Shown: positions 1-64,000 of the stretch, in pieces
How positions within the stretch are numbered: position 1 is the first letter of the stretch
Layout: every line of letters starts with the position of its first letter
IMG/VR virus record: IMGVR_UViG_3300033802_000281
Length of the DNA: 64,000 bases
Origin: a virus
Reading direction: 5' to 3' (one strand)
Program-made: the position numbers and the translations under genes
Notes under the pieces: generated by a model
Database searches by the model: none
What the model saw: the letters and a program-made list of their open reading frames with translations, nothing else
Told to the model about the DNA's origin: nothing

Positions 1-1586
1 GACATGATAGTAATACTTGATGGAAGGTGGCTGGCATAAATCACATTCATGCTTCCTCTAATATCATTTCTAAGAGGAATCATTATTCGCCCTGATAATT
101 CATCTTTTTGTTTTACCAAAATGCTACCGTTAATCTGACTATAATTATTAATTTTTAAATTCCCAACAAGGATATTCTTGTTAACAATAATGCTTGAAGG
201 GAAGTTATTGTGAATTCTTAATTTTAAATTACTGCTCAAATTTTTACTATCTGCTCGTTTTACAACCAAATTACTTACTAAGTTTCTTTTGTTAATTATT
301 ATATTTGTCGGCAAATCCGATTGATCATATTGATACTTTAAAACAAACAATGAAGCTTGAATTTGGTTATAATCTGCAATACGTGCTTTAATGTCAATTG
401 AAGACGGTATTTCAGATTTATCTGATTTTTTAACAATTAAATTTGAATTTACAAAATATCTGGATACTACCATCTTGCCATTTACAACTTCATGTGGCAA
501 TGCTCCACCCTTTTGTTTGATTGTTAAAGACGACGATAAATCCCCATCTTCACTTTGGCGTACAATAATATTTGATACAACATCTCTTCTCGATACTATA
601 ATGTTTGCTTCAAGCCAATAATTGAAGTTATGAATGTGAATTCTTGCTGGTAAATCCCGTTCAGAGCCATATTCCCTAATATTTAGCCTTCCTTGTATTG
701 AAGATTGTCCAACCGCATAAACAAACATGGTCGATGGTAACTCTGAACGACCAAAGCTATAAATAACATTAAGTGTGTATTTCACCTCAATTATTGGCTT
801 ATTTATACTACTTTCTCTCGTTAAGAAACTTTCGCTTTGGTTATATGATTCACTCATGGCTTTTATAATAAAGCCATAATTAGCTTCTCTTCCTTCATAC
901 CATTCGATAACTTTTTCGGTTACATCTATTTCTGTATATCCAGTTTCTTTTATATTTTGTACAGCAACAATATCCTTAATTGCTGGTTGGTTAACCCATG
1001 TAATTCCTGTTTCATCCCAAGGGGCCGCTGCTGTATAAACACCAATTTGATGTTCATTTGTATTAATCGACGTATTGTAGAGTTTAAGTTTAGCACTTTT
1101 TATTGATGCATTAACGGGTATAACGTTAGCATCAAACTGGATAAATGAACGGAATTTCTCGCCTAAGTCCTTTTTATATCCAACTACCATCAACTGCTCT
1201 GTGCCATAGTTAAGCGTTGGGATACCGCTACGCACAAATGCATCTTTTACCGATGATAATTCAATCGTATATATAGGTGGTTCAATTATCTCAATTAATC
1301 CAGACATCCTATTTTGGGGAGTAATTGATATACGACTCACAACATCACTTCTATATGGAATAAAAAGCCTTGCTCGTTTTTGGTTTCCTAATACGGGCGG
1401 ATATCCGGGCTTTATAACAACATAATCACTATAAATGGTAATTTTTGATGTTAAATCGTCATATTTTGTAACTATCAATGATGATATAATTTCAGATTTT
1501 CCAACACCGATAACTTTGACCCTACCAGCCATTTTGTTTTTGGCTGGTATTATTATATGTCCCTCTAAATTTGAAACCTCATTCAA
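1..1586 (-). CDS. DNRLRE-domain virion/tail adhesin protein (3' end beyond window edge)
   Basis: Hand translation from TTG 1586 gives KDAFVRSGIPTLNYG...FRSFIQFD...SAKLKLYN...WDETGITWVNQP...YGFIIKA; absent from the ORF track because no stop codon lies in the window. Confidence 0.7.
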   Translation of the reverse strand, partial: MNEVSNLEGHIIIPAKNKMAGRVKVIGVGKSEIISSLIVTKYDDLTSKITIYSDYVVIKPGYPPVLGNQKRARLFIPYRSDVVSRISITPQNRMSGLIEIIEPPIYTIELSSVKDAFVRSGIPTLNYGTEQLMVVGYKKDLGEKFRSFIQFDANVIPVNASIKSAKLKLYNTSINTNEHQIGVYTAAAPWDETGITWVNQPAIKDIVAVQNIKETGYTEIDVTEKVIEWYEGREANYGFIIKAMSESYNQSESFLTRESSINKPIIEVKYTLNVIYSFGRSELPSTMFVYAVGQSSIQGRLNIREYGSERDLPARIHIHNFNYWLEANIIVSRRDVVSNIIVRQSEDGDLSSSLTIKQKGGALPHEVVNGKMVVSRYFVNSNLIVKKSDKSEIPSSIDIKARIADYNQIQASLFVLKYQYDQSDLPTNIIINKRNLVSNLVVKRADSKNLSSNLKLRIHNNFPSSIIVNKNILVGNLKINNYSQINGSILVKQKDELSGRIMIPLRNDIRGSMNVIYASHLPSSITIM

Positions 1587-1602
1587 ATAACCACTTCCCA
1601 TC

Positions 1603-4020
1603 TCATTGTATTGAGACTGGATCAGCCTCTACGTTAAGCTCAAAATACTGCCCCCCAACAACTTCTATGTTAGGTGTTAATCTTATGTAAAATTCTAATG
1701 TGTCTCCATATGCCAATACTAGATTGTAATTTAATTCTGATTCAGGAATAAATGGATCATTGGTTTTGCTTATTTCAATGTTTAATACATTTTCATCATA
1801 CATCTTTTTCAATCTAATATTACTTAAAACATTTGGATTGGTGTTTTTTATAATAACCTTCATTACATGAGAAGTTGTTCCAGCATAAATATCACCAAAA
1901 TCAAGATACTTGATAACATCTCCAAGGTTTGTAGAATAATAATTACCCGAACCATCCATAAACATTAATCCAGTATAATCGCCTACAAAGTTTACCGTTA
2001 CCGTATTCTCTCCACCATATATATCTCTAACATTAATTGTAAGAACATTGTTTTGCCCTATATATATTTCATTTTCTTTAAACAATTTACTAAATGTGAT
2101 TGGTGGCGTTATAAATTCAGTATATTCATCCCCATCTGTCGGATATATTTTTTTTCCATTCAAATATACATTGTATTGTACATCATCATTATCGTCGTCT
2201 GTAATTGTTGCGTCTATTTTCATTCCAATCATCGAAGTTTCGATCATTGGTACTTCGTTTGTTAATGTTACAAAGAAATCAAAATTTGTTTCATTAGAGC
2301 CATTTGTCACATATAAACGAATCAGGTTTAAACCAACTCTAAAATAACTATTTGCTATTTCATGACTAATTTCCAATGGTGGAGTCTGCGGAGATGTATA
2401 ACCAGTTTCAGGATAAATTTGGACTCCATTTATTTCAATTCTATATTGAACATCTAAGTTTTCATCTTCTGTAATCGTACCCGATAAAATTACATTTTCA
2501 TTGTGTATTGTAGTTTTGTCTAAAGAGCCTTCAAACTTTATTGGTGGCAAAAATTCAATCAATAATACAGGACGAAAACCGGTATTTACATTAACAGTTG
2601 TGCTTGTAGGAGAAATGTAACTAAATCCACCTACACTTGAATAACCGCGAACAGTCCTATTACCCGATCCTGATGTATTTGTGGTACTCGTTTGACTCCA
2701 AATACCATTCCAATTCCATACAGCATTATCCGATCCGACAGGGCCATTAACTATAAGTCTGTCCCATTCATTTTCTTTATCTATACTTGAAACTCCGCCC
2801 GTCAGGAGGCGAATAGTGAAATTATTTTTGCTTAGCGACGTTTCTTCCATCATTTCGACTTCATACACATTCCAAGTCCATCCATGGCTATAAACACTTG
2901 AGTTAGCAAGAAGTCTCCAATACCTTGAAGGGGAAGACTTAGGTACGTCTATTACATTTAGATTGACTCCCAATCCTGAAACTGTTACAACATCCACCCA
3001 TGTAATCTTATCAGCTGAGCGCTGTACTTTTATGGATGAGACTGTACCATTGATGTCTGTAGATTGATAAAGTTTAATTCTCCGAATCTCTTTATCTTTT
3101 CCCTCTCCAAAGTCATATCCGATATAAGCAACACCGTTTGCCGAAGTACCCACTTGGGAGCTTGCCCATGTCGAGCCGGATATGGAACCGTCGAATGCAC
3201 TATCTTTGCTTGTTCCACCGGCGTCTCCGCCGCTAATAGGTGTACCGCCCACGCAAAGGTTCTCTCCAGTAATGACATACGGCAGACCACTTCCGCTTGC
3301 TATCCCAACTGTGTTCAGATTATCCCAACTTATACTATGCTGTATATTCCTATCAGCTATTAATTTCCATCTTCCTAAATAATCTCTGTCAACACAAATC
3401 CAATAAAAATCACCGTTTGGATTTGCACTTGAAGCGGCGGGGATAAAATCAGAAGTTTTTTCTCCTAATCCACTAAATACCCCCACTGTATTTGAAGAAG
3501 ATGCATAATGACAACGAATCCTCTTCCCTACCTCTAAATCTCTGACATCTATTACTTCATCAGGATGTAGAAGATAACCTGTATCATCAATATCTATAGC
3601 ATCTATATTCCAGTTTTGATTAGAAGGCATGCCTGATGGGGTTTTAATCACAACAGTATGCTCTGTTTCTTCAAGCCCTGTTATCTCATACGCTAGAATT
3701 CGATATTGAAGTGCTGTATTTGTCTGACTAGGCGTGTAACAAGAAAACGTACCTGCCGGGACTCCATCGATTTCAACTGGAATATTGTCGGGCTTGTTAA
3801 TCCATCTGTTGACAATTAGACGCAACGACGTTCCATAAAACTTAAAAGAAAGTTCGGCATTAGTGTCATAAGTTAGATAAACACTTCCTCCATAGTAATA
3901 CGTTTGAGATGTCTCAAAGTTCCATACCCCTATTCTTTTTATTTGCGGTACGATATCATCGAACCTTCGCCACCCCGGCTCAGGTTGGTTTAGTTGATCT
4001 CCAATGTTAGCCACCGTCAC
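1603..4020 (-). CDS. Modular tail adhesin/receptor-binding protein (CLec-like module with inserted F5/8 discoidin domain, Ig-like region, shared C-terminal domain)
   Basis: LIADRNIQHSISWDNLN...SRYWRLL...NRTVRG...TGFRPVL; C-terminus GLMFMD..YYST..KYLDFG shared with 6013..8541. Confidence 0.7.
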   Translation of the reverse strand: MTVANIGDQLNQPEPGWRRFDDIVPQIKRIGVWNFETSQTYYYGGSVYLTYDTNAELSFKFYGTSLRLIVNRWINKPDNIPVEIDGVPAGTFSCYTPSQTNTALQYRILAYEITGLEETEHTVVIKTPSGMPSNQNWNIDAIDIDDTGYLLHPDEVIDVRDLEVGKRIRCHYASSSNTVGVFSGLGEKTSDFIPAASSANPNGDFYWICVDRDYLGRWKLIADRNIQHSISWDNLNTVGIASGSGLPYVITGENLCVGGTPISGGDAGGTSKDSAFDGSISGSTWASSQVGTSANGVAYIGYDFGEGKDKEIRRIKLYQSTDINGTVSSIKVQRSADKITWVDVVTVSGLGVNLNVIDVPKSSPSRYWRLLANSSVYSHGWTWNVYEVEMMEETSLSKNNFTIRLLTGGVSSIDKENEWDRLIVNGPVGSDNAVWNWNGIWSQTSTTNTSGSGNRTVRGYSSVGGFSYISPTSTTVNVNTGFRPVLLIEFLPPIKFEGSLDKTTIHNENVILSGTITEDENLDVQYRIEINGVQIYPETGYTSPQTPPLEISHEIANSYFRVGLNLIRLYVTNGSNETNFDFFVTLTNEVPMIETSMIGMKIDATITDDDNDDVQYNVYLNGKKIYPTDGDEYTEFITPPITFSKLFKENEIYIGQNNVLTINVRDIYGGENTVTVNFVGDYTGLMFMDGSGNYYSTNLGDVIKYLDFGDIYAGTTSHVMKVIIKNTNPNVLSNIRLKKMYDENVLNIEISKTNDPFIPESELNYNLVLAYGDTLEFYIRLTPNIEVVGGQYFELNVEADPVSIQ

Positions 4021-4116
4021 CCCTCCTTGTATTCTTTACAGAACGTCCTTTTTCTGCGTTTTCTGCCTCTACAAAATGCTTAATATTCTCCAGAGGGACC
4101 TTTCTGTTAGGCGTAG

Positions 4117-5241
4117 CTATTCCTCCATAAACTCGAAGACTGGTCTAAATCCAACTGCGGTATCTGTAGTAGTAGATGTCATGTAACTAAAATTATTCGT
4201 TCCTGTCGTGCCGCCCCTTGTCACCCTGTTCGTGGCGGCGGCAATAGAAATAACAGGAGTATCTTGCGTCCAAGTTTTTACTACATCATGATGAAACACA
4301 TCAAACAATGTTTTTCCTGCTTGAATTTTAGTTAAATCAAATCCAATAATATATTTATCAAATTCTGAATTACTTGGAAATGCTTTTCCTGTGCCTTGAT
4401 CTGTTGTTGAACTATTTCCATTTACATCTGTATATGCTACGCCGCCTGTGAGGGATCGAACAATAAAACTATGTTGTATTTTGTTTCCTTGACTGTCCAT
4501 TAAACTGAGTTCACCAATACCATACCAATTGGCTACATATGAATCGGCAATAATAATTCGATAGAATTTATATGAAGTGGTATTATTTATTACATAGTCA
4601 ATAGGTTTCAAAATATCGTTTGGATGCACACCTGAAAATAAATTTGAAAAAGTAACTCCGTCATTAGAACCCTGAATCGAGAAATTCTTTATTCCACTGT
4701 GATCCGCGCCGCCTATAACCAAAGCCCCGCCAGTTATAGTAATAATCCTTAAATCCATAGCATCATCCAACTCAATCGTAAGAGATTGGTTCGGGGAACT
4801 TGTATTGTATACCCATGAGGACATGTAGTTATCAACACCGCTAGCCTTAGTTAAACCGTTAAATACATTCCAAGGCGAACCGTAATTATTCGGCCCCGGT
4901 GTGTTTCCAGAAGCAGTTATGGTCTTAACTCCTAACGGACGAATGAAATCAGCCGGTCTTCCTTGAATCACTTTCCCTGCGTTCAACGTATCCCACCTAA
5001 TACTGTGTTGAACCACTCTGTCTGCAATCAACAAACCTTTATCGACTTTGACAAGATAGAACGTTCCATTCGGAGTTGCTGAACCAGTGACAGGTATTTC
5101 TGTCCCGGCTGTTCCTCCTAAGTTGCTAAAAGTTCCCACAGCACCATTAGAAGCCTGATAGTTACAAACAATATAATCCCCAATCTGCATATCTTCGATT
5201 CTTGTACGCAAAGACCCCGTTGTTGCAGGTACAGGACTCAT
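4117..5241 (-). CDS. Tail adhesin, CLec-like module with inserted discoidin domain
   Basis: LLIADRVVQHSIRWDTLN...SYKFYRIII...NRVTRGG...VGFRPVFEF; paralogous to the central part of 1603..4020. Confidence 0.7.
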   Translation of the reverse strand: MSPVPATTGSLRTRIEDMQIGDYIVCNYQASNGAVGTFSNLGGTAGTEIPVTGSATPNGTFYLVKVDKGLLIADRVVQHSIRWDTLNAGKVIQGRPADFIRPLGVKTITASGNTPGPNNYGSPWNVFNGLTKASGVDNYMSSWVYNTSSPNQSLTIELDDAMDLRIITITGGALVIGGADHSGIKNFSIQGSNDGVTFSNLFSGVHPNDILKPIDYVINNTTSYKFYRIIIADSYVANWYGIGELSLMDSQGNKIQHSFIVRSLTGGVAYTDVNGNSSTTDQGTGKAFPSNSEFDKYIIGFDLTKIQAGKTLFDVFHHDVVKTWTQDTPVISIAAATNRVTRGGTTGTNNFSYMTSTTTDTAVGFRPVFEFMEE

Positions 5242-5242
5242 A

Positions 5243-5998
5243 TTAACTAGCCTCCTTATTGTTTTTTTTTAGATATGTCTCGACTTCTTTAATATATTTT
5301 CCAACAGTTTGTCTATTAAGTCCGTACATTTCTGCTATCTGAATTCGAGTTAATTTATCTTTCTTGTTTAACTCATACATTTTAAGTTTTTCATCGAAAG
5401 TGAAATACTTTCCAGGGAAGCGAGCTTTTATCATATTTTCCACATGCTCTTTACTTTGCTTTCTTCCAGTTAATGCTCTTCTCATATTCTCAATATGTTG
5501 CGGTGACAATCCACCATAATTTACATTATTTTTACCCTTGCGCAATTCACTTAATTTCTTTCTTGTCTCTTCACTATGTTTAAATCCTTTTAATTTTTTC
5601 CTGATTTTTTCACGATGTTCTAAAGTTATAACCTTACCTTTGTTTGACTCGCTAATTTTTCTTTTAACTTCTTCTGGCCATTCAAAATTATCATATCCAC
5701 CGTGTCGATTATTGAAACCATGTTGCAATGAATCATAGTAGTCAATATAGTATTTTTCTTTTTCATCAAGTTCTTCTATTGAACAGTATTCTAACACTTC
5801 AAATTTAAAGTAATTTTCACCATGTTTATTATAAGAATTCTGAAGATGTTTATTTGGATGACAATTGTATTTTAACCATCTTTTATGAGTTTCTAATCTC
5901 ATGTTTACATTCTTACTTACACCGATATAACACTTTCCATTTGCTGTATTTGTTATCTTATATACACCACTGACAATAGGAGTCGCCGGAACTGGCAT
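5243..5998 (-). CDS. Free-standing GIY-YIG homing endonuclease with NUMOD3 repeats and C-terminal HTH
   Basis: SGVYKITNTANGKCYIGVS...R...E; HSEETRKKLSE NUMOD3-type repeats; RBS GAGGTG before ATG 5998. Confidence 0.9.
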   Translation of the reverse strand: MPVPATPIVSGVYKITNTANGKCYIGVSKNVNMRLETHKRWLKYNCHPNKHLQNSYNKHGENYFKFEVLEYCSIEELDEKEKYYIDYYDSLQHGFNNRHGGYDNFEWPEEVKRKISESNKGKVITLEHREKIRKKLKGFKHSEETRKKLSELRKGKNNVNYGGLSPQHIENMRRALTGRKQSKEHVENMIKARFPGKYFTFDEKLKMYELNKKDKLTRIQIAEMYGLNRQTVGKYIKEVETYLKKNNKEAS

Positions 5999-6012
5999 TA
6001 AAACCACCTCAA

Positions 6013-8541
6013 TTAAACAGCATCAGCCTTAACTTTAATATCAAAAGTACCTCCGCCGACTTTATCTTTATCTGTTGTTAAACGCACATAAAATTCTATT
6101 ACTTCATCAAAACCAAGAACCTGATCATAGAAAAGCTCATTTTCAGCTATAAACGGCATATTAGATTTACTTATCTCTACGGTTAGTCCATCTATATTAT
6201 GTTCAGGATAGATCCTTATATTTTTTACATCAAATGGGAAAGTATTTGTTAAATACACTTTGGTGTCCAAAGATGTTTGACCTGAAATCAATGTTCCAAA
6301 ATCGAGATATTTTAACACTCCACCAAATGAAGTAGAATAATATTGTTGAGATTCATCCATAAACATTAAACCAGAATATTTTTTGTCTAGTTCATCAATA
6401 ATAATTTTTAAAGAGGAAATTTTTGGAGAAGATATCGCTAGTTTCTCCGTCATTGTTAAAAGATCAAGGTTTAAAATATCGTCAATTGAATCTAGTTCTA
6501 AATAAAATCCAAAACGCATTTGATTAAAATTTCCCAATAAACTTAATTCTATTTGAGATAATTGATTTAACTCTTCCACTTCCATTCCATTATTTTTAAC
6601 ATCATTTAGATTATTTATATTGACGTTTTTCCAACTTCCATCTATAAAGGAATAAGATTTCCATGACTGTCCTTTATCTATTGACAAAATAATTTTAGCA
6701 TCCGAATTATAAGATTTATTGCAAGATAAAAATAAATTATCTATACTATCAACAATAATATCTTTAGAAGAAATAATAACTTGAGGATTCGGTATAGCAT
6801 TTATTTTTAATACGTCAAAAAGATCATTAGAAGACCACAATAATACATCAATATTATTTGATTCTAATTCATAAATAATATGCTCTCCAAACGAATTTGT
6901 TGCATTAAATTCACTGACACTCATCCCATAATTGTCAAACATATCTTTAGTTAAGGTTCCAGTTCCAATAATTATCCAACCTAATTCTGGATCGTATGTC
7001 TTATATTTACCATCGTCATCAATTAAATATTTTAATTTAGTTTGAGCTTGATAAAATTCAATCTCCGATAAGCAAGACCCCCAACTTCCGTTTCTAGTTA
7101 ACACAAAACGAACATACCGATTCGTTATATTCACATTGTGAGTTCTAACGGTTCCATAAGGAGTTGAACTATTATGAGTATTTGTTACCCAAGGCACAAT
7201 TTCAGTAAAATTGATATTGTCATCAGAAACTAAAATTTGATAGTTTGATGAAGCATCATCTCTACATCTAGGCCATACTTTTATCTGATTTATAAATATT
7301 GGAGATATTGCCTCAAAATCAAATGTTAAAGTTTGATTTCCGCTTGAATCAGTTAACCAATAAGTTGTAAACTCACTATGAGACATTGTTATAGTTTCAT
7401 TAAATAAGTATCTCATATAATAATACGTAGTATTACTATAAACAGGTGCGGAACTAGTTACAACAACTCCATTAGTTGCAGTATATACTTTCTGTCCACT
7501 AGTACCACCAGTACCAGTAGATAAATCGATTTTTTCAGGAACTGCATAATATATTTTCTGTATTTTTTTAAAATTATTTTTTTCAATATTAATTCTATAT
7601 AATTTTCCATTATCAATATTCATAGGTTCTAGAGTTAAATCATAAGATGTTTTTAGTTTTAGTTGTCCATCAAAATCTACAAAATCATTTTCCAAAAAAT
7701 TTAATCTATCTGCTTGATCAAAACTATAAATTGTTCTTTTATTCTCCACAAATTTACCTATTAGCTCTACTTTTATTTTAATATATCTTCCTTGCGGAGA
7801 TGTAATATTTCCATTTTCATCAATTAACGACCAATCCGAATAATTAACTTGATCGTTTGATGTAGATGTATATATCTTAATGTCTGTCCCTTGAGGAATC
7901 TCTTTAATTGCAGTAATATATTTTATTTCATGGAAATAAAATCCTAAATCAATTGGCCCATATTCTGCTATCCCCATTTTTGTAAATATAGGTGTGTTTA
8001 TATCTTCATAAAGCTCAAATTCATTAATTCTAGGATAGCTAACAAAAGTATTTGTTATAACTAATCGGTAATATCTATATAATGTATCATTCTCAACAAA
8101 AAAACTTCTTTTTTCGCCGGAATTCCAAGGAGAAGTATTTGTAACTGTATGAAGAGTAATCCAATTAGTTTCATCATTACTTGCTTCAAAATTCCAGCTA
8201 AGAGCATCATCTGAAGTTATCGCGTATTTTTTTACTATTTTTTGCTGACCGATATCTATTTTTATCCATTGAGGTGGATAGTTTCGACTCCTCCATTGAG
8301 TTGATAAATTCCTATCAAAAGCTCTATATGGATAATCATAAGAAGTATATATTGAACTCGCAGTAGCAACAAATGGACTTGGCGAAATATCTGATGTCAT
8401 TTCTGGAATAAGACTTTCATCTGAAACAACAGTCCCATTACGAATTACTCTTAGTTGTAATTTATTATCTAAAACATCTGTATCAATCAATATGCCTGAA
8501 GTTAAATTAACATTTTTTTGATTCTCTATAATAACTGCCAT
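6013..8541 (-). CDS. Tail protein with two discoidin (F5/8C)-like domains
   Basis: ASSIY..YPYRAFD...QWIKID...YRYYRLVI and a second RYVRFVL domain; C-terminal domain shared with 1603..4020; ATG 8541 follows an RBS. Confidence 0.7.
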   Translation of the reverse strand: MAVIIENQKNVNLTSGILIDTDVLDNKLQLRVIRNGTVVSDESLIPEMTSDISPSPFVATASSIYTSYDYPYRAFDRNLSTQWRSRNYPPQWIKIDIGQQKIVKKYAITSDDALSWNFEASNDETNWITLHTVTNTSPWNSGEKRSFFVENDTLYRYYRLVITNTFVSYPRINEFELYEDINTPIFTKMGIAEYGPIDLGFYFHEIKYITAIKEIPQGTDIKIYTSTSNDQVNYSDWSLIDENGNITSPQGRYIKIKVELIGKFVENKRTIYSFDQADRLNFLENDFVDFDGQLKLKTSYDLTLEPMNIDNGKLYRINIEKNNFKKIQKIYYAVPEKIDLSTGTGGTSGQKVYTATNGVVVTSSAPVYSNTTYYYMRYLFNETITMSHSEFTTYWLTDSSGNQTLTFDFEAISPIFINQIKVWPRCRDDASSNYQILVSDDNINFTEIVPWVTNTHNSSTPYGTVRTHNVNITNRYVRFVLTRNGSWGSCLSEIEFYQAQTKLKYLIDDDGKYKTYDPELGWIIIGTGTLTKDMFDNYGMSVSEFNATNSFGEHIIYELESNNIDVLLWSSNDLFDVLKINAIPNPQVIISSKDIIVDSIDNLFLSCNKSYNSDAKIILSIDKGQSWKSYSFIDGSWKNVNINNLNDVKNNGMEVEELNQLSQIELSLLGNFNQMRFGFYLELDSIDDILNLDLLTMTEKLAISSPKISSLKIIIDELDKKYSGLMFMDESQQYYSTSFGGVLKYLDFGTLISGQTSLDTKVYLTNTFPFDVKNIRIYPEHNIDGLTVEISKSNMPFIAENELFYDQVLGFDEVIEFYVRLTTDKDKVGGGTFDIKVKADAV

Positions 8542-9155
8542 TACAGTATCACACTCCAATTGGTCTCGTAGGCTACATTAGCTTTCATAGGAGCGTCAAT
8601 TTCAAAAACGTTAGTACCATTTCGTTTAATAATAATAACTCCATCTTCAAAATCACGAGCAGCAACCAGACGAATATTTAAATAAATAGGATTACCATAA
8701 GGAATTGAACATACTGCTTTATAATGAAATTGAACATTGTCTAAATTAAGCGTTTGTTTATATCCGAAATTAAATTGATCAATAGTTGACTTAAGCGATC
8801 CTATTCTTTCACGCGGGTTAAAATTAGAATGAGCATTTTTAAATTGGATGATATCATTGTATGGAATAAATCCATGCCCTGTGAGATGATAATCTTTATT
8901 TTCTTTCTTATCTTTGTATATTATTTCATACATTCGACCAGCAATATTAAATGTACCACCATAAACCTCAAAAAACATATTCATTCCATAACCAACAAGA
9001 CCAAAACGAATCAACTTACTTCTATCAATATCATAGAAGCTATTTTCGACTTTAGTGTCATAAGAATACTCAGAAAAGAACGTACCATCCGAATATGCTG
9101 CCACCCATATAAAATCTTGTTCTGATACAGGGCTTTGTAGAAATATATTGTTCAT
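8541..9155 (-). CDS. Hypothetical tail-module protein
   Basis: ORF in tail operon; GGGGAAG RBS before ATG 9155. Confidence 0.6.
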   Translation of the reverse strand: MNNIFLQSPVSEQDFIWVAAYSDGTFFSEYSYDTKVENSFYDIDRSKLIRFGLVGYGMNMFFEVYGGTFNIAGRMYEIIYKDKKENKDYHLTGHGFIPYNDIIQFKNAHSNFNPRERIGSLKSTIDQFNFGYKQTLNLDNVQFHYKAVCSIPYGNPIYLNIRLVAARDFEDGVIIIKRNGTNVFEIDAPMKANVAYETNWSVIL

Positions 9156-9183
9156 TAAAACTTCCCCCATTGTATTGTGGAAT

Positions 9184-9212
9184 AAAAAACCGCCCATGAA
9201 ACATGGGCGGTT
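9184..9212 (-). terminator. Intrinsic terminator
   Basis: AACCGCCCATG-TTT-CATGGGCGGTT followed by T-run on minus strand. Confidence 0.8.
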
Positions 9213-9230
9213 CATAATCTAGTCTAAAAA

Positions 9231-9695
9231 TTAAACATATGTATAAGAAAGACGCAACAAGAAATCCACATTACCCGCTGTTGCGATTGCGGATGGTTGT
9301 GCATATAGCGTAACTTGAGCAAAGTTTTCGGCTGAATTTGCTTTAGTTCCATCATTTGCTGTACCTTTAATTACACCAGCAGGTGCATTGCCACCAGCTT
9401 TAACAGCTTTAGTAACATCACCACCAATCGCAGTAAAGTTGACTTCTCCCATCGTATCAACGCGAACATGAATCCACTTCTCTGTAACTAATTCTCCTGT
9501 ATTTCCGCCTGCAATATCTTTAGTTGTAATTTTACATTCTAAACAATCCGATAAGTCAGATGAACCACCACGATTATTCCAAATTAAAAATACGTCTTGT
9601 CCAGACATACTCCCTGCATCTACTGTGCCTATATCCCACCTTGTTCTTTGTTGCGTATTATCCATGTTCCACCAACTTAGTTGAGGTTGTGGCAT
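9231..9695 (-). CDS. Hypothetical virion structural protein
   Basis: 154-aa Gly/Thr/Ala-rich ORF in tail operon. Confidence 0.6.
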   Translation of the reverse strand: MPQPQLSWWNMDNTQQRTRWDIGTVDAGSMSGQDVFLIWNNRGGSSDLSDCLECKITTKDIAGGNTGELVTEKWIHVRVDTMGEVNFTAIGGDVTKAVKAGGNAPAGVIKGTANDGTKANSAENFAQVTLYAQPSAIATAGNVDFLLRLSYTYV

Positions 9696-9707
9696 AATTA
9701 ATCACTC

Positions 9708-10880
9708 CTATTCTATATTTTTTGTTTTTATATCAATACGAATATTAATTCCTTTAATGTTGTTATCTAACGAAAGTACATTTACCCTAAAATAATCACC
9801 GCGAGATACTTCTTTATCGGCAATGACTAGATTTTCAGCAAGTAATTGTCCAGCAGGAATGATAATATTTTTAGAAAAAATATTATCCCATACTCCACCA
9901 GATATAAAATCTTGTTCGGAAATTTTTTCAATAGTTGCTTCGAAGTGAGATGCAACACCACCTTCAAGACAGAAAGCTGTGACACCAATAATTTCCCCAT
10001 CAAAAGGACATTGAAAAGGTTGTGGTTGAATGCCCGCTTTTAATATGCTAGGAAATTGAAAACCGAAACTTCTTCTAATAAAAGTCCGATAATCTTCTTG
10101 TGTAAGAAGACCATCGGATTCTTCTGAAACATATGGGATTGAACCGCCTAAAAAATTCCCAACTTTCTGCCATTGATGTGAAAAAACACCGTCATAACGA
10201 TAAATATCGCCTGTTGTATTAATCGTTACTTGCCAACCATTTTCAGGGTTTGGATAGACAATTTCTAAATCATCATATGTATCAATAGGATCTTTCCATA
10301 TTACAATAGCACTATCTGCTGCTTCGTAAGCTACTTCAGCAGCTTCATTTGCATTTTGAGCCGCTAAATTAGCATTATCGGCAGCCGCACTAGCATTGTC
10401 AATTGCTTGAATAGTTCTGCTAATTACATTATTTAGTTCTATAAGTTTTTCATCTAAGTTTTTTGTATATCTTTTCAATTCATCAATATAATCCTGTAAA
10501 GTTATTACAACATCAGGATTGTGTTGTACCATTGCATAAACACGACTTGCAGGGATTAAAACCAATCCTTTCCCATGGTAAGTAAATGAAAATGTTTTGC
10601 CTTCATGCACAGGATTAAATTGGACAATACCCATTGCATAATCGACTAATATTTCATTTTCGGCAAGACTAGCTTTCTTTTTATATGTTTCTTTCGTTAT
10701 CTCCGTAAACCCCGGTATCTGCACTTTATGCCTTTCAGAAGGTACTTCAAGTAAGGTTACAATACCGTTGATTACTGGTAAATAATCAGTTCTAGGTTTG
10801 TATGGATCATCAGGGGTATTTCTTCGCCAAATCGTTATATTAGGATCAATATATTCAAGATGAGTTTTTAAATCAGCCAC
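9708..10880 (-). CDS. Tail fibre/baseplate-associated protein
   Basis: Ala-rich coiled coil (AAADNANLAAQNANEAA) then YPNPENGWQV..GDIYRYDG fibre-type motif. Confidence 0.55.
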   Translation of the reverse strand: MADLKTHLEYIDPNITIWRRNTPDDPYKPRTDYLPVINGIVTLLEVPSERHKVQIPGFTEITKETYKKKASLAENEILVDYAMGIVQFNPVHEGKTFSFTYHGKGLVLIPASRVYAMVQHNPDVVITLQDYIDELKRYTKNLDEKLIELNNVISRTIQAIDNASAAADNANLAAQNANEAAEVAYEAADSAIVIWKDPIDTYDDLEIVYPNPENGWQVTINTTGDIYRYDGVFSHQWQKVGNFLGGSIPYVSEESDGLLTQEDYRTFIRRSFGFQFPSILKAGIQPQPFQCPFDGEIIGVTAFCLEGGVASHFEATIEKISEQDFISGGVWDNIFSKNIIIPAGQLLAENLVIADKEVSRGDYFRVNVLSLDNNIKGINIRIDIKTKNIE

Positions 10881-10897
10881 CCTCCCACCTCCTTTTA

Positions 10898-11398
10898 TTA
10901 ACTAGGTGCATTGATTTTAGTATTTCCATTTTTGATAGTTGTCATAGTGCCTAAGTGAGTAGTTACTTCAGATCCAATTAATGCAACTGCTTTACCTACT
11001 AATTTCATTTTACTGCTACCGGAAGATATTACTCCTTGACCACTTCCCGAAGTTCCGGGACTTATATTGCGATATTCTCTTGTCGATGTATTTGAAGGTA
11101 CAGGAGGGTCAGCAACCCATGTTTCATTTACAACATCTCCGACCGTTGCAACCGACACACCACCAATTTTCATTTTTGAATTGGTTGTAACAGTTCCTGT
11201 AATTTTTGCATTTGTACTTCCTGTTCCTGTAAATACCCAACCGTATGTAGGGCTTACATAATCAATGCAATGACCATCTTCATCGTATTCACGACAATAC
11301 CCCGGACTGATTTGTTGCCAATCATAAATGTCATAAGTGACGTGATCTGGTTTTATGGATTCAACAATCTCTGAACCATTAATCGCGATTCCGGGCAT
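10898..11398 (-). CDS. PAAR-like tail spike tip protein
   Basis: Three PAAR-like repeats (MPGIAINGS, IGGVSVATVGD, LVGKAVALIGS) plus ISSGSSKM motif; located downstream of the spike gene. Confidence 0.55.
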   Translation of the reverse strand: MPGIAINGSEIVESIKPDHVTYDIYDWQQISPGYCREYDEDGHCIDYVSPTYGWVFTGTGSTNAKITGTVTTNSKMKIGGVSVATVGDVVNETWVADPPVPSNTSTREYRNISPGTSGSGQGVISSGSSKMKLVGKAVALIGSEVTTHLGTMTTIKNGNTKINAPS

Positions 11399-11399
11399 A

Positions 11400-11600
11400 A
11401 TATCACCCCATTTTTTGCTTGACACTCCCCATGCCTAAAGGCAGGGGATTCTTGGGTAATCTCCACTAAAGAGAAATTTACCAAGCTATCCCCGTGTGTC
11501 CCACGGTTCATATATTTAAACAGCATATTTCAATATATTTTTCGCTGCATTTACATCCCTATCATGAATCGTACCACATTTAGCACAAATCCATTCCCTA
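11400..11600 (-). ncRNA. Predicted TnpB omega/reRNA (right-end scaffold plus flanking guide); boundaries approximate
   Basis: Structured right end downstream of tnpB; established TnpB biology places the guide immediately 3' of TCAA. Confidence 0.6.
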
Positions 11601-12598
11601 ATACTTAAATCTTTAACTTGCTCATTTTTATATCCACATTCACTACATATTTGACTAGAAGCAAAGAATCGGTTTATTTTCTTTACTTCCCTTCCATACC
11701 ATTGCGCCTTGTATTCTAATTGTCTTACAAATTCGCTCCATGAAGCATCTCCAATATTCCTCGCCAATCTGCCATTCTGTAACATACCTTTTACATTTAA
11801 ATCTTCAATGGCGATTACTTGGTTTTCGTGAATCATCCTTGAAGATAGTTTATGTAAAAAGTCTGCACGACAGTTAGCAATTTTTTCATGGATTCGCACT
11901 ACTTTTAATCTTGCCTTTTCTCTATTTTTGCTTCCTTTTTGACGACGAGACAGTTTTCGTTGCCAATATTTTAATTGTTTGAGATATTTGTTTAAATATT
12001 TCGGATTAACAATTTCTTCACCAGTTGATAGTGTAGCAAATGATTTAATTCCAAGATCAATGCCAACTTGATTACTTGTTTGTGGTAATTGCTCAATTTC
12101 AACTTCACAACAAATAGATACAAAATATTTTCCACTTGGATTACGTCTAACTGTTGCCTTAATGATTTTACCTTCAATATCACGAGACTTAGCGTATCTC
12201 ACAAGTCCAAGTTTGGGAAGTTGAATATGATTATCAGATACTTTGATGTTCATTTTAGAAGTATATGATTGAACCGGATTTTTCTTTGACTTGAATTTGG
12301 GATAGCCTTTCTTTTCTTTAAAGAACTTCTGATATGCAGAATCTAAGTCCTTCAAAGATGTTTGTAATGCTGTTGAATCAACTTCTTTTAGCCACAACAG
12401 TTCTTTCTTTAATTGTGTAAGTTCAGCAGAGCAAGCATTATAATTTAGTGTTTTTTGTTCTTTCTCGTACAATTCTTTGCGCTTAGAAAGAAAGTGATTA
12501 TAAACAAAACGGCAACATCCAATTGTTTTGTTAATTAAAACTTGTTGTTCTTTATTTGGGTAGATTCGGAATTTAAATGCCTTATGGAATGTTGCCAC
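11516..12598 (-). CDS. tnpB: RNA-guided endonuclease TnpB
   Basis: [32 protein letters not shown] zinc ribbon, [10 protein letters not shown]; all three RuvC acidic residues present. Confidence 0.95.
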
Positions 12599-12602
12599 TT
12601 GT

Positions 12603-13007
12603 TTATTCACCTCTTTCTTTTTGATTTTTAATATATTGTTTAACAACATCCAACGAAATAGAACCTACAGTAGCAACAAAATATGAATTTGTCCACATAG
12701 AAGGTAAACGACTTTTGAGATGCTTGAACTCTTGCCTTAGTATCCTTGAAGTATATCCCTTTAAGTGCTTAACTACTTTATGAATACCAAATTGCGGATC
12801 GCATTTAATTAGCAGATGAACATGATCTGGCATGATTTCCATTTCGATTATTTCACTTTTTAATTCTTTACTCTTTTCGATAAAAAGTTCTTTTACGCGA
12901 TTTTCAACATCATTAATTAGGACTTTTCTTCGATATTTAGGACAAAACACCACATGATATTTGCAATCATAAACAATGTTGTGGTTCGAATCTACTGTTC
13001 TTGGCAT
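12603..13007 (-). CDS. tnpA: Y1 HUH transposase TnpA
   Basis: [19 protein letters not shown] (HUH), [13 protein letters not shown]. Confidence 0.95.
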
Positions 13008-13224
13008 ATCTATCACCTCTATGATTAATATACCATTTTGATGATAGAAATGTCAAGTTTATCTAACATTTTTTTAGAACTATTTTTACTGTCGCCTTAT
13101 ATCCCCATGCGTAAACGCAGGGGTTTTACGGCGACTGAGTATAATAAACATCTAGAACTACTGCACTATTAATCCTCCCAACTTTAAGTTACATTATTGG
13201 GTATTTAAAAATCAAGATTTTGGG

Positions 13225-13264
13225 AAAAAATGTGCGAGCATTATCATAAAATAATGCCCGCACA
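13225..13264 (-). terminator. Intrinsic terminator of the moron gene
   Basis: TGTGCGGGCATTAT...ATAATGCTCGCACA plus T-run on minus strand. Confidence 0.75.
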
Positions 13265-13275
13265 TTGGTCGATAG

Positions 13276-13944
13276 TTAATTAAAATATCCCTTTGTATCA
13301 ATATAGAAAGAAAACCCTTCACCATTGATCAGTAAGTGAAAGAGAAGATTTTCTGTACCATCTTCTACTTTACCTTTTCTAATAATTCCTGTTACAGTCG
13401 ATCCAGCTTTAACAGGTTTGGAGAACTCGTTTTCTCCAGATATAGTACCGAAAGTTTGATATTGTTTACCAGACACTTTATAATTAGCTCCTAAAACAGT
13501 ACTGCGATAATTAACTTCAATATCCTTGTCAGAATTATTTTCAACTGTAATATTAAAATCGGTTGAATTTTCGCCAAGAGAAACCGAATTTACAGTAACA
13601 ATAATTCCATTTTTGCTAATTGTAATGGGCAGTTTTTGAAATTCGAAAGAAGATTGATTCTGATCTTCATTAAAATTTTCACTTGTAGAATTCGTATTAT
13701 TCAAAGAAATAACCCCTTTTTGATAAGACACATCATATCCGGTGATAGTTCCAATATCGCGTACAGGCAGATATGTTCTACTATTAATTACTACAGGTTT
13801 TTCAGATAATACTTTTTCTTGTCCATTTACAACAATTTTTAAATCAATGATTGATGCATTCAAATTATTTGCAGCATAAGAAATACCGCTAAAAAAGATG
13901 GCTCCACAAAGAAAAGCAACAAAAAGCTTCAATTTTTCTCTCAT
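13276..13944 (-). CDS. Secreted copper-amine-oxidase-N/stalk-domain protein (moron)
   Basis: Signal peptide ending SYA; KIVVNG...PVVINSRTYLPVRDI motif; has its own promoter and terminator. Confidence 0.75.
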   Translation of the reverse strand: MREKLKLFVAFLCGAIFFSGISYAANNLNASIIDLKIVVNGQEKVLSEKPVVINSRTYLPVRDIGTITGYDVSYQKGVISLNNTNSTSENFNEDQNQSSFEFQKLPITISKNGIIVTVNSVSLGENSTDFNITVENNSDKDIEVNYRSTVLGANYKVSGKQYQTFGTISGENEFSKPVKAGSTVTGIIRKGKVEDGTENLLFHLLINGEGFSFYIDTKGYFN

Positions 13945-13976
13945 TATATTTCCTCCGTTTTTATATTTTTAGTTTA

Positions 13977-14005
13977 ATTATATTAAATATTGGAGGAAAT
14001 GTCTA
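13977..14005 (-). promoter_or_regulatory. SigA-type promoter of the moron gene
   Basis: TAGACA-17 nt-TATAAT on minus strand. Confidence 0.65.
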
Positions 14006-14010
14006 CCTTA

Positions 14011-17000
14011 TTACGTGAAATTATACTGAGTACCTGTAATATTTATTGATCCTGAAGCTGTTAAGTTTATATTTCCATTTATATTAGCTGTCATTCCGCT
14101 CGTGTTGATAGTAATTGATCCAGAAGTTTTATGTATCATTGTAATATCATTTCCATTTTGTGTGATAACAAATTTCGTTCCACTATCATGTTCTAATTCT
14201 ATAACTCCATAATGTACGTAAACCTTAACTCCTTCGTCAAGGAAATATATAGAACGTTCAGTACCAATTGATCTTGCGAATGATTTTATTTCAAGCCCTT
14301 CTGCTGGTTTAGATATTATTGCTTTACCTGAAAGTGTAGTCGATCCGTCTCCTAATCCTAAGTAAATTGAAGGAAAAGCCTCAAGACCAGAACCCTCAAA
14401 TTTCAACTCCATTTTTACTTTTTCATCCATCTCATATTTCATTACAGGCCACGGAGTTTCTTCTGTTGTTATCAAACCTTTTTGAGATGATTCAACCCAA
14501 TATAATTTTCTTCCATCAGGTAATTCAACATGAGTGCCTGAACCTGAAACTTTGCCTGTAATCCATTGGGCTATATTTTCTTTTATAACAATATAATTCG
14601 ACCAATCCATTAAAGAAGCATTTGTGAGTGTAGACAATCTACTAGCAGTTAAATCACTAATGAACCCAACATCAGTAGCAACAAAGTTCGCACTAATTAG
14701 TTGTGCTTCGATACGTCCAGCGCCAATAGCATCAAATCCGCCAAAGTTAATTATTTTATTTTCACTGTCAATCAATAAATTATTGTCGCCATCTTTAACA
14801 ATAAGTTTCTTAAATGTTGCTGTGCCGTCCATAGCAATTGAGGCAATAGCATCACCGAAAAGTTCGCTCCCAGCCCAAAATCCGTATGCTGGATCTAATT
14901 TCATTACTCCGCCAGCATTTCTTAATGTAATTCTTGAACCGCTTATTTCACCATTGACAAAGAAACTGTTTGCTATATCAATATCTTGAGCATGTACTGT
15001 CCCATCTAAGTCTGCCCAAAATACATCTTTCCAATTAGGCGATTGAGCAGTACCTACATTTTGTTGAACTACAAAACCTCTTGTACCACTCATAATAGAG
15101 CGATACATATTATCGCTTCGAGTTGCAATAATACCGTTTGCATAATCTATAATCACATTATTAAAATAAGCACCGAACTGCACTGATGAATACTTAATTG
15201 AGTCATTTATAGCATTGATAATATTGACTGTTTCATCATAATAGTTTTTGAATTTATTTATAAATTCATTACGATCAATTTCCGACGTTTCATCCATATT
15301 ACTTAACAAAGGCGAAAGATAGGCCATTAATGCATTATATGCATTTGTATAATTTGTCGGATCAATACGAATGGTATTATCACGGGTTGTTGAAGCATAA
15401 GCTTGAGCCTGCGCTAAAAGCTTTTGATATTCAGATTGAATTCTCTCTTTTTCACCAAGTACTTGTAGTTTTTCAATGGCAGTAAGTTTTCCATCAGTAA
15501 CAATGTTTTCAAACTTGCCTATATCCATAAATTTTGTATAACTATCTAGTAGTAATTCATTGGAATCTCCAACTATCTTCAATCTTTTTGTTGTCATATC
15601 TTCTGAATATAGCAGTCCATCATTATCGACATAAAACTTATCTTTATATTCGATACCGTTCCATTGTTGTATTTTAAATCCATCTTCTGAATTCATTATA
15701 ATTTTATTTATAGCCCTAGCGTCTGAATCATTTGATATGTATCGATTAATAAGAATTCCGAATAAATCGGGATTTTCTTCATATAGCCCTATCTTCATAG
15801 CTACACGGCCAAGACGATCTGTAATCGTCGTTTTTGGACCTTCTGTAAGCCATATCCCATCATCATCGCCAATGGTTACACGTTGGGTAAGCAAGATTTT
15901 ACCTAGTAGTCGTTCGGCTATAATTCCATCTGGTGTAATAGCGGATTCATATCTAAGACCACCTGATCTTGTAAGAGCCAAAACCCCGTGAGTTGCACGA
16001 AGAAATCTTAATGGATCATGCGGATCGATAATTGTAACACCTCGTGCATCGATTTGCACGAATTCGTTATTTGCCATATTAACTTGCTTTGTGACGCTAT
16101 CCCAAAAGTTCTCGAATATTTGAGAAAATTCACTTGTATCTACAACTGCTTTTCCCCATTTTGACTTATTCAAATCAACAATACTGCTCGTTTTATTAGA
16201 ATCATAAATGTATCGCTCTAACTGTTCTCTTCCAGTTGTTAGATCTTTAAAATTTGCTATTGTCAAAGTAATATTACCGTTCTCATAATCATATTCAATA
16301 TTTATAATTTTTGCTTCTACTAACAAATTAAATGGTTCGTATTTAATAATTACTTTATCTCCTAAATATAATTCGTCCCAATTTCTCTGTTCTTCAATTA
16401 CTTCAAGAAAATTAACTATATCAATTTTTATTGAAAGTTGAGGAATTCGTATTTCATCAAAGATTTTCTTTGCTTCTTCAAATAAATCCTTATCATCAAT
16501 TAGATTATCATCTTTAAAAACTTCAACGGTAATATAAAGATTTAATTCTTCTAGCTGTTCTGTTGTAAAATTATTATTTGGATCTAGCAGATTATTTATT
16601 TGGTCTATATTATTCTCTACATTTTTAATTTGCGATCTAATGTATTCAATCTCATTTTGTTTATTCCTTATTTGAGCCTCTTTATTATCAAAATTATATT
16701 TTTCAATAATTGTCGCTTCATTACCTGAAGCATTAAACTCATCTGTTGTAATATTGGCGATTTGAATAAAGACTTCCGTGTTTCCTGATCCAGAAATACT
16801 TACAGTAATCGGAGTAGTGCCGGAATTTATTTTTTTAGAAACAACCCAAGTTCCACCCATCATGTAACTTGGTTGTCCATTTATCATCAAGGTTTTTCCT
16901 GATACATTGTCAACCTTAACCAATACTGCATATTGGTATAGAGAATCAACATTAAAAACTTTTGTTGTTGTTCCTCCTGAATGAAGGAACTTTTCAAAAA

Positions 17001-18018
17001 ACATTACGCCATCAAATTGTTGTGCTAACTGAATTTCAGTAATAGTAGCCAATTGATTTTTTAAATCATTTAGCTCTGCTGTTTTTTGTGCTAATTGATT
17101 ATCCAATGAGTCTTTCTGCTCAAGAAGATTTTTAAATGTTCCTTCATTCGCTCGAACCAATTCTTGAAAATCTAATAAGGCATGACAAAGCGAATCCGAC
17201 ATATAATTACTATGTTGAATAACATTTTTGTTTTCATCACGTTCAAAAGGAAACATAAAATACGAAAAATCTTCTATGTATCCTTGTCCAGTCGGATTTA
17301 CTCTGTGTATGGTTAATCCATCTTTACCTTCTGGTATAAGACGAGTAACGATCTTTGTTCCATCTGTTTCACGATTAATTGATTTTAAATATTTTGCATA
17401 AGAGAGAGTTCCAAGGCGATTAATCCCATGTAACTCAGGCTTTACAAAACTTAATTTCCTATTCTCGGTATCCCATTCGACAATTGCATTATATGTTTCT
17501 GCCACCTTATAGACAGCATCTAAAATTGTATTGTTTGCAAACTCAAATGACCGATAAGTTAGTTCGAAATCAGCATCTAGATAGTCAATATCCCATATAG
17601 TTTGAGATAAGACATCATTGAGAACTTGTCTGGCATTATACGATTCTACAGAATATTCCCGGATTAACTTATCATTTAATTCTTGAGGTAATAGCCTACA
17701 ATGAATTTCTTTATATTCGTCATTATCGTCAGCTTTATCTTCGATTTTGGTTATGATATACCACTCAATCTTATTTCCAGATACAAACTTAATATGATAA
17801 CGTTCTTTAATTAAATCAACCGTATCATTTCTATATATTTCATTATTAATATCAATGTAATAAGGTATTTTAAAATTTAACTCATATAATGAAGTTATAG
17901 GCGTTTCTCTCTTAATATCGTAAGCTTCGCTAATTTTATCAATGATTTCTCTATTGGGTTTTGTGAGAAACAGTTCTGGTATTTTTGGTCGTAAATTTAC
18001 GTCAATATCACCAACCAT
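14011..18018 (-). CDS. Tail-associated hub/spike protein (Tal-like) with C-terminal beta-helix
   Basis: Prophage-tail-type N-terminus (IVTRLIPEGKDGLTI, YIEDFSYF), coiled coils, C-terminal NINLTASGSINITG repeats; follows Dit. Confidence 0.75.
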   Translation of the reverse strand: MVGDIDVNLRPKIPELFLTKPNREIIDKISEAYDIKRETPITSLYELNFKIPYYIDINNEIYRNDTVDLIKERYHIKFVSGNKIEWYIITKIEDKADDNDEYKEIHCRLLPQELNDKLIREYSVESYNARQVLNDVLSQTIWDIDYLDADFELTYRSFEFANNTILDAVYKVAETYNAIVEWDTENRKLSFVKPELHGINRLGTLSYAKYLKSINRETDGTKIVTRLIPEGKDGLTIHRVNPTGQGYIEDFSYFMFPFERDENKNVIQHSNYMSDSLCHALLDFQELVRANEGTFKNLLEQKDSLDNQLAQKTAELNDLKNQLATITEIQLAQQFDGVMFFEKFLHSGGTTTKVFNVDSLYQYAVLVKVDNVSGKTLMINGQPSYMMGGTWVVSKKINSGTTPITVSISGSGNTEVFIQIANITTDEFNASGNEATIIEKYNFDNKEAQIRNKQNEIEYIRSQIKNVENNIDQINNLLDPNNNFTTEQLEELNLYITVEVFKDDNLIDDKDLFEEAKKIFDEIRIPQLSIKIDIVNFLEVIEEQRNWDELYLGDKVIIKYEPFNLLVEAKIINIEYDYENGNITLTIANFKDLTTGREQLERYIYDSNKTSSIVDLNKSKWGKAVVDTSEFSQIFENFWDSVTKQVNMANNEFVQIDARGVTIIDPHDPLRFLRATHGVLALTRSGGLRYESAITPDGIIAERLLGKILLTQRVTIGDDDGIWLTEGPKTTITDRLGRVAMKIGLYEENPDLFGILINRYISNDSDARAINKIIMNSEDGFKIQQWNGIEYKDKFYVDNDGLLYSEDMTTKRLKIVGDSNELLLDSYTKFMDIGKFENIVTDGKLTAIEKLQVLGEKERIQSEYQKLLAQAQAYASTTRDNTIRIDPTNYTNAYNALMAYLSPLLSNMDETSEIDRNEFINKFKNYYDETVNIINAINDSIKYSSVQFGAYFNNVIIDYANGIIATRSDNMYRSIMSGTRGFVVQQNVGTAQSPNWKDVFWADLDGTVHAQDIDIANSFFVNGEISGSRITLRNAGGVMKLDPAYGFWAGSELFGDAIASIAMDGTATFKKLIVKDGDNNLLIDSENKIINFGGFDAIGAGRIEAQLISANFVATDVGFISDLTASRLSTLTNASLMDWSNYIVIKENIAQWITGKVSGSGTHVELPDGRKLYWVESSQKGLITTEETPWPVMKYEMDEKVKMELKFEGSGLEAFPSIYLGLGDGSTTLSGKAIISKPAEGLEIKSFARSIGTERSIYFLDEGVKVYVHYGVIELEHDSGTKFVITQNGNDITMIHKTSGSITINTSGMTANINGNINLTASGSINITGTQYNFT

Positions 18019-18029
18019 TACAGATCACC

Positions 18030-18674
18030 TTATATGTATTTAAATTGATATCTAAACAAAATTTTTGCATTCCCGTTAACACGAAAAACATTTTTACCAA
18101 CAGGAAGTTTCAAATAATTATTATTAAAATTCGAATATCGATAAGTTGCCAATCGGTCAGTTTCAATATGTTCTCGTTCATTATTGACATATACGGTTTC
18201 ACCATTAACCAAATTAACAAATTTAAATTCTTCGTTTCGATGAGATAAATTGGTTAAAGAAAAATTCCCACTTTGATTCATAGTAATCCATAATTCAGGT
18301 TGACAAACAGTATCACCCTTATTGTCAAAGACGATTACAGGTTCAAATTCGAATTTAATTTCATCGAACCGTGGACTTATTGTGGGACTTTTGGATTCTA
18401 AAAATACTCTATATTTAAACTTAACATCTCCCACTGGTGATTCAACATCTAAATCAGGCAAAGATCCGCCATTTAAACATTGTCTCCAATCAGTCCAATC
18501 AAAACCGCCATCGAATGATAATGAAGTATAAACTTTAATTTTAGTACCAGATGGTTCATAAGAACTCCATGTTACCTTGCTCAACACTCCGTCTCCGTCA
18601 AGAGAGAAAGAGTCTCCATTAGATTCGAAGTACCCACTAAAACCAGAAACCATTAACCATGTAGCCATAAGCAA
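18030..18674 (-). CDS. Dit-like/baseplate protein
   Basis: C-terminal NKGD..CQPELWI...YLKLPVGKNVFRV resembles the Dit C-terminal half. Confidence 0.6.
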   Translation of the reverse strand: MLMATWLMVSGFSGYFESNGDSFSLDGDGVLSKVTWSSYEPSGTKIKVYTSLSFDGGFDWTDWRQCLNGGSLPDLDVESPVGDVKFKYRVFLESKSPTISPRFDEIKFEFEPVIVFDNKGDTVCQPELWITMNQSGNFSLTNLSHRNEEFKFVNLVNGETVYVNNEREHIETDRLATYRYSNFNNNYLKLPVGKNVFRVNGNAKILFRYQFKYI

Positions 18675-18679
18675 ACACC

Positions 18680-19315
18680 TTAATCAATTTTTCCGAATGG
18701 TCTGAAATATGCAGACGTGCCAGATTCACGCCATTTGACAATTCGATATGTTAACCATACAACTTGTCCATCAACAGTAGAAACTCCGTCAGTTGTTGAC
18801 CAAGTGGGTTCCGAGGTTCCTGATGTTCCAGCAGTAACACAAACATAAAATCTGTCATTAGGGATAGAGGGTACAACAATATCATGAATGTCATAATATT
18901 TAGAAGGTTGCCAAGTTGTTTTTCCTCTTGTATCTTCGGTTATTGTTTGTGCAGCAACTAACCAATTCGGTTCTGTTGGAGCACTATATCCTGACTGTAT
19001 ACATTCATACCAATGACCATTATCAGTTGTTGGAACAACTTTATCCCCCACTGAGTATTGCCGCAATGATGACCATTTTGGAGCAGCCTTTCCAGCACGT
19101 AGATTAATCATACCAACATAACCCTTTGTTTCAGGGTTATTAAAATATACTCTTCTGTTTTTAGCCCAATCTCCGCTTGTAGGGGCGTCATTTACATATA
19201 TATCAGATACATTATCTATTTTTTGAAAATTGATTGCTAAATCTAATATAGTTTGATGTATTTCGTCATTTACATCAGGCAAAATTAAGCCTGAGTTGGG
19301 TGCTATAGATGACAT
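18680..19315 (-). CDS. Tail protein with tandem CBM5/12-like repeats
   Basis: WSSLRQYSVGDKV..WYECIQSG..EPNW and WQPSKYYDIHDIV..YVCVTAGTSG..EPTW. Confidence 0.65.
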   Translation of the reverse strand: MSSIAPNSGLILPDVNDEIHQTILDLAINFQKIDNVSDIYVNDAPTSGDWAKNRRVYFNNPETKGYVGMINLRAGKAAPKWSSLRQYSVGDKVVPTTDNGHWYECIQSGYSAPTEPNWLVAAQTITEDTRGKTTWQPSKYYDIHDIVVPSIPNDRFYVCVTAGTSGTSEPTWSTTDGVSTVDGQVVWLTYRIVKWRESGTSAYFRPFGKID

Positions 19316-19331
19316 TAAAACACCTCTTTCG

Positions 19332-19949
19332 TTAAATATCTGTCCATTTTGTTGTTGAAGAAAAATCGCTCCATTTCTTTTTATTTGCATTTAATACTAA
19401 TTTGTTATTACTATCTAAAACAACTCCGTTGCGCTGCCCCGAATTAAAACTAGTTTTCCTTATGGTTATCGGAATTTCGTTCCAATCGTATTCTCTTGAT
19501 GTGTAAATAGGTGAGTAAGCATACGAATCATTACACCTAAAAGTTATACTAACATATCCTTCTTTTAGACAATTGTGTACTAATGTGGGATCATTAATAC
19601 AAAGCGCATAGTAAATTTTTTCAACATCACTTCCATCTTCTTCGTCAGAGAAATATAAAGGCTTATAATATTCTTGTTCGGTCAGCCATCTTTTTACTTC
19701 ATGTATTTTTTCATCATCCCATTTTTCTTCAAAAGCAAAATTTACTGTAAAGCTTAGTGGTTCTTTCTTTATACCTTTGAAATATGGTTTGCTTCTCCAT
19801 CTTGTACTTTCTTCAATTATAGATCTTGAATATGCAAATGGTTCTTCTTGCATTCCACTTGAAATATTTATATTCATAATTCCAAAATCAATACTTTTTT
19901 TTCCATCATACGAAAAGTATAATGCATCCCTAATTGCCACATTAATCAC
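19332..19949 (-). CDS. Distal tail protein (Dit), N-terminal part
   Basis: FSYDGKKSIDFGI...VKRWLT..YKPLYF...TFRCNDSYAYSP; immediately after tape measure. Confidence 0.75.
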   Translation of the reverse strand: MINVAIRDALYFSYDGKKSIDFGIMNINISSGMQEEPFAYSRSIIEESTRWRSKPYFKGIKKEPLSFTVNFAFEEKWDDEKIHEVKRWLTEQEYYKPLYFSDEEDGSDVEKIYYALCINDPTLVHNCLKEGYVSITFRCNDSYAYSPIYTSREYDWNEIPITIRKTSFNSGQRNGVVLDSNNKLVLNANKKKWSDFSSTTKWTDI

Positions 19950-19955
19950 TCCAAG

Positions 19956-19994
19956 AAAAAGTATAAAGAGAGGGAAATTATTCCCCCTCTTTAT
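19956..19994 (-). terminator. Intrinsic terminator after tape measure gene
   Basis: ATAAAGAGGGGGAA...TTCCCTCTCTTTAT plus T-run on minus strand. Confidence 0.65.
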
Positions 19995-22900
19995 CTTCCA
20001 CGAATATGTCCAATACGAATACCTTTTCGGCTCAGTCCGTTTACAATTGAATCTACTACATCTTCTCCGTTCTTCTGATTAAAATTCCCTGAAACATAAA
20101 TATTTAAATTATCTATTGTAGTGCTAGTTCCAGATGGAGTTGCTAATTGAACTGGTTTTATCAGATCAGATAGATTAATACTTCGAATAGAATCAACAAT
20201 TTGTCTGGTTATATCTACAATTTTTAACATGTTATTTGTGTCATGTTTATTTAAAATCAATTCTTTTTCGTGAGCAAGTAACCATTTGCCTTCTGGTCCC
20301 CATGCGGGGGTCATACCTCCTGTCTCAGCAGAAAAAGGTTTTAGATTTTTAACTTGTTCATAACTACCATCAGGAAATCCGAATTTATCACGGTACATTT
20401 GATTTTTTGAATTTAATTTTTCGATTTCACTACGAATGGCTTTTTGAGCAGAATCGCTTATCTTTCCATTACGTAACATTGCATATAATTCTTCTGCCTT
20501 TTGCTTATTCTTTAAATATTCATTCCATGCATTTTCTATAAGTTGTTTTTCGGAATTATTGTAATTAGTATTTGAATTAGTGTTATTTAAAGATTTCTGA
20601 TTAGAGTTATAATAACTGTCGATAGAGTCTAAATGACCTTTCATATTGTTGCTTATTGTTGAAAACATAGATCCTAAGAAATCTATCTTAGACTCTAAAT
20701 ACTTAAAGAAATTGTCATATTCGCTTCTAATTTCCCCAAGCACAGCAACAACCTGATTTTTATCATTACTCATTAGTTGTTGTTTTAGTTGATAAAAACG
20801 TTGTTCATCCTCAAGTATTGACTTCCAATACGTTTCTCGTTCTTCTTTCTCTTTATTTAATAAATCTTTATTGTGGTTATATTTTTCGTTTTCTAAATTT
20901 TTTTGTTCTTCAATATATTTTTCACGTTCGTCCAACTGATCCTGTAAACTTTGACGTAGCAAATCTCTTTCTCGTTCTCTCTGAAGATCAGCAATTTCTT
21001 CATCTAAGCGGTCTAATTCCTTCTGTAATTCATTTCTTCTCGCCTTAGCTTCAAATGAATTATCTTTTAGTAATGTATTATATTTTTCTTGTACTTTAGC
21101 ACGCTCATCTAATAATTTCTGTAGTTTACGTTGATAATCCTCTTCTTCATTCGCTCGATCTAATGCTTTTAATCTTGCGTCTATAATTTCCTTAAATTGA
21201 TTTAATTCTCTATCTAAATTATCCATTACTTTCTCATGTCGTTCATCTTCGAGACGCATTTGTTCTTCAATATAATCTAATTCAATGTCTCTGCGCTGTT
21301 CGAGCATCTTTTTATAATTTCGAATTATATCCTCTGAGAATGTATCCATTAAAGATTGAGCAGCTTTTTTAGCATCAAGTAATGCCAACTTATTTTCTCG
21401 CAAATATTCATTCAGTAATTCAATTTGCTCATTTGTTAGATCGCCTTGTTTTAATCTTTGTTCAGTCCAATATACTTCCTGATTTAAATATTTTATTTTT
21501 TCATCAAGAATAGATAGACGATCTTGTTCATATTTGTTGTATTCTTTGGTTCCTTCAACATAAAGAGCCTGAGTCTTTTCTGCTATTGTTAATCGATAAT
21601 TGATATCATCAAGCGATTTCTTTCTCTTATCTAAATATTGCTGTGTATTACTTAATTTTAGTTCATCAATACGCTTCTTTGTTTCCTCAATTTGTTTATT
21701 TAATTCTTGAACAGTGGTTCTATTGTCTTTAATTGCTCGTGTTAAAAGCTGCCACTTGTCAAATTGTTCTTTTAATGTTTCCTGTCCTTCTTCGGATAAA
21801 CTATTATAAAGTTTAATATATGTTTGAGTTGCCTCGCCATTTTCATCAACCCAAGATGACATATCATACTTAGAGGCACCTTGTAGCTTTCTTCGTTCAG
21901 CTTCTAAACGTTTGTTGGCTTCTACTAATAACGAGACTTCTTTTTGTTGACTAGCATATAATTCATTAGCTTTTTTGATAGCGTCGTTGTAACGTTCTTC
22001 TTGTTCTAATTCGTTTAATCTTTCTAAAGTTAGTTTGTTTAACTCAGCCCTAGCTTCAGCTTCTCTATTTATTTGATTAATGCGTGCTTGTGTATCATCA
22101 AGATAATCTTTTTTATTTTTTTCTTTTTTTGTTTTTGATGAACGAGAAACCCCAAAGTTAGGATCGTTCATTAATTCAAGTAACCGATTTTTAGACTCTA
22201 ACAAATTTCCGAGACTAAGTGTTAATTCGTATGCTTGCTTCTGATCATAATAAGCCTTTTGAACATTTTTAAACTGTTCTTCTGACCATTGTGTTACTGA
22301 ATCGCCAATTCTAATTTCAAGCTTAGATTCATCAAATACAATGTTACCATCTTTAAAAATATCCTCTCCAAACATTTGTGTAAAGCCAAGTTTAGAGACT
22401 TCTTTATAGGCACTTTGTAGGTCTTTAATTGCTTGTATTTCCAATCCAAACGCTTCAACCCGTCTATACACCTGTTCTAATGTAGCTGTAGACGCATCGA
22501 TTTGTGCTTGAATCGCATCCTGAGCTTCTTTTATCTTTTCCTGTCTTAATGTTTCAAGAACATCTCTTTCAATTTCCCATCCATCTTTAACTTTTTTAAT
22601 GTGAGATGCTAATTGAGGGTATTTTATTAAAAGTTCTGCTACGGTATCTGCGGACAATTTTTGCTCTTTTTTAAGATCATATAAGATATTATTTAACTCT
22701 TTTATTTCATCAGATGTATTTTCATAAACTTTTGATAAATCCGCAGCATCTTGCATGTTACTTGCAATCTCATCCGAAACATTACTTAATGTAGCGCTAA
22801 ATTTATCCGCTGCTTTAGATGCCTGATTAAATTCAATACCTACTGATGTTAAAATATTAGATAATGCCTGTACATCACCGTTTTCAATAAGTTCAGTAAC

Positions 22901-24331
22901 ATTGATTTTATTTTCATCTATATATGTCGCAATTTTGCTTGCAAATTGCTCATAATCATATAAAATTTCTTCATAATTAGATTTGGTTATATTTTTTGAT
23001 TCTATAAATACTGAAGCATAATTATCCAATAATTTCTTAACATTTTTATCAGATATTCTTGCCGAATCAACAATGATATCATTATAAGTTTGAAAATGAG
23101 ATGCAAATTTTTGCTTTTTTTGATCTAATTTATTATTTATATTAGTAACTGACGCACTATATTTCTTTAATTCATTTTCAGCATTTATAACTGCTTCATG
23201 TATGCCATTATACTGAAGAATTTCACTAAAAAGAAAATTATCGGGAGCATATTGACCTTTTTCACTAAATATACGTTTTATCTCTTCATTCAAATAAGTT
23301 ACTTTATCAATATACTCTTTAGAATATTGATCGAGTTTATCTAATTCATTTTCATTTATAAAGTTTTCTGCGAATGAAAGAGCTTCTTTTCGTGCAGAAG
23401 CAAGGTTAAAATCTTCTTCTGCTTTTTGTCTAGCTTTAATATTATCTTGTATAGCCTTAGCAACTTCTTTTAAATCGTCAATTTCTTCAGCATATAATGC
23501 TTTTCTACTTTCAAGGTAATACTGTTTCTTAGCTTCGATTAATTTTTCAATTTCTTCTCGTGTTTTATAGACTGCATTACCTTCTGCATCATAATGACTG
23601 ATAATATCAGGCATTATAGATGACATTTCTTGATGCAGAGAATTTAATTCTTCTTGAGTTCCATTAAAGTTTTCGTATTGTTTATAAAGTTCTTCTATTT
23701 TTTGAACTTGCGTTTCTGTTTCTTGAACGGATTGTCTTAAATTTTCGACATATTCTTGATGCGCTTGTTTGGCACGCATGAAAGATGTTATTAATTTTTC
23801 AAGGACGAAAGTTACTGCTGCAAAACCAAGTCCAATCAGTGTAGATGCAGCTAATGTTCTAAATGATGTAATTAATCCTTTTATTGAAACATTTAAAATT
23901 TTTGCTGTATTACTAGCAATCTTTCCTTTCTTAGAAAAATTGTCTAGAGATTTGTTTGCCCTTTGGATTAAACCGTCTCCCCAACCTAATGTATTACCTA
24001 GCTCCTTTGCTCCGCCATCAAGTAAGCGGATTCCTGCAAAGGCTACTCCCGTTGCAATGGGAAAGAAACCAACTGATTGAACTACCTTATCAATGATTTC
24101 AACAAGACTTGTTAAAGCATCGATAGTTTGATTTATTTCGCTACTGTTAAATGTATTGCTCCACAAGCCTTCCATAGTTGCTTTTAGCCTATCAATATGA
24201 GCTTGTGTTGATTGAAGATAAATGTTGTACTTATCTTGCGTTGTTCCTGCTGCGTCTAGTGCTTGCTCGTAAAGTGGAATCGTATCAGCATAACCTTCCA
24301 TGAGGTTTAGGAAGCGCGACTGTTGATAGGT
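19991..24331 (-). CDS. Tape measure protein, exon 3
   Basis: Begins ACC TAT CAA CAG (TYQQSRFLNLMEGY) right after the intron terminal G; long coiled coil with C-terminal ETGGMTPAWG..LAHEKELILNK. Confidence 0.9.
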   Translation of the reverse strand, partial: TYQQSRFLNLMEGYADTIPLYEQALDAAGTTQDKYNIYLQSTQAHIDRLKATMEGLWSNTFNSSEINQTIDALTSLVEIIDKVVQSVGFFPIATGVAFAGIRLLDGGAKELGNTLGWGDGLIQRANKSLDNFSKKGKIASNTAKILNVSIKGLITSFRTLAASTLIGLGFAAVTFVLEKLITSFMRAKQAHQEYVENLRQSVQETETQVQKIEELYKQYENFNGTQEELNSLHQEMSSIMPDIISHYDAEGNAVYKTREEIEKLIEAKKQYYLESRKALYAEEIDDLKEVAKAIQDNIKARQKAEEDFNLASARKEALSFAENFINENELDKLDQYSKEYIDKVTYLNEEIKRIFSEKGQYAPDNFLFSEILQYNGIHEAVINAENELKKYSASVTNINNKLDQKKQKFASHFQTYNDIIVDSARISDKNVKKLLDNYASVFIESKNITKSNYEEILYDYEQFASKIATYIDENKINVTELIENGDVQALSNILTSVGIEFNQASKAADKFSATLSNVSDEIASNMQDAADLSKVYENTSDEIKELNNILYDLKKEQKLSADTVAELLIKYPQLASHIKKVKDGWEIERDVLETLRQEKIKEAQDAIQAQIDASTATLEQVYRRVEAFGLEIQAIKDLQSAYKEVSKLGFTQMFGEDIFKDGNIVFDESKLEIRIGDSVTQWSEEQFKNVQKAYYDQKQAYELTLSLGNLLESKNRLLELMNDPNFGVSRSSKTKKEKNKKDYLDDTQARINQINREAEARAELNKLTLERLNELEQEERYNDAIKKANELYASQQKEVSLLVEANKRLEAERRKLQGASKYDMSSWVDENGEATQTYIKLYNSLSEEGQETLKEQFDKWQLLTRAIKDNRTTVQELNKQIEETKKRIDELKLSNTQQYLDKRKKSLDDINYRLTIAEKTQALYVEGTKEYNKYEQDRLSILDEKIKYLNQEVYWTEQRLKQGDLTNEQIELLNEYLRENKLALLDAKKAAQSLMDTFSEDIIRNYKKMLEQRRDIELDYIEEQMRLEDERHEKVMDNLDRELNQFKEIIDARLKALDRANEEEDYQRKLQKLLDERAKVQEKYNTLLKDNSFEAKARRNELQKELDRLDEEIADLQRERERDLLRQSLQDQLDEREKYIEEQKNLENEKYNHNKDLLNKEKEERETYWKSILEDEQRFYQLKQQLMSNDKNQVVAVLGEIRSEYDNFFKYLESKIDFLGSMFSTISNNMKGHLDSIDSYYNSNQKSLNNTNSNTNYNNSEKQLIENAWNEYLKNKQKAEELYAMLRNGKISDSAQKAIRSEIEKLNSKNQMYRDKFGFPDGSYEQVKNLKPFSAETGGMTPAWGPEGKWLLAHEKELILNKHDTNNMLKIVDITRQIVDSIRSINLSDLIKPVQLATPSGTSTTIDNLNIYVSGNFNQKNGEDVVDSIVNGLSRKGIRIGHIRGR

Positions 24332-24410
24332 CTTTCTGTTACTTTCATTCCCTTATACAAGGGAACTACTGACTATGCATATCAAATATGCATAGCGGGG
24401 GCGGTACTTC

Positions 24411-25165
24411 TTATTTGAAATGTTTGTTTACAAACTCGTCAAATTGCTCAATAGTATTATTTTTGTATCCATATATTTTATGAAATTTTCTATGTATATT
24501 TTTATGTAATACAACCAAAATATTATTATTAATATGATATTCAATAAATTTTTTATCTACAAGTTTCAATTGATCGGTTGTATACTTTTTAATATCATCA
24601 TAAATTGGCAAATTAATATCTTGAAAAACTTTTTTATATAACAAACTAAAAGAAATTTTATGATGTACTTCCAAATCACCTGTTTTACCAGTTATAAAAC
24701 ATTTGTAATTACTTTTCTCTAAAGTATCAATTACAATCTTTTTTTAATATATTTCTAAAATGTTTCGATACACTTGAAAATTCATTATACTTTAAACAAC
24801 CACAAGATTTTGTGTGTCCACTATTTAAATTGCTTTGTGAAGTTATAATTATATTTCCACATTCACACTCACAAAGCCAATATGCTTTTTTATTTTTTGT
24901 ATATATGTATTTTATTGTAGTTAATTTATTAAATTTCTGATTTGAAATATCTTTATATCTTGTCGGTTTATAGCATCCACAAGAAACAATTCTTTTATTT
25001 ATAATCTCATATGGTTGAACTGATGTATAATTGCCACATTCACAAATACATAAATAAAATTGTTTTTTATATAATTTACTTTTAAGTTCATCTTTCTGTA
25101 AAACAGTCAACATACCAAATTTCTTATCTAATAGATAACTGAAATCTATTCTAGGAGGTATAGTT
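24411..25165 (-). pseudogene. Intron-encoded HNH-type endonuclease with Cys-rich repeats, frameshifted in an A7 run (start approximate)
   Basis: Two CxCxCG...SCGC repeats (ORF 24727..25251) continue after a one-base shift at 24739-24745 into KCFITGKTGDLEVHH...LHKNIHRKFHKIYG (ORF 24411..24674). Confidence 0.75.
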
Positions 25166-25338
25166 AACACCTTCCTTATTAATTTTGACGAGTTTTTAAC
25201 AAATATTTCATGAGTGTCTTTACACTCGACCGCCCCTCCATGTGTCTCCACATGGAACAGACTATATCTTTACCCTAATACTAGGGTAGTTGGCGTATAG
25301 TCGTTACGGGAAATTTTACTCAAATACAATATTGTATT

Positions 25339-26517
25339 TTATATAATTTTTCTCAGTTTTCCATACCTTTTATCAAAAACTTTATCACTAATTTCAATTT
25401 GATAATGCCAATATCCACTATCAAAATGTATTTTTGCTTTCTTAAATTCTTCAATAATTGTTTTATCGTCAGGCAAATAATCTCGGGGTGAATTAATCAA
25501 AATTTGTTTCCATCCTCGTGATTTTAAAAATAAATACCTCTTTAATTCAGATTGTATAAAATCTTCGTATGAAATGCGTCCCATTTTTACTTGTAGATCA
25601 TGTCCTCCGCCATTATATTCTATGTATATTTTTTCTTCGGGAAATGCAATATCAAGATTTAAAATGTCTACTTGATAATTTAATTCTCCACCTAATAGAT
25701 TATGTAAATATAATTGTTGTTTTGATACTTGTACATTTCCATTTTTGTATAATGATTCTTTTTGTTTTCTTATTATACTTTCTTTGATTTCTGGAATTTT
25801 CATTATATGATCTACACCATATTTCTCAATTATTGTTTTCTTAATTTTAATTTTTATTTCTTCACTCTGAAATACATTATCGACCTTATATTTTTTTCTA
25901 ACTGTATCTTTTTGTTTGTCTTGAAAAATTGCTAATTGAAAAACATTTTCTACTCCATATTTTTGTAAATTGGTTTCTTTAGTTTTTATTTTATATTCAT
26001 CAGTTTGTGTGTAATGTTCGACACCGTATTTTTTCTTCAGTGTATCTTTCACCTTTTGTTTGATCTCTTCAGCTTTCATTGGACTTGTTTTTCCGTATTT
26101 CATTAAATTCGTATTTTTTATTTTGTTTTTAACTTCTGGTAAATGCATTTGATGCTCGACACCATATTTTTCTTTTACAGTATTTTTCATTTTCATTTTT
26201 GTTGATTCTAATTGTGTCGTGCTTTCTACACCATAAACAATTAAATTGCTTTCCCTTCTCTTTTTGCCCGAACATTTTACACAACTATCTTTCTTTACAA
26301 TGTTCTTTTCTGTTTGTCGAACATGATTGCAATAAGTCCTTAAAAATGTTTTATTACAATAATCACATGCAATCAATATTCTTATTTTGCTATTTTTAGG
26401 GAGGTGATCTACTTTAACATCAATTTCTTCATTAACACAACAATTGTATCCCAAATCTTTATAATGTTTTATATTTTTCCGACTAATTCTCACTCTTATG
26501 AACTTATCTACTATCAT
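25339..26517 (-). CDS. Intron-encoded EDxHD/Vsr-like homing endonuclease
   Basis: KYGV repeats; C-terminal LDIAFPEEKIYIEYNGGGHD...GWKQI; lies inside a long stem of intron 2. Confidence 0.8.
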   Translation of the reverse strand: MIVDKFIRVRISRKNIKHYKDLGYNCCVNEEIDVKVDHLPKNSKIRILIACDYCNKTFLRTYCNHVRQTEKNIVKKDSCVKCSGKKRRESNLIVYGVESTTQLESTKMKMKNTVKEKYGVEHQMHLPEVKNKIKNTNLMKYGKTSPMKAEEIKQKVKDTLKKKYGVEHYTQTDEYKIKTKETNLQKYGVENVFQLAIFQDKQKDTVRKKYKVDNVFQSEEIKIKIKKTIIEKYGVDHIMKIPEIKESIIRKQKESLYKNGNVQVSKQQLYLHNLLGGELNYQVDILNLDIAFPEEKIYIEYNGGGHDLQVKMGRISYEDFIQSELKRYLFLKSRGWKQILINSPRDYLPDDKTIIEEFKKAKIHFDSGYWHYQIEISDKVFDKRYGKLRKII

Positions 26518-26657
26518 TATTTATCCCCTATTGATTTTTGCATTGTATTTGAGCAAAATTCTTCCCTCGGTATTACCCTCAGCATGATCTGTTAGGGCTT
26601 CCACCGATATAGCCAACTTTTCACCATACAATTACTTGTATGGGGGGCTACCACTTA

Positions 26658-27023
26658 ACCCGCTATCGTAGTCGCCAAATAAGCTTGTTGCCTTGAATCT
26701 AGACTATTCCACTTAGCCCCTAGTTCATCCATTACATCTCCGAAATTTCTAAACTGACCGCGAGCGTCCATTAGCTGGATGCCTACTTCGGCCAATGCCT
26801 TTGCAACTTGGTTGACTTGTGTACCATCTTCTTCATCAAAACCATATTCTTTTAGATTTTGTACGCGAGCCAAAATTGACTTGATGGAGTTACCTATGGT
26901 TGCTGCATTCTCACGAGTGCGAGACGATAAGACGGCAATCCATGAAGCTACTTTTTCAAATTCAATATTGAGAGCACCAGCCGTACCACCAACACGTTGA
27001 AAGGCAACGCCAATTTCATCTGC
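26658..27023 (-). CDS. Tape measure protein, exon 2 (122 codons)
   Basis: ADEIGVAFQRVG...IGNSIKSILAR...LATTIAG, TP901-type tape measure core. Confidence 0.9.
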
Positions 27024-28431
27024 CAATCTGTTACTTTCACCTTATAAGTTCTTTACCTTATAAGGCTACTGACCATACGCCATATATCATTTACAATATA
27101 CGGCGTATGGCGACCAAGTATTTCTACTTGGTTCCTCGTTTTCATAAATGCTATATAAAGTAATAGCCTTTGGATTATAGACGAGGATCGGACTGTATCT
27201 TAATCCTTCATATGAAGGACTGTTGGCGTGGATTATATGTCACCATATAATCACTCAGTCTCTACGAAACATCACCAATTAAATATAATCGACCATAATC
27301 ATAAGATTCAATTTTGTTTTTGTACTTTACTAAATTATTATCTATATCAAAAACAATCCATGAATTGTTTTCTAAAATACCACAAGCATAATCAATTATT
27401 GACTTAATCTTTTCTGGTGCAGGCACTCTGTCTCTTTTGCTTATTATTCTTATTTCTTTCCATCCTCTTCGATATAAGGAATATCTCCGCCTCTTTTCTT
27501 TTTCATCAAATTCTTCCTTTGAAATTTGACCTATTTTTACAGCTAAGTCATGTCCACTTCCATCAAATTCTATATATATTTTATTTTCTGGAAAGGCAAT
27601 ATCTAATACAGAATTACCAACAGGATAATTTAAAACCCCACCAACAATATTATGTATATGTTTTTGTTGTCTAGAACATGGATGTTTACCAAATTTATAT
27701 TTTGTTTTTAAGATTCTACTTACTCTACACTTCCAACATCGTTTTCCTGATTTAAAATCAGCCAAAGAAATAAAAGATTTATTTCCGCATTCACAAATAT
27801 ATTCAAGTGGTTTATGATATCCTTCATATGTTTCAAATAACGGTACACAACCACCATCAATAAAAACTTTTCTTACTGTATCAATATCAAATTTAAATTG
27901 ATCGGATAATTTTTTTAAACCGCAATCTTTACATCTTTGACCTTTTTTAAAGTTAGAAAAAGTGGTCTTAGCATGCTTCCCACATTGACAAATATATTCT
28001 AAAACATCATTAGCACCAGTGTAAATAGATAAAAGCTTACATCCATGTTCTTCGAAATATTTAGCAACATATTCTTGATCATACTTTTCCAATCCGCTAC
28101 AAATTTTGCAACCATTTTTCCTAGTTTTAAATTTCCCAAAGATCGTTTCTCTTAAATTTCCACATTTACAAATGTATTTTAGTTTAGTTTTAGAATTTTT
28201 ATATTCATCTAATAAAATACAACCTTTGCTTCTAAAAAAATTATCAACATATTCATGTGTGAATTTAATATTATTTTTCCCCATATACCAACTCCGTTCT
28301 ATTTTTTTATATTAGTGGTCGATTATATATTTGATGATGTTCCACGGAATTACCTGTCCCCAAGCTTCTTCCGTACAAGCCAACTTTTCACCAGTAACTT
28401 ACGCTACTGGGCGGCAAAATATCCAAAATTT
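27024..28431 (-). ncRNA. Group I intron 1 of tape measure gene (1408 nt)
   Basis: 5' exon ends GGU; P1 CGGU/GCCG; P3 GTTGGC/GCCAAC; P7 GACTG/CAGTC in CGTAGAGACTG...AAGATACAGTCC; ends GAAAGTAACAGATTG; removal restores the reading frame. Confidence 0.92.
27262..28284 (-). CDS. Intron-encoded EDxHD/Vsr-like homing endonuclease with three zinc-ribbon repeats
   Basis: YICxCG...CxxC three times; LDIAFPENKIYIEFDGSGHD...RRGWKEIRI; stop codon overlaps the intron core. Confidence 0.82.
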   Translation of the reverse strand: MGKNNIKFTHEYVDNFFRSKGCILLDEYKNSKTKLKYICKCGNLRETIFGKFKTRKNGCKICSGLEKYDQEYVAKYFEEHGCKLLSIYTGANDVLEYICQCGKHAKTTFSNFKKGQRCKDCGLKKLSDQFKFDIDTVRKVFIDGGCVPLFETYEGYHKPLEYICECGNKSFISLADFKSGKRCWKCRVSRILKTKYKFGKHPCSRQQKHIHNIVGGVLNYPVGNSVLDIAFPENKIYIEFDGSGHDLAVKIGQISKEEFDEKEKRRRYSLYRRGWKEIRIISKRDRVPAPEKIKSIIDYACGILENNSWIVFDIDNNLVKYKNKIESYDYGRLYLIGDVS

Positions 28432-29946
28432 ACCGGTCGCCGTGGCGTCACCAAGGTACGCGAACACGTCCGATGCTCGTTCAATATCTACACCCATCGA
28501 GTTAACAGTCGCCGTTAAAATTTCAGCCGCATCTTTAAATTCCAAGCTACTAATCTTCGCATATTGCGTGGTAATTTGAAGACGTTTCATTACTTCATCT
28601 TGAGTTAAACCTTGCCGATAAAATTCTACTGACGCTTCGGCAATTTCTCGTGTAGTAACACTCATTTCTTTGGCAAGATTATTATATTCTTCAGCTAGAC
28701 CACGGACTTCTTCTTGATTCTTTCCTAAAACAATCGCTATTTCATTGAGTTTCGAATCCAGTTCAGTTGTATATTGCAATCCATATTGAAAGAACCGCAT
28801 AGTCTGCATGATTACTGTACCAGAAAATAACCACACAGGGAATTTTATAAATGCAGTCCTTATTGCTTCACTAAATCCTAAAATATAAGATGTTGCTGTA
28901 CTCGCATTTGCCTTAATTTGTTTTAGTTCATAGTTAAAATCTTGAAATGCGCGTTTGTATTCCGGTGTAAATGCTATTGATTGCAACCTATTTTCAAGTT
29001 CATTCAACCCTTTTGTTACATTTGGATCGGCTCCAAATCTTCTACGCAAATCAGCAATTTCTAGTTCAGCTTTTTTTCTTTTATTCAGAAAATCTTCATA
29101 ATGTCTTGTTTCACGCTGTTCTCTATCATGTAGAGCCTTTAGCCACCATCGTTCGTATTCTTGCTCTTGTTTTAAGCGTCTTTGATATTGCCTCTCTAGC
29201 GCCTGTTGTTCTTTGAGATCGCGATCACGTAAAGCTTTTTGCCACCATTGTTCATACTGTTGTACTTCTTTTGCCCGCTGTTCTAACTCTCTTAATTGTG
29301 CATTAACCCTTGAAAAATCAGCTTTACTAGACCGTTCATTAAGTTTTGCAAAGCTATTTGCCAAATCTGCAACTTTTTCATTTGTAGAACCAAATACTTT
29401 TTCAATTTGTGTAAAGCGGTTTGTAAAATCGCGTACAAAATTTTCGTATTTCTTTTTTGCTTCGTTTAATTTTCCTTGATCTAAAACTTCTTCGATTCTA
29501 GTTGTAATTATCGATCCGTCTTCTTGAGGACGATATGTTGTAGTAGTGTATTTAAATTGATCTCCTCTGGTTTCTCTTATCTCACTTACTTTTCCAGAAC
29601 CAGAGCGTATTGTTGTTTTTCTACTTAATTCATCTATATTTTTTGATAATTCTTGTACAGATTTAGCTTCTTTTTGTAGTTGCTTTTCATGTTCTCTTGA
29701 GGCTTGTGTAGCTTGTTCTGTTAATTGACTTAATTTCTTAAAATTCTCATTTCCGATTTGATTAATTGAACGTAAAGAATCCTCAATTGATTTTAATGTT
29801 TCATTATCAATATTGATTTTTATATTTAATTTATTTATTTTTTCTTCTATTCGTTTGATTGCTGCATTAATATCACCAGTTTCTTTATCTTCATCGATAA
29901 AGAAACTCAGTATAATACCTAAATCTTTATCATTTTCGTTCGCCAC
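28432..29946 (-). CDS. Tape measure protein, exon 1 (505 codons; spliced product 2073 aa)
   Basis: FYRQGL...AAEILTATVNSM...DVFAYLGDATATG joins in frame to exon 2. Confidence 0.9.
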
Positions 29947-29969
29947 AATCCATCACCCCTTTTTCCAGA

Positions 29970-30009
29970 AAATAAAAAGGAGTGGTGGAACATAGCCAAC
30001 TCACTCCTT
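29970..30009 (-). terminator. Intrinsic terminator upstream of tape measure gene
   Basis: AAGGAGTG...CACTCCTT plus T-run on minus strand. Confidence 0.55.
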
Positions 30010-30462
30010 CTCATTTGCATTTTCAATGATTTCTTTGTCTTCCTGATAAATATTTTCAAAAATGTCATAAAGGCGATCATAAATTAGAGCCTTTTCACCT
30101 TTATATTTATTTGGACAATTCATAATTGCTTCTTGTAATGTTAGAAGCATTTTTTTATTTTCTTCATCTTCTGCAATAAATACTTCTTCGTTTACGAGAT
30201 CTTCATATTCTTGTTTAAATTTTTCTTCGTCAATAACATCATAAACATTTCGGCCATCAATTTTTTTAGTCTTTGGATTACCTAATTCATCAAGGCGACA
30301 ATGTTCTTTAAGTAATTGCCAATGATATTGCTTAAATTCTTTATATTTTTCTTCGAGAATTCTAAGGAATTTCATTCGCATACGATTTTTTCTACCTTCT
30401 AATTCAAGCTCATTAAGCAGAAAATCGGAAATAGTCATTATCTCGCCGTTAAAAAATTTCAT
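30001..30462 (-). CDS. Hypothetical protein (DUF1617-like)
   Basis: LELEGRKNRMRMKFL..LEEK...LLKEHC..DELGNPK pattern. Confidence 0.5.
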   Translation of the reverse strand: MKFFNGEIMTISDFLLNELELEGRKNRMRMKFLRILEEKYKEFKQYHWQLLKEHCRLDELGNPKTKKIDGRNVYDVIDEEKFKQEYEDLVNEEVFIAEDEENKKMLLTLQEAIMNCPNKYKGEKALIYDRLYDIFENIYQEDKEIIENANEKE

Positions 30463-30488
30463 TGAATTCTCCCCTTAAAATCTCTATT

Positions 30489-31508
30489 TTATTGTTTTGA
30501 TAAGTAATTTTTTAGTTTCTCAAGTTCTTTCCATTCTCGATCTTTCGCACTTAAATCGTTATAAATTTTGTACATTTCACTTGAAGTCCAGCCCATTATT
30601 TCGATTATAAAGTCTGAACTTAAACCTAGTCTGGTAAGATGCGTCACAATATAATGCCGTAAACAGTGAGGGTAAAAAGGCACTCCCAAAAACTTTTCCC
30701 ATTTCTCCATCCATCCTCTAACCGTATCAACCGTAGCTGGCTTGCCATCTCTCCGAATAAAAATATAATCATGTTCTTCGCCATGTTCTTTCATTATTTT
30801 CTCTCTTTCAGGTAACCATGCTTTGTAATACGGTAAGAAGACATCTTTAATGATATATTTTGTTAGTAGCTTTCCGGCTTTTGTTCGACCTTTTGTCTTG
30901 ATCGGTTTCAATGTCTCTAAGAACATATCGTCAAATGCTGTATGATTTTCATTGATAATCGAAGTTGTAAACCTAAGCAATTCAGATACTCGTGCGCCAC
31001 TACCAATAGCTAAAGCTAGTAAACAAGCCTCTTGTGGTCGATTTATTTCATTACTTAAATATTCCAACAATCCATTAACTTGTTGTTCGGAAAGAACCGT
31101 CTTTTCTCTAATAGGGTTCTTTGGCATACTTTCAATCGTCTTTAATATTATATTTCTGAAGTTTGGATATTCTTCATCGTAATAGGTTTCAATAAAATTG
31201 GAAAAGGCGCTCAAACATGATTTCATACGTCCGAAGCGTGCCGATCCCCACTTGAGTTCTTCAACACAGTAAGCAAAGAATTCGGCAAATTCCAATTTCT
31301 TTATATTAACAAAGAATTTATTTTCGTTATTTAACAAATTCCATGTGAAGAAAATATTCAAATCACTCTTATATGCTTCAATAGTTCCATCGGAACATCG
31401 GGTATTCTTTTCTCTTAAAAATCTTTGTATTAGTTGCTTATTTTTTGGATTTATTTGTTCTTCCAACTCAGGCGAGGTAATAACTTTACGATATGTCTTT
31501 CTTCCCAC
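30489..31508 (-). CDS. Tyrosine recombinase within tail module (SPbeta YomM-like)
   Basis: GARVSEL, KTKG, FYPHCLRH, MGW...MYKIY catalytic residues; syntenic with SPbeta. Confidence 0.85.
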   Translation of the reverse strand: MGRKTYRKVITSPELEEQINPKNKQLIQRFLREKNTRCSDGTIEAYKSDLNIFFTWNLLNNENKFFVNIKKLEFAEFFAYCVEELKWGSARFGRMKSCLSAFSNFIETYYDEEYPNFRNIILKTIESMPKNPIREKTVLSEQQVNGLLEYLSNEINRPQEACLLALAIGSGARVSELLRFTTSIINENHTAFDDMFLETLKPIKTKGRTKAGKLLTKYIIKDVFLPYYKAWLPEREKIMKEHGEEHDYIFIRRDGKPATVDTVRGWMEKWEKFLGVPFYPHCLRHYIVTHLTRLGLSSDFIIEIMGWTSSEMYKIYNDLSAKDREWKELEKLKNYLSKQ

Positions 31509-31524
31509 TGTATCACCACCTAAC

Positions 31525-31995
31525 TTATTTAATTGATATTCCCCTCTTCTTCATTCCTTCTTTAAATGCTTTTATATGATCATTATTTCTTTTTAATCGA
31601 ACTTTTGTTCCAGAGTAAAAATCGCGTGGAAATGGTTGTAGTCTGTAAATCTTAGAACCTGTCCATCGATATCCGACACCGCTAACAATAATTCTGTCGA
31701 TTGGTTCATCATCGTATGACGGATATTTACTGTTTCCTATTGTTAAGTTTCTGATGATAATCGTGTTATCACCTATTTTTTTTACAACCATATTTGACGT
31801 GTCTGCAAGACCACCATCTAACCCACGTCTTTCATAAGGAACAAAAGCATCGGATTCATATGCTGTATATGTTTCTTCAATAATTGTGTCACTCATATTT
31901 TGTTTTACAACTTCAGAAACTTCGTTCTGTAATGTATCAAGAGCTTGTTTTTTTACATGAGAAAGCAAACTTTGTAAATCTCTAAACTTAGGCAT
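31525..31995 (-). CDS. Hypothetical virion morphogenesis protein
   Basis: ORF in tail operon, overlaps the upstream stop. Confidence 0.55.
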   Translation of the reverse strand: MPKFRDLQSLLSHVKKQALDTLQNEVSEVVKQNMSDTIIEETYTAYESDAFVPYERRGLDGGLADTSNMVVKKIGDNTIIIRNLTIGNSKYPSYDDEPIDRIIVSGVGYRWTGSKIYRLQPFPRDFYSGTKVRLKRNNDHIKAFKEGMKKRGISIK

Positions 31996-32461
31996 CAGTC
32001 TCGACCTTATTTATTTCAGAATTAAGAAACGTTTCCCCAATACGATTTTCAATAATTTTTGTATTCTCATTTACTTTTTGAATTGCTTCGTCAATTTTCT
32101 TAAGTTCTTCTTGAGGTAACGCATTTAGTAAATCTTCAAGAACCCCTAAATCAATAAGTTTTTCGCAAAGCACGATCATCTTATCAACATCTAAAGGTAT
32201 GATTTTTTCGAGGCTTGTGAAATGCTTTAAAAGTAGCATATAAAACACGAAGGTAATATCTCTACCGATATCGCTATAATCATTTCGATTTTGCAATTGG
32301 TTCATAATATCTTGATAATTATTGATTAATTTTTGAATACTGGTTGGTTTAAAATTTTCATATACATCACAGTAACTACCATCACTAAAATGCACTCGCT
32401 TCATTTTATTAAATTTATCGTTGTGCAGTTTATTAATATTTGAAATTGACAAGTGTTTCAT
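31988..32461 (-). CDS. Putative tail assembly chaperone
   Basis: Position between tail tube and tape measure. Confidence 0.45.
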   Translation of the reverse strand: MKHLSISNINKLHNDKFNKMKRVHFSDGSYCDVYENFKPTSIQKLINNYQDIMNQLQNRNDYSDIGRDITFVFYMLLLKHFTSLEKIIPLDVDKMIVLCEKLIDLGVLEDLLNALPQEELKKIDEAIQKVNENTKIIENRIGETFLNSEINKVETDA

Positions 32462-32498
32462 GCAAACACTCCCTAATAATTAATAATTATTAATACAG

Positions 32499-32538
32499 AA
32501 AAAAATACGGCGCACCTAATCAATTAAGTGCGCCGTAT
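32499..32538 (-). terminator. Intrinsic terminator after tail tube gene
   Basis: ATACGGCGCAC...GTGCGCCGTAT plus T-run on minus strand. Confidence 0.8.
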
Positions 32539-32546
32539 CAGAAAGA

Positions 32547-33314
32547 TTATTCATCTTCGTAAATGCTCATTGTATAGAGTGTATCTACACCATTAACTTT
32601 AACAGGGAATACGTCGAATACAAGAGATAGTGTACTTGGATCTCCTGTTGGAGCGAAACTAATTGTAAAGTCGGATCGCAGTCTTGCTTTGTAATACTTA
32701 ACTTGCATCGCTACGTCCACGCCTGCCACTTCATCAGCATACAGTGTGTCGCCAACCATAAATACATATGGCGGAACGCCACGCGCTGTAAAGTTTAGTG
32801 TATGTGCACTAGTAGCTGTCCATTGATAAAACACCTGTACTTCATCGCCTGCGTTTACTGTGGCATCAATGCCTAAAGTAACTTCGTTGCCAGTGACATT
32901 TAGCACAGGTTGATCATCAACGAGGATACCATTTTTATATGAATATACAGATACATCGCCAATAGGAGTTTTAGATAAGGTAACTACCTTCGCGCCACTA
33001 TCATCTTGCACAGTTAAACCTTCTACCTTAAAGATGTCTTCATTTTTCTTTGCGATATTTTCCCCTGCAAGCAATGCAAGATGTTGCATGGTAAAAATTT
33101 GTGTTTCTATTGTAATGGTTGTTTCTTTGTCACCGTGCCATGAGATACGACGAGGGTTACCCCTACCGCCTCTCGCATATACTACTTCAGCCGTGTTTTC
33201 CATTTGAACAGAAGTTGCATAGTCAAAAACCAGATAGGGTTTTTTGGTTGAATAATTAAAGATCTGCAAGTCCATTATCTCTCTAGAACCATAACGACCT
33301 AAATCAAGTGCCAT
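32547..33314 (-). CDS. Major tail tube protein
   Basis: VYARGGRGNPRRISW..DKETTITI...FTISFAPTGDPSTL; strong RBS; synteny. Confidence 0.75.
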   Translation of the reverse strand: MALDLGRYGSREIMDLQIFNYSTKKPYLVFDYATSVQMENTAEVVYARGGRGNPRRISWHGDKETTITIETQIFTMQHLALLAGENIAKKNEDIFKVEGLTVQDDSGAKVVTLSKTPIGDVSVYSYKNGILVDDQPVLNVTGNEVTLGIDATVNAGDEVQVFYQWTATSAHTLNFTARGVPPYVFMVGDTLYADEVAGVDVAMQVKYYKARLRSDFTISFAPTGDPSTLSLVFDVFPVKVNGVDTLYTMSIYEDE

Positions 33315-33377
33315 TTATAATCCATCCTCCTAGAAATAAAATAAAAATCCCCCTTATTAGAGGATTTAAAGCGACTG

Positions 33378-34094
33378 TTATAATTTACCACTTATCATCC
33401 AATCAGGAAGTTCAACGCCCTCCTTTAAGTGGCCGTTTGCCCAAACCTTTAGATATCTCATATGATTTTCTTTTAAATTCAATCTTTCAAAATGCTCAAA
33501 AATTTGATAAATAGTGAGTTTACCTACATTGAAAATATTAATACCGTTCCCATCGGCATTGCACAGTATTGATAAAATATCTTTTAAAGATAATCCTGTT
33601 TTTTTCTCCATCAATTTTTCTTTTATTTTTTTTCTTTTCAAAAACAATTCTCTGGCTTTTTTGTTTAGAAATTTTCGTTTTTTCTCATTCATTTCTTCCG
33701 TTATACCATTTTGCTCTTTTATAATAGCTATTACTTCTTCAAAATTATCTTTTGATACAAAGACCTTGTTGTCGATTTTAAAAATGGAAAAGACGTTATC
33801 AAATATAACTTCTTGTTTCGTAAAAAAAGAAAAAGCTTCTTGAACCAATTCTTTTGTGAAATCAAACGAAACAAATAAGTCAAATTCATTAACGTCATAT
33901 ATCTTGTTTAAAGTGTCATCATCAACTTTTAGTATATGTTTAAAAATTGCTTCTACGTCAAATAATGCCGCATGTAAATATACACTATATTGCAATTCAC
34001 CAATTTCACATATTTCTTCAATTGTCGGAGAATATAGAGGAAAACCATTAAAATCAACAGGCTTGCCAAGAAAATTTTTTAAGCGGTTCTCCAT
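33378..34094 (-). CDS. Hypothetical tail-assembly protein
   Basis: 238-aa ORF with C-terminal NIFNVGKLTIYQIFEHFERL. Confidence 0.55.
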   Translation of the reverse strand: MENRLKNFLGKPVDFNGFPLYSPTIEEICEIGELQYSVYLHAALFDVEAIFKHILKVDDDTLNKIYDVNEFDLFVSFDFTKELVQEAFSFFTKQEVIFDNVFSIFKIDNKVFVSKDNFEEVIAIIKEQNGITEEMNEKKRKFLNKKARELFLKRKKIKEKLMEKKTGLSLKDILSILCNADGNGINIFNVGKLTIYQIFEHFERLNLKENHMRYLKVWANGHLKEGVELPDWMISGKL

Positions 34095-34104
34095 TGAAAA
34101 TCAC

Positions 34105-34584
34105 CTAATTAAAATCAACAGGTTTGTAAGCAATATAGGCACCTGAATATGCATTGGCATTATGAACAGTAAATTCGTCCATTTCATAAAACTCTAATTT
34201 CCCAATACCAATACCACGATATTCATTTAAAGACTCATCAATTTTATTTAGAAGAAAATCAATTCTGGTTGTACTATAATCCGTTTTAAACAAAGTCCTG
34301 TGACTAAATACAGAAACATAAATGATCCCACTTTTAAACGATCCGTTTATGTTTCGGAATCTGCTAAAATGAACCGCCAAGTATGTTTTAGCTTGATCTG
34401 TAACTGTGGGAACAAAAGAATGTGGAAATATATTTTCATATATTAATGCTGTTGGATCATCTATATCCTCTAAATCTAAAAAATTCTCTTGTTGATAATG
34501 AATAGCTTTACATATTTCTTGGGACTGTATTAATTTTAGTACAATTGATTGTTTATATTGCCCTAATTCTTTAAATCTTGCCAA
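34105..34584 (-). CDS. Putative tail completion/terminator protein
   Basis: Size, position and RIDFL..IDE..N...GIGKL motif. Confidence 0.5.
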   Translation of the reverse strand: MARFKELGQYKQSIVLKLIQSQEICKAIHYQQENFLDLEDIDDPTALIYENIFPHSFVPTVTDQAKTYLAVHFSRFRNINGSFKSGIIYVSVFSHRTLFKTDYSTTRIDFLLNKIDESLNEYRGIGIGKLEFYEMDEFTVHNANAYSGAYIAYKPVDFN

Positions 34585-34602
34585 TACATCACCCTCTTAG
34601 GG

Positions 34603-35889
34603 TCAGAAAATAGGTTTCATCTGTATCCTCTTCCATTCAACAATATCTGGATTTTCTAAAAGTTGAACCCTTAATTGCACATATCCAGAATTTGAGTTGT
34701 TATTCTTAACTACACAAAAATTATTATTTTGTTCGATTATAGTCGCTAATTGTGTTGATGTAGACATATCATCGGCAAATAATTGAAATGACACTTCTCC
34801 ATCCACGACAATTCCGTTGTTAAATACTGTTGCATAGTATTGTTTTGATTGACCATATTTGATTTCATTTGATCCTTCAATAAATATTGAATAATTATCA
34901 ATAGTTAATTCCTGAATATTAATTGTAATTGTGCTCATAATACTGTTGTTATTTTCGAGAGCAACTGTTATAACAACTTCCCCTTCAGAGATAAATGTTA
35001 CTAAACCATCGTCACTTACGGTGGCGATTTCTTCATTAGATGAAGAAAATATTAATTTTTCATTTACTATTTCATTATTCTTTTTGACAACAACATTTAA
35101 CTGAAGTATGTCGTTAACATTAGCATCAATAATGCTTCCATTTAAAATTTCAATTTTGTAATTTGAGTAACCATTGAAATAGTCAGCTATTTCTAAGTCC
35201 ACATTATCTGTGGCAATATTGATCTGATCTTCTTCAAGAATTAAGTGAATAATATTATCAAATTCAATTGAATCCTTCGTAATAATCTTCCATGCACGTC
35301 CATCGAAGATAAACCGTTTTTCTTTTTTAAATTGAGATGTTTCTTCGTTTAATGGAATCAAGATATTTCTTCGTTCATTGCCTATATTAATAAATTTTCC
35401 GTTTTCAATACCATATGTTGATGCTGTATCGGTTCTGTAAGTAAACGGTATTTCTTTGATTTCTCCATATTGATTTATCCATCGTAACATTCCGTGACAT
35501 TTTAGCATTATACTATGGTCGAATCCGCCACGAAGATGTTCGGTTTTTAATAATAAGTAGTATTTTTTATTTTCATAATCTGTGTCTGAGTACTCAACTA
35601 TGTCTCCGGGCTTAAACTCGTCTATGGTTCTTGTAACTAATTCCTTATGAAATATTGATTTTATCGTTCCTGATTTTTGAGGGTCACGATTATAGTCAAC
35701 AATACAATCATATGTAACATTTTCTCTATAAATTGTATTGGCCCTAGAAGAATTGATAATAATCGCATAAGGACTTATTGCACTATTTTCTTGTTCTGAA
35801 TATCGGTCTGCAAGTTGTTGAAGAAAGTCATTATCGTGATCGCCATTTTCAATATATTTTTTATAATGAAGTATTTTATTTATATCCAT
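34603..35889 (-). CDS. Head-closure/neck protein with Ig-like (Big_2) domains
   Basis: FSSSNEEIATVSDDGLVTFISEGEVVITV Ig-like motif. Confidence 0.6.
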   Translation of the reverse strand: MDINKILHYKKYIENGDHDNDFLQQLADRYSEQENSAISPYAIIINSSRANTIYRENVTYDCIVDYNRDPQKSGTIKSIFHKELVTRTIDEFKPGDIVEYSDTDYENKKYYLLLKTEHLRGGFDHSIMLKCHGMLRWINQYGEIKEIPFTYRTDTASTYGIENGKFINIGNERRNILIPLNEETSQFKKEKRFIFDGRAWKIITKDSIEFDNIIHLILEEDQINIATDNVDLEIADYFNGYSNYKIEILNGSIIDANVNDILQLNVVVKKNNEIVNEKLIFSSSNEEIATVSDDGLVTFISEGEVVITVALENNNSIMSTITINIQELTIDNYSIFIEGSNEIKYGQSKQYYATVFNNGIVVDGEVSFQLFADDMSTSTQLATIIEQNNNFCVVKNNNSNSGYVQLRVQLLENPDIVEWKRIQMKPIF

Positions 35890-35894
35890 TTAGA

Positions 35895-36371
35895 TCATCC
35901 TTCATATATGCTTTTTATTTTCCAAGTCTGGCGATCACGAATGTAATAGTTATGAATATTATTAATTATTTGATTTTCAATGTTACTAATCATATTTAGA
36001 AAACTGTTTCGATTATTTGCAGGAGAAAATACATTTAATTCTCTTGAATTAAATGTTATCTCAAATGCTTTTAACTTATTTTTATCTTCATCCAAATATG
36101 ATAAAAACATTAAGTCTGCCAACAAATTGATTTCTTGCGGAACTAAATCTTCATTAAATTGCTTTTCTTCATCATTACGATTATAAAAATCTATATCGGG
36201 CAGTCCAAAATCATATAATCTATCGACTGCCCTTTCTAATAAATTGTACAAATGTTCATTTACTAATTCTTCAATCTCTTCTTCACTTACATTTTTATAA
36301 TTTAAAAATTGAGAATCGTTTTTTAGACGTTTCAAGAATTTCTCATAAACAACATCGTAAGGTGTACTCAA
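35895..36371 (-). CDS. Putative head-tail adaptor
   Basis: TPYDVVYEKFL...EINLLADLM...FSPAN; synteny. Confidence 0.55.
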   Translation of the reverse strand: MSTPYDVVYEKFLKRLKNDSQFLNYKNVSEEEIEELVNEHLYNLLERAVDRLYDFGLPDIDFYNRNDEEKQFNEDLVPQEINLLADLMFLSYLDEDKNKLKAFEITFNSRELNVFSPANNRNSFLNMISNIENQIINNIHNYYIRDRQTWKIKSIYEG

Positions 36372-36373
36372 TA

Positions 36374-37120
36374 TTATGCACCTTCTTTTCTACGACCATT
36401 CCCCTTTGACGAACCAACTTTACTTTGTTCTTTTGTCAGTTTTTCAACTTTCTTTAGCAATTCTTCAATTGCATTTTGCGATTGATTCAGAAGTTCATCT
36501 TTCTTTTTAAGTAATTTATTTTGTTGTTCACGTTCTTTTTCAAGTTCATAAATACGATTTGCAAGATTTTTTACTTCTTTTTCTAGTTCATCTCTTCGTT
36601 TTTGATCTTCGTCTTTATTTAAAAGTCTTGCAATCATACCGTCAGGATTCCGTTGTTTTCCACCAGTAAGTTCATCATAACGTTCACACACAACAGCAAT
36701 AATTTCGTTTTTTGGCGTCATTCCTGCACGTTCCATTTCAAAGAGCATTTGTTTCATTCTCGTAATGAGAAGCATTGAATTTATATTACTAATCCTTTTT
36801 ATTGTTTCAATATCATTTTTTCGTAATAAATTCATCAATTCTTCATCAGTCATGATATTTTCACGATCTTCAATTCCTAATTTAGCGTAAATTTCATCTT
36901 CTTCATCGGGATGAAAACGAAGTGCTCCGACCTTAAATATATCAGATTTTGTATTTTCCGATTCAATATCGTCCCAATGTACACGCTCTACAACATATTC
37001 TTCGTCTTCTGATCGACCACGAATAAAAACTCCGCCTTTGTTATAAATACTAGGGAATCCTACATGTGAACGAGAATAGTTATAAACACGAATCCTGCCG
37101 TTTTGCATATCAATTGCCAT
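36374..37120 (-). CDS. Hypothetical head-associated protein
   Basis: ORF after major capsid gene, C-terminal coiled coil. Confidence 0.55.
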   Translation of the reverse strand: MAIDMQNGRIRVYNYSRSHVGFPSIYNKGGVFIRGRSEDEEYVVERVHWDDIESENTKSDIFKVGALRFHPDEEDEIYAKLGIEDRENIMTDEELMNLLRKNDIETIKRISNINSMLLITRMKQMLFEMERAGMTPKNEIIAVVCERYDELTGGKQRNPDGMIARLLNKDEDQKRRDELEKEVKNLANRIYELEKEREQQNKLLKKKDELLNQSQNAIEELLKKVEKLTKEQSKVGSSKGNGRRKEGA

Positions 37121-37135
37121 TAAATTTCCTCCCCT

Positions 37136-37169
37136 AAAAATAGGCAGGGCACTGTTAAGACAGCGCCCT
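37136..37169 (-). terminator. Probable terminator after major capsid gene
   Basis: AGGGCGCTGT-CTTA-ACAGTGCCCT hairpin followed by T-run. Confidence 0.6.
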
Positions 37170-37193
37170 TAAAATTAATAAATATTTTATGTA

Positions 37194-38204
37194 TTAGCTG
37201 AAATAAATACGTGCGATTTTATCAAGATAATAAATGACATATTCAAATTCATAGCCAGTAAATTTAAGATGAACTTTTTCTGCATTGTTATCATATGTTT
37301 CGTAATTACGAAGTTCACCGCGCATATCGCAATCGCCAATCTTGCCAGCAATGCCAAGGATGCGTTTGTCAGGCATTAGATTTGACCCTTTAGAAGTCTT
37401 TTTTGCTGTTGGCACACTCACAGTACGGACACCTTCGTACATCGCAACCCGACCAAGGCGATTTAATTCGTTTTTCATTTCATTGCTAAGATATGCTTCA
37501 AAACCTTCCATCTTAGCAATTGGATCAATATATTTAGATAGACCTATCATGAACGGATTTCCTTCGCTCATATCGCGCAGATAACGAGCAAAAGTATCAA
37601 TATTTGTTTGTGTTGGTGCTGAACCACCGTTAATATTTTGATCGCTACTCACTAATACACTCAATGCAGCATCGATGCCAGCTAATAGACGATAAAACAT
37701 TTCTTGTTCGAATGTTTCTCGTACTAATTCAGCCATACGAGAAATTGATTTCCAGCCATTTCGACGAAGATCAGAATAATTCAGTTCAGTTTCAACTTGT
37801 AAGAAATGTTTTACTGGTTGAAAAACGCCGGGATCTACATAAGACTTAGGGACGTTGCCGCCGCGAGTACTATCGTATGCAACAAGCGTATTCTTTGGTA
37901 GACCCGTATATAACTTTTCATCAAATTCACCAATTTGTCCAAAGTTAAAAATTTCATTTAAAATGCTTGTTTCAGGTTGGAAAACAAGTGGTTCGACTGT
38001 GCGTTTAATTAATTCGGCAACAAGTGTAGCATTTTCATATTTGCTGCGCCCACTCTTGCCAACTTCTTTTGCAAATGCATCAACAAGTTCAATTATTTCT
38101 TTATCACTTTCATCAAGCATATCAGCCCTTTGTCGTTCAGCTACTTCAATAATATTCTTTTCTTTTAAAGCAGAAGCAAGTTCGGTAGAAAATAATTTGC
38201 TCAT
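37194..38204 (-). CDS. Major capsid protein
   Basis: About 336 aa after scaffold and decoration genes; AAGGAGG RBS before ATG 38204; biased high-expression codon usage. Confidence 0.75.
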   Translation of the reverse strand: MSKLFSTELASALKEKNIIEVAERQRADMLDESDKEIIELVDAFAKEVGKSGRSKYENATLVAELIKRTVEPLVFQPETSILNEIFNFGQIGEFDEKLYTGLPKNTLVAYDSTRGGNVPKSYVDPGVFQPVKHFLQVETELNYSDLRRNGWKSISRMAELVRETFEQEMFYRLLAGIDAALSVLVSSDQNINGGSAPTQTNIDTFARYLRDMSEGNPFMIGLSKYIDPIAKMEGFEAYLSNEMKNELNRLGRVAMYEGVRTVSVPTAKKTSKGSNLMPDKRILGIAGKIGDCDMRGELRNYETYDNNAEKVHLKFTGYEFEYVIYYLDKIARIYFS

Positions 38205-38245
38205 ATTATATTTATTCCTCCTTGTGTAATTGTCCATTTAAAAAC

Positions 38246-38271
38246 AAAAAAGAGGAAGTTTTAACTTCCTC
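38246..38271 (-). terminator. Intrinsic terminator directly upstream of major capsid gene
   Basis: GAGGAAGTT-AA-AACTTCCTC followed by T6. Confidence 0.7.
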
Positions 38272-38293
38272 ATACAAAGATATTGTTTTATTT

Positions 38294-38758
38294 TTAAGAA
38301 ATAGTTACAGGATTCACGACTTCAAACCAATACAGTGTTTTACTTCCATCAGCATACGTACCTAGATACTTGAAAACAGACGTATCACCAGAAGTCGCCT
38401 TTACTAGTTTACCAGCATTAGTTGATGTTCCAGCAATAGCATAATCTCCAGCAGATAGACCATCGGGAACTACTTGGTCAGTTCCGAACTGACCGCCAAC
38501 AGCATATTTAAGCAGAATACCACGTTTACCGGCTTCAACGGTATCAAGTGAATCGTCATATGCGCTAATTTCCACATCGGCATATGCACCAGTTGGCTGA
38601 TTATCAGCATCAAGAAGATATACGTCTACTCCTTCATCATCCGCAGGATCTGCCTTGCCAGTAGAAAGATTTTTTACAACTACAGAACCACGCTTTAGAT
38701 TGGCAGACACAGGATAGATTTCTGTAACTTTTGGTGCAACAATAATTTCACGAAACAT
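38294..38758 (-). CDS. Putative capsid decoration protein
   Basis: 154-aa Gly/Ala/Asp-rich ORF between scaffold and capsid genes. Confidence 0.55.
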   Translation of the reverse strand: MFREIIVAPKVTEIYPVSANLKRGSVVVKNLSTGKADPADDEGVDVYLLDADNQPTGAYADVEISAYDDSLDTVEAGKRGILLKYAVGGQFGTDQVVPDGLSAGDYAIAGTSTNAGKLVKATSGDTSVFKYLGTYADGSKTLYWFEVVNPVTIS

Positions 38759-38761
38759 TGA

Positions 38762-40240
38762 TTATTTCCCCCTCTTAATAACACTTTTTATAATGTCGGT
38801 TGCTGATGCCATAATTTTATCATCATCACCATTTGTTAAATTTGTTTGTGCAACAGTAACATCATGATTTTCGGCACTTTTCTTTTCTTCACTTGTTTCT
38901 GGTGCTTCAGGTTGTTTTTGTTTACTTTCTTTATACTTTTGAATAGCTCTACGACCTTTAATAAGATCGATCTTTTCTTTTGATGCTTCAAAATTATCAA
39001 TGGTTAATTCAGCAATAATAGTAAAAATAGTTTCGTCGTTTTCTAATTCTTCTGAAGTAATCAGGCCATCTTCGAGTGCAAAAGATTTAAGTTCTTCACG
39101 TTTATTTGCAAGTTCCCTTTCTCTTTCGGCTTGTTCCAATTGTTCTACTTTTTCTTTATAAGGTTGTAATTCAGCAATTTTAGCTTCAAGCTGTTCTTTT
39201 TCTTTATTTGTTTCTGTTAGAAGCTTTCCAGCTTCAGCAATTTGCTTTTCAGCTTCATTAAGTTTTTCTTGAAGTTCTGAAATTTGTTGGTCAATTTGTG
39301 ACTTTGGAACAAAAACCATTTCTACTTCACGACTTGAAGTGATACTGATTGTGTCATCTGAGTTTACTACATAACTAAATTCAACAAAATCAGTATCTTT
39401 ATCCCTTTCCCATTTGTAAGCATATGCTTTATATTCATATGGGAAAATCATGGAAACATAATAGTAATATTCAGATGAATTGTTGATTGCTTGCCTAACT
39501 TTTCGATATAAATCGTTTTCTGTTAAAGCAGATGTTTGATTATTCTTATCAGCCACTTGCTCTCCTCCTTCACTATACTTTTTAATATTTAAAAGTTCAG
39601 AAATCATATCTTCTGACAGGGCTTCGATCAATTCCCGATCCTCGCTTGCTACATCAATAACTCCTGAACTTTTATAAGCTGGTTGTATATTTTCACCGAG
39701 ACAACAATGCCCAATGAATTCACCTTTATCAATAACTTTTATTTTTTTACCATTGATTTTTTCATTATGAGACTCGATTACTGAGATTTCCCAAGAAGTT
39801 TTTAACCCTTTTTTACTTTTAACTCGTTTACTGAATACTTCAAATGCCTTTTTATATCTTTTCCAAACTTTGGCTTTAGCAGTTATGTATTCAACTCCAT
39901 CAATTTCTTCAATCCGAACTTCATAAAAACTACCAAAAGCTTGTGTATCAAATTCAATTTCATAATATTCTTCATTTGTCTCTTCATCATAAACTTTAAC
40001 AACTTTAACATTGTGACCAGAGAAATCTTCTGAACCATCTACTTTTTTTACGACTTTACCAACTAATGGCATATTAACAAGAGTACCAATCCATTCTTCT
40101 GCTGTATCACGATTTAATTTAACGTTATTGCCGTTAACGGAAAAGTCGCAAATAATAAATTTTACATCAATACTATTGAGGCTTTCATTATCCTCGCTTA
40201 ATAAAATAACTTGATTGCTTATAATGCTTTCATTTTGCAT
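38762..40240 (-). CDS. Prohead protease-scaffold fusion
   Basis: N-terminal DFSGH...KTSWEI...GHCCLG..IQPAY protease-like region and C-terminal coiled coil. Confidence 0.7.
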   Translation of the reverse strand: MQNESIISNQVILLSEDNESLNSIDVKFIICDFSVNGNNVKLNRDTAEEWIGTLVNMPLVGKVVKKVDGSEDFSGHNVKVVKVYDEETNEEYYEIEFDTQAFGSFYEVRIEEIDGVEYITAKAKVWKRYKKAFEVFSKRVKSKKGLKTSWEISVIESHNEKINGKKIKVIDKGEFIGHCCLGENIQPAYKSSGVIDVASEDRELIEALSEDMISELLNIKKYSEGGEQVADKNNQTSALTENDLYRKVRQAINNSSEYYYYVSMIFPYEYKAYAYKWERDKDTDFVEFSYVVNSDDTISITSSREVEMVFVPKSQIDQQISELQEKLNEAEKQIAEAGKLLTETNKEKEQLEAKIAELQPYKEKVEQLEQAERERELANKREELKSFALEDGLITSEELENDETIFTIIAELTIDNFEASKEKIDLIKGRRAIQKYKESKQKQPEAPETSEEKKSAENHDVTVAQTNLTNGDDDKIMASATDIIKSVIKRGK

Positions 40241-40267
40241 TCATTACATCACCACCTTTCAATAAGA

Positions 40268-40423
40268 TTATCTGAAACTGCCAAATATAATATTGTGCTT
40301 TTCTAATATTTGAGATACTTCAATTTTAGGTGGTGATTCTGTAATCACAATTTCAACTTCATTATTTTCAACATTTGCGATTAGTTCTTCATTACAACAA
40401 GGACAATGAAACTTTATTTTCAT
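40268..40423 (-). CDS. Small CxxC protein (51 aa; below ORF-track cutoff)
   Basis: MKIKFHCPCCNEEL... preceded by GGAG RBS, between portal and protease genes. Confidence 0.55.
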   Translation of the reverse strand: MKIKFHCPCCNEELIANVENNEVEIVITESPPKIEVSQILEKHNIIFGSFR

Positions 40424-40426
40424 AAC

Positions 40427-42007
40427 TTATTCTCCATTCTCTAAATTTTCTTCTTTATCATAAATAGTTTTATCAGGATTACGGCCCTCACTCGGCCTTC
40501 CACCTTGATCGTCTGTCTGATTATTTGTATATGCGGTCATTCGTGGAGAGAAAATGATGTCATATCCATTTTCCTTTTCTTCAACACGTTTACGTGCTTC
40601 TGTCTTCAAGTCGAGGCCAATTGTCTTGTAGACAGTTTCTAATGAAGCATTTAACTCGTTATGTAGTAATTTTGCTAAAGATATTGATAATTCAGTTGAC
40701 ATTTTTTCAGAATCAATAACCTTAATTTTTGGGTAATACTTTGGATCAATATTATTATCTTTAAGAATTCCTTTATACCATTTTTCTAAAATCCGCTCCA
40801 ATTGTTTGCATATTTTGTCAATGGTTTTCATTAACTCTGTAATACTTATTTGTGCTGTCCCAAATCCACCTTTATTATTAATTAAAAAGCTTATACCAAC
40901 GCTTGTCATAATATTTTCTCTATATTGATTTTTAATGTTTACATTTGTTGGTTCAATTTTGGGCTCAATATATTCAATACTTTCAACCCATGGCGGGCCA
41001 GTATAAACAGATACGCTTTGCATTTTTAGACTTTTCATTAAATCTTGATGTGCTTTAGCTTGAGCACTAAACCAATCGAGATTTGGATTTTTCTTTTCTT
41101 CTAGAAACAATTCTTTAGAAAGTTTCTGAAAAATTATCTTTTTTCCGCGAACCAAAGTGTTTTTATCATCAGATAGTTCAATATTTTCAAGTCGAATTAC
41201 TGGAATTAAAGCTTTATATATTGGTGACAAACCGTACTTTCTTTTAAAGTTGTTTGTTCTAATAATTCCAGAATTATTAATATCTAGTTTTGCATATTTT
41301 TCGTTATTCTTATAACCCTCGTAAACCTCTTTAGGATATGCTTTTCGAATCTCTTCGTCCATATCGGTAAAAAACAGTGGAGAATTTTTCCTGTTTTTTT
41401 GATATATTTTTTGTAAACGATTTTTCAATTCTGCAATATTTAATAACAAATAAGGATCGCCATTAACTGTATAATCTGATACTTCTATAATCCCTAGCGG
41501 ATAGTAATCTACTTGATATTGATTTTGATCTTTCTTTAGATAAATTGGATAGTTACCTTCTAAGTATGCCATAGGAATAGAATCAACAATAAGTTGCTCT
41601 AAATTAATAGATTCATTAAATTCATTAATGATTTCATCAACTTTTTTATAAATCTCTTTATCTTGTTCATTATAATTTGGATAGGAAAGAGTATAGTCGG
41701 CATTCACGTTTGATTCGATAGCTGAATAAACCATTCCTAATATATCGTTTTTATTTACATAATATCTTACAATATTATTTATTTTTATTATCTTATTTAA
41801 ATCACTTTGAGCACCAAGAGCTAATTTCTCAATAGAATCTATGTCAGCATTCCCAATAGATGTATTTTCATTAAAGTAGGTAGAAAACATCTCTTTATCT
41901 TTATAATTGTCTTTATAGTTTTTAATTGCACTTTGCAATGCATCTATTGCTAATTCATTTGATGTTATTAAAAATGTTTCTTGATCTACCTTGCTTACTT
42001 CAGACAA
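40427..42007 (-). CDS. Portal protein
   Basis: 526 aa directly after terminase; YGLSPIYKAL, C-terminal GGRP. Confidence 0.75.
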   Translation of the reverse strand: MSEVSKVDQETFLITSNELAIDALQSAIKNYKDNYKDKEMFSTYFNENTSIGNADIDSIEKLALGAQSDLNKIIKINNIVRYYVNKNDILGMVYSAIESNVNADYTLSYPNYNEQDKEIYKKVDEIINEFNESINLEQLIVDSIPMAYLEGNYPIYLKKDQNQYQVDYYPLGIIEVSDYTVNGDPYLLLNIAELKNRLQKIYQKNRKNSPLFFTDMDEEIRKAYPKEVYEGYKNNEKYAKLDINNSGIIRTNNFKRKYGLSPIYKALIPVIRLENIELSDDKNTLVRGKKIIFQKLSKELFLEEKKNPNLDWFSAQAKAHQDLMKSLKMQSVSVYTGPPWVESIEYIEPKIEPTNVNIKNQYRENIMTSVGISFLINNKGGFGTAQISITELMKTIDKICKQLERILEKWYKGILKDNNIDPKYYPKIKVIDSEKMSTELSISLAKLLHNELNASLETVYKTIGLDLKTEARKRVEEKENGYDIIFSPRMTAYTNNQTDDQGGRPSEGRNPDKTIYDKEENLENGE

Positions 42008-42025
42008 TCAATTCACCTCCCTTTC

Positions 42026-43912
42026 TTATAAGCGAATTTCTAATGATGAAACGTAACTTGGAATTGTATTTAAATCAATTTTTTCTCGTTCCTTATTTAC
42101 AATTGTACTCCTACGTAATTGTTGCAAATGCCATGCAAGCATCGCTACGCAATATGCCCGGTCGTCGTTCATTTTAGTTTCTTTATCAGGCGGAAGTGCA
42201 TAACGATAGTTACCATTACCACTATCAAAGCGATATATATTTACGATTTCTTCTTTTGCTAGATCTATATTTTTAAGCGCTAATTCTTCATCCCATGATA
42301 ATTTATATATTTTTTGCTCAGATTGTACATTTTTCTTTTTCTTATCATCGTCTTCATATTCAATTTCTTTATCTTCAAAAAGTGTAATATGACCTTTCAT
42401 ATCATACTCTGCTGTAAATGAAATAAGATCGAGATTCATCATCTCGACCAATGCATCAAACAATTGAGTTCTGTATTTTTTAGGATTTACAAGCTTTATT
42501 TTATCAATTGCATTTGGAAATTTATTCACATAGTCAACAGATTCAATTTTGTCGATTAAACCACGATGATTTTGACCTTTATTATCTTTCCAGTCTTCCA
42601 TAAAGTAATCCGCAATATTTACTCCGGCACCACCTGCACCGCTATCAATAAGTAAAGCACTTATATTTTCATAATCAGCAAATCCTAAACCATTATAATC
42701 AAGAAGCATTTGCTTAACTGCTGCTACTTGTTCAGGTGTACGCATGGGGGTCTTTTTCTTTTTGGCAACGTCAACAAATGACACACCATTACATATACGC
42801 ATTTTATAACCAACTTGCTCATCATAATATATTTCTCCAACCATACATACAGAATTGTCATAAGATCGAGCAGGGTCATATGCAATAGCAAATAATCCAC
42901 CATGATTGTTATAGAGAATCGGAGGACGAACTTCACTATTTCTAATAATGGTTGCACGTTTTATAGCTTGATTATCTCCACCTTCTGTAGAGAATTTATT
43001 GTAATATTCGCGTAACGCTTTTTCTTTATTTTTCTTCATTGCATCATCAATAACTTCTTGACGAAGAAGCGGAACAGGATATGGTTTGCCGTGTACAGTT
43101 GGATTTAATACGATTTCGGCATTAATATCTGCTACAAAATATCTTTTATCCCCAATAATCATTTTCTTTGAATAATCTTTATATACACGATAGAAATATG
43201 TATCTGTGCTAGATGCAGATGATGCAAAAATTGCTTGGTTTGGTATTTGTTTAGGTAATGTATCTAGATCAATATCTCCACCTAATTTAAAGTTGCTATC
43301 TTGTGTAATAAAAGGCATTGATGTTTCAAATAACTCATCAGGTGCAAATCCAGCTTCATCATAGAAATTTAGATTCGAACGTTTGGATCTGTTGTTATCA
43401 AAAGCACCATTTAGTGAATTTACAACAGACCCATTGTATAATTTATATTGAAATGAAGCTGGATTATGCGTAAAACCGTCAGTATTCGCCACAGATTTAA
43501 CCGTTTCGTTATAAAACACATCGGTTAATCCAGTAAAAGATGATATTTCACGTTTAGCTATTTTTTCTATTTTCATAAATGTTTCTTGTGCTTGGCTACC
43601 TACGCCAGATAATATGTAAATTTGCATATTAGGAAATAGATTTGATTTTGACATGATAAAAGGTGCACCCATCGTAGTTTTTCCAGACCCACGAGATTGA
43701 CACCATACATTAAAAGGGGTTACCCAACTTTTCATAAACACATAAGCCTGATTGTCAAGAAAGTCTATACCATAGAACCTACGACAATAATTAACGGGGT
43801 GTCTACGCTAGTTAACCTAGCGGCCCCACTGGATAATCTGCGCTAATCTCAAATACCCTTCTAGTTTTCTTTGAGATAACTCTTTTTTAGTTTTTTTTAA
43901 ATGAATATCCAT
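42026..43912 (-). CDS. Terminase large subunit (YonF-like), interrupted by two in-frame TAG codons at 43808-43819
   Basis: Walker A SRGSGKT, Walker B FYDEAG, nuclease AYDPA and DDRAY; RBS GAGGTG and ATG 43912 in frame with ORF 42026..43741 across the stops. Confidence 0.85.
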
Positions 43913-43944
43913 GTGGGAAAACATCACCTCTTTCTGTAATAGCG

Positions 43945-45012
43945 TTATGATTTTTCTTCGTAATTCTTATTTTTCATTTTTAACAACCTATTCTCTTCTT
44001 CTAATTCAGTAATTCTATCTTGCATTTTAACAATCATTTCTCTCTGTTCTTTGATCATTTCAGTATAATCATTTTCATTTAAATTCAACTGTTCCATTAT
44101 ACTTCGATTGCTTATATCGGCTACTTGTTTCATACCAGCAGCGGTTTCAATATCAAATAAATTAATTTCGGCAGCTTCTAGTCCAATCTCATGTAATTGT
44201 TTGATAATTCCTGATAATGTTCCTGCGCCTTTGGATTTATTATTATTGTAATTGACCGAAATGCCATTATCTTTTGCAAGGGCTAAGATTGACTTAAGCA
44301 TTTTTTCTTTTGCTTCAAATAAAGATTTAATATTTCCAATATTGTTAGTTACATCATTAACTGTCTGTGTTACCCGAGTTAATGCATGATTAATTTTGTC
44401 AATTTGATTAAATGTTTTTACAATTTCAATTACAGCGGGAAGTTTAAAACTATCTTCAAGTGTACTTTCATCAAGGAAATCAACTAATTTATTATATAAA
44501 TGACGCCTATCAGATTCATGTTCTGTTTCAAAAGGATCATAACCTACTTGTCTAATTACATCTTCTTTATTCCTTAAATCTTCAGGCGACATTTCAGTTC
44601 TAAGAAAATCATCTGATTGATTAATATTATTAGTTTCGTAAATTGTACTATTGTTATTTATTCCGTCATTAGTATCCACATGAGTTAATTCCCTATATTT
44701 TTCATTTAAATTAAGTGTTTTCATATACATACCAAAAGGATTTTTATTTTGCTTTTTCCCTTCTTCAAGTGAACGAAGCCACATGTCTACAATAAATGGC
44801 CTATTTAATCTCGCCAACATTGCTTTTACCGATTCAGTATTTGAAACATCTACATTATTGTTGATACAATCTTTACATACCGGAACTCGTCCATCAGAAT
44901 CAAATGGGCTATTGGATAGATAAAAATATTTATCTCTCAATCTACTTTTTCCACAACTTGTACAAATCTTGTAGCTTAAATCTTTCTTTTTTTGTTTTCT
45001 CATAAAAACCAA
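43945..45012 (-). CDS. Zinc-finger protein, candidate terminase small subunit
   Basis: ICTSCG...PVCKDCI; immediately upstream of the large subunit. Confidence 0.5.
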   Translation of the reverse strand: MVFMRKQKKKDLSYKICTSCGKSRLRDKYFYLSNSPFDSDGRVPVCKDCINNNVDVSNTESVKAMLARLNRPFIVDMWLRSLEEGKKQNKNPFGMYMKTLNLNEKYRELTHVDTNDGINNNSTIYETNNINQSDDFLRTEMSPEDLRNKEDVIRQVGYDPFETEHESDRRHLYNKLVDFLDESTLEDSFKLPAVIEIVKTFNQIDKINHALTRVTQTVNDVTNNIGNIKSLFEAKEKMLKSILALAKDNGISVNYNNNKSKGAGTLSGIIKQLHEIGLEAAEINLFDIETAAGMKQVADISNRSIMEQLNLNENDYTEMIKEQREMIVKMQDRITELEEENRLLKMKNKNYEEKS

Positions 45013-45095
45013 CCTTTTATCACATTTTAAAGGTAGTTGGAAATCTGAAAAAGAAAAAACCTGAGTAAATCTCAGGTTTATTATTTCACAGACTT

Positions 45096-45386
45096 TTATG
45101 TTTCTCCCATTAAGGATTTTACATCTAGCTCAAGTTGTTTAGCTCTATCCTGCAAGTACTGAATGTCATTCATTATTGTATTGATATTACAAACATATTG
45201 ATAAAAATCCCGCAGTACATCTTTTACTTGATTCTTATTTTTGCATTTTTTAATTGACTTATAATATTCATCAATGACATCATCGATATTAATATTTAAT
45301 TTAGGCATTAGTATAAAATCAATATCATCTGGCTCTTCTGCTAAAAATGAACCCGGTAAATCTTCATATTCATCATATTCATTCAT
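45096..45386 (-). CDS. Hypothetical protein
   Basis: ORF with GGAGG RBS. Confidence 0.55.
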   Translation of the reverse strand: MNEYDEYEDLPGSFLAEEPDDIDFILMPKLNINIDDVIDEYYKSIKKCKNKNQVKDVLRDFYQYVCNINTIMNDIQYLQDRAKQLELDVKSLMGET

Positions 45387-45467
45387 ATACCATTCTACCT
45401 CCTTCGCTTTTAGGAAGCAGAGGAATTATATAATTCATGCTTTGACAGGGTGGGGTGTTAATCTCTT

Positions 45468-45701
45468 TTATCCAAACTCTTTTTTCAATTCTTCAAGAAT
45501 TTCAGCATTCTTTATTATTTGCAATTCAACAATCTTTTCTCCGATTAAAACTACAACTTCGTCATAGAAAATCTCAAAAAGAGAATAAATATCTTCAACT
45601 GTTTTACATGATCCTAATAGTGCTACATAATCAGAAATTAATTCTTCTCTTTTTTTATGTACACGATCTTCAAGAAAGATAGTATTGATTCGATTTTTCA
45701 T
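45468..45701 (-). CDS. Hypothetical protein
   Basis: ATGA overlap with upstream gene. Confidence 0.55.
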   Translation of the reverse strand: MKNRINTIFLEDRVHKKREELISDYVALLGSCKTVEDIYSLFEIFYDEVVVLIGEKIVELQIIKNAEILEELKKEFG

Positions 45702-46924
45702 ACAACATCACATGAAATATTTATAGTATATTCAATTCTACCTTCTGAAGTGAAAATATGCATTTTTTGCATTGGTTCTGAATAATAACGTTTTGATATA
45801 GCGTAATCATCTACACCCATAAGGCTACCGTTAGTAATCACTTTAGTGCGTCCATATTCTTTCACAGTATCACTATGTATATGTCCTGCAAAAATGTATC
45901 TTGGCACTATTCCTAGTACTTGTGGAAGTGATTTTGCAACGTTTGATATATGGTCTAAATCACCATGTATGTATATATGATAAGGATTAAATTCCTTATC
46001 AACAAAATATCCGTCTTCATCACGATAAATTTCAATATTTTTAAACTCACGAAGTCGTGCTTGTAAATACCACGGTATTAAATTTTCAAGATTTTCTTTA
46101 AAAATTGACTCATTCTTATTAGCAATTAAACGTGCATGATTACCAATAATATTTATAAATTTTACAACACGAACATGTTTTGAAACTTCAACTATTGCCT
46201 CTGCTAATGATTCTGAAACTGTTTGAATTTGTCTTACAACATCTTCGCTTGACTGAACTCTTGTTGATACGTGTATTGCACCAGATAAAAAATCACCTAG
46301 CGCTCCAATAGTTAGTGTATCAATATTATGTTTTTCAATATAATAAATCATCATTGATACAAGATGTTGAAGGCGTTGACGAAAAATTTCCGGATTATAC
46401 TTATTCAAGCTGTTTTCAAAATCAGCAGCGTAATGCCAATCGCTCCAAAGGCAATTTGCTTTTACGTTAGTGTTTGTTTTTAGTATAGGTACAAATTTTA
46501 AAGGTTTAGTCTTTTCTAATTCACGAATAGCTAATTGTATTTCATTTTTTAAATGCTCAAATCTTGCTTGCTGTCGAATAATATTATTTATTTCTCTTTT
46601 CTGATCTTGTAATCGGTATTTTTCTTTTTGAAATTCTGTAGTTTTATCCTGAATTTCTCTTAAGTATTCATCCGAATTTACTATTTTACGTGTTATAAGA
46701 TCTTTCCATCGCTGATAACTAGCAAAATCTTTTCGCCATTTTGATTCTGAATAATCTTCGCCTGCTTCAGCATTTAATAGTGTTGTAGCTGTTGTCCAAT
46801 TTAAACCATATAAGTCAAGGTTTTCGCCTATTCGAATTAAAAAATCGTCTAAACTTTCATCTGGCCTTCTTTTTATATCATTGTAATTCATTGCATCACC
46901 TACAATTACAATAGATTCGCACAA
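45698..46924 (-). CDS. Calcineurin-like metallophosphoesterase
   Basis: SDWH, LGD, GNH, HGD, GHIH motifs. Confidence 0.85.
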   Translation of the reverse strand: MCESIVIVGDAMNYNDIKRRPDESLDDFLIRIGENLDLYGLNWTTATTLLNAEAGEDYSESKWRKDFASYQRWKDLITRKIVNSDEYLREIQDKTTEFQKEKYRLQDQKREINNIIRQQARFEHLKNEIQLAIRELEKTKPLKFVPILKTNTNVKANCLWSDWHYAADFENSLNKYNPEIFRQRLQHLVSMMIYYIEKHNIDTLTIGALGDFLSGAIHVSTRVQSSEDVVRQIQTVSESLAEAIVEVSKHVRVVKFINIIGNHARLIANKNESIFKENLENLIPWYLQARLREFKNIEIYRDEDGYFVDKEFNPYHIYIHGDLDHISNVAKSLPQVLGIVPRYIFAGHIHSDTVKEYGRTKVITNGSLMGVDDYAISKRYYSEPMQKMHIFTSEGRIEYTINISCDVV

Positions 46925-48213
46925 AGCTGTGCAACGGTTGACCGTTCGCTTTTCCTAAAGGTAATATGTCCAGAAATACTTTCATGTTTAAGTTTTTCAA
47001 TAAGATAAATAAGACCATTTGAATACATATCGAGATATGGTGAATCTATTTGTTCTGGATCTCCAAGTAATACCAATTTACTACCTTCACCAATTCGCGT
47101 AGCGATTGTCTTGACTTCGTGTGGAGTAAGGTTTTGAGCTTCATCAATTATAAAATATTGATTTGTAATTGAGCGACCACGAATATATGTTAGAGCTTCA
47201 ACTTGTACTATATCTTCATATCCTGCCAATTTCTTATCAAGTTCGTTGCTACTTTTGCAATCAAATAGAAATTCAAGGTTATCATAAATTGGTTGCATCC
47301 AATATCTTAGTTTTTCATCTTTTTCTCCGGGCAAGTATCCTATGTCTCGACCGAGCGGAATAATTGATCGTGCGGCAAGCACTCTCGAATACTGCGTATC
47401 ATTTAGTGACTGATCAAGTCCGGCCGCAAGTGACAGTAAAGTTTTTCCTGTTCCAGCTTTTCCGATTAAAGTAACGATAGGAACATTTGGATCAAGTAAT
47501 AATTCAAGTGCCATCATTTGTTCTACATTTTTGTGTATAATGCCAAAGACATTGTTTCTATAATATTTCAATGAAATCAACTTTTTGTTTACTTTTCTAG
47601 CGACAGCACTTTTTTTATTTGATCCTTTTAAGACAAAGAAATGGTTTTCAGGACTATGTTTAAAAATATCTAGATCAGTTTGTAAAAATGACTCTTTATA
47701 AAACTGATCAATAATTTCATCTTCAACGTAAACTTCAGTATAACCTTTATAAAAACTATCTTGATTAATATCAATTTTATCTTGAATATAATCTTCAGAT
47801 TTTATTTTTAAAATATCCGATTTAACACGAACTAATATATCTTTTGATACCAATATTGTTTCATAGTTTTCGTCTGTAAACTGCTTAGCAACTGATAAAA
47901 TTGCATTATCATTTTTATTATCATTGAAAATATTAAAAACTGGTGAATCAACATGATGCATTAAAATTTTCAATCTTCCACCGTTCTTCAACATTACACC
48001 ATTATGTAAACTACCAGTTTGTCTTAATTTATCTAATTCTCTTGATATATATCTAGCATTTCGGCCCAATTCATCATTTTGTTTCTTAAAATTATCTAGC
48101 TCTTCAAGGACTACAGAAGGAATAACTACATAGTTTTTACCAAAAGAATAAAGGGCATTTGGATCATATAGTAGTACATTTGTATCTAGAACGTATATTT
48201 TCATTGGCAGCAT
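46906..48213 (-). CDS. phoH: PIN-PhoH (PhoH2/YlaK-like) protein
   Basis: PIN motif YVLDTNVLL; GKAGTGKT, LPG, YIRGRS, DEAQN, GDPEQID. Confidence 0.92.
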   Translation of the reverse strand: MLPMKIYVLDTNVLLYDPNALYSFGKNYVVIPSVVLEELDNFKKQNDELGRNARYISRELDKLRQTGSLHNGVMLKNGGRLKILMHHVDSPVFNIFNDNKNDNAILSVAKQFTDENYETILVSKDILVRVKSDILKIKSEDYIQDKIDINQDSFYKGYTEVYVEDEIIDQFYKESFLQTDLDIFKHSPENHFFVLKGSNKKSAVARKVNKKLISLKYYRNNVFGIIHKNVEQMMALELLLDPNVPIVTLIGKAGTGKTLLSLAAGLDQSLNDTQYSRVLAARSIIPLGRDIGYLPGEKDEKLRYWMQPIYDNLEFLFDCKSSNELDKKLAGYEDIVQVEALTYIRGRSITNQYFIIDEAQNLTPHEVKTIATRIGEGSKLVLLGDPEQIDSPYLDMYSNGLIYLIEKLKHESISGHITFRKSERSTVAQLCANLL

Positions 48214-48236
48214 AACCTTTCGTTAAATATTTTTAT

Positions 48237-48566
48237 TCAAATACTATTCTTCAATTTTTCTGCTGCCTTAAACAAAACATTGCGGGTTGATTCAATATCA
48301 ATTAACGCTTTGTTTTTAGCTTCCTTTTTTGATAAACCTTCTGCAATTAATTTTTGATAAAGATGAGGATTAATCCCTATCCTACCTTTTCTATTCGTAA
48401 CTTCAAATGTACCGAATTGTTGAATTTGAACTTTTTCATCTTCTTCAAGCGTCTTTGAAATAATATCAAAAACTGTATTTACAATTACTTTAACCTGTTG
48501 TTTTGTGATATCTACTTCATTCTTTGCTTGACGATGAACTTGACTAATTAGTTCGTTCTTATTCAT
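48237..48566 (-). CDS. HU-family DNA-binding protein
   Basis: MNKNELI...VQIQQFGTFEV..RKGRIGINP...FKAAEKLK, with an insertion in the arm. Confidence 0.88.
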   Translation of the reverse strand: MNKNELISQVHRQAKNEVDITKQQVKVIVNTVFDIISKTLEEDEKVQIQQFGTFEVTNRKGRIGINPHLYQKLIAEGLSKKEAKNKALIDIESTRNVLFKAAEKLKNSI

Positions 48567-48726
48567 ATTTATATATCAAACCCCTTAATTACAAGATAGT
48601 GACTCTCCCTTAGAAGGACATTGTAGAAAAAATACAAAAACGTAAAAACTACTATATTTATAGTTCTTTTCATTATGCTGATTTTTCATTAAAAAGTATT
48701 AAAATGTTCTATAAATATAGTGTTTT

Positions 48727-51318
48727 TTAAAATTGTCCACGTTTTTTCCTATATTCACGCTCTTTTATGGATTTATACTGTTTACGAACGTCTTTTTTAC
48801 AATCATCACAATACTTTTGGTTCTTTCCTTTAACTAAAGTTCTTTTTCCGCAGTTCATACAAACAACTTGATTTTTATAATGTATATCCAAATTGTTCTT
48901 TAAATTTTCAACAATAATATCACCAAAACATTCCCAAAGAGTTGTTTTATAACTTGATCTCTTATTTTTATATAAGTATTTAATAATTACGTCTGTAACA
49001 AAATAAAGATCTCTGTTACCTACAATTTCATTTTTGATATTCTGATAAAGAAATAATATATTATTATGTTTTTCAATTGGATTTATTAAAAATCTTCGTT
49101 TTAAATCTAATTTTTCATATCTATCAATTATTTCATAATCAATTTCTACATTGTTATTTTTCATAAGCATTTTATAATCAAATTTCCCCAAAGTTTTTAA
49201 ATTAAATCTAATTTGATAATTAGGAATTATTTTTTCCAGCCTATTTACTACACTATTATTGATTGGTTCAACACTTTTTTTCTCATAATCTTTTGCATAA
49301 ATAAAGAAATAAGGGACTTTTTTGTTAATTAATTTATTTATTCTTTTATTGATTTTCTTTGGTCGTATAGGCTTATAAAGCGTTTTTGCATAATCAATGA
49401 CAAAATTATTCTCCATGCAAAGCCACTTTATCACATCAAGATCAATATCATCACCATTCCAAATTTTTGTGATATTATTGCTTATAACTCCTATATTGCC
49501 TCCAGTATATGCAGCTATTAATCCATGATAAATTGCTTCGTTTGAAATCTGTTCTGCTCCGGCTTTTGCCATTTCATATTGTAAAGGCACAATGTCTTTC
49601 ATATTTCTTTCTGCTACTTCAATTAGAGTTGGATCTGATACTACAAGTGCTTTGTCTCCATCTTGGTCAAACATAAGAATTTTACTAATAGGGTCATGAC
49701 AACTTGTATATAATCCCTTTGTGATAAACCATTTTTTAGTTTCATTATTGATTTTATTAACCCTAATTGCATGTTCTCGATACAAATGCGGACTTCTTAA
49801 GCAATCGAGTTTATAATAACTTTTAAATAATTCACAAGACACTTCACCATTATTTAATAATCCGATAGGATTTTTGTTTTCTAAAAATAAGAATTCACAA
49901 AAAGCATAAAGATCGGGGATGATAAAAGTATATTTGCCGTGTATGTCAAGTTTACCCGCTCTTGCTTCTTTTATTAAGCTTTTCTTTACATCTTTTAAAA
50001 TTTGCTTACTATACGTATCATGTAAGAGTTCAGGATATATTTCTAAAGCTTTTTGTAAATAATTCTTATTTTTATTTGACGGTTTTACTCCTAAAATTTT
50101 TAGCATCGTTCCAATATCTTTTGTTAAATTAATTATATTTTGTTTTGTAATGTAGCTTATCTTTTCTAATTCTTGATCACTAAAATCAATAAGTGTTTGA
50201 AGCATTTGATAATTAATCTTCGCATAATCAATTTGATCTTCTTCTTCATTACATATTCCAGCTTGACAATTAAATTGAACAAAGTAATTTTTATATTCAT
50301 CCCAAGAAGAGTAATATTTCCACATTTTAAATTGGCTTTTAGTAAAAATAATTTCAATCTCGTCTTCTAGGATATCATATTCTTTCCCATAAATGTCTTT
50401 TATAACTCCTATACTTTTGTCCTTTAATTCTTTTCTTTTTTCTTTGATAAACCTATCAAAAGGGAAAGGTACAAGTAACCCTTTAATCCAAGGCATCCTA
50501 ATCATAAAGCTTTTCTTAGAGAGGGATGGTAGAATCATTCCACAACCATCCGTGTGATTAATAAGAATATCCATATCTTTTCTAGTTATTTCATATGTTT
50601 TTTCATCAATAAAATCGACTAAACTACGAATAGTCGTTTCCATATCATCGACAATAATAGTTTTATGAATCGGAAAGTTAACCCATTGATCTGTTGCACT
50701 ATTACAAAGTGCTAAATAGGCAAGAAATTTATTTATATTTACTCCGCCTAATTCATTAATTTTTTCAGTTGTTAATCCACACATTAAAGATTGTTGATGC
50801 TTTTTATATACAGATTCCTTAATAAAAACTGTTTTTTTCGTTCGGATTTGCCCTGCCGAAGCAGTAAAACAAATATATTTTTCACCATTATGTATAAATC
50901 CATGTAAAATAATATCTTTTAATACATCAAAGAAGTAAGTCTGTATTACAAATAGATCTTCAGTTAATTCTCCTTCTTTAATACCTAATGTACGTGTTAA
51001 AGTTGATTCAAAAAGAGAAATAATATTTTTTTTATTCAAAGATTTAGGATCTAGTTTTCTAATTCCTTTATGTTTTTTAAATATATTGTACAAAACATTT
51101 TTAAGTGTTTTGATTTTTTTATTAAGTAAACGATATTCACTTTTCAAATCATTTAATTCTGTAATATTATCACATTTTACAATCTTAGATTTAATAACAT
51201 TCTTTTCGATATGTATTTTTGATAATTGTTCGTGTATTTCTTTTTCTTCATCGGTATAAAAAGCATCGGTCGAAATACTGTAAAGATGAACTTGTTTGTC
51301 TAGGCTGATTTTTATCAC
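48727..51318 (-). CDS. yonO: YonO-type single-subunit (RdRP-related) phage DNA-dependent RNA polymerase
   Basis: TASAGQIR, HTDGCGMI, RSPHL, catalytic FDQDGD; upstream of late operon as in SPbeta. Confidence 0.9.
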   Translation of the reverse strand: MIKISLDKQVHLYSISTDAFYTDEEKEIHEQLSKIHIEKNVIKSKIVKCDNITELNDLKSEYRLLNKKIKTLKNVLYNIFKKHKGIRKLDPKSLNKKNIISLFESTLTRTLGIKEGELTEDLFVIQTYFFDVLKDIILHGFIHNGEKYICFTASAGQIRTKKTVFIKESVYKKHQQSLMCGLTTEKINELGGVNINKFLAYLALCNSATDQWVNFPIHKTIIVDDMETTIRSLVDFIDEKTYEITRKDMDILINHTDGCGMILPSLSKKSFMIRMPWIKGLLVPFPFDRFIKEKRKELKDKSIGVIKDIYGKEYDILEDEIEIIFTKSQFKMWKYYSSWDEYKNYFVQFNCQAGICNEEEDQIDYAKINYQMLQTLIDFSDQELEKISYITKQNIINLTKDIGTMLKILGVKPSNKNKNYLQKALEIYPELLHDTYSKQILKDVKKSLIKEARAGKLDIHGKYTFIIPDLYAFCEFLFLENKNPIGLLNNGEVSCELFKSYYKLDCLRSPHLYREHAIRVNKINNETKKWFITKGLYTSCHDPISKILMFDQDGDKALVVSDPTLIEVAERNMKDIVPLQYEMAKAGAEQISNEAIYHGLIAAYTGGNIGVISNNITKIWNGDDIDLDVIKWLCMENNFVIDYAKTLYKPIRPKKINKRINKLINKKVPYFFIYAKDYEKKSVEPINNSVVNRLEKIIPNYQIRFNLKTLGKFDYKMLMKNNNVEIDYEIIDRYEKLDLKRRFLINPIEKHNNILFLYQNIKNEIVGNRDLYFVTDVIIKYLYKNKRSSYKTTLWECFGDIIVENLKNNLDIHYKNQVVCMNCGKRTLVKGKNQKYCDDCKKDVRKQYKSIKEREYRKKRGQF

Positions 51319-51331
51319 TTCCTCACATACC

Positions 51332-51526
51332 TTACAAATCGTAAATATCTCGTTTATATTTTTTTCTTATTCTCTTTGTTTTTATAAATTCATCCTGAAA
51401 CCATTTATCTACGATTTCCTGAGTATCCTCGCAAAAGTCTTGTGCTTCATCATCTAATAATCCATCATAATAAACATCTTGCCATGTCATATGCTTTCCA
51501 TTCCTTCGTTTTTGATCCATAAACAT
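51332..51526 (-). CDS. Small hypothetical protein
   Basis: 64-aa ORF with AAGGGG RBS ahead of yonO. Confidence 0.5.
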   Translation of the reverse strand: MFMDQKRRNGKHMTWQDVYYDGLLDDEAQDFCEDTQEIVDKWFQDEFIKTKRIRKKYKRDIYDL

Positions 51527-51635
51527 TTCCCCTTGTAGTACAATTTTATCATCCCCTAAAAATGGAATAATTATATTTATAATCTATCAGAGATTATTTA
51601 AAAAATCAAGTGTTTTATAAAATTTATTTTTAATA

Positions 51636-51664
51636 TTGACTTTAATATGCTTACTAATTATAAT
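51636..51664 (+). promoter_or_regulatory. SigA-type promoter
   Basis: TTGACT-17-TATAAT. Confidence 0.75.
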
Positions 51665-51696
51665 AAAATAAAAATAGTAGGCGGAGGCTGAAATTA

Positions 51697-52758
51697 ATGA
51701 CAACTACCTATGCTGTTCTTCTTCCTAATAATCAAAATGTTTTCAAAGATATTCAATCATTTTTAGATGAATATCCAAATAAAAAAACAAAAATTGAATA
51801 CAGAAGAGATATCGAGCAATTCTTTAGATTTCTGCATAACATTAATCTTCAGGAAATTACAACTTATCACATTTACAACGGCCCTAATCACGAGCCTCTA
51901 CAACGGAAACATGTTATATTGTATCGAAATCATTTGTTGACTGCACCGGGAGAAAGAGGAAAAATAAATTCCGCTGGCACTATAAACCGAAAAATTGGAA
52001 CAATTAAAAATTTGTATAAATACCTTGAAAAAGAGTATAACTATAAGATCAATCATTCTATTTTTAATATTGATGCACTTGTCTATGAACCTAAAAAATT
52101 TGACATTATTAAAAAAGAAGATGTTACAAAATTAGCTGATCTCGCGTTGAATCTTAAGTATGGACATCAGCTAAATGTGTTCATTTACCTTGCAACTGTA
52201 ACCAGTATTCGAGTATCAGCGTTGTTGAAGATTAATAAAACTGATATAGTCAAAGATTACTATACTGATTTTTATCTTGTAAAAACAGTGGATAAACGAA
52301 ATCAACTAAGGCAATGTCCGATTGAAAAATGGTTATATGAAATGATCGAAAATCTAATAAAGGAACATGGTAAAGATCAAATTTTCCCTGATTTGACCGT
52401 TGACTATGTTAATAAATCCATAAAAAAACTCAAAAAAGAAGCTAAATTGCCTGATCATCTCCGTATTGTCACACATTCTCTTCGTAAAGTTGCACCGTCG
52501 TATGAAATGAAAACAGTCGGAAATGTAAGGAATGGAATGGTTCAGACTGGCCATAGATCGGTTCAAACATTTCTTGATACTTACGTTGAAAAAGAAGTTG
52601 ACTATAATCAGTTAGCTGGAATTCGAATGTTTAGAACAATTGATGAAAGTGTTTTTGAAATAGTAGATAAAACAGATATTCTTCAACTTCTTAAAACAAT
52701 TAATCCTGTCGCATATGAGCAACTAGCGCTCGCTATTAAAGAGTATATTGAAAATTAA
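51697..52758 (+). CDS. Tyrosine recombinase/integrase-family protein
   Basis: TSIRVSAL, HSLRK, GHRSVQTFLDTY; SAM-like N-terminus. Confidence 0.85.
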   Translation: MTTTYAVLLPNNQNVFKDIQSFLDEYPNKKTKIEYRRDIEQFFRFLHNINLQEITTYHIYNGPNHEPLQRKHVILYRNHLLTAPGERGKINSAGTINRKIGTIKNLYKYLEKEYNYKINHSIFNIDALVYEPKKFDIIKKEDVTKLADLALNLKYGHQLNVFIYLATVTSIRVSALLKINKTDIVKDYYTDFYLVKTVDKRNQLRQCPIEKWLYEMIENLIKEHGKDQIFPDLTVDYVNKSIKKLKKEAKLPDHLRIVTHSLRKVAPSYEMKTVGNVRNGMVQTGHRSVQTFLDTYVEKEVDYNQLAGIRMFRTIDESVFEIVDKTDILQLLKTINPVAYEQLALAIKEYIEN

Positions 52759-52852
52759 ATTGACAAAAATATAAAAGCTCTGATATAGTATAAAGCGCAA
52801 TAAAATGCGCTTTTTTATATTTTATTTTAAAAATAAGAAAAAGGAGAGGACT

Positions 52853-55099
52853 ATGAATTCTGATTTAATTGAAGTGACATTAATTCCTTGGATTAAGCGT
52901 TATCCTAAGCATAATAATTCTAGTGACTATTACATTTATGTGTGTAAAACAGAAGATGATAGAATTGAAAAAAATATGGTTGGCGGTCAGAAAGCTGTGA
53001 CAATCAAGGGAAATATGCCTGAACTTGAGATTGGTATGCCTTACAAGGCACTTCTCAAATTTGCGGATAAACATGAAACCTTTGGTGTAAGTTATTGGGT
53101 TGAGTCGATTTTTCAAGACATTCCAACAGATGCAAAAAATCAAAAAGCTTTTCTTTCGGCTCTATTGACAGAGCGACAAGTAGAAGAAATCTATAAAATA
53201 TATTCAGAAGAAGATGATATTGTCCAACTTATCATTGACGGAAAATTTGATTATGAAAAAGTACATGGTATTGGCCCTGTATATTACGAACGTATTAGAC
53301 AAAAACTAATTGAAAATATGGAGTATCGTGAACTGATTAGTTTGCTTGGTGGTAGTGGTATTCGATTTGATAAAGTTGTTTCCGAATTTGGATCGGCAAA
53401 GTTTGCAGTATTTCAGATTCGTGAAAATCCATATAACCTGATGAAAGTAAGTGGGGTTGGATTCATCAAGGCAGATGCGGTTGCACAACGAATGGGGATA
53501 GAAAAAACTAATCCTTTTCGTATTGACGCAGGCATAAAACATGTAATAACAGAAGAACATAATGATGGACATACATATGTATATAGTGACGAACTCATTA
53601 AACGTTGTACTCAAATTCTAAAAATTGATTCTGAACTTATACAAAATCGATTATCTGATACATTAGATATCATAATCATAGAAAATCGAGTGGCATTGCA
53701 ACATACATATCAGTGTGAATTGACAATTGCAAATAAAATTCATGAATTGCTTAAAAATAGCGAAGAACTGAAATTTGATCCAGAAGATTTCATTAAGCGA
53801 ATGGAAGATAAATATCAAATTAAGTTGACCGATCAGCAAAAATCATTTTTTAATAATATCAAAAAACATGCGGTAAACTTACTCGTTGGTTATGCTGGAA
53901 CCGGGAAAAGTCAAATGATGAGTTTGCTAAAAGATTTGCTTGATGAAATGAATAAAACTCATGTATGGTTCAATACATCAGTTTATCTTACTCCGACAGG
54001 AAAAAGCGCGAAAGTTCTAACAAAATACTTAAAAGATCGAACAGCATATACAATACATAAACATATCGGCTATGGATTACCAAAAGAATTGTATGATGAA
54101 GTTGAAGTTACACAAGATTTTATCATTGTTGATGAGACATCAATGGTTGATATTTTTATTCTTTCAAGCTTGCTCCAAAAAATAAAAAATAAAAAAGCTA
54201 GAATATTATTTGTTGGCGATGCATTTCAGCTTCCTTCCGTTTCTGCTGGAAATTGTTTACATGATATGATTGAAAGTGGTGTAATTCCAACAACAAAGTT
54301 AGATATTGTGTTTCGCCAATCAGAAGGTGGTATTTTAGATATTGCAACAAGAGTTAGAAAAGGCGAAAAATTTATTGAAAATGACTTTGAAGGAAAACAG
54401 TTATTTGGTAATAATCTCTTAATTCACTCTGTAGACCAAAAACATATGGTTGACGGATATAAGTATTACTATAATCAATTATTAAAAAAATATAGGCCAG
54501 AAGATATTATGGTACTTTCACCTAGAAAAAAATTTGATCTCGGTACTGTAGCTATTAATAAAACGATACAGGAAATTGTTAATCCGGCTATTGAAGGGAT
54601 TACAAAAGAAATAGGATTTGGCGAAAACAATTTCCTTAGAACTGGAGATTATGTTATAAACACTCGAAATGTAGATTTAAATCTTGTTAACGGTGATACG
54701 GGGATTGTTATAGATTTTATTTATACTTCTGATAAAAATTCTGACAATAAATCGTCTCTTGAAAAATATAACGATAAAGAGGAAAAGAGCGGAATTCTTA
54801 TTGATTTCGGCTTCGAACAAAGATTAATATCTTTTGAGGATAAGCATCAACTGCTTCATGCGTGGTGTTTAACCATACATAAAAGTCAGGGCAGTAGTGC
54901 AAAATCAGTACTTATTGTACTGGACAAATCTCATAAGTTTCAAGTTACAGCAAATTTACTCTATACCGCGCTTACTCGTGCAGAAGAAAATGCTATTTTA
55001 TTGTGTCAAGCCGATGTTATCAATTATGCGATGCGGAATGTTGAGAATTTGATGAGAAATACATTTTTATGTGAGATGCTTAAAGGAAAGATAGTTTAA
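52853..55099 (+). CDS. recD2: RecD2-like SF1B helicase
   Basis: HhH motifs VHGIG and VSGVGF; GYAGTGKS, PTGKSA, VDETSM, GDAFQLPSV, FRQ, TIHKSQG, LYTALTRA. Confidence 0.9.
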   Translation: MNSDLIEVTLIPWIKRYPKHNNSSDYYIYVCKTEDDRIEKNMVGGQKAVTIKGNMPELEIGMPYKALLKFADKHETFGVSYWVESIFQDIPTDAKNQKAFLSALLTERQVEEIYKIYSEEDDIVQLIIDGKFDYEKVHGIGPVYYERIRQKLIENMEYRELISLLGGSGIRFDKVVSEFGSAKFAVFQIRENPYNLMKVSGVGFIKADAVAQRMGIEKTNPFRIDAGIKHVITEEHNDGHTYVYSDELIKRCTQILKIDSELIQNRLSDTLDIIIIENRVALQHTYQCELTIANKIHELLKNSEELKFDPEDFIKRMEDKYQIKLTDQQKSFFNNIKKHAVNLLVGYAGTGKSQMMSLLKDLLDEMNKTHVWFNTSVYLTPTGKSAKVLTKYLKDRTAYTIHKHIGYGLPKELYDEVEVTQDFIIVDETSMVDIFILSSLLQKIKNKKARILFVGDAFQLPSVSAGNCLHDMIESGVIPTTKLDIVFRQSEGGILDIATRVRKGEKFIENDFEGKQLFGNNLLIHSVDQKHMVDGYKYYYNQLLKKYRPEDIMVLSPRKKFDLGTVAINKTIQEIVNPAIEGITKEIGFGENNFLRTGDYVINTRNVDLNLVNGDTGIVIDFIYTSDKNSDNKSSLEKYNDKEEKSGILIDFGFEQRLISFEDKHQLLHAWCLTIHKSQGSSAKSVLIVLDKSHKFQVTANLLYTALTRAEENAILLCQADVINYAMRNVENLMRNTFLCEMLKGKIV

Positions 55100-55114
55100 T
55101 TATATATCTACCTG

Positions 55115-55283
55115 TACATGGTTACTTTTGGGCGCGAAAATGACCGATTTTTCACTACATGGTTACTTTTGGGCAAAATCGCGCCCATTTTTACACCTAC
55201 ATGGTTACTTTTGGGCACGAAAATGACTCAAAGTAGCCACTACATGGTTACTTTTGGGCACGAAAATGACTCAAAGTAGCCAC
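55115..55283 (+). repeat. Four iteron-like direct repeats (TACATGGTTACTTTTGGGC); putative replication origin
   Basis: Copies start at 55115, 55156, 55198, 55241; followed by a very AT-rich tract. Confidence 0.85.
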
Positions 55284-55354
55284 TATAAATATATATAAAA
55301 AATAAAAGAAAAATAAAAATATAAATTTTATAAAAAAGACGAAAGGGGTGTATA

Positions 55355-56260
55355 TTGTTGAAAATTGATTTTAAAAAAATTTTTGGAAATAAAATAATAA
55401 ATTATAATTGTAAAATAGATAATATATTTTTTAATAAAGAAAATGATAAGAATATAATAAATGAATTATATGTTTATTATGTATTGAATCTGTTAAGTTT
55501 AGATATAAATAAAGATATCCTGTATACAAATATATATTTATTAAATAATTTTATTTCTCTACATGAAAAAGAAAGAAATAATATTTCTGCAATATATGCA
55601 TCTTTAGAAGGATTAAAAGAAAGTGGTTTTATAATTTATGAACTTGATGAAAAGGTGGGTGTAAAAGAAAAACATTATAATCCAATGGTAATCAGGTTTC
55701 TAAAAAGAGATCCGTCCATAAATTATACTTTACTGTATCATTGGATGTATGAGAAATCTGATAATCCAAAAGAATTTTTTGTATTTGCATATATACAAAA
55801 GTGGAAGAATAGCACATATAAAATTAGCACTAGTGAATGGATAAAAAAAATGGGGTATACAAAACGGATAGTAATAGAATTATTAAAAAAAATGCAGGAT
55901 GAAAATAAAATTAAAATTATTAGCGGAAAATATGAATCTGGAGAACAAAATAAAAATATAAATAGTTATGTAATTGTTGAGGATGAGTATAAAACAGTAC
56001 TTGGTGATTTGACGCTGGATGAAATAAAAGAAATGATACAAGAGTGTAATTGGGGAAAAGTTAATGAATTTGGTTATTATGAAACTTTAACACAATGGGA
56101 TTTTGATCTGTATATGGTGTGCAAGGAATTTGGTATGTTTGAGGAGTTTGTTGATAAGTGTGAAGATGTTTTAAGAAAAATGAAAATGTATCCGGGAGGA
56201 ATAGAGAAAATAAAAAGATTTGATAAAGAATATTTGAGACAGGTTGAAGTTTTGAAATAA
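55355..56260 (+). CDS. Putative replication initiator (wHTH-like)
   Basis: Adjacent to iterons; two helical HTH-like segments (LEGLKESGFI; KMGYTKRIVIELLKKM..NKIK). Confidence 0.45.
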   Translation: MLKIDFKKIFGNKIINYNCKIDNIFFNKENDKNIINELYVYYVLNLLSLDINKDILYTNIYLLNNFISLHEKERNNISAIYASLEGLKESGFIIYELDEKVGVKEKHYNPMVIRFLKRDPSINYTLLYHWMYEKSDNPKEFFVFAYIQKWKNSTYKISTSEWIKKMGYTKRIVIELLKKMQDENKIKIISGKYESGEQNKNINSYVIVEDEYKTVLGDLTLDEIKEMIQECNWGKVNEFGYYETLTQWDFDLYMVCKEFGMFEEFVDKCEDVLRKMKMYPGGIEKIKRFDKEYLRQVEVLK

Positions 56261-56294
56261 TAAAGACTTCACTATTTAGAGTAGATGATTCTGA

Positions 56295-56501
56295 ATGCTA
56301 AGTTCAATAAAAATTCTTAAATCAATATATTCTATGAAACCGTATTTTACATTTAATGAATTATGTGTTCAAGTAAATGATGTTATTAATAGTGCATCAT
56401 TAAAAAGATACTTAAGTAAGTTGTGTGAAAATGAAATACTGATAAAGCATGGATCATTGTATTTTATAGATGAAAATCAGATACGAGATAAAAGGGATTA
56501 A
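56295..56501 (+). CDS. Small wHTH-like protein
   Basis: FTFNELC...SASLKRYLSKLCENEILIK. Confidence 0.4.
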   Translation: MLSSIKILKSIYSMKPYFTFNELCVQVNDVINSASLKRYLSKLCENEILIKHGSLYFIDENQIRDKRD

Positions 56502-56507
56502 ATACAT

Positions 56508-57100
56508 TTGGAAAAAAGAGAAAAAAAATAAAAGAAAGATGGTTTAAGAATCATAAAGCAACCTTGAAACAGTATGGAGATTTACAGGTATTTGATTGAA
56601 AGGAACCGGAGAAAATTTATTATTATTGCAGATACGTGTTTGATGGAAACAAAATGTATATTAGCGGAGATATTGGTGAAGCTGTTTTTGTTTTAACATG
56701 GAAAGCTGATGTACATTCGTTTAATGATGTGAGTATTGACTATTTTGAAAGTAAAATGGCATCCTACAATGATGAAAGGAGAAATTTTAATAATGATAAA
56801 GCGATAAAAAGACTTAGAGAATGGTTAAAAAATATAAAAAATAGAGATGAACAATATGATCACGACAAAATGAGAGAATTGTTTGATGATGCAAGAAGTT
56901 GTGTATCAAAAGAAGAGTGGGTGAGCATTGTTAACTTAAATAGTGGTTGGATTAGTGAGTTGGATTGTGATTATTGGGAATGGATTTATGATATTAGTGA
57001 TGAAATTCCGATGAAGGTGTATGGATATTTGGTGGGATTACAGATAGCAAGTGAACAATTGAGGAGAAAGGAATATGAAAAAGATACCGAGAAATCCTAA
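56508..57100 (+). pseudogene. Probably degraded phage hypothetical gene
   Basis: Coding-like sequence (WFKNHKATL..GDLQVFD*KEP) extends upstream of ORF 56636 through TGA 56597; the RBS-linked TTG 56508 is out of frame across an A8 run. Confidence 0.55.
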
Positions 57101-57287
57101 TAAAAGACCTTGTATTGCAAAAAACATTACTTTTCCTATTCAGAGAGAAAATGAAGAATGGATAAGGGTGTTGAAAAATTTATCTAAAAATAATAAAAAA
57201 TAAAAAGGAAATTAATTAGGTGGATACATTCCACTTTTTATATTTGTTATTTGAAAAATTCAATTTAATATAGTATGATTTTTAGAA

Positions 57288-57680
57288 ATGACCACGAATG
57301 GAGAGAATAGTGTGGAAAAAATCAGAGCGATTAGAAAAAGAGTTGGAGAAAATTTAGAGTTTTTTGAATTAGAAAATGAATTAACAGCTTTGCAAGAAGT
57401 AGTTGGTGGATATTTAGAAGTGGTCAGGTTGCCTAATGATATTGTGCTTTGGTGTAATGAAGAAGGATTACTACAAGGTTTACCACAGAATTTAATACTG
57501 ATGGGAGATAAAAATGTACCGATTGTTGGCGATGTGTTATTTACAAGTACAAATATAAGAGGAGATACAACGGGTTTAAATGAATTACAAATGGTTTGGA
57601 TTATAAATAGGACAAAGATTATTGGAAAAGGAGAATATGACGGGGTAGAATATTTTTTATACGGTTTGAATTGTGGGTGA
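57288..57680 (+). CDS. DUF3846-like protein
   Basis: LQEVVGGYLEVV...CNEEGLLQGLPQN...IVGDVLF. Confidence 0.75.
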   Translation: MTTNGENSVEKIRAIRKRVGENLEFFELENELTALQEVVGGYLEVVRLPNDIVLWCNEEGLLQGLPQNLILMGDKNVPIVGDVLFTSTNIRGDTTGLNELQMVWIINRTKIIGKGEYDGVEYFLYGLNCG

Positions 57681-58315
57681 GTAGATTCGATACCCACTCT
57701 TTTTATTGGATTTTTAGATGTCGAGAGTAGATGGTGAATTTGTTAATAAAATGTGTATAAATATAGGGGATTTGGGAAGATGATTGAGATTGTGAGGAGG
57801 GAAGAAGGAGGTAGATGATCGGTAAAAGAGGTATTTTTATAGGGAGATTTAGATTGGAAATGGTGGAATAAAGGATGAAATATGAAATTTGTGTGTAGTG
57901 AAAATGGCTATTATTATACATATTTTACGACACCTAATCTGATAGTACCTTGTCTGTCGAATCAGATTTTCAACTTTGTGACTGAAAAAGACGTGCTAAA
58001 GGAAAATCTGGAAAAATGACATCTAATGGAAAATGAAAACTATCCCCCCTCCCTATCCATCCGCTAAAAATCCGCATACTAATAGTGATTAGTAAGTAAA
58101 GGCACGGAGCGAGCTATTCGGGTGTGGTCGGATTGGTGAAGGGAGGTAAAGGGTTCTGGATAGTGGAAAAAAATGTTAAAAATAGAAGGCCAGGCGCATA
58201 GATACATTTTGTATCATAATGATACATATTGTCGCCATGGTAACATGGCGGCGACCGCTGAAGACTTTCTTACAAAAAACATACAAAAAATATACAATCA
58301 AAAGTAAAATATATA

Positions 58316-58344
58316 TTGCGTTTATCTGTCCGATATGGTATAGT
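58316..58344 (+). promoter_or_regulatory. Early SigA-type promoter with extended -10
   Basis: TTGCGT-17-TATAGT with TG; A-rich UP region. Confidence 0.7.
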
Positions 58345-58429
58345 ATAAGTAATAATATTATGAGAGAAAGAGGAAATCGAACTTATTCCGGCCTAAGGCC
58401 ACCCACAAATTACATAGGAGGTTTTAAAA

Positions 58430-58699
58430 ATGCAACTCAAAAAGTCCGATTTTATTCGCGAAATCGTCCGTTGTATCGTCGAAGACAGTGAACACATTTA
58501 CAACGCCGTCGCTTCCGCAGCCGTCCATTTTGCCGAGCAAGGTTACACAACTATTGATGACCAAAACATCATGGGATACATCCTCAACACCATTGACCGC
58601 ATAAACATCAAAAACAGCGTCCGCGAGTGGTGCGAAGAGCGCGGCATCAAATACAACGATGAAGACAATGTATATTGTCTCCTCGCCGAATTAAGATAG
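58430..58699 (+). CDS. Early hypothetical protein
   Basis: AGGAGG RBS, own promoter, followed by T-rich hairpin. Confidence 0.7.
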   Translation: MQLKKSDFIREIVRCIVEDSEHIYNAVASAAVHFAEQGYTTIDDQNIMGYILNTIDRINIKNSVREWCEERGIKYNDEDNVYCLLAELR

Positions 58700-58964
58700 G
58701 CCTAACGGCCTCTTTTTACGGCCTCTTTTTTTGCCTTTTTCCGCCCACCACCTCACCCACAACACATCACACATCACAACCCCTGGCCTACCAATATCTA
58801 CCATATAACACCATACAACACGCAACGCAACATATATAACAGCTACAAAAGCACAAGCGCCGCTAACAAAAAAACTTCGGCTGACTAATTAACAAACAAA
58901 TGCAGTGCCGAAATCTGCTGTAACGTAATTGGCTGTAACGTAGTATTCACGTTACAGCGGCGCA

Positions 58965-58999
58965 AAAAGGGGGAATCAGCGAATAACTCTCCTTTTTTT
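58965..58999. terminator. Bidirectional terminator-like hairpin
   Basis: AAAAAGGGGGA...TCTCCTTTTTTT. Confidence 0.55.
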
Positions 59000-59075
59000 G
59001 TCACGTACAACCAACTTAAAACTTAACATCAAAAATAAAAAATAAAAAAATCAAAAAAAAAGTGTCTAGAATATG

Positions 59076-59103
59076 TTGCATATCTATATAGATATGGTAT
59101 AAT
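59076..59103 (+). promoter_or_regulatory. Early SigA-type promoter with overlapping palindrome
   Basis: TTGCAT-16-TATAAT with TG; perfect palindrome CATATCTATATAGATATG at 59079-59096. Confidence 0.7.
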
Positions 59104-59174
59104 GGGATACAGATAAAGCACATTAAATGCTTATTTGATTATCATATTAAAATAAAACAATGGAGGAATAAAAA

Positions 59175-59816
59175 ATGAAAAAAGTAAAATTGCAATACGA
59201 GAACATACATATAACAGAATCCGGCGTTAGATATTGGGACATTGGGCAGGAGATGGAACTGATTTATATTATCGAGACAACACGAAACGATGAAGACGTA
59301 AAAAATGATTATTCTAACATTATCCAAAAGGAATGTCATTCACTTAATGAATTATTTAAAATCTTTAACGAGTGGCAAAAAGCAGGTTATAAAAATATTC
59401 AAATTGTAACTAACGTCAAGCATAACAACGAAACAATTATAGAAGACGTTTCGGAATGTCTGGAATTGTCTGTTAACAGCGCAGAAATGAATAATCTAAA
59501 AGATGATAGCAAACAGTTACAAAAAACCAGAGAACAAGTCGCAACATATGACGGATTTATAAAGCATTACAAAGCAGAAAAGGCATTCGAAAAGTATTTG
59601 AAAGAAAGAAATGCGGAAAAGAATAAAGATCAAAACGGTTTATATTGGTACGAAATGCGTTTACGTCCATTATCCATTGGAAGCCAGCCGAACGGATTTA
59701 TACAGATAGACGACACAAAAGGCAGACACGGCATTATAGCATATAACAGGCCGTTGACGCAAAATGAAATAAACGAATATGATTTAAGTTTATGGGAAAT
59801 AACATCAATAATATAA
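59175..59816 (+). CDS. Protein with C-terminal DarA_C-like (defence-against-restriction) domain
   Basis: YWYEMRLRPLSIGSQPNGF...GRHGIIAYNRPLT..EINEYDL. Confidence 0.6.
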   Translation: MKKVKLQYENIHITESGVRYWDIGQEMELIYIIETTRNDEDVKNDYSNIIQKECHSLNELFKIFNEWQKAGYKNIQIVTNVKHNNETIIEDVSECLELSVNSAEMNNLKDDSKQLQKTREQVATYDGFIKHYKAEKAFEKYLKERNAEKNKDQNGLYWYEMRLRPLSIGSQPNGFIQIDDTKGRHGIIAYNRPLTQNEINEYDLSLWEITSII

Positions 59817-59840
59817 TATTAATATTGGAGGCATAACATA

Positions 59841-59889
59841 GTGCAAGCCGAGGCCGCCCCGAGAAATCGAGGCGCGGCGCTCAACCTGT
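59841..59889 (+). ncRNA. 3' half of a split twister-sister-like ribozyme
   Basis: GTGCAAGC-CGAGGC-hairpin-CGGCGCTC^AACCTG; lacks the GCAGGGCTAGGCC 5' strand locally. Confidence 0.7.
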
Positions 59890-59922
59890 AATGCAGGAAT
59901 TATCAAAGGAGGATTGATTAAC

Positions 59923-60138
59923 ATGACGAAAACTCGCCGCATCGTTGCTCAAATCATCCATGCGCTCCGTCGTTACGACATCCCGTATATCGTCCACGAC
60001 GAAGCACTCCGTCACGGGATCGCACCATCCGTCGTCATCATGACCGACTGGCATATCATCGTCATTGACGGTTTGCATGTGACCATCGATGACAAGCCTG
60101 TCCGCTCTATCCAATCGCTTATTGATGCTGTCGCTTGA
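59923..60138 (+). CDS. Early hypothetical protein
   Basis: AAAGGAGG RBS after the ribozyme half. Confidence 0.7.
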   Translation: MTKTRRIVAQIIHALRRYDIPYIVHDEALRHGIAPSVVIMTDWHIIVIDGLHVTIDDKPVRSIQSLIDAVA

Positions 60139-60177
60139 TAGCGTCATAAAAATAAAATATAAAGGAGAGTGTAACAA

Positions 60178-60471
60178 ATGTCCATCACGAAAGCAAATCA
60201 AATCATGGCATGCGCCCGTGGCGCATGGCAACGAGAAATTGCGTATCGTCTTGCTAGCGGCGACGCGATCCAGTCCCCGCATAACACGCTGCGCGGCGCG
60301 GCCAAAAACTACCAAATTCGTTACGCCGCCAGCTTCCGAAATCTTGTCCGCCGCATCGAAGCCGCAGGCTTTCGCGTCGTCCGCACTCCGGGTGTTCGCG
60401 GCGGCGAATACAGCGCTACCTATCGCGTATATCCCGCTACAGGGGCGATGGTCGCGGGAAGTCGCAAATAA
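60178..60471 (+). CDS. Early hypothetical protein (GC-rich)
   Basis: AAGGAG RBS; 97 aa. Confidence 0.7.
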   Translation: MSITKANQIMACARGAWQREIAYRLASGDAIQSPHNTLRGAAKNYQIRYAASFRNLVRRIEAAGFRVVRTPGVRGGEYSATYRVYPATGAMVAGSRK

Positions 60472-60518
60472 AACACAACAACAAAATAAAAATAAAAAAT
60501 GCAAAGGAGAACATAAAC

Positions 60519-61046
60519 ATGGAAATGAGAATCTATGTTGCAAATCTGGCCGCATACAATGCAGGCTTTCTTGTTGGCGAATGGATCGACCTTCCGCTTG
60601 AAAAAGATGAACTGTGGTCACGTATTCAAAAAATTCTTGACAAATGGAACGATGGATGCAGACCTTCAGAAGAATGGGCAATTCATGATTATGAAGGATT
60701 TCCGTTTGAAGTTAGTGAATATAGCAATGTTGACAAACTGAATAAGATTGCAGAAACGCTTAACAATCTTAATGAAGACGAAGACGTAATTAAGGCTGTC
60801 TTTGATCTCCTCAACCGTGACGAAGCACTTGAAAAGCTCCAAAATGGAGAATACCGCGTTTATGATGACTGTGACAGCATGGGTGACGTTGCTTATCAAT
60901 TGTATGAGGAATCCGGCAGACTTGCGGAGATTGAAAAAGTTATATCTTCATCCTACATTGATTGGGAAGTAATCGGACGTGATATGGAAATTGAGGGAAC
61001 ATTTAAATACATCGGAAACAGCCGATTTGTTGAAATCATTGACTAA
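60519..61046 (+). CDS. ardA: Antirestriction protein ArdA (DNA mimic, type I RM inhibitor)
   Basis: RIYVANLAAYNAG.LVGEWIDLP...EEWAIHDYEG...SYIDWE.IGRDM; highly acidic. Confidence 0.92.
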   Translation: MEMRIYVANLAAYNAGFLVGEWIDLPLEKDELWSRIQKILDKWNDGCRPSEEWAIHDYEGFPFEVSEYSNVDKLNKIAETLNNLNEDEDVIKAVFDLLNRDEALEKLQNGEYRVYDDCDSMGDVAYQLYEESGRLAEIEKVISSSYIDWEVIGRDMEIEGTFKYIGNSRFVEIID

Positions 61047-61104
61047 ATACAATTTATAACATAGAAAACGAGCGAATTACAATTTAATAAGGAGGATAAC
61101 AGTT

Positions 61105-61440
61105 ATGAATAAATCAATTATTATAGACGTTTCGCCATATATTGCACAACAATGGGTTAAATATAATGGCGATTTAAATAAAAAACAATGGTTAAAAAAC
61201 AATGGTTTAAAAAATCAAGTCATCAATTATATTAAGTCTAAGCTTTGTAATCATAATTTCTACACTTTACATGATGCTACATATCGATTTAAAATATTTG
61301 ATAGTCAAATACAAGATGTTATTATTAACATTAAATGGAGTGGTAAAGAGAACATAGAAATATGGAAAAATCAAGTACAAGAAGACTATATATCTATTTG
61401 TAGTATTTTCGCTGGAAGGTTTATTGTAACTAAAAAATGA
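61105..61440 (+). CDS. Early hypothetical protein (AT-rich)
   Basis: AAGGAGG RBS. Confidence 0.65.
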   Translation: MNKSIIIDVSPYIAQQWVKYNGDLNKKQWLKNNGLKNQVINYIKSKLCNHNFYTLHDATYRFKIFDSQIQDVIINIKWSGKENIEIWKNQVQEDYISICSIFAGRFIVTKK

Positions 61441-61449
61441 TTATTAAGT

Positions 61450-61477
61450 GCAGGGCTAGGCCCAGCCTTGTGAAACC
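61450..61477 (+). ncRNA. 5' half of a split twister-sister-like ribozyme
   Basis: GCAGGGCTAGGCCCAGCCTTGTGAAACC; complementary to the half at 59841. Confidence 0.7.
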
Positions 61478-61533
61478 TATCCGCCAGACGGCGGTGATGG
61501 TCACGGGAGACCACAGAAATGGAGGGGATAACG

Positions 61534-61719
61534 GTGGAAGTAAAGCCCGGAATGATGGTATGGTCGGAAGTACTCGGAGCAAACGTTGAAGTGCTCCGGG
61601 TATATAAAAGCACAGCAACCGTCCGCGTATGGGGGCGCGGGCTCGCGGAAGGTAAACTTATGACCTTTCGGGGTCAACGACTCGACAGTTTACACCCCAA
61701 ACGGGAACAGCAGGGCTAG
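61534..61719 (+). CDS. Small early hypothetical protein
   Basis: GGAGGGG RBS, GTG start; stop TAG lies inside the ribozyme 5' strand. Confidence 0.65.
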   Translation: MEVKPGMMVWSEVLGANVEVLRVYKSTATVRVWGRGLAEGKLMTFRGQRLDSLHPKREQQG

Positions 61720-61779
61720 GCCCTACCCCGTGAAAGCCGGGTTCGGCGGAGAAACCCCGCCGCGGCGCTCAACCTGCTG
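61708..61779 (+). ncRNA. Twister-sister self-cleaving ribozyme (three-way-junction type)
   Basis: P1 CAGCAGG/CCTGCTG, internal loop GCTAG/GCTCAA, P2 GCC/GGC, hairpin CCCG-TGAAAGC-CGGG, hairpin CGGCGG/CCGCCG; matches the TS ribozyme pattern as I recall it; predicted cut 61770/61771. Confidence 0.85.
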
Positions 61780-61818
61780 GATGATAGGGCAGGAAATTCA
61801 ATCGAAAGGATGATTTAC

Positions 61819-62157
61819 ATGAACATTGTGAACCTCACCCCGCATGACATCGTGGTGATCGCAGAAGACGGAACCGAATTCCGCCGCTATCCCGCATCGG
61901 GCACCATCGCCCGCGCCGCATCGATAACGGAGATCATCGGCGAGCTGGACGGAGTTCCCGTCGCCCGACAGCAGTTCGGTGAAGTCTCCGACCTGCCCGA
62001 TCCCGAGCCGGGCACCGTCTATCTCGTCTCGCTGGTGGTCGGACAGGCTCTGAAGGGTCAGCGGAACGATCTCTACGGCGCGGACACGTCGCCGGAAGGT
62101 GCTATACGGGACGCGGAGGGGCGGATCGTCGGCACCCGGCGGCTGGTGAAATATTGA
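61819..62157 (+). CDS. Phage hypothetical protein (NLTPH motif family), GC-rich
   Basis: IVNLTPHDI...LPDPEPGTVYLVS...IRDAEGRIVG. Confidence 0.75.
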   Translation: MNIVNLTPHDIVVIAEDGTEFRRYPASGTIARAASITEIIGELDGVPVARQQFGEVSDLPDPEPGTVYLVSLVVGQALKGQRNDLYGADTSPEGAIRDAEGRIVGTRRLVKY

Positions 62158-62169
62158 GGAGGTATTTCT

Positions 62170-62349
62170 GTGGACAGAATGAAATTCTTCTCTTCCTATC
62201 CCACGCACGAAGCACGTGATGAAGTGATGACGTGGTTTGGGTACGAGAACATCGAACGTTGCCGTTACGTGGATCACTCCAACGGGTATACGGATGTATA
62301 CATTCCCGGCGATCTGGCCGAAATATGGGATCGCTGGGCGCAGGGCTAG
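62170..62349 (+). CDS. Small early hypothetical protein (59 aa; below ORF-track cutoff)
   Basis: GAGGAGG RBS, GTG start, ends CAG GGC TAG inside the ribozyme. Confidence 0.65.
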   Translation: MDRMKFFSSYPTHEARDEVMTWFGYENIERCRYVDHSNGYTDVYIPGDLAEIWDRWAQG

Positions 62350-62404
62350 GGAGTGCGCCGAGAATCCCGGCGCGGGCGCGTCTAGCGCCCTCCGCTCAAC
62401 CTGT
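62340..62404 (+). ncRNA. Twister-sister-like ribozyme variant
   Basis: GCAGG-GCTAG-GGA...TCC-GCTC^AA-CCTGT with two internal hairpins; compensatory P2 change; loop AGAATCC. Confidence 0.7.
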
Positions 62405-62439
62405 GAAAGCAGGAAATATTTAAAAGGAGGATGATGATC

Positions 62440-62670
62440 ATGAAAAAATGGTATGTTGACCAAACGTTTGTCCGCGAGGGCCGGGAGTACGACAGAGGCT
62501 ATTACATCCGCGAGGATGGCGTGATCGAGTGGGCGGAGCCGATTCCGAACGGGGAGGCATACGAATTCCCGATCAACGAATGCTTCCATCCTTCCGGGCC
62601 GCTGTCCAGCGAGCCGGGAGATCCGATCAGTGTCGAGGATGGAGAACTGCTCGGGGAATTGGTAGAGTAG
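62440..62670 (+). CDS. Small acidic early hypothetical protein
   Basis: AAAGGAGG RBS; stop abuts the next ribozyme. Confidence 0.7.
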   Translation: MKKWYVDQTFVREGREYDRGYYIREDGVIEWAEPIPNGEAYEFPINECFHPSGPLSSEPGDPISVEDGELLGELVE

Positions 62671-62738
62671 CAGGGCTAGGGAGACGCCGGAGAATCCCCG
62701 GCGAGCCGCTTATAACAGGCGGCTTCCGCTCAACTTGT
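62670..62738 (+). ncRNA. Twister-sister-like ribozyme variant
   Basis: GCAGG-GCTAG-GGA...TCC-GCTC^AA-CTTGT with two internal hairpins; loop AGAATCC. Confidence 0.7.
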
Positions 62739-62774
62739 GATAATGCAGGAATTATCAAAGGAGGATTGATTAAC

Positions 62775-63428
62775 ATGTTTGTATACCATAATGCAATTTG
62801 GACTGGAAAGAAGTGGAAAGATCAAATATATCTGGAACTCGAAAAAACGAGACGTGGCTTCTATGCCGCATGGGAGGCTGGAGGGGGCCATACCAATACA
62901 GGTTCGGCCCAACTCATAGCAAACGCCGACGGTTCAAAGAAAAAACCGATCTTCATCCCGAAACGCGGACCGAAATGCGGCGGACATGCGTTATTCGTGC
63001 TCGAAGTAAACGACATTATCATTAGTACATATCATCATCGCAAAAACTTCGAGCACTATGTCTATCGAGTCAAAAGAATACGGCCCCTTTCCAGGAGGTT
63101 TTGGGCCGACAAAGACGAGTTGAATTATCACACACCGTTCGAATTGGCGGTGTTCGACATCAAAGATAATATCGAGGAAGGGGAGATTCCTCGAAATATA
63201 TCACTTATGGACATCAATGTTTCCCTTACACACGAAGAAACAAACAGCGTTTGGATTAAATACGAAACCGGCGAAATGGTCGCCGATCTCGAAGTCTTAA
63301 ACTGGTTCCATGAAGGAAAATGGAAAAAAGGAGGTGAACCTAGTGGGCCCGTTGCAGATGCTATACGGGTCGCTACGAAAAAGGCTACCGATTTCCATTG
63401 TCGGAAGCCGTATTATTTCAAGCGCTGA
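62775..63428 (+). CDS. Early hypothetical protein
   Basis: True start ATG 62775 after AAAGGAGG; WEAGGGHTNTGSAQLIA...GHALF...HCRKPYY. Confidence 0.7.
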   Translation: MFVYHNAIWTGKKWKDQIYLELEKTRRGFYAAWEAGGGHTNTGSAQLIANADGSKKKPIFIPKRGPKCGGHALFVLEVNDIIISTYHHRKNFEHYVYRVKRIRPLSRRFWADKDELNYHTPFELAVFDIKDNIEEGEIPRNISLMDINVSLTHEETNSVWIKYETGEMVADLEVLNWFHEGKWKKGGEPSGPVADAIRVATKKATDFHCRKPYYFKR

Positions 63429-63556
63429 CTGGATCGCCATAAAGGAGGAATTAGATGTAACAATCCGCTTCCTCATGCAAACACGATTCCGCCGAGCGCG
63501 GATGGTTTAAATGTTGGAATGCCTTAATAGAAAAAAGATTGAAAGGAGAATGTAAC

Positions 63557-63736
63557 ATGTCTAACATCAACATTTTTAACAAACCTAAATATGTTATTGA
63601 ATTTTATCGTAACCATGATCCTAACATAAAATGGAAATTTTTTGTTCGTGCCAATTCGGAAGAGGAAGCATTAAAGGAGTTTTTCAAGGAATTTAATAAT
63701 ATTAAAATTGAATATATTGACCTTTACGAAGAATAA
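63557..63736 (+). CDS. Small hypothetical protein
   Basis: AAAGGAG RBS; VRANSEEEALKEF motif. Confidence 0.6.
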   Translation: MSNINIFNKPKYVIEFYRNHDPNIKWKFFVRANSEEEALKEFFKEFNNIKIEYIDLYEE

Positions 63737-63843
63737 CAGGAAGTGTAAAGGTATTAACAGACATACCGGATGTTTTTTTTGATATAACAGCAACGTAACA
63801 GACAACGAAATACTCATTTCATTCCATGAAAGGGTGAGAAGCC

Positions 63844-63996
63844 ATGTATAAGTTTTTGACTAAAAGACTTGCTAAAAAATTAGGACTTTGGGTTTCATAC
63901 ACAAACGGAATATTTATTGCAGATGTTCGCGGATACTCAATTGCAAAACATTTTGATTCTTGGAAGTCCGCTTATCGATTTTTGAAGTGCCTATAA
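63844..63996 (+). CDS. Small hypothetical protein (50 aa)
   Basis: AAGGGTG RBS, hand-translated. Confidence 0.45.
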   Translation: MYKFLTKRLAKKLGLWVSYTNGIFIADVRGYSIAKHFDSWKSAYRFLKCL

Positions 63997-64000
63997 AATG

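Follow-up and report, generated by a model that had tools for sequence, protein, structure and literature searches.

How can a phage produce the large subunit of its terminase (TerL) when the reading frame of the gene is closed by two stop codons shortly after its start? The question is raised by a locus in IMG/VR virus record IMGVR_UViG_3300033802_000281, from which a stretch of 64,000 nucleotides, here called the window, was analyzed. The terL frame lies on the minus strand, opening at ATG 43912 and closing with the stop at 42026. Scanning this whole frame (43912-42026) revealed only two internal stops, TAG at 43819-43817 and TAG at 43810-43808. A strong Shine-Dalgarno sequence is found at 43923..43930 (minus strand), an 8-nt match to the anti-SD complement located 10 nt 5' of the ATG. 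The break itself reads, on the minus strand from 43828 to 43796, TGG GGC CGC TAG GTT AAC TAG CGT AGA CAC CCC. Re-reading the locus gave a sequence identical to that of the original prediction, including the two TAGs and the frame kept from ATG 43912 with its ribosome-binding site.

The stops divide the gene into two open segments, both on the minus strand. The first one (43820..43912, codons 1-31) retains every family-invariant residue and ends in the conserved QWGR. The second one (42026..43804) extends over codons 32-624 of the spliced reading and through the stop codon; the LDxQ motif, the Walker A motif (SRGSGKT) and the domains for ATPase and nuclease are all located in it. We think that the two segments are probably joined during translation by a short programmed bypass, or stop-hop, from CGC to CGT. 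The take-off codon would be CGC (Arg31, 43822-43820), the last codon before the first TAG. The proposed untranslated gap, TAG GTT AAC TAG (43808..43819), has 12 nt and is missing in the nearest relatives. It would be followed by the landing codon CGT (43805..43807), and decoding would restart at the next codon, AGA (43804-43802). Three hallmarks of bypassing are present: codons readable by one tRNA, a stop directly 3' of the take-off site and a predicted product that is colinear with uninterrupted homologues after the skip. The bypass originally predicted for this site is, therefore, partly supported, as both its geometry and its family speak in its favor, while hopping over this particular 15-nt gap, its efficiency and its purpose are what we infer from sequence.

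The identity of the product can be established with some detail. It matches the PHROG 2 terminase large subunit (E 1.8e-21). The AlphaFold model of the nearest intact relative matches the ATPase domain of P74-26 TerL with a Z of 22.6, model residues 31-305 covering the whole domain, as well as T4 gp17 (Z ~20), HK97 TerL and Sf6 TerL, and the nuclease domain of the model matches that of G20c (Z 17.4). From the profile and the modeled structure, the gene can be assigned to a terminase large subunit, with a predicted ATPase domain bearing the Walker A motif followed by a predicted RNase H-like nuclease domain. Searches of Pfam and of PDB sequence profiles with the terminase gave no match, nor did megablast against cultured phages, and tblastn against the phage collection returned only relatives of ~24% identity, which were Bacillus phages of the Basilisk/Slash type. 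The phage is temperate and SPbeta-like, and the window is its structural region, in which YonG, YonJ, YonD and YomG domains occur together with a YonO-like RNA polymerase and an integrase (51667-52755). The terL gene is flanked by a YonG-like gene upstream and by a 526-aa gene downstream, and no endonuclease gene adjoining the break site was found at the locus. Selfish elements were observed in the genome, namely a split tape-measure gene and a twister-sister ribozyme. The other codons of the 624-codon terL frame and the neighboring genes examined in the window are all open.

Comparison with homologues indicates how the break was formed. The full-length proteins (600-630 aa) carry the motif QWGR-x-x-P[V/I], in which the distance between G30 and P34 never varies. 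In the nearest of them the motif takes the form WGRRNPV or WGRRHPV, so the QWGRxNPV-type motif given when the site was first described is real. P0121, a protein of 624 aa from the same 90% cluster, is the closest intact relative, with 91% identity across the 569 aa common to both. When 15 nt are removed from the terL of the window, the G30-P34 spacing and the 624-aa length of P0121 are regained. At the DNA level, P0121 and three near relatives have TGG GGN, an Arg codon (CGT or AGA) and AGA, with nothing between them. The alignment with the uninterrupted loci L111, L112, L010 and L002 displays a clean 15-nt insertion before the ancestral CGT AGA, which is present in L111, L112 and L002. From the sequence of these uninterrupted relatives it follows that the window gained CGC TAG GTT AAC TAG in front of CGT AGA, and that the proposed landing codon is the ancestral one.

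An assembly error is unlikely, since an identical insert is carried by L001, a metagenome contig of the same lineage (JGI sample 3300033750). In addition, the short product is on record from five contigs of the JGI and Logan assemblies, the longest of which has 148 kb. The 15-nt insert is confined to one lineage, formed by the window, L001 and one near-identical variant, and the sister sequences are intact. Exact scans for the 15-nt insert in IMG/VR and the JGI metagenomes, collections that may leave out the records of the window itself, gave no further copy. When it was sought as a repeated mini-element, neither the window nor the 266 loci searched contained a second one. A degenerate pattern of the site had at least 119 matches in metagenomes, and among the matches listed all were due to chance. 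The original prediction had proposed conservation and covariation of the insert and its hairpin as a check. The 15-nt version is not conserved beyond its lineage, whereas a 4-nt variant at the same codon is kept under selection. The lineage of the window is young, and the insert may be too recent for decay to show.

The perfect 6-bp hairpin with a 5-nt loop noticed at the outset, CGCTAG-GTTAA-CTAGCG, was found just as described (43806..43822, minus strand), CGCTAG at 43822-43817 pairing with CTAGCG at 43811-43806. Its 5' arm consists of the take-off codon and the first stop, and its 3' arm runs into the landing codon, of which it takes in the first two bases. Around it, an outer 4-bp helix (43796..43827, minus strand) is predicted, in which GGGG at 43827-43824, from the Trp-Gly codons, pairs with CCCC at 43799-43796, from the His-Pro codons. 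The folding energy of stretches of 41-71 nt was unexceptional when compared with shuffled sequences (z -1.3 and -0.4), and the significance of the hairpin cannot, therefore, be claimed from energy alone. The Rfam search gave no match at the break site. Two further short sequences were observed in this region. One is AGGT, inside the gap and 7 nt 5' of the landing codon, which could be an internal Shine-Dalgarno-like element. The other is an AGC triplet 2 nt 5' of the landing CGT, which could be an out-of-frame decoy if the 4-nt variants described below truly land on AGC.

The mechanism that we propose is as follows. Ribosomes would initiate at ATG 43912, translate 31 codons and come to a pause when CGC (Arg31) occupies the P site and UAG, which is decoded slowly, the A site. 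In a fraction of them, the peptidyl-tRNA-Arg would release CGC and the mRNA would slide by 15 nt. The small hairpin would set the take-off and landing codons side by side, probably aiding the slide. The tRNA would then re-pair with CGU, the first cognate codon downstream, AGA would be decoded next, and the product would be a 624-aa TerL colinear with its uninterrupted relatives. CGC and CGT are both decoded by tRNA-Arg(ICG) under standard wobble rules. Moreover, the gap holds no Arg CGN codon in any frame, and CGT is the first CGN triplet, in whatever frame, 3' of the take-off CGC. The remaining ribosomes would stop after 31 residues, and for this reason the insert would also lower or gate the output of TerL. 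Two points speak against this mechanism. The displacement of 15 nt is larger than the 4-12 nt of the relatives and the 10 nt of phage phiHau3, and the synthetic stop-hops made in E. coli by Weiss and colleagues are reportedly inefficient (~1%).

Some other ways of reading the site were discarded. A +1 or -1 frameshift at the first TAG would lead into stops in both frames (after 17 codons in the +1 frame), so only an in-frame solution is workable in the window. An intein or intron would need far more than 15 nt, and the inteins of the family sit elsewhere. The HpaI site between two ambers brings to mind an engineered stop linker, an idea that was dropped because the insert occurs in environmental metagenome contigs. 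Pyrrolysine was considered only in passing, and no feature pointing to it was noticed.

The family of the gene offers a broader view of this kind of break. For the survey, 110 loci were fetched, which gave ~85 distinct sequences, and the whole gene was scanned for frame changes and stops. Interruptions occur in 13 of the ~85 sequences, at codons 31-50 plus one at codon 185. The other ~550 codons are free of them, except for intein-sized inserts at three sites, namely the Walker A motif and two further positions. None of the interruptions is a substitution or a deletion, as all of them are small inserts. They have a common form, which consists of a sense codon, a stop (followed by 0-1 nt or by a few more codons) and a second codon, and removal of the insert restores the length of the homologues. 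Judged from the sequences, random decay would not give such a distribution.

The two flanking codons are synonymous or identical in nine independent events of ~16. Besides CGC...CGT in the window, these are CTT TAA CTA in L084, CTT TGA A CTA in L017, GAT-T-GAC in L013, GAG-T-GAA in L040, CGA-T-AGA in L008 and three breaks in L096, a Clostridium prophage whose gene is otherwise open: CAG TGA CAA, CTT TGA TGA AAG CTT and CTG TGA G CTA. Matching would be expected in ~5% of cases each, and we estimate the chance of nine matches among ~16 events at roughly 1e-7. The commonest type of break, present in at least eight lineages, has an Arg CGN codon, TAG and one base (A, C or T) and lies right after Arg31, the codon at which the window is broken too. 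An isolate genome, that of Paenibacillus pini JCM 16418, is among those that carry it, as is an NCBI assembly of 5.6 Mb. The base after TAG is never G, which is compatible with re-pairing by an inosine anticodon and not significant (~0.1 by chance).

Further information on the history of the inserts was obtained from a tree for which the alignment columns 3' of the break sites were used. The interrupted state changes at least 11 times on it, mostly on tip branches, a pattern that also fits recurrent, short-lived, mildly deleterious inserts. Annotation is affected too. Among the best 120 protein clusters, 32 begin at an internal Met, and all seven of those checked in the DNA (7/7) proved to be interrupted. 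Gene callers start about a quarter of these terminases too late, at the internal Met, which matters for a gene that serves as a standard phage marker.

Selection on either side of the break could be assessed best in the clades sharing a 4-nt insert (L076/L089, L079/L100 and L078/L124/L132), with pS of 0.3-0.8. The 24 codons from the break to the internal Met, read in the +1 frame, have pN/pS of 0-0.05, and codons 13-31 have values of 0-0.7, with ~0.1 in the more diverged pairs. Some ungapped pN/pS rows for the remainder of the gene were left out, being invalid through indels. In the 4-nt loci inspected, the post-break segment has no start codon in its own frame from the upstream stop to the break. 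Since both flanking segments are under purifying selection, the evolutionary evidence argues that genes of the 4-nt type are translated across the break. In the window, the constraint on the N-terminal segment is 0.16-0.27, compared to 0.15-0.24 in uninterrupted pairs, and selection is not relaxed.

These data have to be weighed against other explanations of the two stops. A recent palindromic insertion might simply have killed the full-length TerL, leaving a prophage that is packaging-defective or reliant on a helper and whose decay is yet to come. We think that this is unlikely, even if it is the alternative to be taken most seriously. An insert found in one young lineage with intact sisters agrees with a lesion, as does the interrupted state lying mostly on tree tips, and in a temperate phage with an integrase a dead terminase could persist by vertical inheritance. 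However, a hot-spot codon, a stop right after Arg, a landing codon suited to the same tRNA, a gap free of decoys and a hairpin that links take-off and landing would hardly come together by chance. The 624-codon frame is otherwise open, as are the neighbors examined, the N-terminal segment lacks relaxed selection, and the variant is on record from the five contigs mentioned above, all of which speaks against the loss of the gene. A quite different possibility is that the two stops are irrelevant because translation begins after them, at GTG 43741 or ATG 43735 (43735..43743, minus strand), either independently or by re-initiation after the first TAG, the first 54 codons being dispensable. Gene callers do use these candidate starts, giving 569-571 aa, and an in-frame Met is conserved there in the family. 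Nevertheless, neither 43741 nor 43735 is preceded by a Shine-Dalgarno sequence, the stop lies 70-80 nt upstream, and both candidates are 3' of the conserved LDxQ motif. This motif is found ~23 residues before the Walker A lysine, a spacing that we take to match that of the adenine-binding Gln of T4 gp17. The protein would lose residues 31-55, which the model places in the canonical TerL ATPase fold and which include G43, D48 and Q50, all invariant, as well as L47, which is nearly so. Furthermore, the two segments before the Met, which differ in frame, are strongly constrained in the interrupted clades. An internal start is, in our opinion, highly improbable.

Readthrough of both stops, for example by an amber-suppressor tRNA that the phage might encode outside the window, would give TerL with five additional residues, and it is favored by the fact that both stops are TAG. 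Still, TAG terminates 7 of the 74 window frames of at least 100 codons, four of these being long minus-strand frames in the structural array, no tRNA gene was found in the window, and two low efficiencies would multiply. The five added residues would also break the invariant G30-P34 spacing, in what the model predicts to be the turn between helices 1 and 2. We give this explanation an even smaller chance than an internal start, and both are less likely than the hop. A genome-wide reassignment of TAG was rejected in view of the same 7 of 74 frames; reading TAG as sense adds little open frame, and the code is standard. The least probable of the explanations, which we can hardly credit, is a reversible off-switch at the DNA level, in which replication slippage would delete the hairpin in a subpopulation. 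The hairpin starts and ends with CG, and slippage between these repeats would excise exactly 15 nt. Against it, the 4-nt and 6-7-nt variants of the family have no such repeats and are nonetheless maintained under selection.

If the bypass is accepted, its purpose deserves some discussion, and three proposals remain. The insert may gate or lower the synthesis of TerL in a temperate phage. It may protect the site from a sequence-specific nuclease, by analogy with the T4 gap. Alternatively, the inserts may be tolerated, slightly harmful indels that survive only through rescue by hopping. The tip-heavy tree fits nuclease protection and tolerated indels better than gating. A wider proposal, which we put forward tentatively and with a chance somewhat short of even, is that short stop-hops are a repeatedly evolved and selectable device in the terL of temperate phages. 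Inserts combining a stop with a matched codon would arise recurrently within the first 50 codons and be skipped by ribosomes, acting as a gate that holds the DNA-cutting terminase off until late high expression or as a shield against a sequence-specific nuclease, and the window would represent a natural, in-frame, hairpin-assisted hop over two stops. The family-wide context of stop inserts in terL was absent from the papers searched. The natural cases of bypassing are so far few, comprising T4 gene 60, yeast mitochondrial byps and the phiHau3 candidate, and short stop-hops were previously known from synthetic constructs only. If the site works, the terminase family of uncultured Firmicute phages would provide a natural series of hops of 4, 6, 7, 12 and 15 nt. 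Such a series would span five or six sites, with and without hairpins, which would make the rules of take-off, scanning and landing testable.

Bypassing in T4 gene 60 is the natural reference for this site. In common with it, the window has matched codons, a UAG right after the take-off codon, a stop held in a stem-loop at take-off, one polypeptide made from two open segments, an essential phage gene and a genome rich in selfish elements. The two differ in that the T4 gap has 50 nt, compared to 12 nt in the window, lies in the gene of a topoisomerase subunit and needs a defined nascent-peptide signal. Moreover, the T4 gap is part of a MobA homing-endonuclease cassette, whereas the site in the window has no adjoining endonuclease gene. 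Another known system, the +1 frameshift of prfB (RF2), resembles the 4-nt variants of the family, as these consist of a sense codon, a stop and one base and are closely preceded by the Trp-Gly codons, which form a G-rich, Shine-Dalgarno-like run. However, the P-site tRNA of the 4-nt variants would be unable to re-pair after a +1 slip, and a +1 shift adds a residue where the spacing is invariant.

The closest parallel regarding the gene itself is the terminase of the Streptomyces phage phiHau3, for which bypassing with a junction peptide was detected by mass spectrometry in E. coli after TTA had been changed to a stop (PMC10732093). The same candidate bypass has been described in prophage StrepC.1 and in an S. 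catenulae prophage (Smith et al. 2013; Antonov et al. 2023, PMC10732093). The phiHau3 sequence in JX182369 has GGC, a 7-nt gap opening with TTA, and GGT right after KGWG. The gene is the same (terL), the gap is short, and the matched codons differ at the wobble base in both phages (GGC/GGT and CGC/CGT). The gap of phiHau3, placed after KGWG, is one codon upstream of the QWGR site of the window, within a Trp-Gly motif that the two share, and both are ahead of the conserved x-[N/D]-P. When the predicted folds are set side by side (L119 being the comparison fold), each has an inner hairpin over the gap and an outer GGGG/CCCC helix. In both cases, a codon that is slow to decode opens the gap, and removal of the gap restores colinearity with relatives. 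The pause, on the other hand, is due in phiHau3 to UUA, a rare sense codon tied to the bldA tRNA of Streptomyces, and in the window to UAG with a second stop. The gaps of the phiHau3 type have 7-10 nt and shift the frame, as opposed to an in-frame displacement of 15 nt, and the host phylum is also different. The tblastn search with the terminase of the window against the phage collection did not retrieve phiHau3. As for frequency, interrupted terminases were 3/100 in the phiHau3 study (PMC10732093), in comparison with up to about a quarter of the family of the window.

Stop-hops over an in-frame stop have their precedent in synthetic constructs. A review of recoding from 2016 described synthetic stop-hops in E. 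coli, with no natural in-frame stop-hop known (PMC5009743). The layout of these constructs, codon-stop-synonymous codon (Weiss, Dunn, Atkins and Gesteland 1987), is the one found in L084 (CTT TAA CTA) and L096 (CAG TGA CAA). The constructs differ from the window in being engineered and of low efficiency, whereas the gap of the window is longer and comprises two stops and a hairpin.

In part of the family, the terminase large subunit gene (terL) is interrupted by a much shorter element at the same codon after which the window's own insert lies. Directly 3' of the Arg31 CGN codon, at least eight lineages carry an insert of only 4 nt, consisting of TAG followed by A, C or T (fetched relatives L008/L009/L039, L011/L083, L076, L078, L079/L099/L100, L089, L113-L116, L124 and L132). 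Both segments bordering this insert are under purifying selection, and gene-caller output for such genes consists of a 31-aa ORF and a truncated terminase. The ribosome would cross the insert either by a 4-nt hop or else by a +1 shift without re-pairing.

Several interruptions can also be found within a single gene. In a Clostridium cuniculi prophage (L096), terL is open except for three separate stop-containing inserts, at about codons 41, 50 and 185, and in each case the codons on the two sides are a matched Leu or Gln pair. The third insert, with the sequence CTT TGA TGA AAG CTT, corresponds to a displacement of 12 nt.

A second group of family terminases is annotated with a start after the Walker A motif, giving proteins of about 540-545 aa (protein clusters P0028-P0032, P0064 and P0088-P0091), among them the NCBI 'terminase' entries of Paenibacillus peoriae, P. 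pini and P. odorifer. We think that the same terL interruptions have probably led to wrong start calls in this group, the DNA level having been inspected for P. pini alone. Some members (P0016, P0021, P0097, P0119; L059, L062, L064, L091, L101, L100, L106 and L109) contain inteins or large inserts, some with LAGLIDADG domains; the sites follow the Walker A Gly-Lys (query residue 73/74) or lie at residues 171/172 and 252/254. Intervening elements of several kinds thus often target the terminase gene in this family.

The tape-measure protein of the window (26658-29952, minus strand) has its PhageMin_Tail domain in two parts, with profile positions 2-91 at the end of ORF 28402-29952 and positions 93-201 at the start of ORF 26658-27041, both on the minus strand. 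About 1.3 kb containing a 349-aa ORF lies between them, and Rfam at gathering threshold gave no intron. Elsewhere in the window, a twister-sister ribozyme (RF02681) is matched at 61708-61781 on the plus strand, with 49.8 bits versus a gathering score of 34. Finally, an 879-aa protein encoded at 48730-51366 (minus strand) matches the Pfam RdRP profile (E 1.3e-11), which is consistent with a single-subunit RNA polymerase of the YonO type that SPbeta-like phages encode.

Follow-up and report, generated by a model that had tools for sequence, protein, structure and literature searches.

Genes and structured elements of the array

The window, i.e. the whole 64-kb stretch of DNA that was analysed, carries three complete twister-sister copies (A, B and C) and two incomplete ones (D and E), all located in a run of + strand genes (Table 1). 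The DarA_C-like protein matched PHROG 1926, annotated as 'released from the phage upon host infection', and ArdA copies with 66% identity were found in the twister-sister arrays of loci L011 and L030. The Crn4b-like gene also matched PADLOC Unk_01 (E 3.6e-20), and the catalytic His (NLTPHD) and Arg of its product are aligned with those of Crn4b; it is a candidate anti-type III CRISPR, or anti-cyclic-oligoadenylate, gene. Judged by its predicted products, DarA_C-like protein, ArdA and the ring nuclease newly added here, the operon is anti-defence in character, and the array is a set of accessory counter-defence genes of a temperate Bacillota phage.

The original prediction had described five structured elements at the junctions of an early polycistronic mRNA, cut at four of them into short units. 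The five elements were found at the proposed places, with the P2 pairs given for A and for B and C, on the coding strand of an operon with ArdA and the DarA_C-like gene, but four gene junctions (60139-60177, 60472-60518, 61047-61104 and 62158-62169) are without an element. No + strand terminator-like site was predicted within 58711-64000, which agrees with a polycistronic mRNA; 'early' expression is unsupported, and both 'one transcript' and 'early' are based solely on gene orientation and on the absence of predicted terminators.

The sequence CAGGGCTAGG occurs four times in the 64 kb compared with 0.56 expected, each time on the + strand (61451, 61711, 62341 and 62671). CGCTCAACYTG also has four occurrences (59878, 61766, 62393 and 62727; 0.63 expected), and this count was matched by 0 of 100 shuffles. 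Further copies were not found in the window by a filter-free covariance-model scan. At all four proposed positions, 59882/3, 61770/1, 62397/8 and 62731/2, the C^A step of the motif is indeed found; the last three are kept as predicted cuts, and 59882/3 is given up because D is without the 5' strands.

Table 1. Coordinates of genes and RNA elements in the array
Feature	Position	Strand	Remarks
DarA_C-like gene, 213 aa	59175-59816	+	Pfam PF18789 DarA_C, E 1.1e-10; first recognisable gene of array
Relic D	59822-59891	+	3' two-thirds of class-1 twister-sister; R1 20.4 bits
Leader after D	59885-59922	+	hairpin CCUG/CAGG, SD GGAGG
ORF, 71 aa	59923-60138	+	
ORF, 97 aa	60178-60471	+	homologue within ArdA/twister-sister array of L011
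ArdA anti-restriction gene, 175 aa	60519-61046	+	Pfam PF07275, E 2.1e-38; PHROG 2059
ORF, 111 aa	61105-61440	+	AT-rich
Relic E	61448-~61500	+	5' part of class-1 twister-sister; R1 10.3 bits, 5' fragment only
ORF, 61 aa	61534-61719	+	GTG start after GGAGGGG; stop is UAG in L1 loop of A
Twister-sister ribozyme A	61708-61781	+	three-way-junction type, class 1; P2 GCC/GGC, loop UGAAAGC, T2 C-G
Predicted cut of A	61770/61771	+	C^A of motif
Hairpin on 3' product of A	61773-61793	+	begins at nt 3; P1 3' strand CCUGC re-used
Crn4b-like ring nuclease gene, 115 aa	61810-62157	+	PDB 9r7b Crn4b, E 6.7e-13
ORF, 59 aa	62170-62349	+	stop is UAG in L1 loop of B
Twister-sister ribozyme B	62338-62406	+	class 2; P2 GGA/UCC, loop AGAAUCC, T2 G-C
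Predicted cut of B	62397/62398	+	C^A of motif
Hairpin on 3' product of B	62400-62413	+	CCUGU-GAAA-GCAGG; SD left unpaired
ORF, 76 aa	62440-62670	+	stop UAG immediately 5' of P1 of C; homologue in L011 array
Twister-sister ribozyme C	62668-62740	+	class 2; P2 GGA/UCC, T2 G-C; P1 contains G-U pair
Predicted cut of C	62731/62732	+	C^A of motif
Hairpin on 3' product of C	62734-62749	+	CUUG...CAGG; rival GAUAAU/AUUAUC hairpin competes
ORF, 217 aa, orphan family	62775-63428	+	homologues directly 3' of twister-sister in eight other loci

Model scores and covariation of the ribozymes

By minimum free energy alone, A, B and C each reach the same three-way junction, and in a longer sequence context the minimum-energy fold of C is not the ribozyme. 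Their L1 strands are identical and contain residues implicated in catalysis (PMC5660989). With the Rfam twister-sister model (RF02681), A gave a match of 49.8 bits, above the gathering score of 34, and A is the only copy that passes; C reached 32.6 bits, slightly below this score, and B was not reported by the curated model. A custom model, R1, was built from 35 relatives and gave 73.1, 68.3 and 63.9 bits for A, B and C, scores which are not independent since the three copies are training members. As 33 of 49 relatives do not pass the Rfam threshold, Rfam overlooks about two-thirds of this Bacillota-phage twister-sister clade.

Among 44 distinct relatives, paired cells amounted to 91.8%, compared with 65% after shuffling (0/500) and 35-49% in slid controls, shuffle statistics which overstate the support due to related sequences and an alignment fitted to the model. 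Double-sided changes were observed in each of P2, P4 and P5; the regex held P1 and L1 fixed, and thus their covariation is not visible. T2, a tertiary Watson-Crick pair in the three-way structure 5T5A (PMC5660989), co-varies, with C-G in 20 and G-C, the form present in B and C, in 14 unique sequences and exceptions only in the GUU class, and loop positions 1 and 5 exchange jointly from U..A to A..U. Going by these substitutions, B and C fall into a compensated subclass in which P2, P4, P5 and T2 (C-G to G-C) co-vary. The assignment of the elements to twister-sister was thus right, for A through Rfam and for B and C through covariation.

Layout of the gene junctions

A, B and C share one layout, in which the stop codon of the upstream ORF in or just before L1 is followed by the ribozyme, a hairpin, an SD and the start codon. 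At the intact copies, 39-43 nt separate the cut from the start codon, in place of the 40-48 nt read before, and the median over 42-45 unique module instances is 41 nt. In these instances the stop codon lies at +6 (the UAG of L1) in 17 and at -3 in 10, and the remaining stops, with one exception, are within -10. A post-cut hairpin occurs in 38 of 44 instances, compared with 11 expected and a maximum of 21 in 1000 shuffles. For A and B, the minimum-energy fold is the ribozyme before cleavage and a 5' hairpin with a free SD after it. In related operons, the same slot holds a type II hammerhead (L010, L031) or a pistol ribozyme (L074/L075).

Relics D and E

Intact copies score 64-73 bits with R1 compared with 20.4 bits for D, whose mismatches are all 5'-sided. 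D retains the P4 loop GUGCAAGCC, the P4 3' strand, P5, the P2 3' strand, GCUC^AA and CCUG, and has AT-rich sequence in place of the 5' strands; those of L1 (GCU) and P4 are missing, and so is a proper one for P1. The G5A mutant of twister-sister is almost dead (PMC5660989). D would be inactive in cis and a cut at 59882/3 is unlikely, so that ardA, which intact ribozymes do not flank closely, would stay in a long 5' unit and not be released in the short processed unit originally proposed. E contains the P1 5' strand, GCUAG, the P2 5' strand, the junction, the P4 5' strand, the loop UGAAACC and a P5-like hairpin; it is without the scissile strand, folds as a local hairpin and is predicted to be inactive. 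Both are probably dead remnants and a record of module turnover. No exact match to the distinctive P4/P5 sequence of D was found in IMG/VR. The 3' 35 nt of the D leader, AATGCAGG...TTAAC (59888-59922), recur without a difference in the leader after C, and the ATG extends this run to 38 nt (59888-59925 = 62740-62777).

Proposed processing of the transcript

We consider A, B and C to be functional three-way-junction twister-sister ribozymes in the coding strand of a long counter-defence transcript of a temperate Bacillota phage, with a probability of about 0.7 on the sequence evidence. The upstream ORF terminates at the UAG of the L1 loop (GCUAG) or at most 10 nt before P1; in our model, the ribozyme would fold during transcription and then cut at GCUC^AA, and the 3' RNA would be released with a 5'-OH and two A's at its start. 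CCUG freed from P1 would pair with the downstream CAGG into a 5'-proximal hairpin, followed by an A-rich linker, the SD and the start codon ∼40 nt past the cut. Three cuts would yield four RNAs, i.e. a long 5' unit that ends at 61770 and includes ardA and the DarA_C-like gene among others; 627 nt with the Crn4b-like gene and the 59-aa ORF; 334 nt with the 76-aa ORF; and a 3' RNA with the 217-aa ORF first. Each upstream RNA would have the compact body of the ribozyme at its 3' end, terminated by a 2',3'-cyclic phosphate. We infer that cleavage occurs in vivo and on one shared transcript, and its purpose may be to uncouple individual messages and to stabilise or standardise them, much like the engineered RiboJ insulator. 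RNase J1 favours 5'-monophosphate ends and mRNAs are protected by 5' stem-loops (PMC7509114); by analogy, the hairpin and the 5'-OH may be stabilising.

Another explanation is that the elements act mainly as DNA, as conserved junctions for cassette exchange by phage recombination with RNA cleavage being incidental. The GC mosaic (55-66% over 61450-62750, compared with 24-35% in the flanks), the shared leaders of C and D, the presence of two truncated copies and the recurrence of array genes in other arrays in changed order all suit such exchange, and so does the gene at 62775, with ∼90% DNA identity to L013/L014 from its ATG behind a different ribozyme and leader. However, that breakpoint is at the start codon, outside the ribozyme, every copy is on the coding strand, and selection is clear both on the catalytic loop and on RNA pairing, the tertiary pair included; nor does a DNA-site model predict unrelated ribozyme classes in the same slot, and we regard it as unlikely. 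The DNA-exchange role and the RNA-cleavage role are not mutually exclusive. It is also rather improbable that A alone is active and that B and C are decaying, non-cutting copies kept as GC-rich structured spacers, as could be supposed from their Rfam results, from a P4 loop with 3-4 departures from the conserved GUGCAAGCC and, for C, from the weakened P1 (G-U) and the alternative fold in context. Decay would not preserve full stem covariation and an invariant L1, the changes are compensatory (T2 G-C for C-G, loop 1/5 A..U for U..A), the same loop and junction combination is found again in 14 unique sequences on many contigs, and D and E, the real relics, bear little resemblance to B and C.

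Discontinuous hammerheads occur in mammalian Clec2 3' UTRs, and D and E might likewise be halves of one permuted twister-sister across the 1.6-kb ardA cassette, which would cut at 59882/3 after transcription of E. On paper, the 5' part of E and the 3' part of D form P1 (CAGG/CCUG), P2 (GCC/GGC) and P4 (GCCUUG/CGAGGC, 6/6 pairs with one G-U), T2 is possible between the junction C of E and the loop G of D, and P5 is intact in D. The joined fold is not the ribozyme, though, because the E part pairs with itself in a stable hairpin (CAGGGCU/AGCCUUG), whereas A, B and C attain the ribozyme fold unaided; the assembly leaves the P4 loop unclosed, and D and E overlap in that a P4 loop as well as a P5-like hairpin is present in each, in agreement with independent decay of two copies that had similar ancestors. 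Exact matching of the P4/P5 sequence of D gave no relative in IMG/VR with which to compare the arrangement, and L074/L075, relatives recovered via the DarA_C-like gene, are without twister-sister, all of which makes such a split ribozyme very improbable. We give least credence of all to structures that are non-catalytic in vivo and serve as protein-binding sites or 3'-exonuclease barriers between cistrons. They are compact GC-rich three-way junctions immediately after stop codons, and the biological role of the twister-sister class is unproven, but the nucleotides that do not vary coincide exactly with the catalytic L1 loop and with the SL4 loop of a ribozyme class of proven activity, and a hairpin which captures a P1 strand makes sense only after strand release. 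Functional ribozymes would also allow the 5' product to serve as a barrier after cleavage.

Comparison with known systems

The copies resemble the three-way form of twister-sister (RF02681; 5T5A, PMC5660989) in P1, in L1 with GC.AG / GCUC^A, in the 3-bp P2 and the junction, in the P4 hairpin, whose 7-nt loop has a closing G-C pair, in the P5 hairpin and in a T2 that links a junction nucleotide to loop position 6. They differ in that all copies of the phage clade have U, not A, at L1 position 7 (GCUAG) and an A following the scissile A, and B and C have an inverted T2 (G-C), an inverted loop 1/5 pair and P2 GGA/UCC. The U should be tolerated, since cleavage by an A7U mutant resembles that of the wild type (PMC5660989).

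Polycistronic phage RNA is already hypothesised to be processed in this way (PMC6765202), and such an arrangement has a precedent, as hammerheads clustered on either side of ardA in a prophage, with activity both in vitro and in vivo, were published in 2011 (PMC3088659). As in this triple hammerhead of Agrobacterium tumefaciens, same-strand ribozymes lie between small accessory prophage genes including ardA, with a proposed role in converting a long phage transcript into gene-length RNAs; here, the ribozyme class and the host phylum are different and ardA is flanked by dead remnants only. The present array is another case with some new details, and its fixed junction layout, from the stop codon through ribozyme and hairpin to the SD, is given in more detail than we found in PMC3088659. 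Crn4 orthologues are rare in phages and plasmids and were proposed as anti-CRISPRs (PMC12830947; PDB 9r7b, 9sma, 9qs9), and the gene after ribozyme A is homologous to Crn4b over its full length. We found no description of a Crn4 gene placed behind a ribozyme.

RiboJ, which consists of the sTRSV hammerhead and a 23-nt hairpin, raises mRNA and protein levels (PMC6206723), and it shares the order of self-cleaving ribozyme, hairpin and RBS and a post-cut message with a defined, hairpin-bearing 5' end. RiboJ is engineered and hammerhead-based with a hairpin separate from the ribozyme, whereas the phage hairpin re-uses the P1 3' strand and thus would form only once P1 opens; the analogy is functional only, with no family relationship. 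In the early region of phage T7, intercistronic RNase III sites cut polycistronic RNA into stable hairpin-ended units. Structured elements between early or anti-host genes are common to both, but T7 needs a host enzyme and the phage elements described here would be protein-independent. Overall, the intact copies probably cut a long counter-defence message into pieces and would need no protein to do so.

Twister-sister elements at the gene junctions

The original prediction described a pair of motifs at gene junctions, and this pair is real and not a chance occurrence. CAGGGCTAGG has four copies in the 64 kb of the window, all of them on the + strand (61451, 61711, 62341 and 62671), versus 0.56 copies expected by chance, and CGCTCAACYTG also occurs four times (59878, 61766, 62393 and 62727), versus 0.63 expected, a count reached in none of 100 shuffles. 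Both motifs stand at ribozyme spacing in three places, denoted A, B and C; of two further elements, D (59841) has the 3′ motif only and E (61451) the 5′ motif only. In A, B and C the region of P1, the catalytic internal loop L1 and P2 reads CAGG-GCUAG-NNN ... NNN-GCUCAA-C(C/U)UG and contains the conserved L1 nucleotides G5, C6, A8 and G9 on the 5′ side and G59, C60, U61 and C62^A63 on the 3′ side; this P1/L1/P2 arrangement is missing from D, which has no 5′ strand, and from E, which has no 3′ strand. Position 7 is U in all copies (GCUAG, not GCAAG), and an A7U mutant of twister-sister cleaves like wild type (PMC5660989). Minimum free energy folds gave A, B and C one shared topology, consisting of P1, the internal loop, a 3-bp P2 and two hairpins.

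The Rfam twister-sister model (RF02681), which had been proposed as a check of this identification, matches A at 49.8 bits and thus passes its gathering score of 34. C, searched alone, scored 32.6 bits, just under that value, B was not reported even at E ≤ 10, and neither D nor E was reported; a scan of the whole window (1-64000) at gathering scores returned ribozyme A only and no group I intron match. Relatives were gathered by a pattern scan of IMG/VR, which gave 34 loci, several of them with arrays (L010 contains five copies within 2.3 kb), and a clade-specific covariance model, R1, was built from 35 non-redundant copies. R1 found 52 instances in the window and the IMG/VR loci. The 39 pattern matches in genome contigs were mostly chance, and only 11, in 10 loci, scored at least 54 bits with R1, all of them in Bacillota (Butyrivibrio, Tissierella, Clostridiaceae, Halanaerobiales, Paenibacillus and others). 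Outside the window, in L001-L034 from IMG/VR and in the loci from Bacillota genomes, Rfam passes only 16 of the 49 R1 instances; the subclasses with P2 of GGA/UCC and GUU/AAC are largely invisible to it, and the curated model under-detects the clade by about two-thirds.

Table. Positions of the elements and genes in the window and in related loci (L numbers)
Feature	Location	Strand	Remark
Integrase	window 51697-52758	+	opens + strand block
RecD-like helicase	window 52805-55099	+	opens + strand block
DarA_C-like gene	window 59175-59816		array gene
Relic D	window 59822-59891	+	
16-codon ORF (GTG ... TAA)	window 59841-59891	+	overlies D; GGAGG 8 nt upstream
ardA	window 60519-61046		array gene
Relic E	window 61448-~61500	+	
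Ribozyme A	window 61708-61781	+	class 1
Crn4b-like ring nuclease homologue	window 61810-62157	+	115 aa; directly 3′ of A; PDB 9r7b
Ribozyme B	window 62338-62406	+	class 2
Ribozyme C	window 62668-62740	+	class 2
Orphan-family gene	window 62775-63428	+	217 aa; directly 3′ of C
Orphan-family member	L013:387-1061	-	
Orphan-family member	L006:3183-3593		
Orphan-family member	L025:9979-10422	-	
Orphan-family member	L043:677-1114		
Orphan-family member	L020:4181-4600	-	
GUU-class examples	L010:4507-4580; L026:134-203; L005:346-418		
Short element without P4 hairpin	L016:9928-9983; L019:9494-9549; L022:2384-2439		48.8 bits with R1
Pistol ribozyme	L074:9628-9693; L075:9619-9684	+	55 bits
Densest array	L010:4507-6855	+	five twister-sisters, one type II hammerhead
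Type II hammerhead in this array	L010:5354-5419		

Covariation and the T2 pair

Across 44 distinct sequences, 91.8% of cells were paired, versus 65% in shuffles (0/500) and 35-49% in slid controls, and the unfitted alignment gave 88.7% versus 66.3%. Changes on both sides were seen in five of six P4 pairs, in all six P5 pairs and also in P2, and G2 and A4 of the P4 (SL4) loop are invariant. In the three-way structure 5T5A, T2 is a Watson-Crick pair of a junction C with a P4-loop G (C14-G27; PMC5660989, a paper on the four-way structure). The corresponding positions, i.e. the junction nucleotide and loop position 6, co-vary perfectly as C-G (20 unique sequences) or G-C (14 unique sequences), with no exception outside the GUU class; the pair is C-G in A and G-C in both B and C. 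A joint swap from U..A to A..U is also seen at loop positions 1 and 5, a pair in the crystal structure. Covariation among natural sequences thus supports the T2 tertiary pair of the three-way crystal structure.

Decay of B and C was considered as an explanation of their weak or missing Rfam matches and is improbable in view of the covarying stems, the swapped T2 and loop 1/5 pairs and the tolerated U7. Since T2 and the loop 1/5 pair co-vary and A7U is tolerated, we regard B and C, from their sequences, as compensated class members that the curated model under-detects.

The GUU class, a third subclass, is absent from the window, and its junction C and loop U cannot make the standard T2 pair. 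Its loop is UGAAAUU or GGAAGUU and its junction, C(A)UAG, is longer. A shortened twister-sister-like element of three other loci lacks the P4 hairpin entirely, and the structure 3′ of it differs; the contigs in question also carry CRISPR repeats.

The two relics

The R1 score of D is 20.4 bits. Its mismatches are all on the 5′ side, and it is without the GCU of L1, a proper P1 5′ strand and the P4 5′ strand; E keeps the 5′ part only and has no scissile strand. A G5A mutant of twister-sister is nearly inactive (PMC5660989), and as D is without the GCU of L1, a cut at 59882/3 is unlikely. The other three self-cleavage sites that had been predicted, 61770/1, 62397/8 and 62731/2, are credible, and Mg2+-dependent cleavage there at C^A would leave 2′,3′-cyclic phosphate and 5′-OH ends.

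The two relics might instead be parts of one split ribozyme, in which the 5′ strands of E assemble with the 3′ strands of D, and on paper these strands are fully complementary, including GCCUUG/CGAGGC in P4. The joined sequence, however, folds as a local hairpin of E and not as a ribozyme, and the two halves overlap rather than abut. IMG/VR contains no exact copy of the distinctive P4/P5 sequence of D, so that no relative offers a check of the arrangement, and twister-sisters are absent from the relatives to which the DarA_C-like gene led. We therefore consider a split ribozyme very improbable. The 16-codon ORF that overlies D is probably a chance occurrence; if used, its translation would run across the former ribozyme.

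Genes of the array

The window belongs to a temperate tailed phage with its terminase and structural genes on the - strand. A megablast search of the phage collection with 59100-63500 found nothing; the nearest record (G001), a fragment of 14 kb, has no twister-sister. Three array genes are recognisable as of counter-defence type, the DarA_C-like gene, ardA and the Crn4b-like gene. ArdA (PF07275; PHROG 2059) reaches 132.8 bits, with the cut-off at 27, over residues 5-165. The DarA_C match (PF18789; 42.2 bits, cut-off 27) covers only residues 156-205 of 213, and as a domain match is no proof of Dar function. The protein encoded directly behind ribozyme A aligns with Crn4b over residues 4-113 (E 6.7e-13). 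NLTPHD falls on LTPHD, and the R residues of AIRDAEGR and EVRDATGR coincide, so that the catalytic His and Arg are conserved; the same His and Arg were named catalytic in Crn4, and the family was proposed to act as anti-CRISPR when phage-borne (PMC12830947). The gene, not named in the original prediction, is a candidate phage anti-type III CRISPR, or anti-cyclic-oligoadenylate, gene.

No terminator-like site was found on the + strand from 58711 to the window end. With D dead, ardA would lie within a long 5′ unit, and the short units predicted downstream are 61771-62397 (627 nt) and 62398-62731 (334 nt). The gene directly behind C encodes an orphan-family protein with the invariant motifs WE.GGG.TNTG.A, HALF, HHR and HCR, and in eight other loci a homologue of it lies directly 3′ of a twister-sister, with every ribozyme subclass represented. 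Searches with Pfam, PHROGs, NCBIfam, PADLOC, PDB sequences, the ESM Atlas and a homologue search gave no family or named homologue for this protein, and Foldseek of its AF2 model (pLDDT 78.8) against PDB gave no fold match.

Apparent exchange of ribozymes and genes

From its ATG on, the orphan-family gene has ~90% DNA identity to two related loci (L013 and L014), and the preceding ribozyme and leader differ in class and sequence. Within the window, C and D are followed by identical leaders. The twister-sister arrays of two other loci (L011 and L030) also contain ArdA and two further genes of the array. The GC content of 57000-64000 is a mosaic, 24-35% in 61000-61400 and 63500-64000 versus 55-66% in 59900-60400 and 61450-62750, which suggests cassettes acquired from higher-GC phages.

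Ribozymes of other classes are found in the same kind of slot. In two large phages (L074 and L075), which have a DarA_C-like gene 40% identical to that of the window and no twister-sister, a pistol ribozyme follows a small ORF and precedes the SD/ATG of an ORF of 933 aa. Type II hammerheads are found inside twister-sister arrays; the densest array among the relatives, that of L010, packs one such hammerhead and five twister-sisters, which belong to two subclasses, into 2.4 kb, with each ribozyme 5′ of a small gene. Because ribozyme classes are interchangeable in the same slot, we argue that cleavage itself is what matters there.

A conserved junction module

The layout of the junctions was tallied across 42-45 unique instances. 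The stop codon of the upstream ORF is the UAG inside L1 in 17 of them, including A and B, and a UAG directly 5′ of P1 in 10, including C; the remaining stops lie within 10 nt 5′ of P1, with one exception. A hairpin that re-uses the 3′ strand of P1 begins 2 nt past the predicted cut (CCUG(N), a short loop and (N)CAGG) and is present in 38 of 44 unique products, versus 11 expected. In uncleaved RNA, A and B retain the ribozyme in their minimum-energy folds; in their folded 3′ products the hairpin starts at nt 3 and the SD is unpaired, and C is less clear. The distance from cut to start codon is 39-43 nt in the window, with a clade median of 41 nt.

Stop codon, ribozyme, strand-switch hairpin and SD may together form a natural, portable ribozyme insulator, a tentative reading to which we give a probability of about 30%. 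Cleavage would free the 3′ strand of P1, which would snap into a 5′-proximal hairpin, and each counter-defence gene would then receive the same RNase J-resistant 5′-OH leader regardless of the upstream sequence. Selection would have favoured U7 in L1 for the stop codon that it creates within the ribozyme. As module and ORF would be exchanged separately, a phage could place a new anti-defence gene in an expression slot that already exists. If the insulator reading is true, the module is possibly a useful engineering part for Gram-positive bacteria.

Relation to known systems

What twister-sister and most other self-cleaving ribozymes of bacteria do biologically is an open question (PMC6765202), and the locus is a compact natural test bed for it: three intact copies represent two compensated subclasses, two dead copies serve as internal controls, the leader has a defined hairpin and SD, and downstream genes (ArdA, Crn4b-like) have assayable phenotypes.

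In the engineered RiboJ insulator, a ribozyme and a hairpin 5′ of the RBS raise expression (PMC6206723); RNase J1 prefers 5′-monophosphate ends, and 5′ stem-loops protect mRNAs (PMC7509114). Clustered hammerheads were found by Perreault et al. in 2011 to flank prophage genes, including a triple arrangement around ardA; the ardA hammerheads showed activity both in vitro and in vivo, and processing of a long phage transcript was proposed (PMC3088659). A 2019 review repeats this transcript-processing hypothesis, with the purpose still undefined (PMC6765202). The original prediction is partly supported. Its general idea, self-processing of a phage transcript with anti-defence genes, is probably right, with three of its four cuts credible, and it is not novel, having been put forward in 2011 (PMC3088659). 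Relative to these systems, the details that may be new are class 2 as a compensated subclass missed by Rfam, a stop codon within L1, the hairpin sharing P1 and the putative Crn4b-like gene behind a ribozyme.

Follow-up and report, generated by a model that had tools for sequence, protein, structure and literature searches.

The attC site of an integron cassette is whole in the circular form and divided between both ends of the DNA once the cassette is inserted. Mammalian CLEC2 genes reportedly harbour discontinuous hammerhead ribozymes. Natural circular permutations among self-cleaving ribozymes have been described for the hammerhead (types I-III) and the twister (P1, P3 and P5) only (PMC10085705). 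Arrays of hammerhead ribozymes have been found to flank single genes, including ardA, in prophages; the authors proposed that the transcripts are processed to single-gene mRNAs and demonstrated cleavage for three arrays (Perreault et al. 2011, PMC3088659).

The window, i.e. the whole 64,000-nt stretch of viral DNA analysed here (IMG/VR record IMGVR_UViG_3300033802_000281), belongs to an SPbeta-like phage whose host is probably Paenibacillus. It carries the 3' and the 5' part of one twister-sister (TS) allele, in the following referred to as TSx, on either side of an ardA-containing block (Table 1). Both parts are likely to be dead leftovers of DNA reshuffling in a ribozyme-punctuated array of early phage genes.

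Two parts of one twister-sister allele and their joints

The original prediction had placed the 3' part upstream and the 5' part downstream of the block, and both positions are correct; the pairings it had listed, namely CAGG with CCTG in P1, GCC with GGC in P2 and those of P4, are likewise real. Its assumption that the two halves originate from one complete ribozyme is supported by an intact TS in L004, a contig of a sister phage haplotype (L004:7897-7971; 53.2 bits against the Rfam model RF02681), which equals the window pieces, fused at their common GTG, at 67 of 68 positions. The 3' piece is identical to the 3' part of this ribozyme at L004:7919 (48/48 nt), and the 5' piece shares 22 of its 23 nt with the 5' part (L004:7899-7921). 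In keeping with their internal truncation neither piece was reported by RF02681 in the Rfam search, be it at gathering or at E <= 10.

With the nucleotide positions assigned after PMC5660989, the two pieces in combination lack none of the conserved nucleotides of L1 and SL4 and include the C-A step of cleavage. The 5' piece contains, in this order, the 5' strands of P1, L1 (including an in-ribozyme TAG), P2 and P4, followed by the GTG. No ribozyme base was lost and the GTG alone is common to both pieces, which makes the two breaks complementary. The interpretation of the breaks as DNA-level recombination joints in the SL4 loop is supported. The complementarity of the pieces was inherited from their common ribozyme and is hence no sign of selection.

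The left joint follows the final gene of the AT-rich backbone, which encodes a DarA_C-domain protein. An identical protein precedes the joint in 11 contigs, all of which have the left joint. As predicted, the upstream piece starts with a GTG (59841) separated by 9 nt from a GGAGG (59827-59831); this GTG represents the first three bases of SL4 and at the same time the start of a 16-codon mini-ORF ending at 59891. That it lies in the position of a start codon, as had also been proposed, is corroborated by a Paenibacillus vulneris prophage (L153), whose DarA_C gene (70% identical) is followed by GGAGG, 9 nt and the ATG of an ordinary gene. No synteny was detected past the DarA_C gene in this prophage or in the relatives L002 and L003 (40% identity). 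On its other side the 3' piece is followed by a 37-nt leader, the hairpin of which is formed by CCTG (59885-88) and CAGG (59894-97) and is present in the MFE fold. The leader occurs a second time in the window in identical form, there behind an intact ribozyme (62670-62777), indicating that the orphan piece and its leader correspond to the 3' portion of a standard unit.

At the right joint a truncated type-I hammerhead, reduced to its 3' part, is fused to the 5' piece. This remnant comprises GAAA, stem III, U16.1-C17 (61501-61502) and the 3' strand of stem I as well as a pseudoknot tail that has decayed. Positions G12 to C17 are thus retained together with that stem I strand, and for lack of stem II and the CUGANGA strand the remnant is, judging from its sequence, dead. 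The segment 61472-61502 aligns end to end with the GAAAC-to-GUC segments of hammerheads with a score of 28 (null 15 +/- 2; reached in 0 of 300 shuffles), and from position 61500 onward the window shares 90% identity with L027, in which the ortholog of the 66-aa gene has a complete hammerhead in front of it. In its tail the remnant departs from the consensus of the hammerhead family at 4 of 12 positions, as would be expected for a decaying remnant. The custom hammerhead CM assigned 3.3 bits to the remnant at 61480-61514; its identification is by alignment. Since the left flank is not the missing 5' part of the hammerhead, the two flanks were never contiguous in one site or gene.

Table 1. Features of the array around the two TSx pieces (positions refer to the window)
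Feature	Position	Strand	Basis or remark
DarA_C-domain gene, 213 aa	59175..59816	+	Pfam PF18789, E 1.1e-10
Left joint: orphan RBS GGAGG, 9-nt spacer, GTG	59827..59843	+	sequence
Orphan 3' part of TSx	59841..59888	+	identity to L004:7919 and L004:5916
SL4 loop, complete, in 3' piece	59841-59849	+	homology
P4 3' strand and P5 hairpin	within 59841..59888	+	homology
P2 3' strand in 3' piece	59876-59878	+	homology
L1 3' strand with would-be cut site	C59882/A59883	+	homology to C62-A63 of PMC5660989
P1 3' strand in 3' piece	59885-59888	+	homology
Portable leader: 5' hairpin, strong RBS, ATG	59889..59925	+	repeat family D3, 100% identical to 62741-62777
Gene A, 71 aa, orphan, GC-rich	59923..60138	+	ORF list
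Gene B, 97 aa	60178..60471	+	final ~12 codons read from hammerhead relic
Internally deleted hammerhead relic	60433..60465	+	CM 16.2 bits (weak) and alignment
ardA anti-restriction gene, 175 aa	60519..61046	+	Pfam PF07275, E 2.1e-38
orf4, 111 aa, ~24% GC, orphan	61105..61440	+	ORF
Orphan 5' part of TSx	61450..61472	+	22/23 against L004:7899-7921
Type-I hammerhead 3' part fused to TS piece	61472..61514	+	alignment
66-aa gene	61519..61719	+	ORF; stop codon inside next ribozyme
Intact twister-sister TS-C, predicted cut C61770/A61771	61708..61781	+	RF02681, 49.8 bits
TS-like variant, P1 and L1 as in TS	62340..62403	+	conserved 9-nt loop replaces SL4; Rfam blind
Second TS-like variant	62670..62737	+	followed by identical leader 62741-62777

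Composition of the array and its sister haplotype

The block between the pieces is itself a patchwork of GC-rich and AT-rich parts. The homologue search with gene A matched the gene itself alone, comparison with the Pfam and PHROG families gave no match for it, and the contig search detected orf4 in no other than window-type contexts. In the hammerhead relic at the end of gene B the stem I 5' strand is directly attached to the loop of stem III, and the 3' strand of stem III, GUC, the 3' strand of stem I and the tail follow; over 32 nt the relic is near-identical to the 3' part of a hammerhead at L064:5699-5771. It coincides with the switch from GC-rich to AT-rich sequence and with the divergence of the window and L004 haplotypes, whose homology breakpoint is located at 60437.

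In L004 the 48-nt 3' piece occurs twice in identical form, as an orphan at L004:5916 and within the intact ribozyme at L004:7919. The same arrangement of an identical orphan 3' piece and an intact TSx about 2 kb downstream was found in four more contigs, and the genes in between partly differ from those of the window. The left joint therefore exists without the right joint. The orphan in L004 has no orphan partner, the partner strand there being part of the intact ribozyme, and the pair of a 3' and a 5' piece is restricted to one haplotype, in which it is invariant in all window-type contigs. Neither of two intermediate haplotypes was found, one with an intact TSx before gene A and one in which an intact TSx follows orf4. 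A search of metagenome_contigs with the intact-TSx pattern matched the L004 contig alone, and the allele-specific 5' and 3' patterns had zero matches in viral_contigs. BLAST of the region, near and distant, against 50,697 phage records gave no match, and the nearest virus record (G001) does not contain the region. The sole match to a 19-nt joined-loop pattern, about the number expected by chance for that length, came from an unrelated phage (L001) and was rejected as the element there is not a twister-sister.

The array continues with TS-C, 240 nt downstream of the broken element; the original prediction had pointed to a complete ribozyme at 61708, which indeed turned out to be a contiguous TS. 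Hammerheads are represented in the phage contigs by 37 distinct complete copies. Measured against the core criterion of PMC3088659 (C3 U4 G5 A6 N7 G8 A9, G12 A13 A14, A15.1-U16.1, H17) all 37 possess the full core, from C3 to A9, G12 to A14, A15.1-U16.1 and C17, with one or two extra nucleotides between A9 and stem II in most of them. Compensatory changes affect 8 of 15 pairs of the RNAalifold consensus (five of five in stem II, three in stem III), and stem I is nearly invariant among the copies. The Rfam hammerhead models had no match at gathering in 11 loci and none at E <= 1, the only match being a partial one of 15.2 bits (RF02276) over GAAAC, stem III and GUC.

Further broken units in related arrays comprise a second, differently joined chimera of a TS 5' part and a hammerhead 3' part (L028:520-595, 30 bits, partial), an orphan hammerhead 5' part (L026:2291), an orphan TS 3' tail (L028, about 775) and TS 5' stubs at L028:818, L019:8268 and L019:9716. 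A likeness of the last stub to the window chimera past the shared 15 nt was dismissed as insignificant (252 of 500 shuffles equal). The breakpoints of the eight truncated units vary, including both the 5' and the 3' edge of SL4, L1, positions after P2 and after the first hairpin, and hammerhead stem II. Logan contigs from two metatranscriptome runs contain RNA pieces (60057-60254, 61815-62350 and 62408-62698) ending near ribozymes, though contigs of this kind do not reveal RNA ends; neither joint was covered by an RNA contig from these runs.

Origin of the separated pieces

The region probably represents that end of a temperate SPbeta-like phage which carries the early, anti-restriction genes. 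Small genes are separated there by self-cleaving ribozymes (twister-sister, its variant and, in relatives, the type-I hammerhead), each followed by a leader of hairpin and RBS. By analogy with the published hammerhead arrays the ribozymes would cut a long transcript into single-gene mRNAs. The array probably evolves by DNA recombination, with the surviving joints situated in the ribozyme-filled spacers. The 3' piece would then be what remains of the ribozyme-plus-leader unit before gene A, after the stretch from the backbone start codon to the SL4 loop had been lost at the 3-nt GTG microhomology. The 5' piece would be left over from another copy of TSx, an allele which in L004 is still intact at the end of the ardA block, following other genes; in the window this copy presumably lost its 3' part upon being joined to the hammerhead GAAA core before the 66-aa gene. 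Neither the pieces nor the chimera of TS and hammerhead would be expected to cleave. Against such an origin stands the absence of the two intermediate haplotypes from the searches described above, and also that two independent breaks no more than 3 nt apart in a ribozyme of about 70 nt amount to a coincidence of about 1 in 10, unless the SL4 loop is a hot spot.

There is practically no chance that the permuted order merely reflects a mis-joined repeat. Ribozyme repeats do break short-read graphs, and the Logan contig L007 both starts and ends in the 48-nt repeat. However, the pieces share only 3 nt in the window-type haplotype, far below any k-mer size, and the left junction was recovered from 14 loci and the right one from 12 in several JGI, ENA and Logan assemblies, many of the samples probably originating from one campaign. 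Both junctions are also bridged by Logan contigs of one further run. The assembly permutation envisaged in the original prediction is excluded by contigs from several samples bridging both joints. A more serious competitor is the proposal of a circle with an intact ribozyme and four genes that integrated by one reciprocal crossover between its SL4 loop and a GTG of the phage, with the 3' part ending up left of the inserted genes and the 5' part right of them. It would account for the complementary breaks with the GTG alone in common, for both lying within 3 nt in the same loop, as from a single reciprocal exchange, and for both pieces belonging to the same allele; direct repeats able to excise circles exist (the 37-nt leader and, in L004, the 48-nt repeat, each present twice), and the gene content between ribozymes varies among haplotypes. 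However, the empty site, suggested as a check, was without a match among the 241 million records of metagenome_contigs when the predicted 21-nt site was searched, and the left flank was absent from viral_contigs, which hence contained no other context for it. With a hammerhead 3' part for its right flank and an RBS plus start codon for its left one, the presumed target itself would have required an earlier illegitimate fusion. Taking furthermore into account that the supposed cassette is a mosaic with an internal hammerhead relic, that the left joint, the intact ribozyme and other genes in L004 would demand extra events re-creating the same allele, that the same core sequence was not found at the ends of other cassettes among the eight truncated units and that no recombinase is tied to the site, we consider the circular four-gene cassette unlikely.

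Even less probable, in our view very improbable, is a circularly permuted twister-sister rendered active by pairing of the two pieces, either in trans or over the 1.6 kb of mRNA that separate them; its cut upstream of gene A would have to await transcription of the entire block. Between them the pieces supply the strands of P1, P2 and P4 and every conserved nucleotide of L1 and SL4, the assembly is sterically conceivable with the nick at the P4/SL4 boundary and the loop left intact, and both pieces are invariant in all window-type contigs. However, conservation with co-variation of the pair was not seen in relatives, there being one invariant haplotype, the complementarity is inherited rather than selected, and L004 keeps an identical orphan 3' piece with its partner strand in an intact ribozyme. 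Moreover, the leader hairpin occupies the P1 3' strand, the 5' piece is predicted to fold on itself (-10.7 kcal/mol) and is fused to a decaying hammerhead relic, and four translated ORFs lie between the pieces. Cofolding of the pieces in context gained about 2 kcal/mol over the monomers and did not form the ribozyme helices, in a model of secondary-structure energies that ignores tertiary contacts. The timer suggested in the original prediction is not supported, given the lack of a conservation signal, the competing local hairpins and the L004 orphan without an orphan partner, and the folding models lend no support to long-range or trans cleavage.

If the pieces are leftovers of reshuffling, the locus illustrates how ribozyme-punctuated phage operons change over time, since whole ribozymes, orphan halves, an internally deleted hammerhead and chimeras of two classes are found exactly at the seams of an anti-restriction mosaic. 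It also cautions that perfectly fitting fragments may be leftovers of two copies and that complementarity alone does not point to a split or permuted ribozyme. A rather unlikely possibility is that ribozyme units double as points of DNA exchange and that cassette blocks pass from phage to phage, perhaps as circles that integrate in the Campbell manner through homology at a ribozyme; the identical copies of TSx at either end of the ardA block would be explained in this way. A similarly tentative idea is that breaks occur preferentially in hairpin loops, namely SL4 and the junction that precedes GAAA in the hammerhead, which would explain why three independent TS breaks and two in hammerheads lie at the same loop edges. 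Self-cleaving ribozymes would then also serve at the DNA level, delimiting modules in the accessory regions of phages.

Comparison with known systems

The split-site logic of integron cassettes matches that of a circle integrating within a ribozyme. However, the array lacks an adjacent dedicated integrase, a recurring core site at the cassette ends and an empty site, and its joints lie at varied positions in different ribozymes. With the permuted ribozymes and those of CLEC2 the window pair shares the same helices and core in an altered 5'-to-3' order or with long insertions. In contrast to the pair, those ribozymes are conserved across species, cleave and have their open helix capped, either by a short loop or by a conserved insert; none of these features was seen here, and the sister haplotype argues against any need for them. 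Compared with the twister-sister family RF02681, the two pieces jointly carry the conserved L1 and SL4 nucleotides together with P1, P2, P4 and P5, whereas TSx is broken in SL4 with its parts reversed and 1.6 kb apart, each of them fused to unrelated sequence and without a score from the family model. Like the prophage arrays of PMC3088659, the window array has several self-cleaving ribozymes between small, varied genes including ardA. It differs from these in mixing twister-sister ribozymes, a TS-like variant and, in relatives, hammerheads, and in containing truncated and chimeric units, which are not described in that paper.

Origin of the two ribozyme pieces

Both pieces of a twister-sister ribozyme (TS; RF02681), which the original prediction had placed in permuted order around four genes, here gene A, gene B (97 aa), ardA and orf4, are present in the window sequence, and GGAGG lies 9 nt ahead of the GTG as described. 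Their complementarity is real and far beyond chance. Mapped by homology onto the crystal structure (C62-A63; PMC5660989), the upstream piece contains the would-be cut site, C59882/A59883. Since the window's gene order recurs in several JGI and Logan assemblies and is bridged by contigs of one further run, a misassembly could be excluded as the source of the permuted order.

Related contigs retrieved by exact-protein look-up also revealed a second haplotype, consisting of L004 (a 36-kb JGI contig), three ENA contigs and one Logan contig. Its DarA_C gene, left joint, orphan 3' piece and gene A are identical to those of the window; beyond gene A, gene B is shorter and ardA diverged, and two further genes then separate ardA from an intact TS. 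The 48-nt 3' part is present twice in L004, and the left joint occurs there without the right joint. Joined at the GTG, the window pieces match the intact L004 ribozyme at 67 of 68 positions and hence represent one ribozyme type; their complementarity is therefore inherited and uninformative on selection.

Homologues of the 66-aa gene downstream of the 5' piece (88-95% identity) were found in other contexts. In contig L027 such a homologue is preceded by a complete element comprising stem I, CUGANGA, stem II, GAAA, stem III, GUC, stem I and a conserved tail. A search with the 15-nt tail motif returned 117 phage stretches, mostly chance matches, which together with L027 and L028 provided an alignable set of 37 distinct complete copies. 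Folded by consensus, they give a type-I hammerhead that has the complete core as published (PMC3088659), with compensatory changes in 8 of 15 pairs. As the Rfam hammerhead models remained below threshold on these elements, the designation is based on the core and the co-variation. This phage family is widespread and detected by no Rfam hammerhead model. Its invariant 3' tail is complementary to the stem II loop, likely forming a pseudoknot, and one or two extra nucleotides, or an extra hairpin in one subgroup, usually follow A9.

Over its full length, the stretch 61472-61502 can be aligned with the segment of this hammerhead from GAAAC to GUC (score 28 vs 15 +/- 2; 0 of 300 shuffles), and the window from 61500 onward is 90% identical to L027. 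Since the CUGANGA strand and stem II are absent and the TS 5' piece stands in their place, the right joint fuses the 5' part of a TS to the 3' part of a hammerhead. At 4 of 12 positions the relic's tail departs from the consensus of the family.

Ribozyme elements and remnants in the window and in other contigs or loci (L-numbers; L004 is the sister haplotype)
Feature	Position	Description
TS 3' piece	59841-59888	complete SL4 loop at start, then P4 (3' strand), P5 hairpin, P2 (3' strand), L1 strand with C-A cleavage step, P1 (3' strand)
TS 5' piece	61450-61472	5' strands of P1, L1, P2, P4; GTG at end
Contiguous TS, the only one in the window per Rfam	61708-61781	49.8 bits
Intact TS	L004:7897-7971	53.2 bits
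Leader copies	59889-59925; 62741-62777	37 nt, 100% identical
Hammerhead relic in gene B	60433-60465	lacks the core, stem II and half of stem III
TS-like variant, window	62340-62403; 62670-62737	
TS-like variant, further copies	L004:8518; L028:2492; L043 (-) 908; L058 (-) 3255	
Phage type-I hammerhead family	L027:3990; L004:4888 and 7414; L028:55; ~40 IMG/VR loci (L039-L150)	
TS-5'/hammerhead-3' chimera	L028:520-595 (also L029-L033)	ahead of 66-aa gene family
Orphan hammerhead 5' part	L026:2291	
Orphan TS 3' tail	L028, ~775	
TS 5' stubs	L028:818; L019:8268; L019:9716	

Further scars and a twister-sister-like variant

The stretch enclosed by the two pieces does not form a unit. Its GC content is ~50-60% from 59841 to ~60465, 24-40% through ardA and orf4 and ~55-65% from 61450. 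At the first switch a weak match to our own hammerhead model was identified by alignment as a deleted hammerhead, which provides the final ~12 codons of gene B together with its stop region. Here the two haplotypes cease to resemble each other; of this hammerhead the sister haplotype retains no more than the first 7 nt, and its gene B ends 10 codons earlier. The chimera in L028-L033 is differently placed, its TS part spanning the whole SL4 loop with the joint at the 3' instead of the 5' edge. The 5' hairpin after every ribozyme here would be formed by the P1 strand paired with the leader. The orphan ribosome binding site and GTG open a 16-codon mini-ORF (59841-59891) that crosses the ribozyme remnant, stops ~30 nt ahead of the gene A start and may or may not be translated.

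The two TS-like elements of the window were not reported by Rfam, even at E <= 10. They share P1 and L1 with TS, P2 is GGAG/CUCC, and the SL4 loop gives way to a conserved loop of 9 nt (GAGAAUCCC) carried on a co-varying hairpin, with a second co-varying hairpin 3' of it; the fold is the same in all six distinct copies. RNA-library contigs of the metatranscriptome run X11 (61876-62350 and 62408-62698) flank the first of the two elements, a weak hint at transcript cleavage there, as contigs cannot show RNA ends. In the unrelated phage L001 (IMGVR_UViG_3300047552_000971; minus strand, ~1100-2000) several GC-rich structured elements, none recognised by Rfam, lie between small genes; each begins directly after a stop codon and one has a hairpin with the stem and loop of the TS SL4.

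Cassette, permuted ribozyme or successive joints

The original prediction assumed either a circular four-gene cassette inserted in the ribozyme loop or a long-range permuted ribozyme acting as a timer. Recombination at the DNA level within the loop proved right; the cassette is not supported. Among 241 million metagenome records none matched a 21-nt version of the uninterrupted site, and the left flank had no other context in viral_contigs. Moreover, the two flanks can never have formed a single site, because on the right stands the latter half of a hammerhead and on the left the ribosome binding site and start codon of the AT-rich backbone, as indicated by a Paenibacillus vulneris prophage in which a 70% DarA_C relative is followed by GGAGG, 9 nt and the ATG of an ordinary gene. 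The timer has no support either: the sister haplotype keeps the orphan 3' piece where the orphan partner is absent, and in secondary-structure estimates the 5' piece folds on itself (-10.7 kcal/mol), the P1 strand of the 3' piece pairs with the leader, and the two-strand fold in context gains only ~2 kcal/mol and forms none of P1, P2 and P4. A working permuted TS would be new, since hammerhead and twister are the only self-cleaving ribozymes known to occur naturally in circularly permuted form (PMC10085705), but the evidence points to relics.

The most likely history comprises two TS copies and two successive joints. An ancestral normal array would have carried the same TS allele twice, ahead of gene A and behind the ardA block. 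This is plausible given that an identical duplicate of the leader exists as well and that a Campbell-type block insertion by homology at the ribozyme would create such copies. A deletion or replacement may then have fused a start codon of the backbone to the first copy's SL4 loop, giving the left joint common to both haplotypes, and later, in the window lineage, the second copy would have been joined, again in SL4, to the GAAA of the hammerhead that precedes the 66-aa gene. This history is weakened by the closeness of the two breaks, which are no more than 3 nt apart; that would be a roughly 1-in-10 coincidence, the mark of a preferred-breakpoint loop or the trace of one reciprocal event. Owing to this proximity we retain the hot-spot idea as well as the single reciprocal event, the latter being rather improbable.

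Relation to known ribozyme-punctuated operons

Judged by its genes the phage is SPbeta-like, since it encodes an 863-aa protein (48730-51318, minus strand) with a eukaryotic-type RdRP Pfam match of the kind seen in YonO, the RNA polymerase of SPbeta, along with a YOMG_N/prophage tail protein. In L019 the last ribozyme stub of the array is followed, a few kb further downstream, by an integrase. Two large phage contigs carry pistol ribozymes (L002:9628-9693 and L003:9619-9684) ~3 kb downstream of their DarA_C genes, which are 40% identical, and in L107 a pistol adjoins hammerheads.

TS, pistol and hatchet were discovered via such ribozyme neighbourhoods (PMC10085705). Hammerhead arrays have been described to flank single prophage genes, including ardA, with cleavage shown for three arrays (PMC3088659). 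The array of the window is likewise ribozyme-punctuated and contains ardA, and the region is an ordinary, if unusually scar-rich, ribozyme-punctuated phage operon of this known kind.

What the first reader, a model, noticed from the sequence alone, without database searches (positions are those of the whole stretch)
61708..62777. Each ribozyme is wired between an upstream stop codon and a replacement 5' hairpin plus RBS
Seen: the upstream ORFs end inside or against the ribozyme 5' strand (CAG GGC TAG at 61719 and 62349; TAG at 62670). Downstream of every cut site a second GCAGG follows CCTG/CTTG (61789, 62409, 62745, also 59893), then an AAAGGA(GG) RBS. Inference: after cleavage the 3' product refolds into a 5'-terminal hairpin that could block RNase J. 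Before cleavage the same CCTG has two competing partners, and terminating ribosomes would melt P1, coupling cleavage to translation.
Basis: partly seen in the sequence, partly recalled or inferred. Interest (0 to 1): 0.7.

Follow-up and report, generated by a model that had tools for sequence, protein, structure and literature searches.

The report
Ribozyme leftover refolds into mRNA hairpin
Three self-cutting twister-sister RNAs sit between small phage genes, and the few bases left on each downstream piece pair with a nearby repeat to form a hairpin just ahead of the next gene's ribosome site; the same design recurs, with matching base changes, in many other phages, which gives a testable idea of what these ribozymes are for.

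Summary
Window 61.7-62.8 kb holds three complete twister-sister ribozymes. One matches Rfam. Two are a loop variant that Rfam misses but covariation supports. Each starts on or against the upstream stop codon. By the published cleavage site (GCUC^AA), the 3' product begins AA plus the P1 3' strand. In all three, a repeat of the P1 5' strand lies 4-9 nt downstream, followed by an A-rich spacer, a Shine-Dalgarno site and ATG.

The fourth site (59893) follows only half a ribozyme.

Among 181 non-redundant relatives from viral, metagenome and genome contigs, 114 have this hairpin. Controls give 38±4 and 50±5. The downstream arm changes with P1 across at least eight P1 sequence types. The hairpin is missing where P1 is AU-rich and the ribosome site lies about 12 nt from the cut.

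The refolding hairpin is therefore real and conserved. Three roles are inferred, not shown: protecting the 5'-OH end from RNase J, freeing the ribosome site, and releasing the product. Coupling of cleavage to upstream translation is speculative.

I found no paper describing this hairpin. The scan had seen twister-sister arrays with the QG-TAG ending in another genome (e1-3451656), but not the hairpin.

The parts
61519..61719 (+). Upstream small ORF (66 aa). Its last codons CAG GGC TAG are the ribozyme P1 5' strand plus the L1 loop.
61708..61781 (+). Twister-sister ribozyme B (canonical GUGAAAGCC loop). P1 5' strand 61708-61714, L1 GCUAG 61715-61719, L1 3' strand GCUCAA 61767-61772. Predicted cut between C61770 and A61771. 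P1 3' strand 61773-61779.
   Evidence: Rfam RF02681, 49.8 bits against a cut-off of 34. Cut site taken from PMC5660989.
61773..61793 (+). Post-cleavage 5' hairpin of product B: CCUGCU (61773-61778), 9-nt loop, GGCAGG (61788-61793).
   Evidence: fold; for conservation
61805..61821 (+). Shine-Dalgarno AAAGGA (61805-61810) and ATG (61819-61821) of ORF 61819-62157 (112 aa, phrog_30542).
62170..62349 (+). Upstream small ORF (59 aa) ending CAG GGC TAG inside ribozyme C.
62339..62405 (+). Twister-sister variant C (loop AGAAUCC in place of UGCAAGC). P1 5' strand 62339-62344, L1 GCUAG 62345-62349, GCUCAA 62394-62399. Predicted cut between 62397 and 62398. P1 3' strand 62400-62405.
   Evidence: Not hit by Rfam even at E<=10. 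Same L1 letters as the family. In 58 relatives, 16 of 20 predicted pairs show compensatory changes.
62400..62413 (+). Post-cleavage 5' hairpin of product C: CCUGU, GAAA loop, GCAGG.
   Evidence: -6.4 kcal/mol centroid
62424..62442 (+). Shine-Dalgarno AAGGAGG (62424-62430) and ATG (62440-62442) of ORF 62440-62670 (76 aa).
62668..62738 (+). Stop TAG (62668-62670) abutting twister-sister variant D. P1 5' strand GCAGG 62670-62674, L1 GCUAG 62675-62679, GCUCAA 62728-62733. Predicted cut between 62731 and 62732. P1 3' strand CUUGU 62734-62738.
62734..62749 (+). Post-cleavage 5' hairpin of product D: CUUGUG, AUAA loop, UGCAGG. An alternative longer hairpin (62734-62761) is the minimum-energy fold.
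62757..62777 (+). Shine-Dalgarno AAAGGAGG (62757-62764) and ATG (62775-62777) of ORF 62775-63428 (217 aa).
59841..59925 (+). 3' half of a ribozyme (loop GUGCAAGCC, one hairpin, GGC, GCUCAA 59879-59884, CCUGU 59885-59889), followed by the same hairpin arm GCAGG (59893-59897), a Shine-Dalgarno site (59905-59912) and ATG (59923). It is not a complete ribozyme.
   Evidence: lead from e1-5693919
61450..61477 (+). 5' half of a ribozyme (GCAGG, GCUAG, GCC, GCCUU, GUGAAACC). Its strands are complementary to those of the half at 59841.
   Evidence: by reading

Best explanation
Each ribozyme acts as a self-processing boundary between two cistrons of one phage transcript.

Shown by sequence and comparison:
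- The ribozyme begins on the upstream stop codon.
- It should cut at GCUC^AA.
- After the cut, the whole folded ribozyme stays on the 3' end of the upstream mRNA.
- The downstream mRNA starts with 5'-OH AA followed by the old P1 3' strand.
- A short copy of the P1 5' strand lies 3-17 nt further on, so this strand folds into a 4-6 bp hairpin only 2 nt from the new 5' end.
- An A-rich spacer (median 12 nt), a strong Shine-Dalgarno site and the start codon follow.

Inferred:
- Once P1 is no longer held in one chain, the intramolecular hairpin wins. The cut then becomes irreversible and the product is released.
- The hairpin shields the 5'-OH end from a 5' exonuclease such as RNase J.
- In the window's CCUG class, the hairpin also stops the anti-Shine-Dalgarno-like CCUGC from pairing with the ribosome site.

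In effect this is a natural counterpart of the synthetic insulator RiboJ.
For: Ribozyme identity:
- Rfam hit for ribozyme B.
- Ribozymes C and D share the L1 letters GCUAG/GCUCAA. Their helices carry compensatory changes in 58 relatives (16 of 20 predicted pairs).

Cut site: C62-A63 in the 3' strand of L1 (PMC5660989).

Hairpin conservation:
- In 181 non-redundant relatives collected with patterns that did not include the hairpin, 114 have a hairpin of at least 4 bp starting at the first P1 nucleotide. Grafting a foreign P1 gives 38±4 and shuffling gives 50±5.
- The P1 3' strand is paired in the 3' product with mean probability 0.885, against 0.658±0.019 for shuffles.
- The downstream arm follows P1: CCUG/CAGG, CCUC/GAGG, GGGU/RCCC, GGGC/GCCC, GGGG/CCCC, GGCU/AGCC, GGUG/CACC and GGUUCUU/AAGAGCC.
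- With the helix anchored on its first 3 bp, the 4th pair forms in 58 of 73 cases, against 23-35 for slid partners.
- All 5 pairs show changes on both sides in a same-geometry subset.

Layout:
- The Shine-Dalgarno site and start follow in 83 of 94 relatives; the median distance from the cut to the start is 40 nt.
- No terminator-like site lies on the + strand between 58712 and 64000.

Where the hairpin is absent, the Shine-Dalgarno site sits at a median 12.5 nt from the cut (26 nt where it is present), and P1 is weaker (-4.45 against -6.53 kcal/mol).

Modelled ribosome-site access: replacing the 3' arm with A's lowers predicted Shine-Dalgarno accessibility from 0.71 to 0.43 in the CCU class (p 1.5e-9).

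Established knowledge:
- RNase J1 degrades the 5'-OH product of the glmS ribozyme. 5' stem-loops and ribosomes bound near the 5' end protect Bacillus mRNAs (PMC3997798).
- RiboJ is a ribozyme plus a hairpin before the ribosome site, and it raises mRNA and protein levels (PMC6206723).

In locus L122 a type II hammerhead in the same array leaves its stem I hairpin at the 5' end of its product.
Against: - No experiment shows cleavage, refolding or an effect on stability for these sequences.
- A third of the family lacks the hairpin: CCUA class 3 of 19, marine ACCA class 0 of 10. It is an accessory, not a requirement.
- The hairpins are short and individually weak (z -1.2 to -1.9). Many GGG-class examples have only 3-4 bp.
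- Nearest-neighbour folding of the uncut RNAs prefers the hairpin over P1, so the hairpin could lower cleavage rather than follow it.
- The ribosome-site insulation effect is not seen in the GGG class.
- The host is unknown (the terminase is only 24% identical to Bacillus phage terminases), so the presence of RNase J is assumed.
- Hairpin presence correlates with both P1 strength and Shine-Dalgarno distance. Protection and product release therefore cannot be separated.
Confidence: 0.5

Rival explanations
1. Product-capture switch only. The downstream arm exists to pull the GC-rich P1 3' strand off the ribozyme after the cut. This speeds product release and prevents re-ligation. Any effect on mRNA stability or translation is incidental.
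For: - The hairpin is found with stable GC-rich P1 (mean -6.53 kcal/mol) and is absent with AU-rich P1 (-4.45).
- The hairpin arm is a subset of the P1 strand and is rarely longer than P1. Common P1/hairpin lengths are 4/4, 5/5, 6/5 and 5/4.
- Stable loops such as GAAA and GAA are frequent.
Against: - A 4-7 bp intermolecular helix should dissociate by itself within seconds.
- The fixed order hairpin, A-rich spacer, ribosome site and the hammerhead case point to a role for the product's 5' end.
- Efficient ligation by twister-sister is not documented in the papers read.
Confidence: 0.18
2. Ribosome-site insulator only. The leftover CCUGC resembles the anti-Shine-Dalgarno sequence. The arm GCAGG is a decoy that keeps it off the AGGAGG of the next gene.
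For: In 49 CCU-class products, removing the arm drops modelled Shine-Dalgarno accessibility from 0.71 to 0.43.
Against: - In 39 GGG-class products, removing the arm slightly raises accessibility (0.595 to 0.647). Yet the hairpin is just as conserved there.
- The evidence is thermodynamic modelling only.
Confidence: 0.12
3. Pre-cleavage regulatory switch coupled to upstream translation. P1 and the hairpin compete. Ribosomes terminating on the stop codon inside P1/L1 melt P1 and so set how much RNA is cut.
For: - The stop codon lies in L1, overlaps P1, or is within 2 nt of it in 76 of 156 relatives, and within 12 nt in 111.
- Secondary-structure energies make the two pairings near-equal before the cut.
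Against: - Stop-codon proximity is expected from compact phage packing.
- The L1 UAG is used as the stop in 23 of 108 GCUAG ribozymes, no more than frame chance suggests.
- The ribozyme is complete 8-20 nt before the competing arm is made. In Bacillota, transcription is known to run ahead of ribosomes (my own knowledge), so cutting probably precedes the first terminating ribosome.
Confidence: 0.1
4. No function. The flanking direct repeat (GCAGG ... GCAGG) is a scar of recombination or insertion of ribozyme-gene cassettes.
For: - The window is a GC mosaic with ribozymes at island edges.
- A split ribozyme brackets a 1.6-kb cassette.
- Two junctions share an exact 37-nt repeat.
Against: - A scar would not have to be complementary to the ribozyme's own 3' strand.
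- A scar would not keep a 3-17 nt loop distance.
- A scar would not change in step with P1 across eight P1 types in unrelated contigs.
Confidence: 0.04

Closest known systems
Twister-sister self-cleaving ribozyme (Rfam RF02681; Weinberg et al. 2015; structures in PMC5660989 and PDB 5T5A)
   Same: - Loop L1 letters, P1/P2, two hairpins at a junction, and the C^A cut site in the 3' strand.
- Location between phage genes, often in arrays.
   Different: - The described family ends at P1. The downstream repeat that captures the P1 3' strand, and the fixed spacer and ribosome site, are not part of the model, and I found them in no paper held.
- Two of the three window copies carry loop AGAAUSC instead of UGCAAGY and fall below Rfam's threshold.
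RiboJ synthetic insulator (sTRSV hammerhead plus a 23-nt hairpin before the ribosome site; PMC6206723)
   Same: - A ribozyme removes the upstream RNA.
- A hairpin stays at the 5' end of the product just before the ribosome site.
- Proposed effects are mRNA stabilisation and ribosome-site exposure.
   Different: - RiboJ is engineered, and its hairpin is an independent add-on.
- Here the hairpin is natural and re-uses one strand of the ribozyme's own P1, so it can form fully only at P1's expense.
glmS ribozyme with RNase J1, and Bacillus 5' stabilisers (aprE stem-loop, ermC, hbs ribosome site; PMC3997798)
   Same: - Ribozyme cleavage gives a 5'-OH end that RNase J1 can attack.
- Structure or a bound ribosome near the 5' end blocks the attack.
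   Different: - In glmS the cut destabilises the mRNA.
- Here the added hairpin would reverse that outcome. This is untested.
RNase III processing sites between early genes of phages T7 and SP82 (my own knowledge)
   Same: Intergenic structured RNA cuts a polycistronic phage transcript into units with structured ends.
   Different: - Those sites need a host enzyme and long duplexes.
- Here the RNA cuts itself, and the 5' structure forms by refolding.
Hammerhead ribozymes just upstream of ORFs in fungal and plant RNA viruses (PMC13725137)
   Same: A ribozyme fills the short intergenic UTR, cuts a few nucleotides before the next ORF, and promotes its translation.
   Different: That case involves eukaryotic cap-independent initiation, a different ribozyme class, and no refolding hairpin.

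Membership tests
Twister-sister ribozyme (RF02681) | Covariance-model score at or above Rfam's gathering cut-off (34 bits) | tested here: met
   61708-61781 scores 49.8 bits. Not met for 62339-62405 and 62670-62738, which gave no hit even at E<=10.
Twister-sister ribozyme (RF02681) | Conserved L1 internal loop: 5' strand G-C-N-A-G and 3' strand G-C-U-C^A-N between P1 and P2 | tested here: met
   All three copies read GCUAG and GCUCAA. A7U is tolerated, and A8-U61 and G9-C60 pair, per PMC5660989. RNAalifold recovers those two pairs.
Twister-sister ribozyme (RF02681) | P1, P2 and two further hairpins at a junction, supported by covariation | tested here: met
   In 58 variant sequences, 16 of 20 predicted pairs show compensatory changes, including 4 P1 pairs and both hairpins.
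Twister-sister ribozyme (RF02681) | Conserved SL4 loop G-UGCAAGY-C that docks on L1 | tested here: inconclusive
   Copy B has GUGAAAGCC. Copies C and D have G-AGAAUCC-C: same length and closing pair, G31 and A33 kept, and U30/A34 replaced by A/U. Whether this loop docks in the same way is unknown.
Twister-sister ribozyme (RF02681) | Self-cleavage giving 2',3'-cyclic phosphate and 5'-OH ends at the C^A step | not testable with these tools
   Needs in vitro transcription or 5'-end mapping.
Ribozyme-plus-hairpin insulator (works like RiboJ) | A hairpin remains at the 5' end of the cleaved product, directly upstream of the ribosome site | tested here: met
   In silico only. The hairpin starts 2 nt from the predicted 5' end and is found in 114 of 181 relatives. 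The median spacer to the Shine-Dalgarno site is 12 nt.
Bacillus-type 5' mRNA stabiliser | Lengthens mRNA half-life by blocking RNase J1 entry at the 5' end | not testable with these tools
   The host was not identified. Named genomes with CAGG-class copies are all Bacillota, but RNase J was not checked.

The most novel reading that the evidence does not exclude
The P1 3' strand is a two-state switch. While ribosomes terminate on the stop codon embedded in P1/L1, they free this strand to the downstream arm and hold the ribozyme off. Cutting, and with it the independent stability and translation of the next cistron, would then be gated by how heavily the upstream gene is translated. That would be a translation-sensing ribozyme junction common to many phage operons.
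Probability: 0.1. Interest if true: 0.8.

Novelty: new variant of a known kind. Interest (0 to 1): 0.6.

Why it matters
The biological role of bacterial and phage self-cleaving ribozymes is still described as open. A 2019 review (PMC6765202) mentions polycistronic processing only as a suggestion. A conserved, covarying element that turns the ribozyme's leftover strand into a 5' hairpin before each ribosome site makes that suggestion concrete.

- It predicts monocistronic mRNAs capped by the ribozyme at the 3' end and by the hairpin at the 5' end.
- It can be tested with simple reporters in Bacillus.
- It offers natural, compact, sequence-diverse ribozyme-hairpin-ribosome-site junctions for synthetic operons.
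- It shows that Rfam's model misses a common loop variant of the family.

Tried and rejected
- The window's assembly is not held. The nearest record, G001, has neither the ribozyme nor the region.
- blastn of 59-64 kb against named phages found nothing.
- The first broad pattern gave about 97% chance hits: 3 real among 123.
- Rfam at E<=10 does not see copies C and D or the half copy.
- MAFFT left-justified the short hairpin segments, so alignment A1 could not be used for pair counts. The same-geometry subset A3 was chosen for having the hairpin, so illustrates pair types and is not a test of existence.
- My first hairpin criterion (start within 2 nt, loop up to 20) was too loose: 78 of 94 against 58 in shuffles. 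I replaced it.
- The first upstream-stop heuristic picked read-through frames and was redone.
- Nearest-neighbour cofolding of the two ribozyme halves did not reproduce the ribozyme fold. The complementarity rests on reading the sequence.
- The 2015 discovery paper is not in the library, so I could not check whether its consensus figures show the arm or the AGAAU loop.
- An RNase III site and an intrinsic terminator were rejected. The stems are 4-6 bp and are followed by A-rich, not U-rich, sequence.
Full report
WHAT IS THERE

The + strand of window 59.8-62.8 kb carries four sites with GCUCAAC(C/U)UG.
- The site at 61708-61781 is a twister-sister ribozyme by Rfam (RF02681, 49.8 bits against a cut-off of 34).
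- The sites at 62339-62405 and 62670-62738 get no Rfam hit even at E<=10. They do have the same internal-loop letters (GCUAG on the 5' side, GCUCAA on the 3' side), a P1, a P2 and two hairpins.
- An alignment of these two with 56 relatives gives a consensus fold in which 16 of 20 predicted pairs keep pairing through changes on both sides. These include four P1 pairs and both hairpins. The fold also contains the A-U and G-C pairs that extend P2 in the crystal structure (PMC5660989).
- These two copies differ from the canonical form in the docking loop: G-AGAAUSC-C in place of G-UGCAAGY-C.
- Of 16 related loci scanned, Rfam recognised only a minority of such copies.
- The fourth site (59841-59889) is only the 3' half of a ribozyme. 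A matching 5' half lies at 61450-61477 (lead from e1-5693919).

THE OBSERVATION

- ORFs 61519-61719 and 62170-62349 end CAG GGC TAG. Their last two sense codons are therefore the P1 5' strand, and the stop is the UAG of loop L1.
- ORF 62440-62670 stops at TAG directly against CAGG.
- The published cut site is C62-A63, in the 3' strand of L1. The downstream RNAs therefore start at A61771, A62398 and A62732 with AA followed by CCUG or CUUG.
- A second GCAGG starts at 61789, 62409 and 62745 (and at 59893), followed by AAAGGA(GG) and an ATG.
- With 25 GCAGG in 64 kb, three independent sites each having one within 17 nt has a chance of about 3e-7.
- The site at 59893 shares an exact 37-nt repeat with the one at 62745 and follows only a half ribozyme. 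It does not count as an independent case.

IS THE SECOND GCAGG MEANINGFUL?

I collected relatives with patterns that specify only the ribozyme interior and leave P1 and the flanks free (viral contigs; metagenomes). One pattern fixed P1 but not the flank (species genomes).

Filtering for at least 4 P1 pairs and an intact P2 gave 278 unique ribozymes. Clustering the 40 nt downstream gave 181 representatives.
- A hairpin of at least 4 bp that starts at the first P1 3'-strand nucleotide, with a loop of 3-18 nt, is present in 114 of 181.
- Grafting the P1 strand of a different class onto each flank gives 38±4.
- Shuffling the flank gives 50±5.
- In an earlier set of 94, the P1 3' strand is paired within the 3' product with mean probability 0.885, against 0.658±0.019 for shuffles.

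The downstream arm changes with P1:
- CCUG with CAGG (55 of 63)
- CCUC with GAGG (3 of 3)
- GGGU with ACCC or GCCC (33 of 44)
- GGGC with GCCC (8 of 16)
- GGGG with CCCC (4 of 4)
- GGCU with AGCC (4 of 6)
- single cases of GGUG with CACC and GGUUCUU with AAGAGCC

When the helix is anchored on its first three pairs only, the fourth pair forms in 58 of 73 cases, against 23-35 for neighbouring positions. U pairs with A or G in 32 of 32 cases, and G with C in 18 of 26.

In a same-geometry subset, all five pairs show changes on both sides. That subset was chosen for having the hairpin, so it illustrates pair types rather than proving existence.

The hairpin is therefore a conserved, covarying element attached to many twister-sister ribozymes of both loop types.

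LAYOUT AROUND IT

- After the hairpin comes a spacer of median 12 nt that is 54% A, and then a Shine-Dalgarno site.
- A Shine-Dalgarno site and start codon followed the ribozyme in 83 of 94 representatives, with a median of 40 nt from the cut to the start.
- Upstream, 156 representatives have an ORF ending nearby. The stop is the L1 UAG in 23, overlaps the P1 5' strand in 35, lies 0-2 nt before P1 in 18, lies 3-12 nt before in 35, and is farther away in 45.
- Arrays are common. 51 of 197 locus strands have two to five ribozymes, with a median spacing of 566 nt, about one small gene each.
- In the window all genes are on the + strand, and no terminator-like site occurs on that strand between 58712 and 64000. 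This is consistent with one long transcript.
- The genes include a DarA_C-domain protein, an ArdA anti-restriction protein and small unknowns.

WHERE THE HAIRPIN IS MISSING

- It is nearly absent when P1 is AU-rich. The CCUAUU class has it in 3 of 19; there P1 runs almost straight into AAGGAGG.
- A marine ACCA class without a Shine-Dalgarno site has it in 0 of 10.
- Ribozymes without the hairpin have the Shine-Dalgarno site at a median 12.5 nt from the P1 start (26 nt with the hairpin) and a weaker P1 (-4.45 against -6.53 kcal/mol).
- The hairpin is therefore an accessory of GC-rich-P1 ribozymes, not a requirement for catalysis.

MECHANISM

Shown:
- the geometry
- the conservation
- that the two pairings exclude each other, because they use the same strand

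Modelled:
- The isolated 3' products fold with the hairpin 2 nt from the 5' end.
- In the uncut RNAs, nearest-neighbour energies even prefer the hairpin over P1. That model gives no credit to the structured L1 loop or to tertiary docking.
- The hairpin arm is usually no longer than P1. Common P1/hairpin lengths are 4/4, 5/5, 6/5 and 5/4.

Inferred sequence of events:
1. The ribozyme is complete before the competing arm is transcribed, so it folds and cuts.
2. P1 then becomes an intermolecular helix, and the intramolecular hairpin takes the strand.

Possible benefits, none tested:
a. Protection of the 5'-OH end. RNase J1 degrades the 5'-OH product of the glmS ribozyme. Bacillus mRNAs are stabilised by 5' stem-loops or by ribosomes bound near the 5' end (PMC3997798). 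The hairpin-less class with a ribosome site about 12 nt from the cut fits the second mode.
b. Keeping the ribosome site free. In 49 CCU-class products, replacing the arm by A's lowers modelled Shine-Dalgarno accessibility from 0.71 to 0.43. In 39 GGG-class products it does not.
c. Product release and irreversibility, which fits the link with strong P1.

In locus L122, a type II hammerhead sits in an array of five twister-sister-like ribozymes. Its 3' product natively begins with stem I, followed by an A-rich spacer and ribosome site. This favours the view that a structured 5' end is the selected outcome.

The real named-genome hits for the CAGG class are all Bacillota: Paenibacillus, Tissierella, Butyrivibrio, Clostridia and Halanaerobiales. 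The window's own host is not known. Its terminase is only 24% identical to those of Bacillus phages.

TRANSLATION COUPLING

That position is also what compact phage packing would give. The L1 UAG is used as the stop in 23 of 108 GCUAG ribozymes, which is not above frame expectation. I rate this reading at about 0.1.

COMPARISON WITH WHAT IS KNOWN

- The ribozyme class, its phage context and its occurrence near other ribozymes are known.
- A 2019 review calls the function open and mentions processing of polycistronic RNA only as a suggestion (PMC6765202).
- A 2021 methods paper notes that the stability of ribozyme fragments is understudied (PMC8782182).
- Searches combining twister-sister with phage, Shine-Dalgarno or ribosome binding site found no description of a downstream capture hairpin.
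- The 2015 discovery paper is not held, so prior mention cannot be excluded.
- The closest functional analogue is the engineered RiboJ: a ribozyme plus a 23-nt hairpin before the ribosome site, proposed to stabilise mRNA and expose the ribosome site (PMC6206723).
- Hammerheads placed just before ORFs in RNA viruses, where they promote translation, are a eukaryotic parallel (PMC13725137).

VERDICT

- The refolding hairpin is real and widespread (about 0.9).
- Its role as a 5' cap and insulator of the downstream cistron is the best-supported reading (about 0.5). Product capture, ribosome-site insulation alone, and a translation-gated switch are rivals.
- This is a new accessory feature of a known ribozyme class. 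Interest 0.6.

Noticed in passing
window 62339-62405 and 62670-62738; loci L022, L046, L094, L121-L123, L128, L129, L133, L136, L137, L144, L150 and many metagenome loci: A common twister-sister variant has the docking loop G-AGAAUSC-C instead of G-UGCAAGY-C. It is well supported by covariation but mostly falls below Rfam RF02681's threshold. U30/A34 of the canonical loop appear swapped to A/U.
   Followed up: partly
window 59841-59889 and 61450-61477: Two ribozyme halves lie in reversed order, with the 3' half first. They bracket a 1.6-kb stretch that includes ArdA. Their strands are mutually complementary (GCCUU/GAGGC, GCC/GGC, CAGG/CCUG), and both carry a copy of the GUG(C/A)AA loop. This suggests a circular or recombined cassette, or a permuted ribozyme closed through 1.6 kb. 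Nearest-neighbour cofolding did not reproduce the fold.
   Followed up: partly
window 59889-59925 and 62741-62777: An exact 37-nt repeat covers the hairpin arm, spacer, Shine-Dalgarno site and ATG of two different genes. This hints that the ribozyme-hairpin-ribosome-site junction moves or recombines as a unit.
   Followed up: no
window 59800-60500 and 61400-63400: These are islands of 50-66% GC in a background of about 30% GC. The ribozymes and ribozyme halves sit at or inside the island edges.
   Followed up: no
L122:4500-6900: Five twister-sister-like ribozymes and one type II hammerhead (5354-5419) separate six small genes. The hammerhead starts on the upstream TAG, and its 3' product begins with its own stem I hairpin.
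   Followed up: partly
L279, L281, L286, L288, L297, L305, L308, L313, L336, L338, L344 and others: In a bioreactor-metagenome class, a long AU-rich P1 (AAAAUAGG/CCUAUUUU, 6-10 bp) runs straight into AAGGAGG with no hairpin. A marine class (P1 UGGU/ACCA; L276, L277, L282, L298, L300, L307) has neither a hairpin nor a Shine-Dalgarno site.
   Followed up: partly
L124 (minus strand, about 1066-1147) compared with window 62670-62800: The homologue of the window gene starting at 62775 (it begins ATGTTTGTATACCA) is preceded in L124 by a canonical-loop twister-sister plus hairpin, whereas the window has the AGAAU-loop type. The same gene and junction design occur with a different ribozyme subtype.
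   Followed up: no
window 59754-59783: A promoter-like site (TTGACG, 18 nt, TATGAT; 10 of 12 matches) lies about 60 nt upstream of the half ribozyme at 59841.
   Followed up: no
L130:706-767, L124:2550-2639, L094:8321-8664, L123:11733-11789: Other Rfam families occur in the ribozyme-bearing phage loci: RAGATH-18, DUF3800-VII RNA, a group I intron and GP20-b.
   Followed up: no
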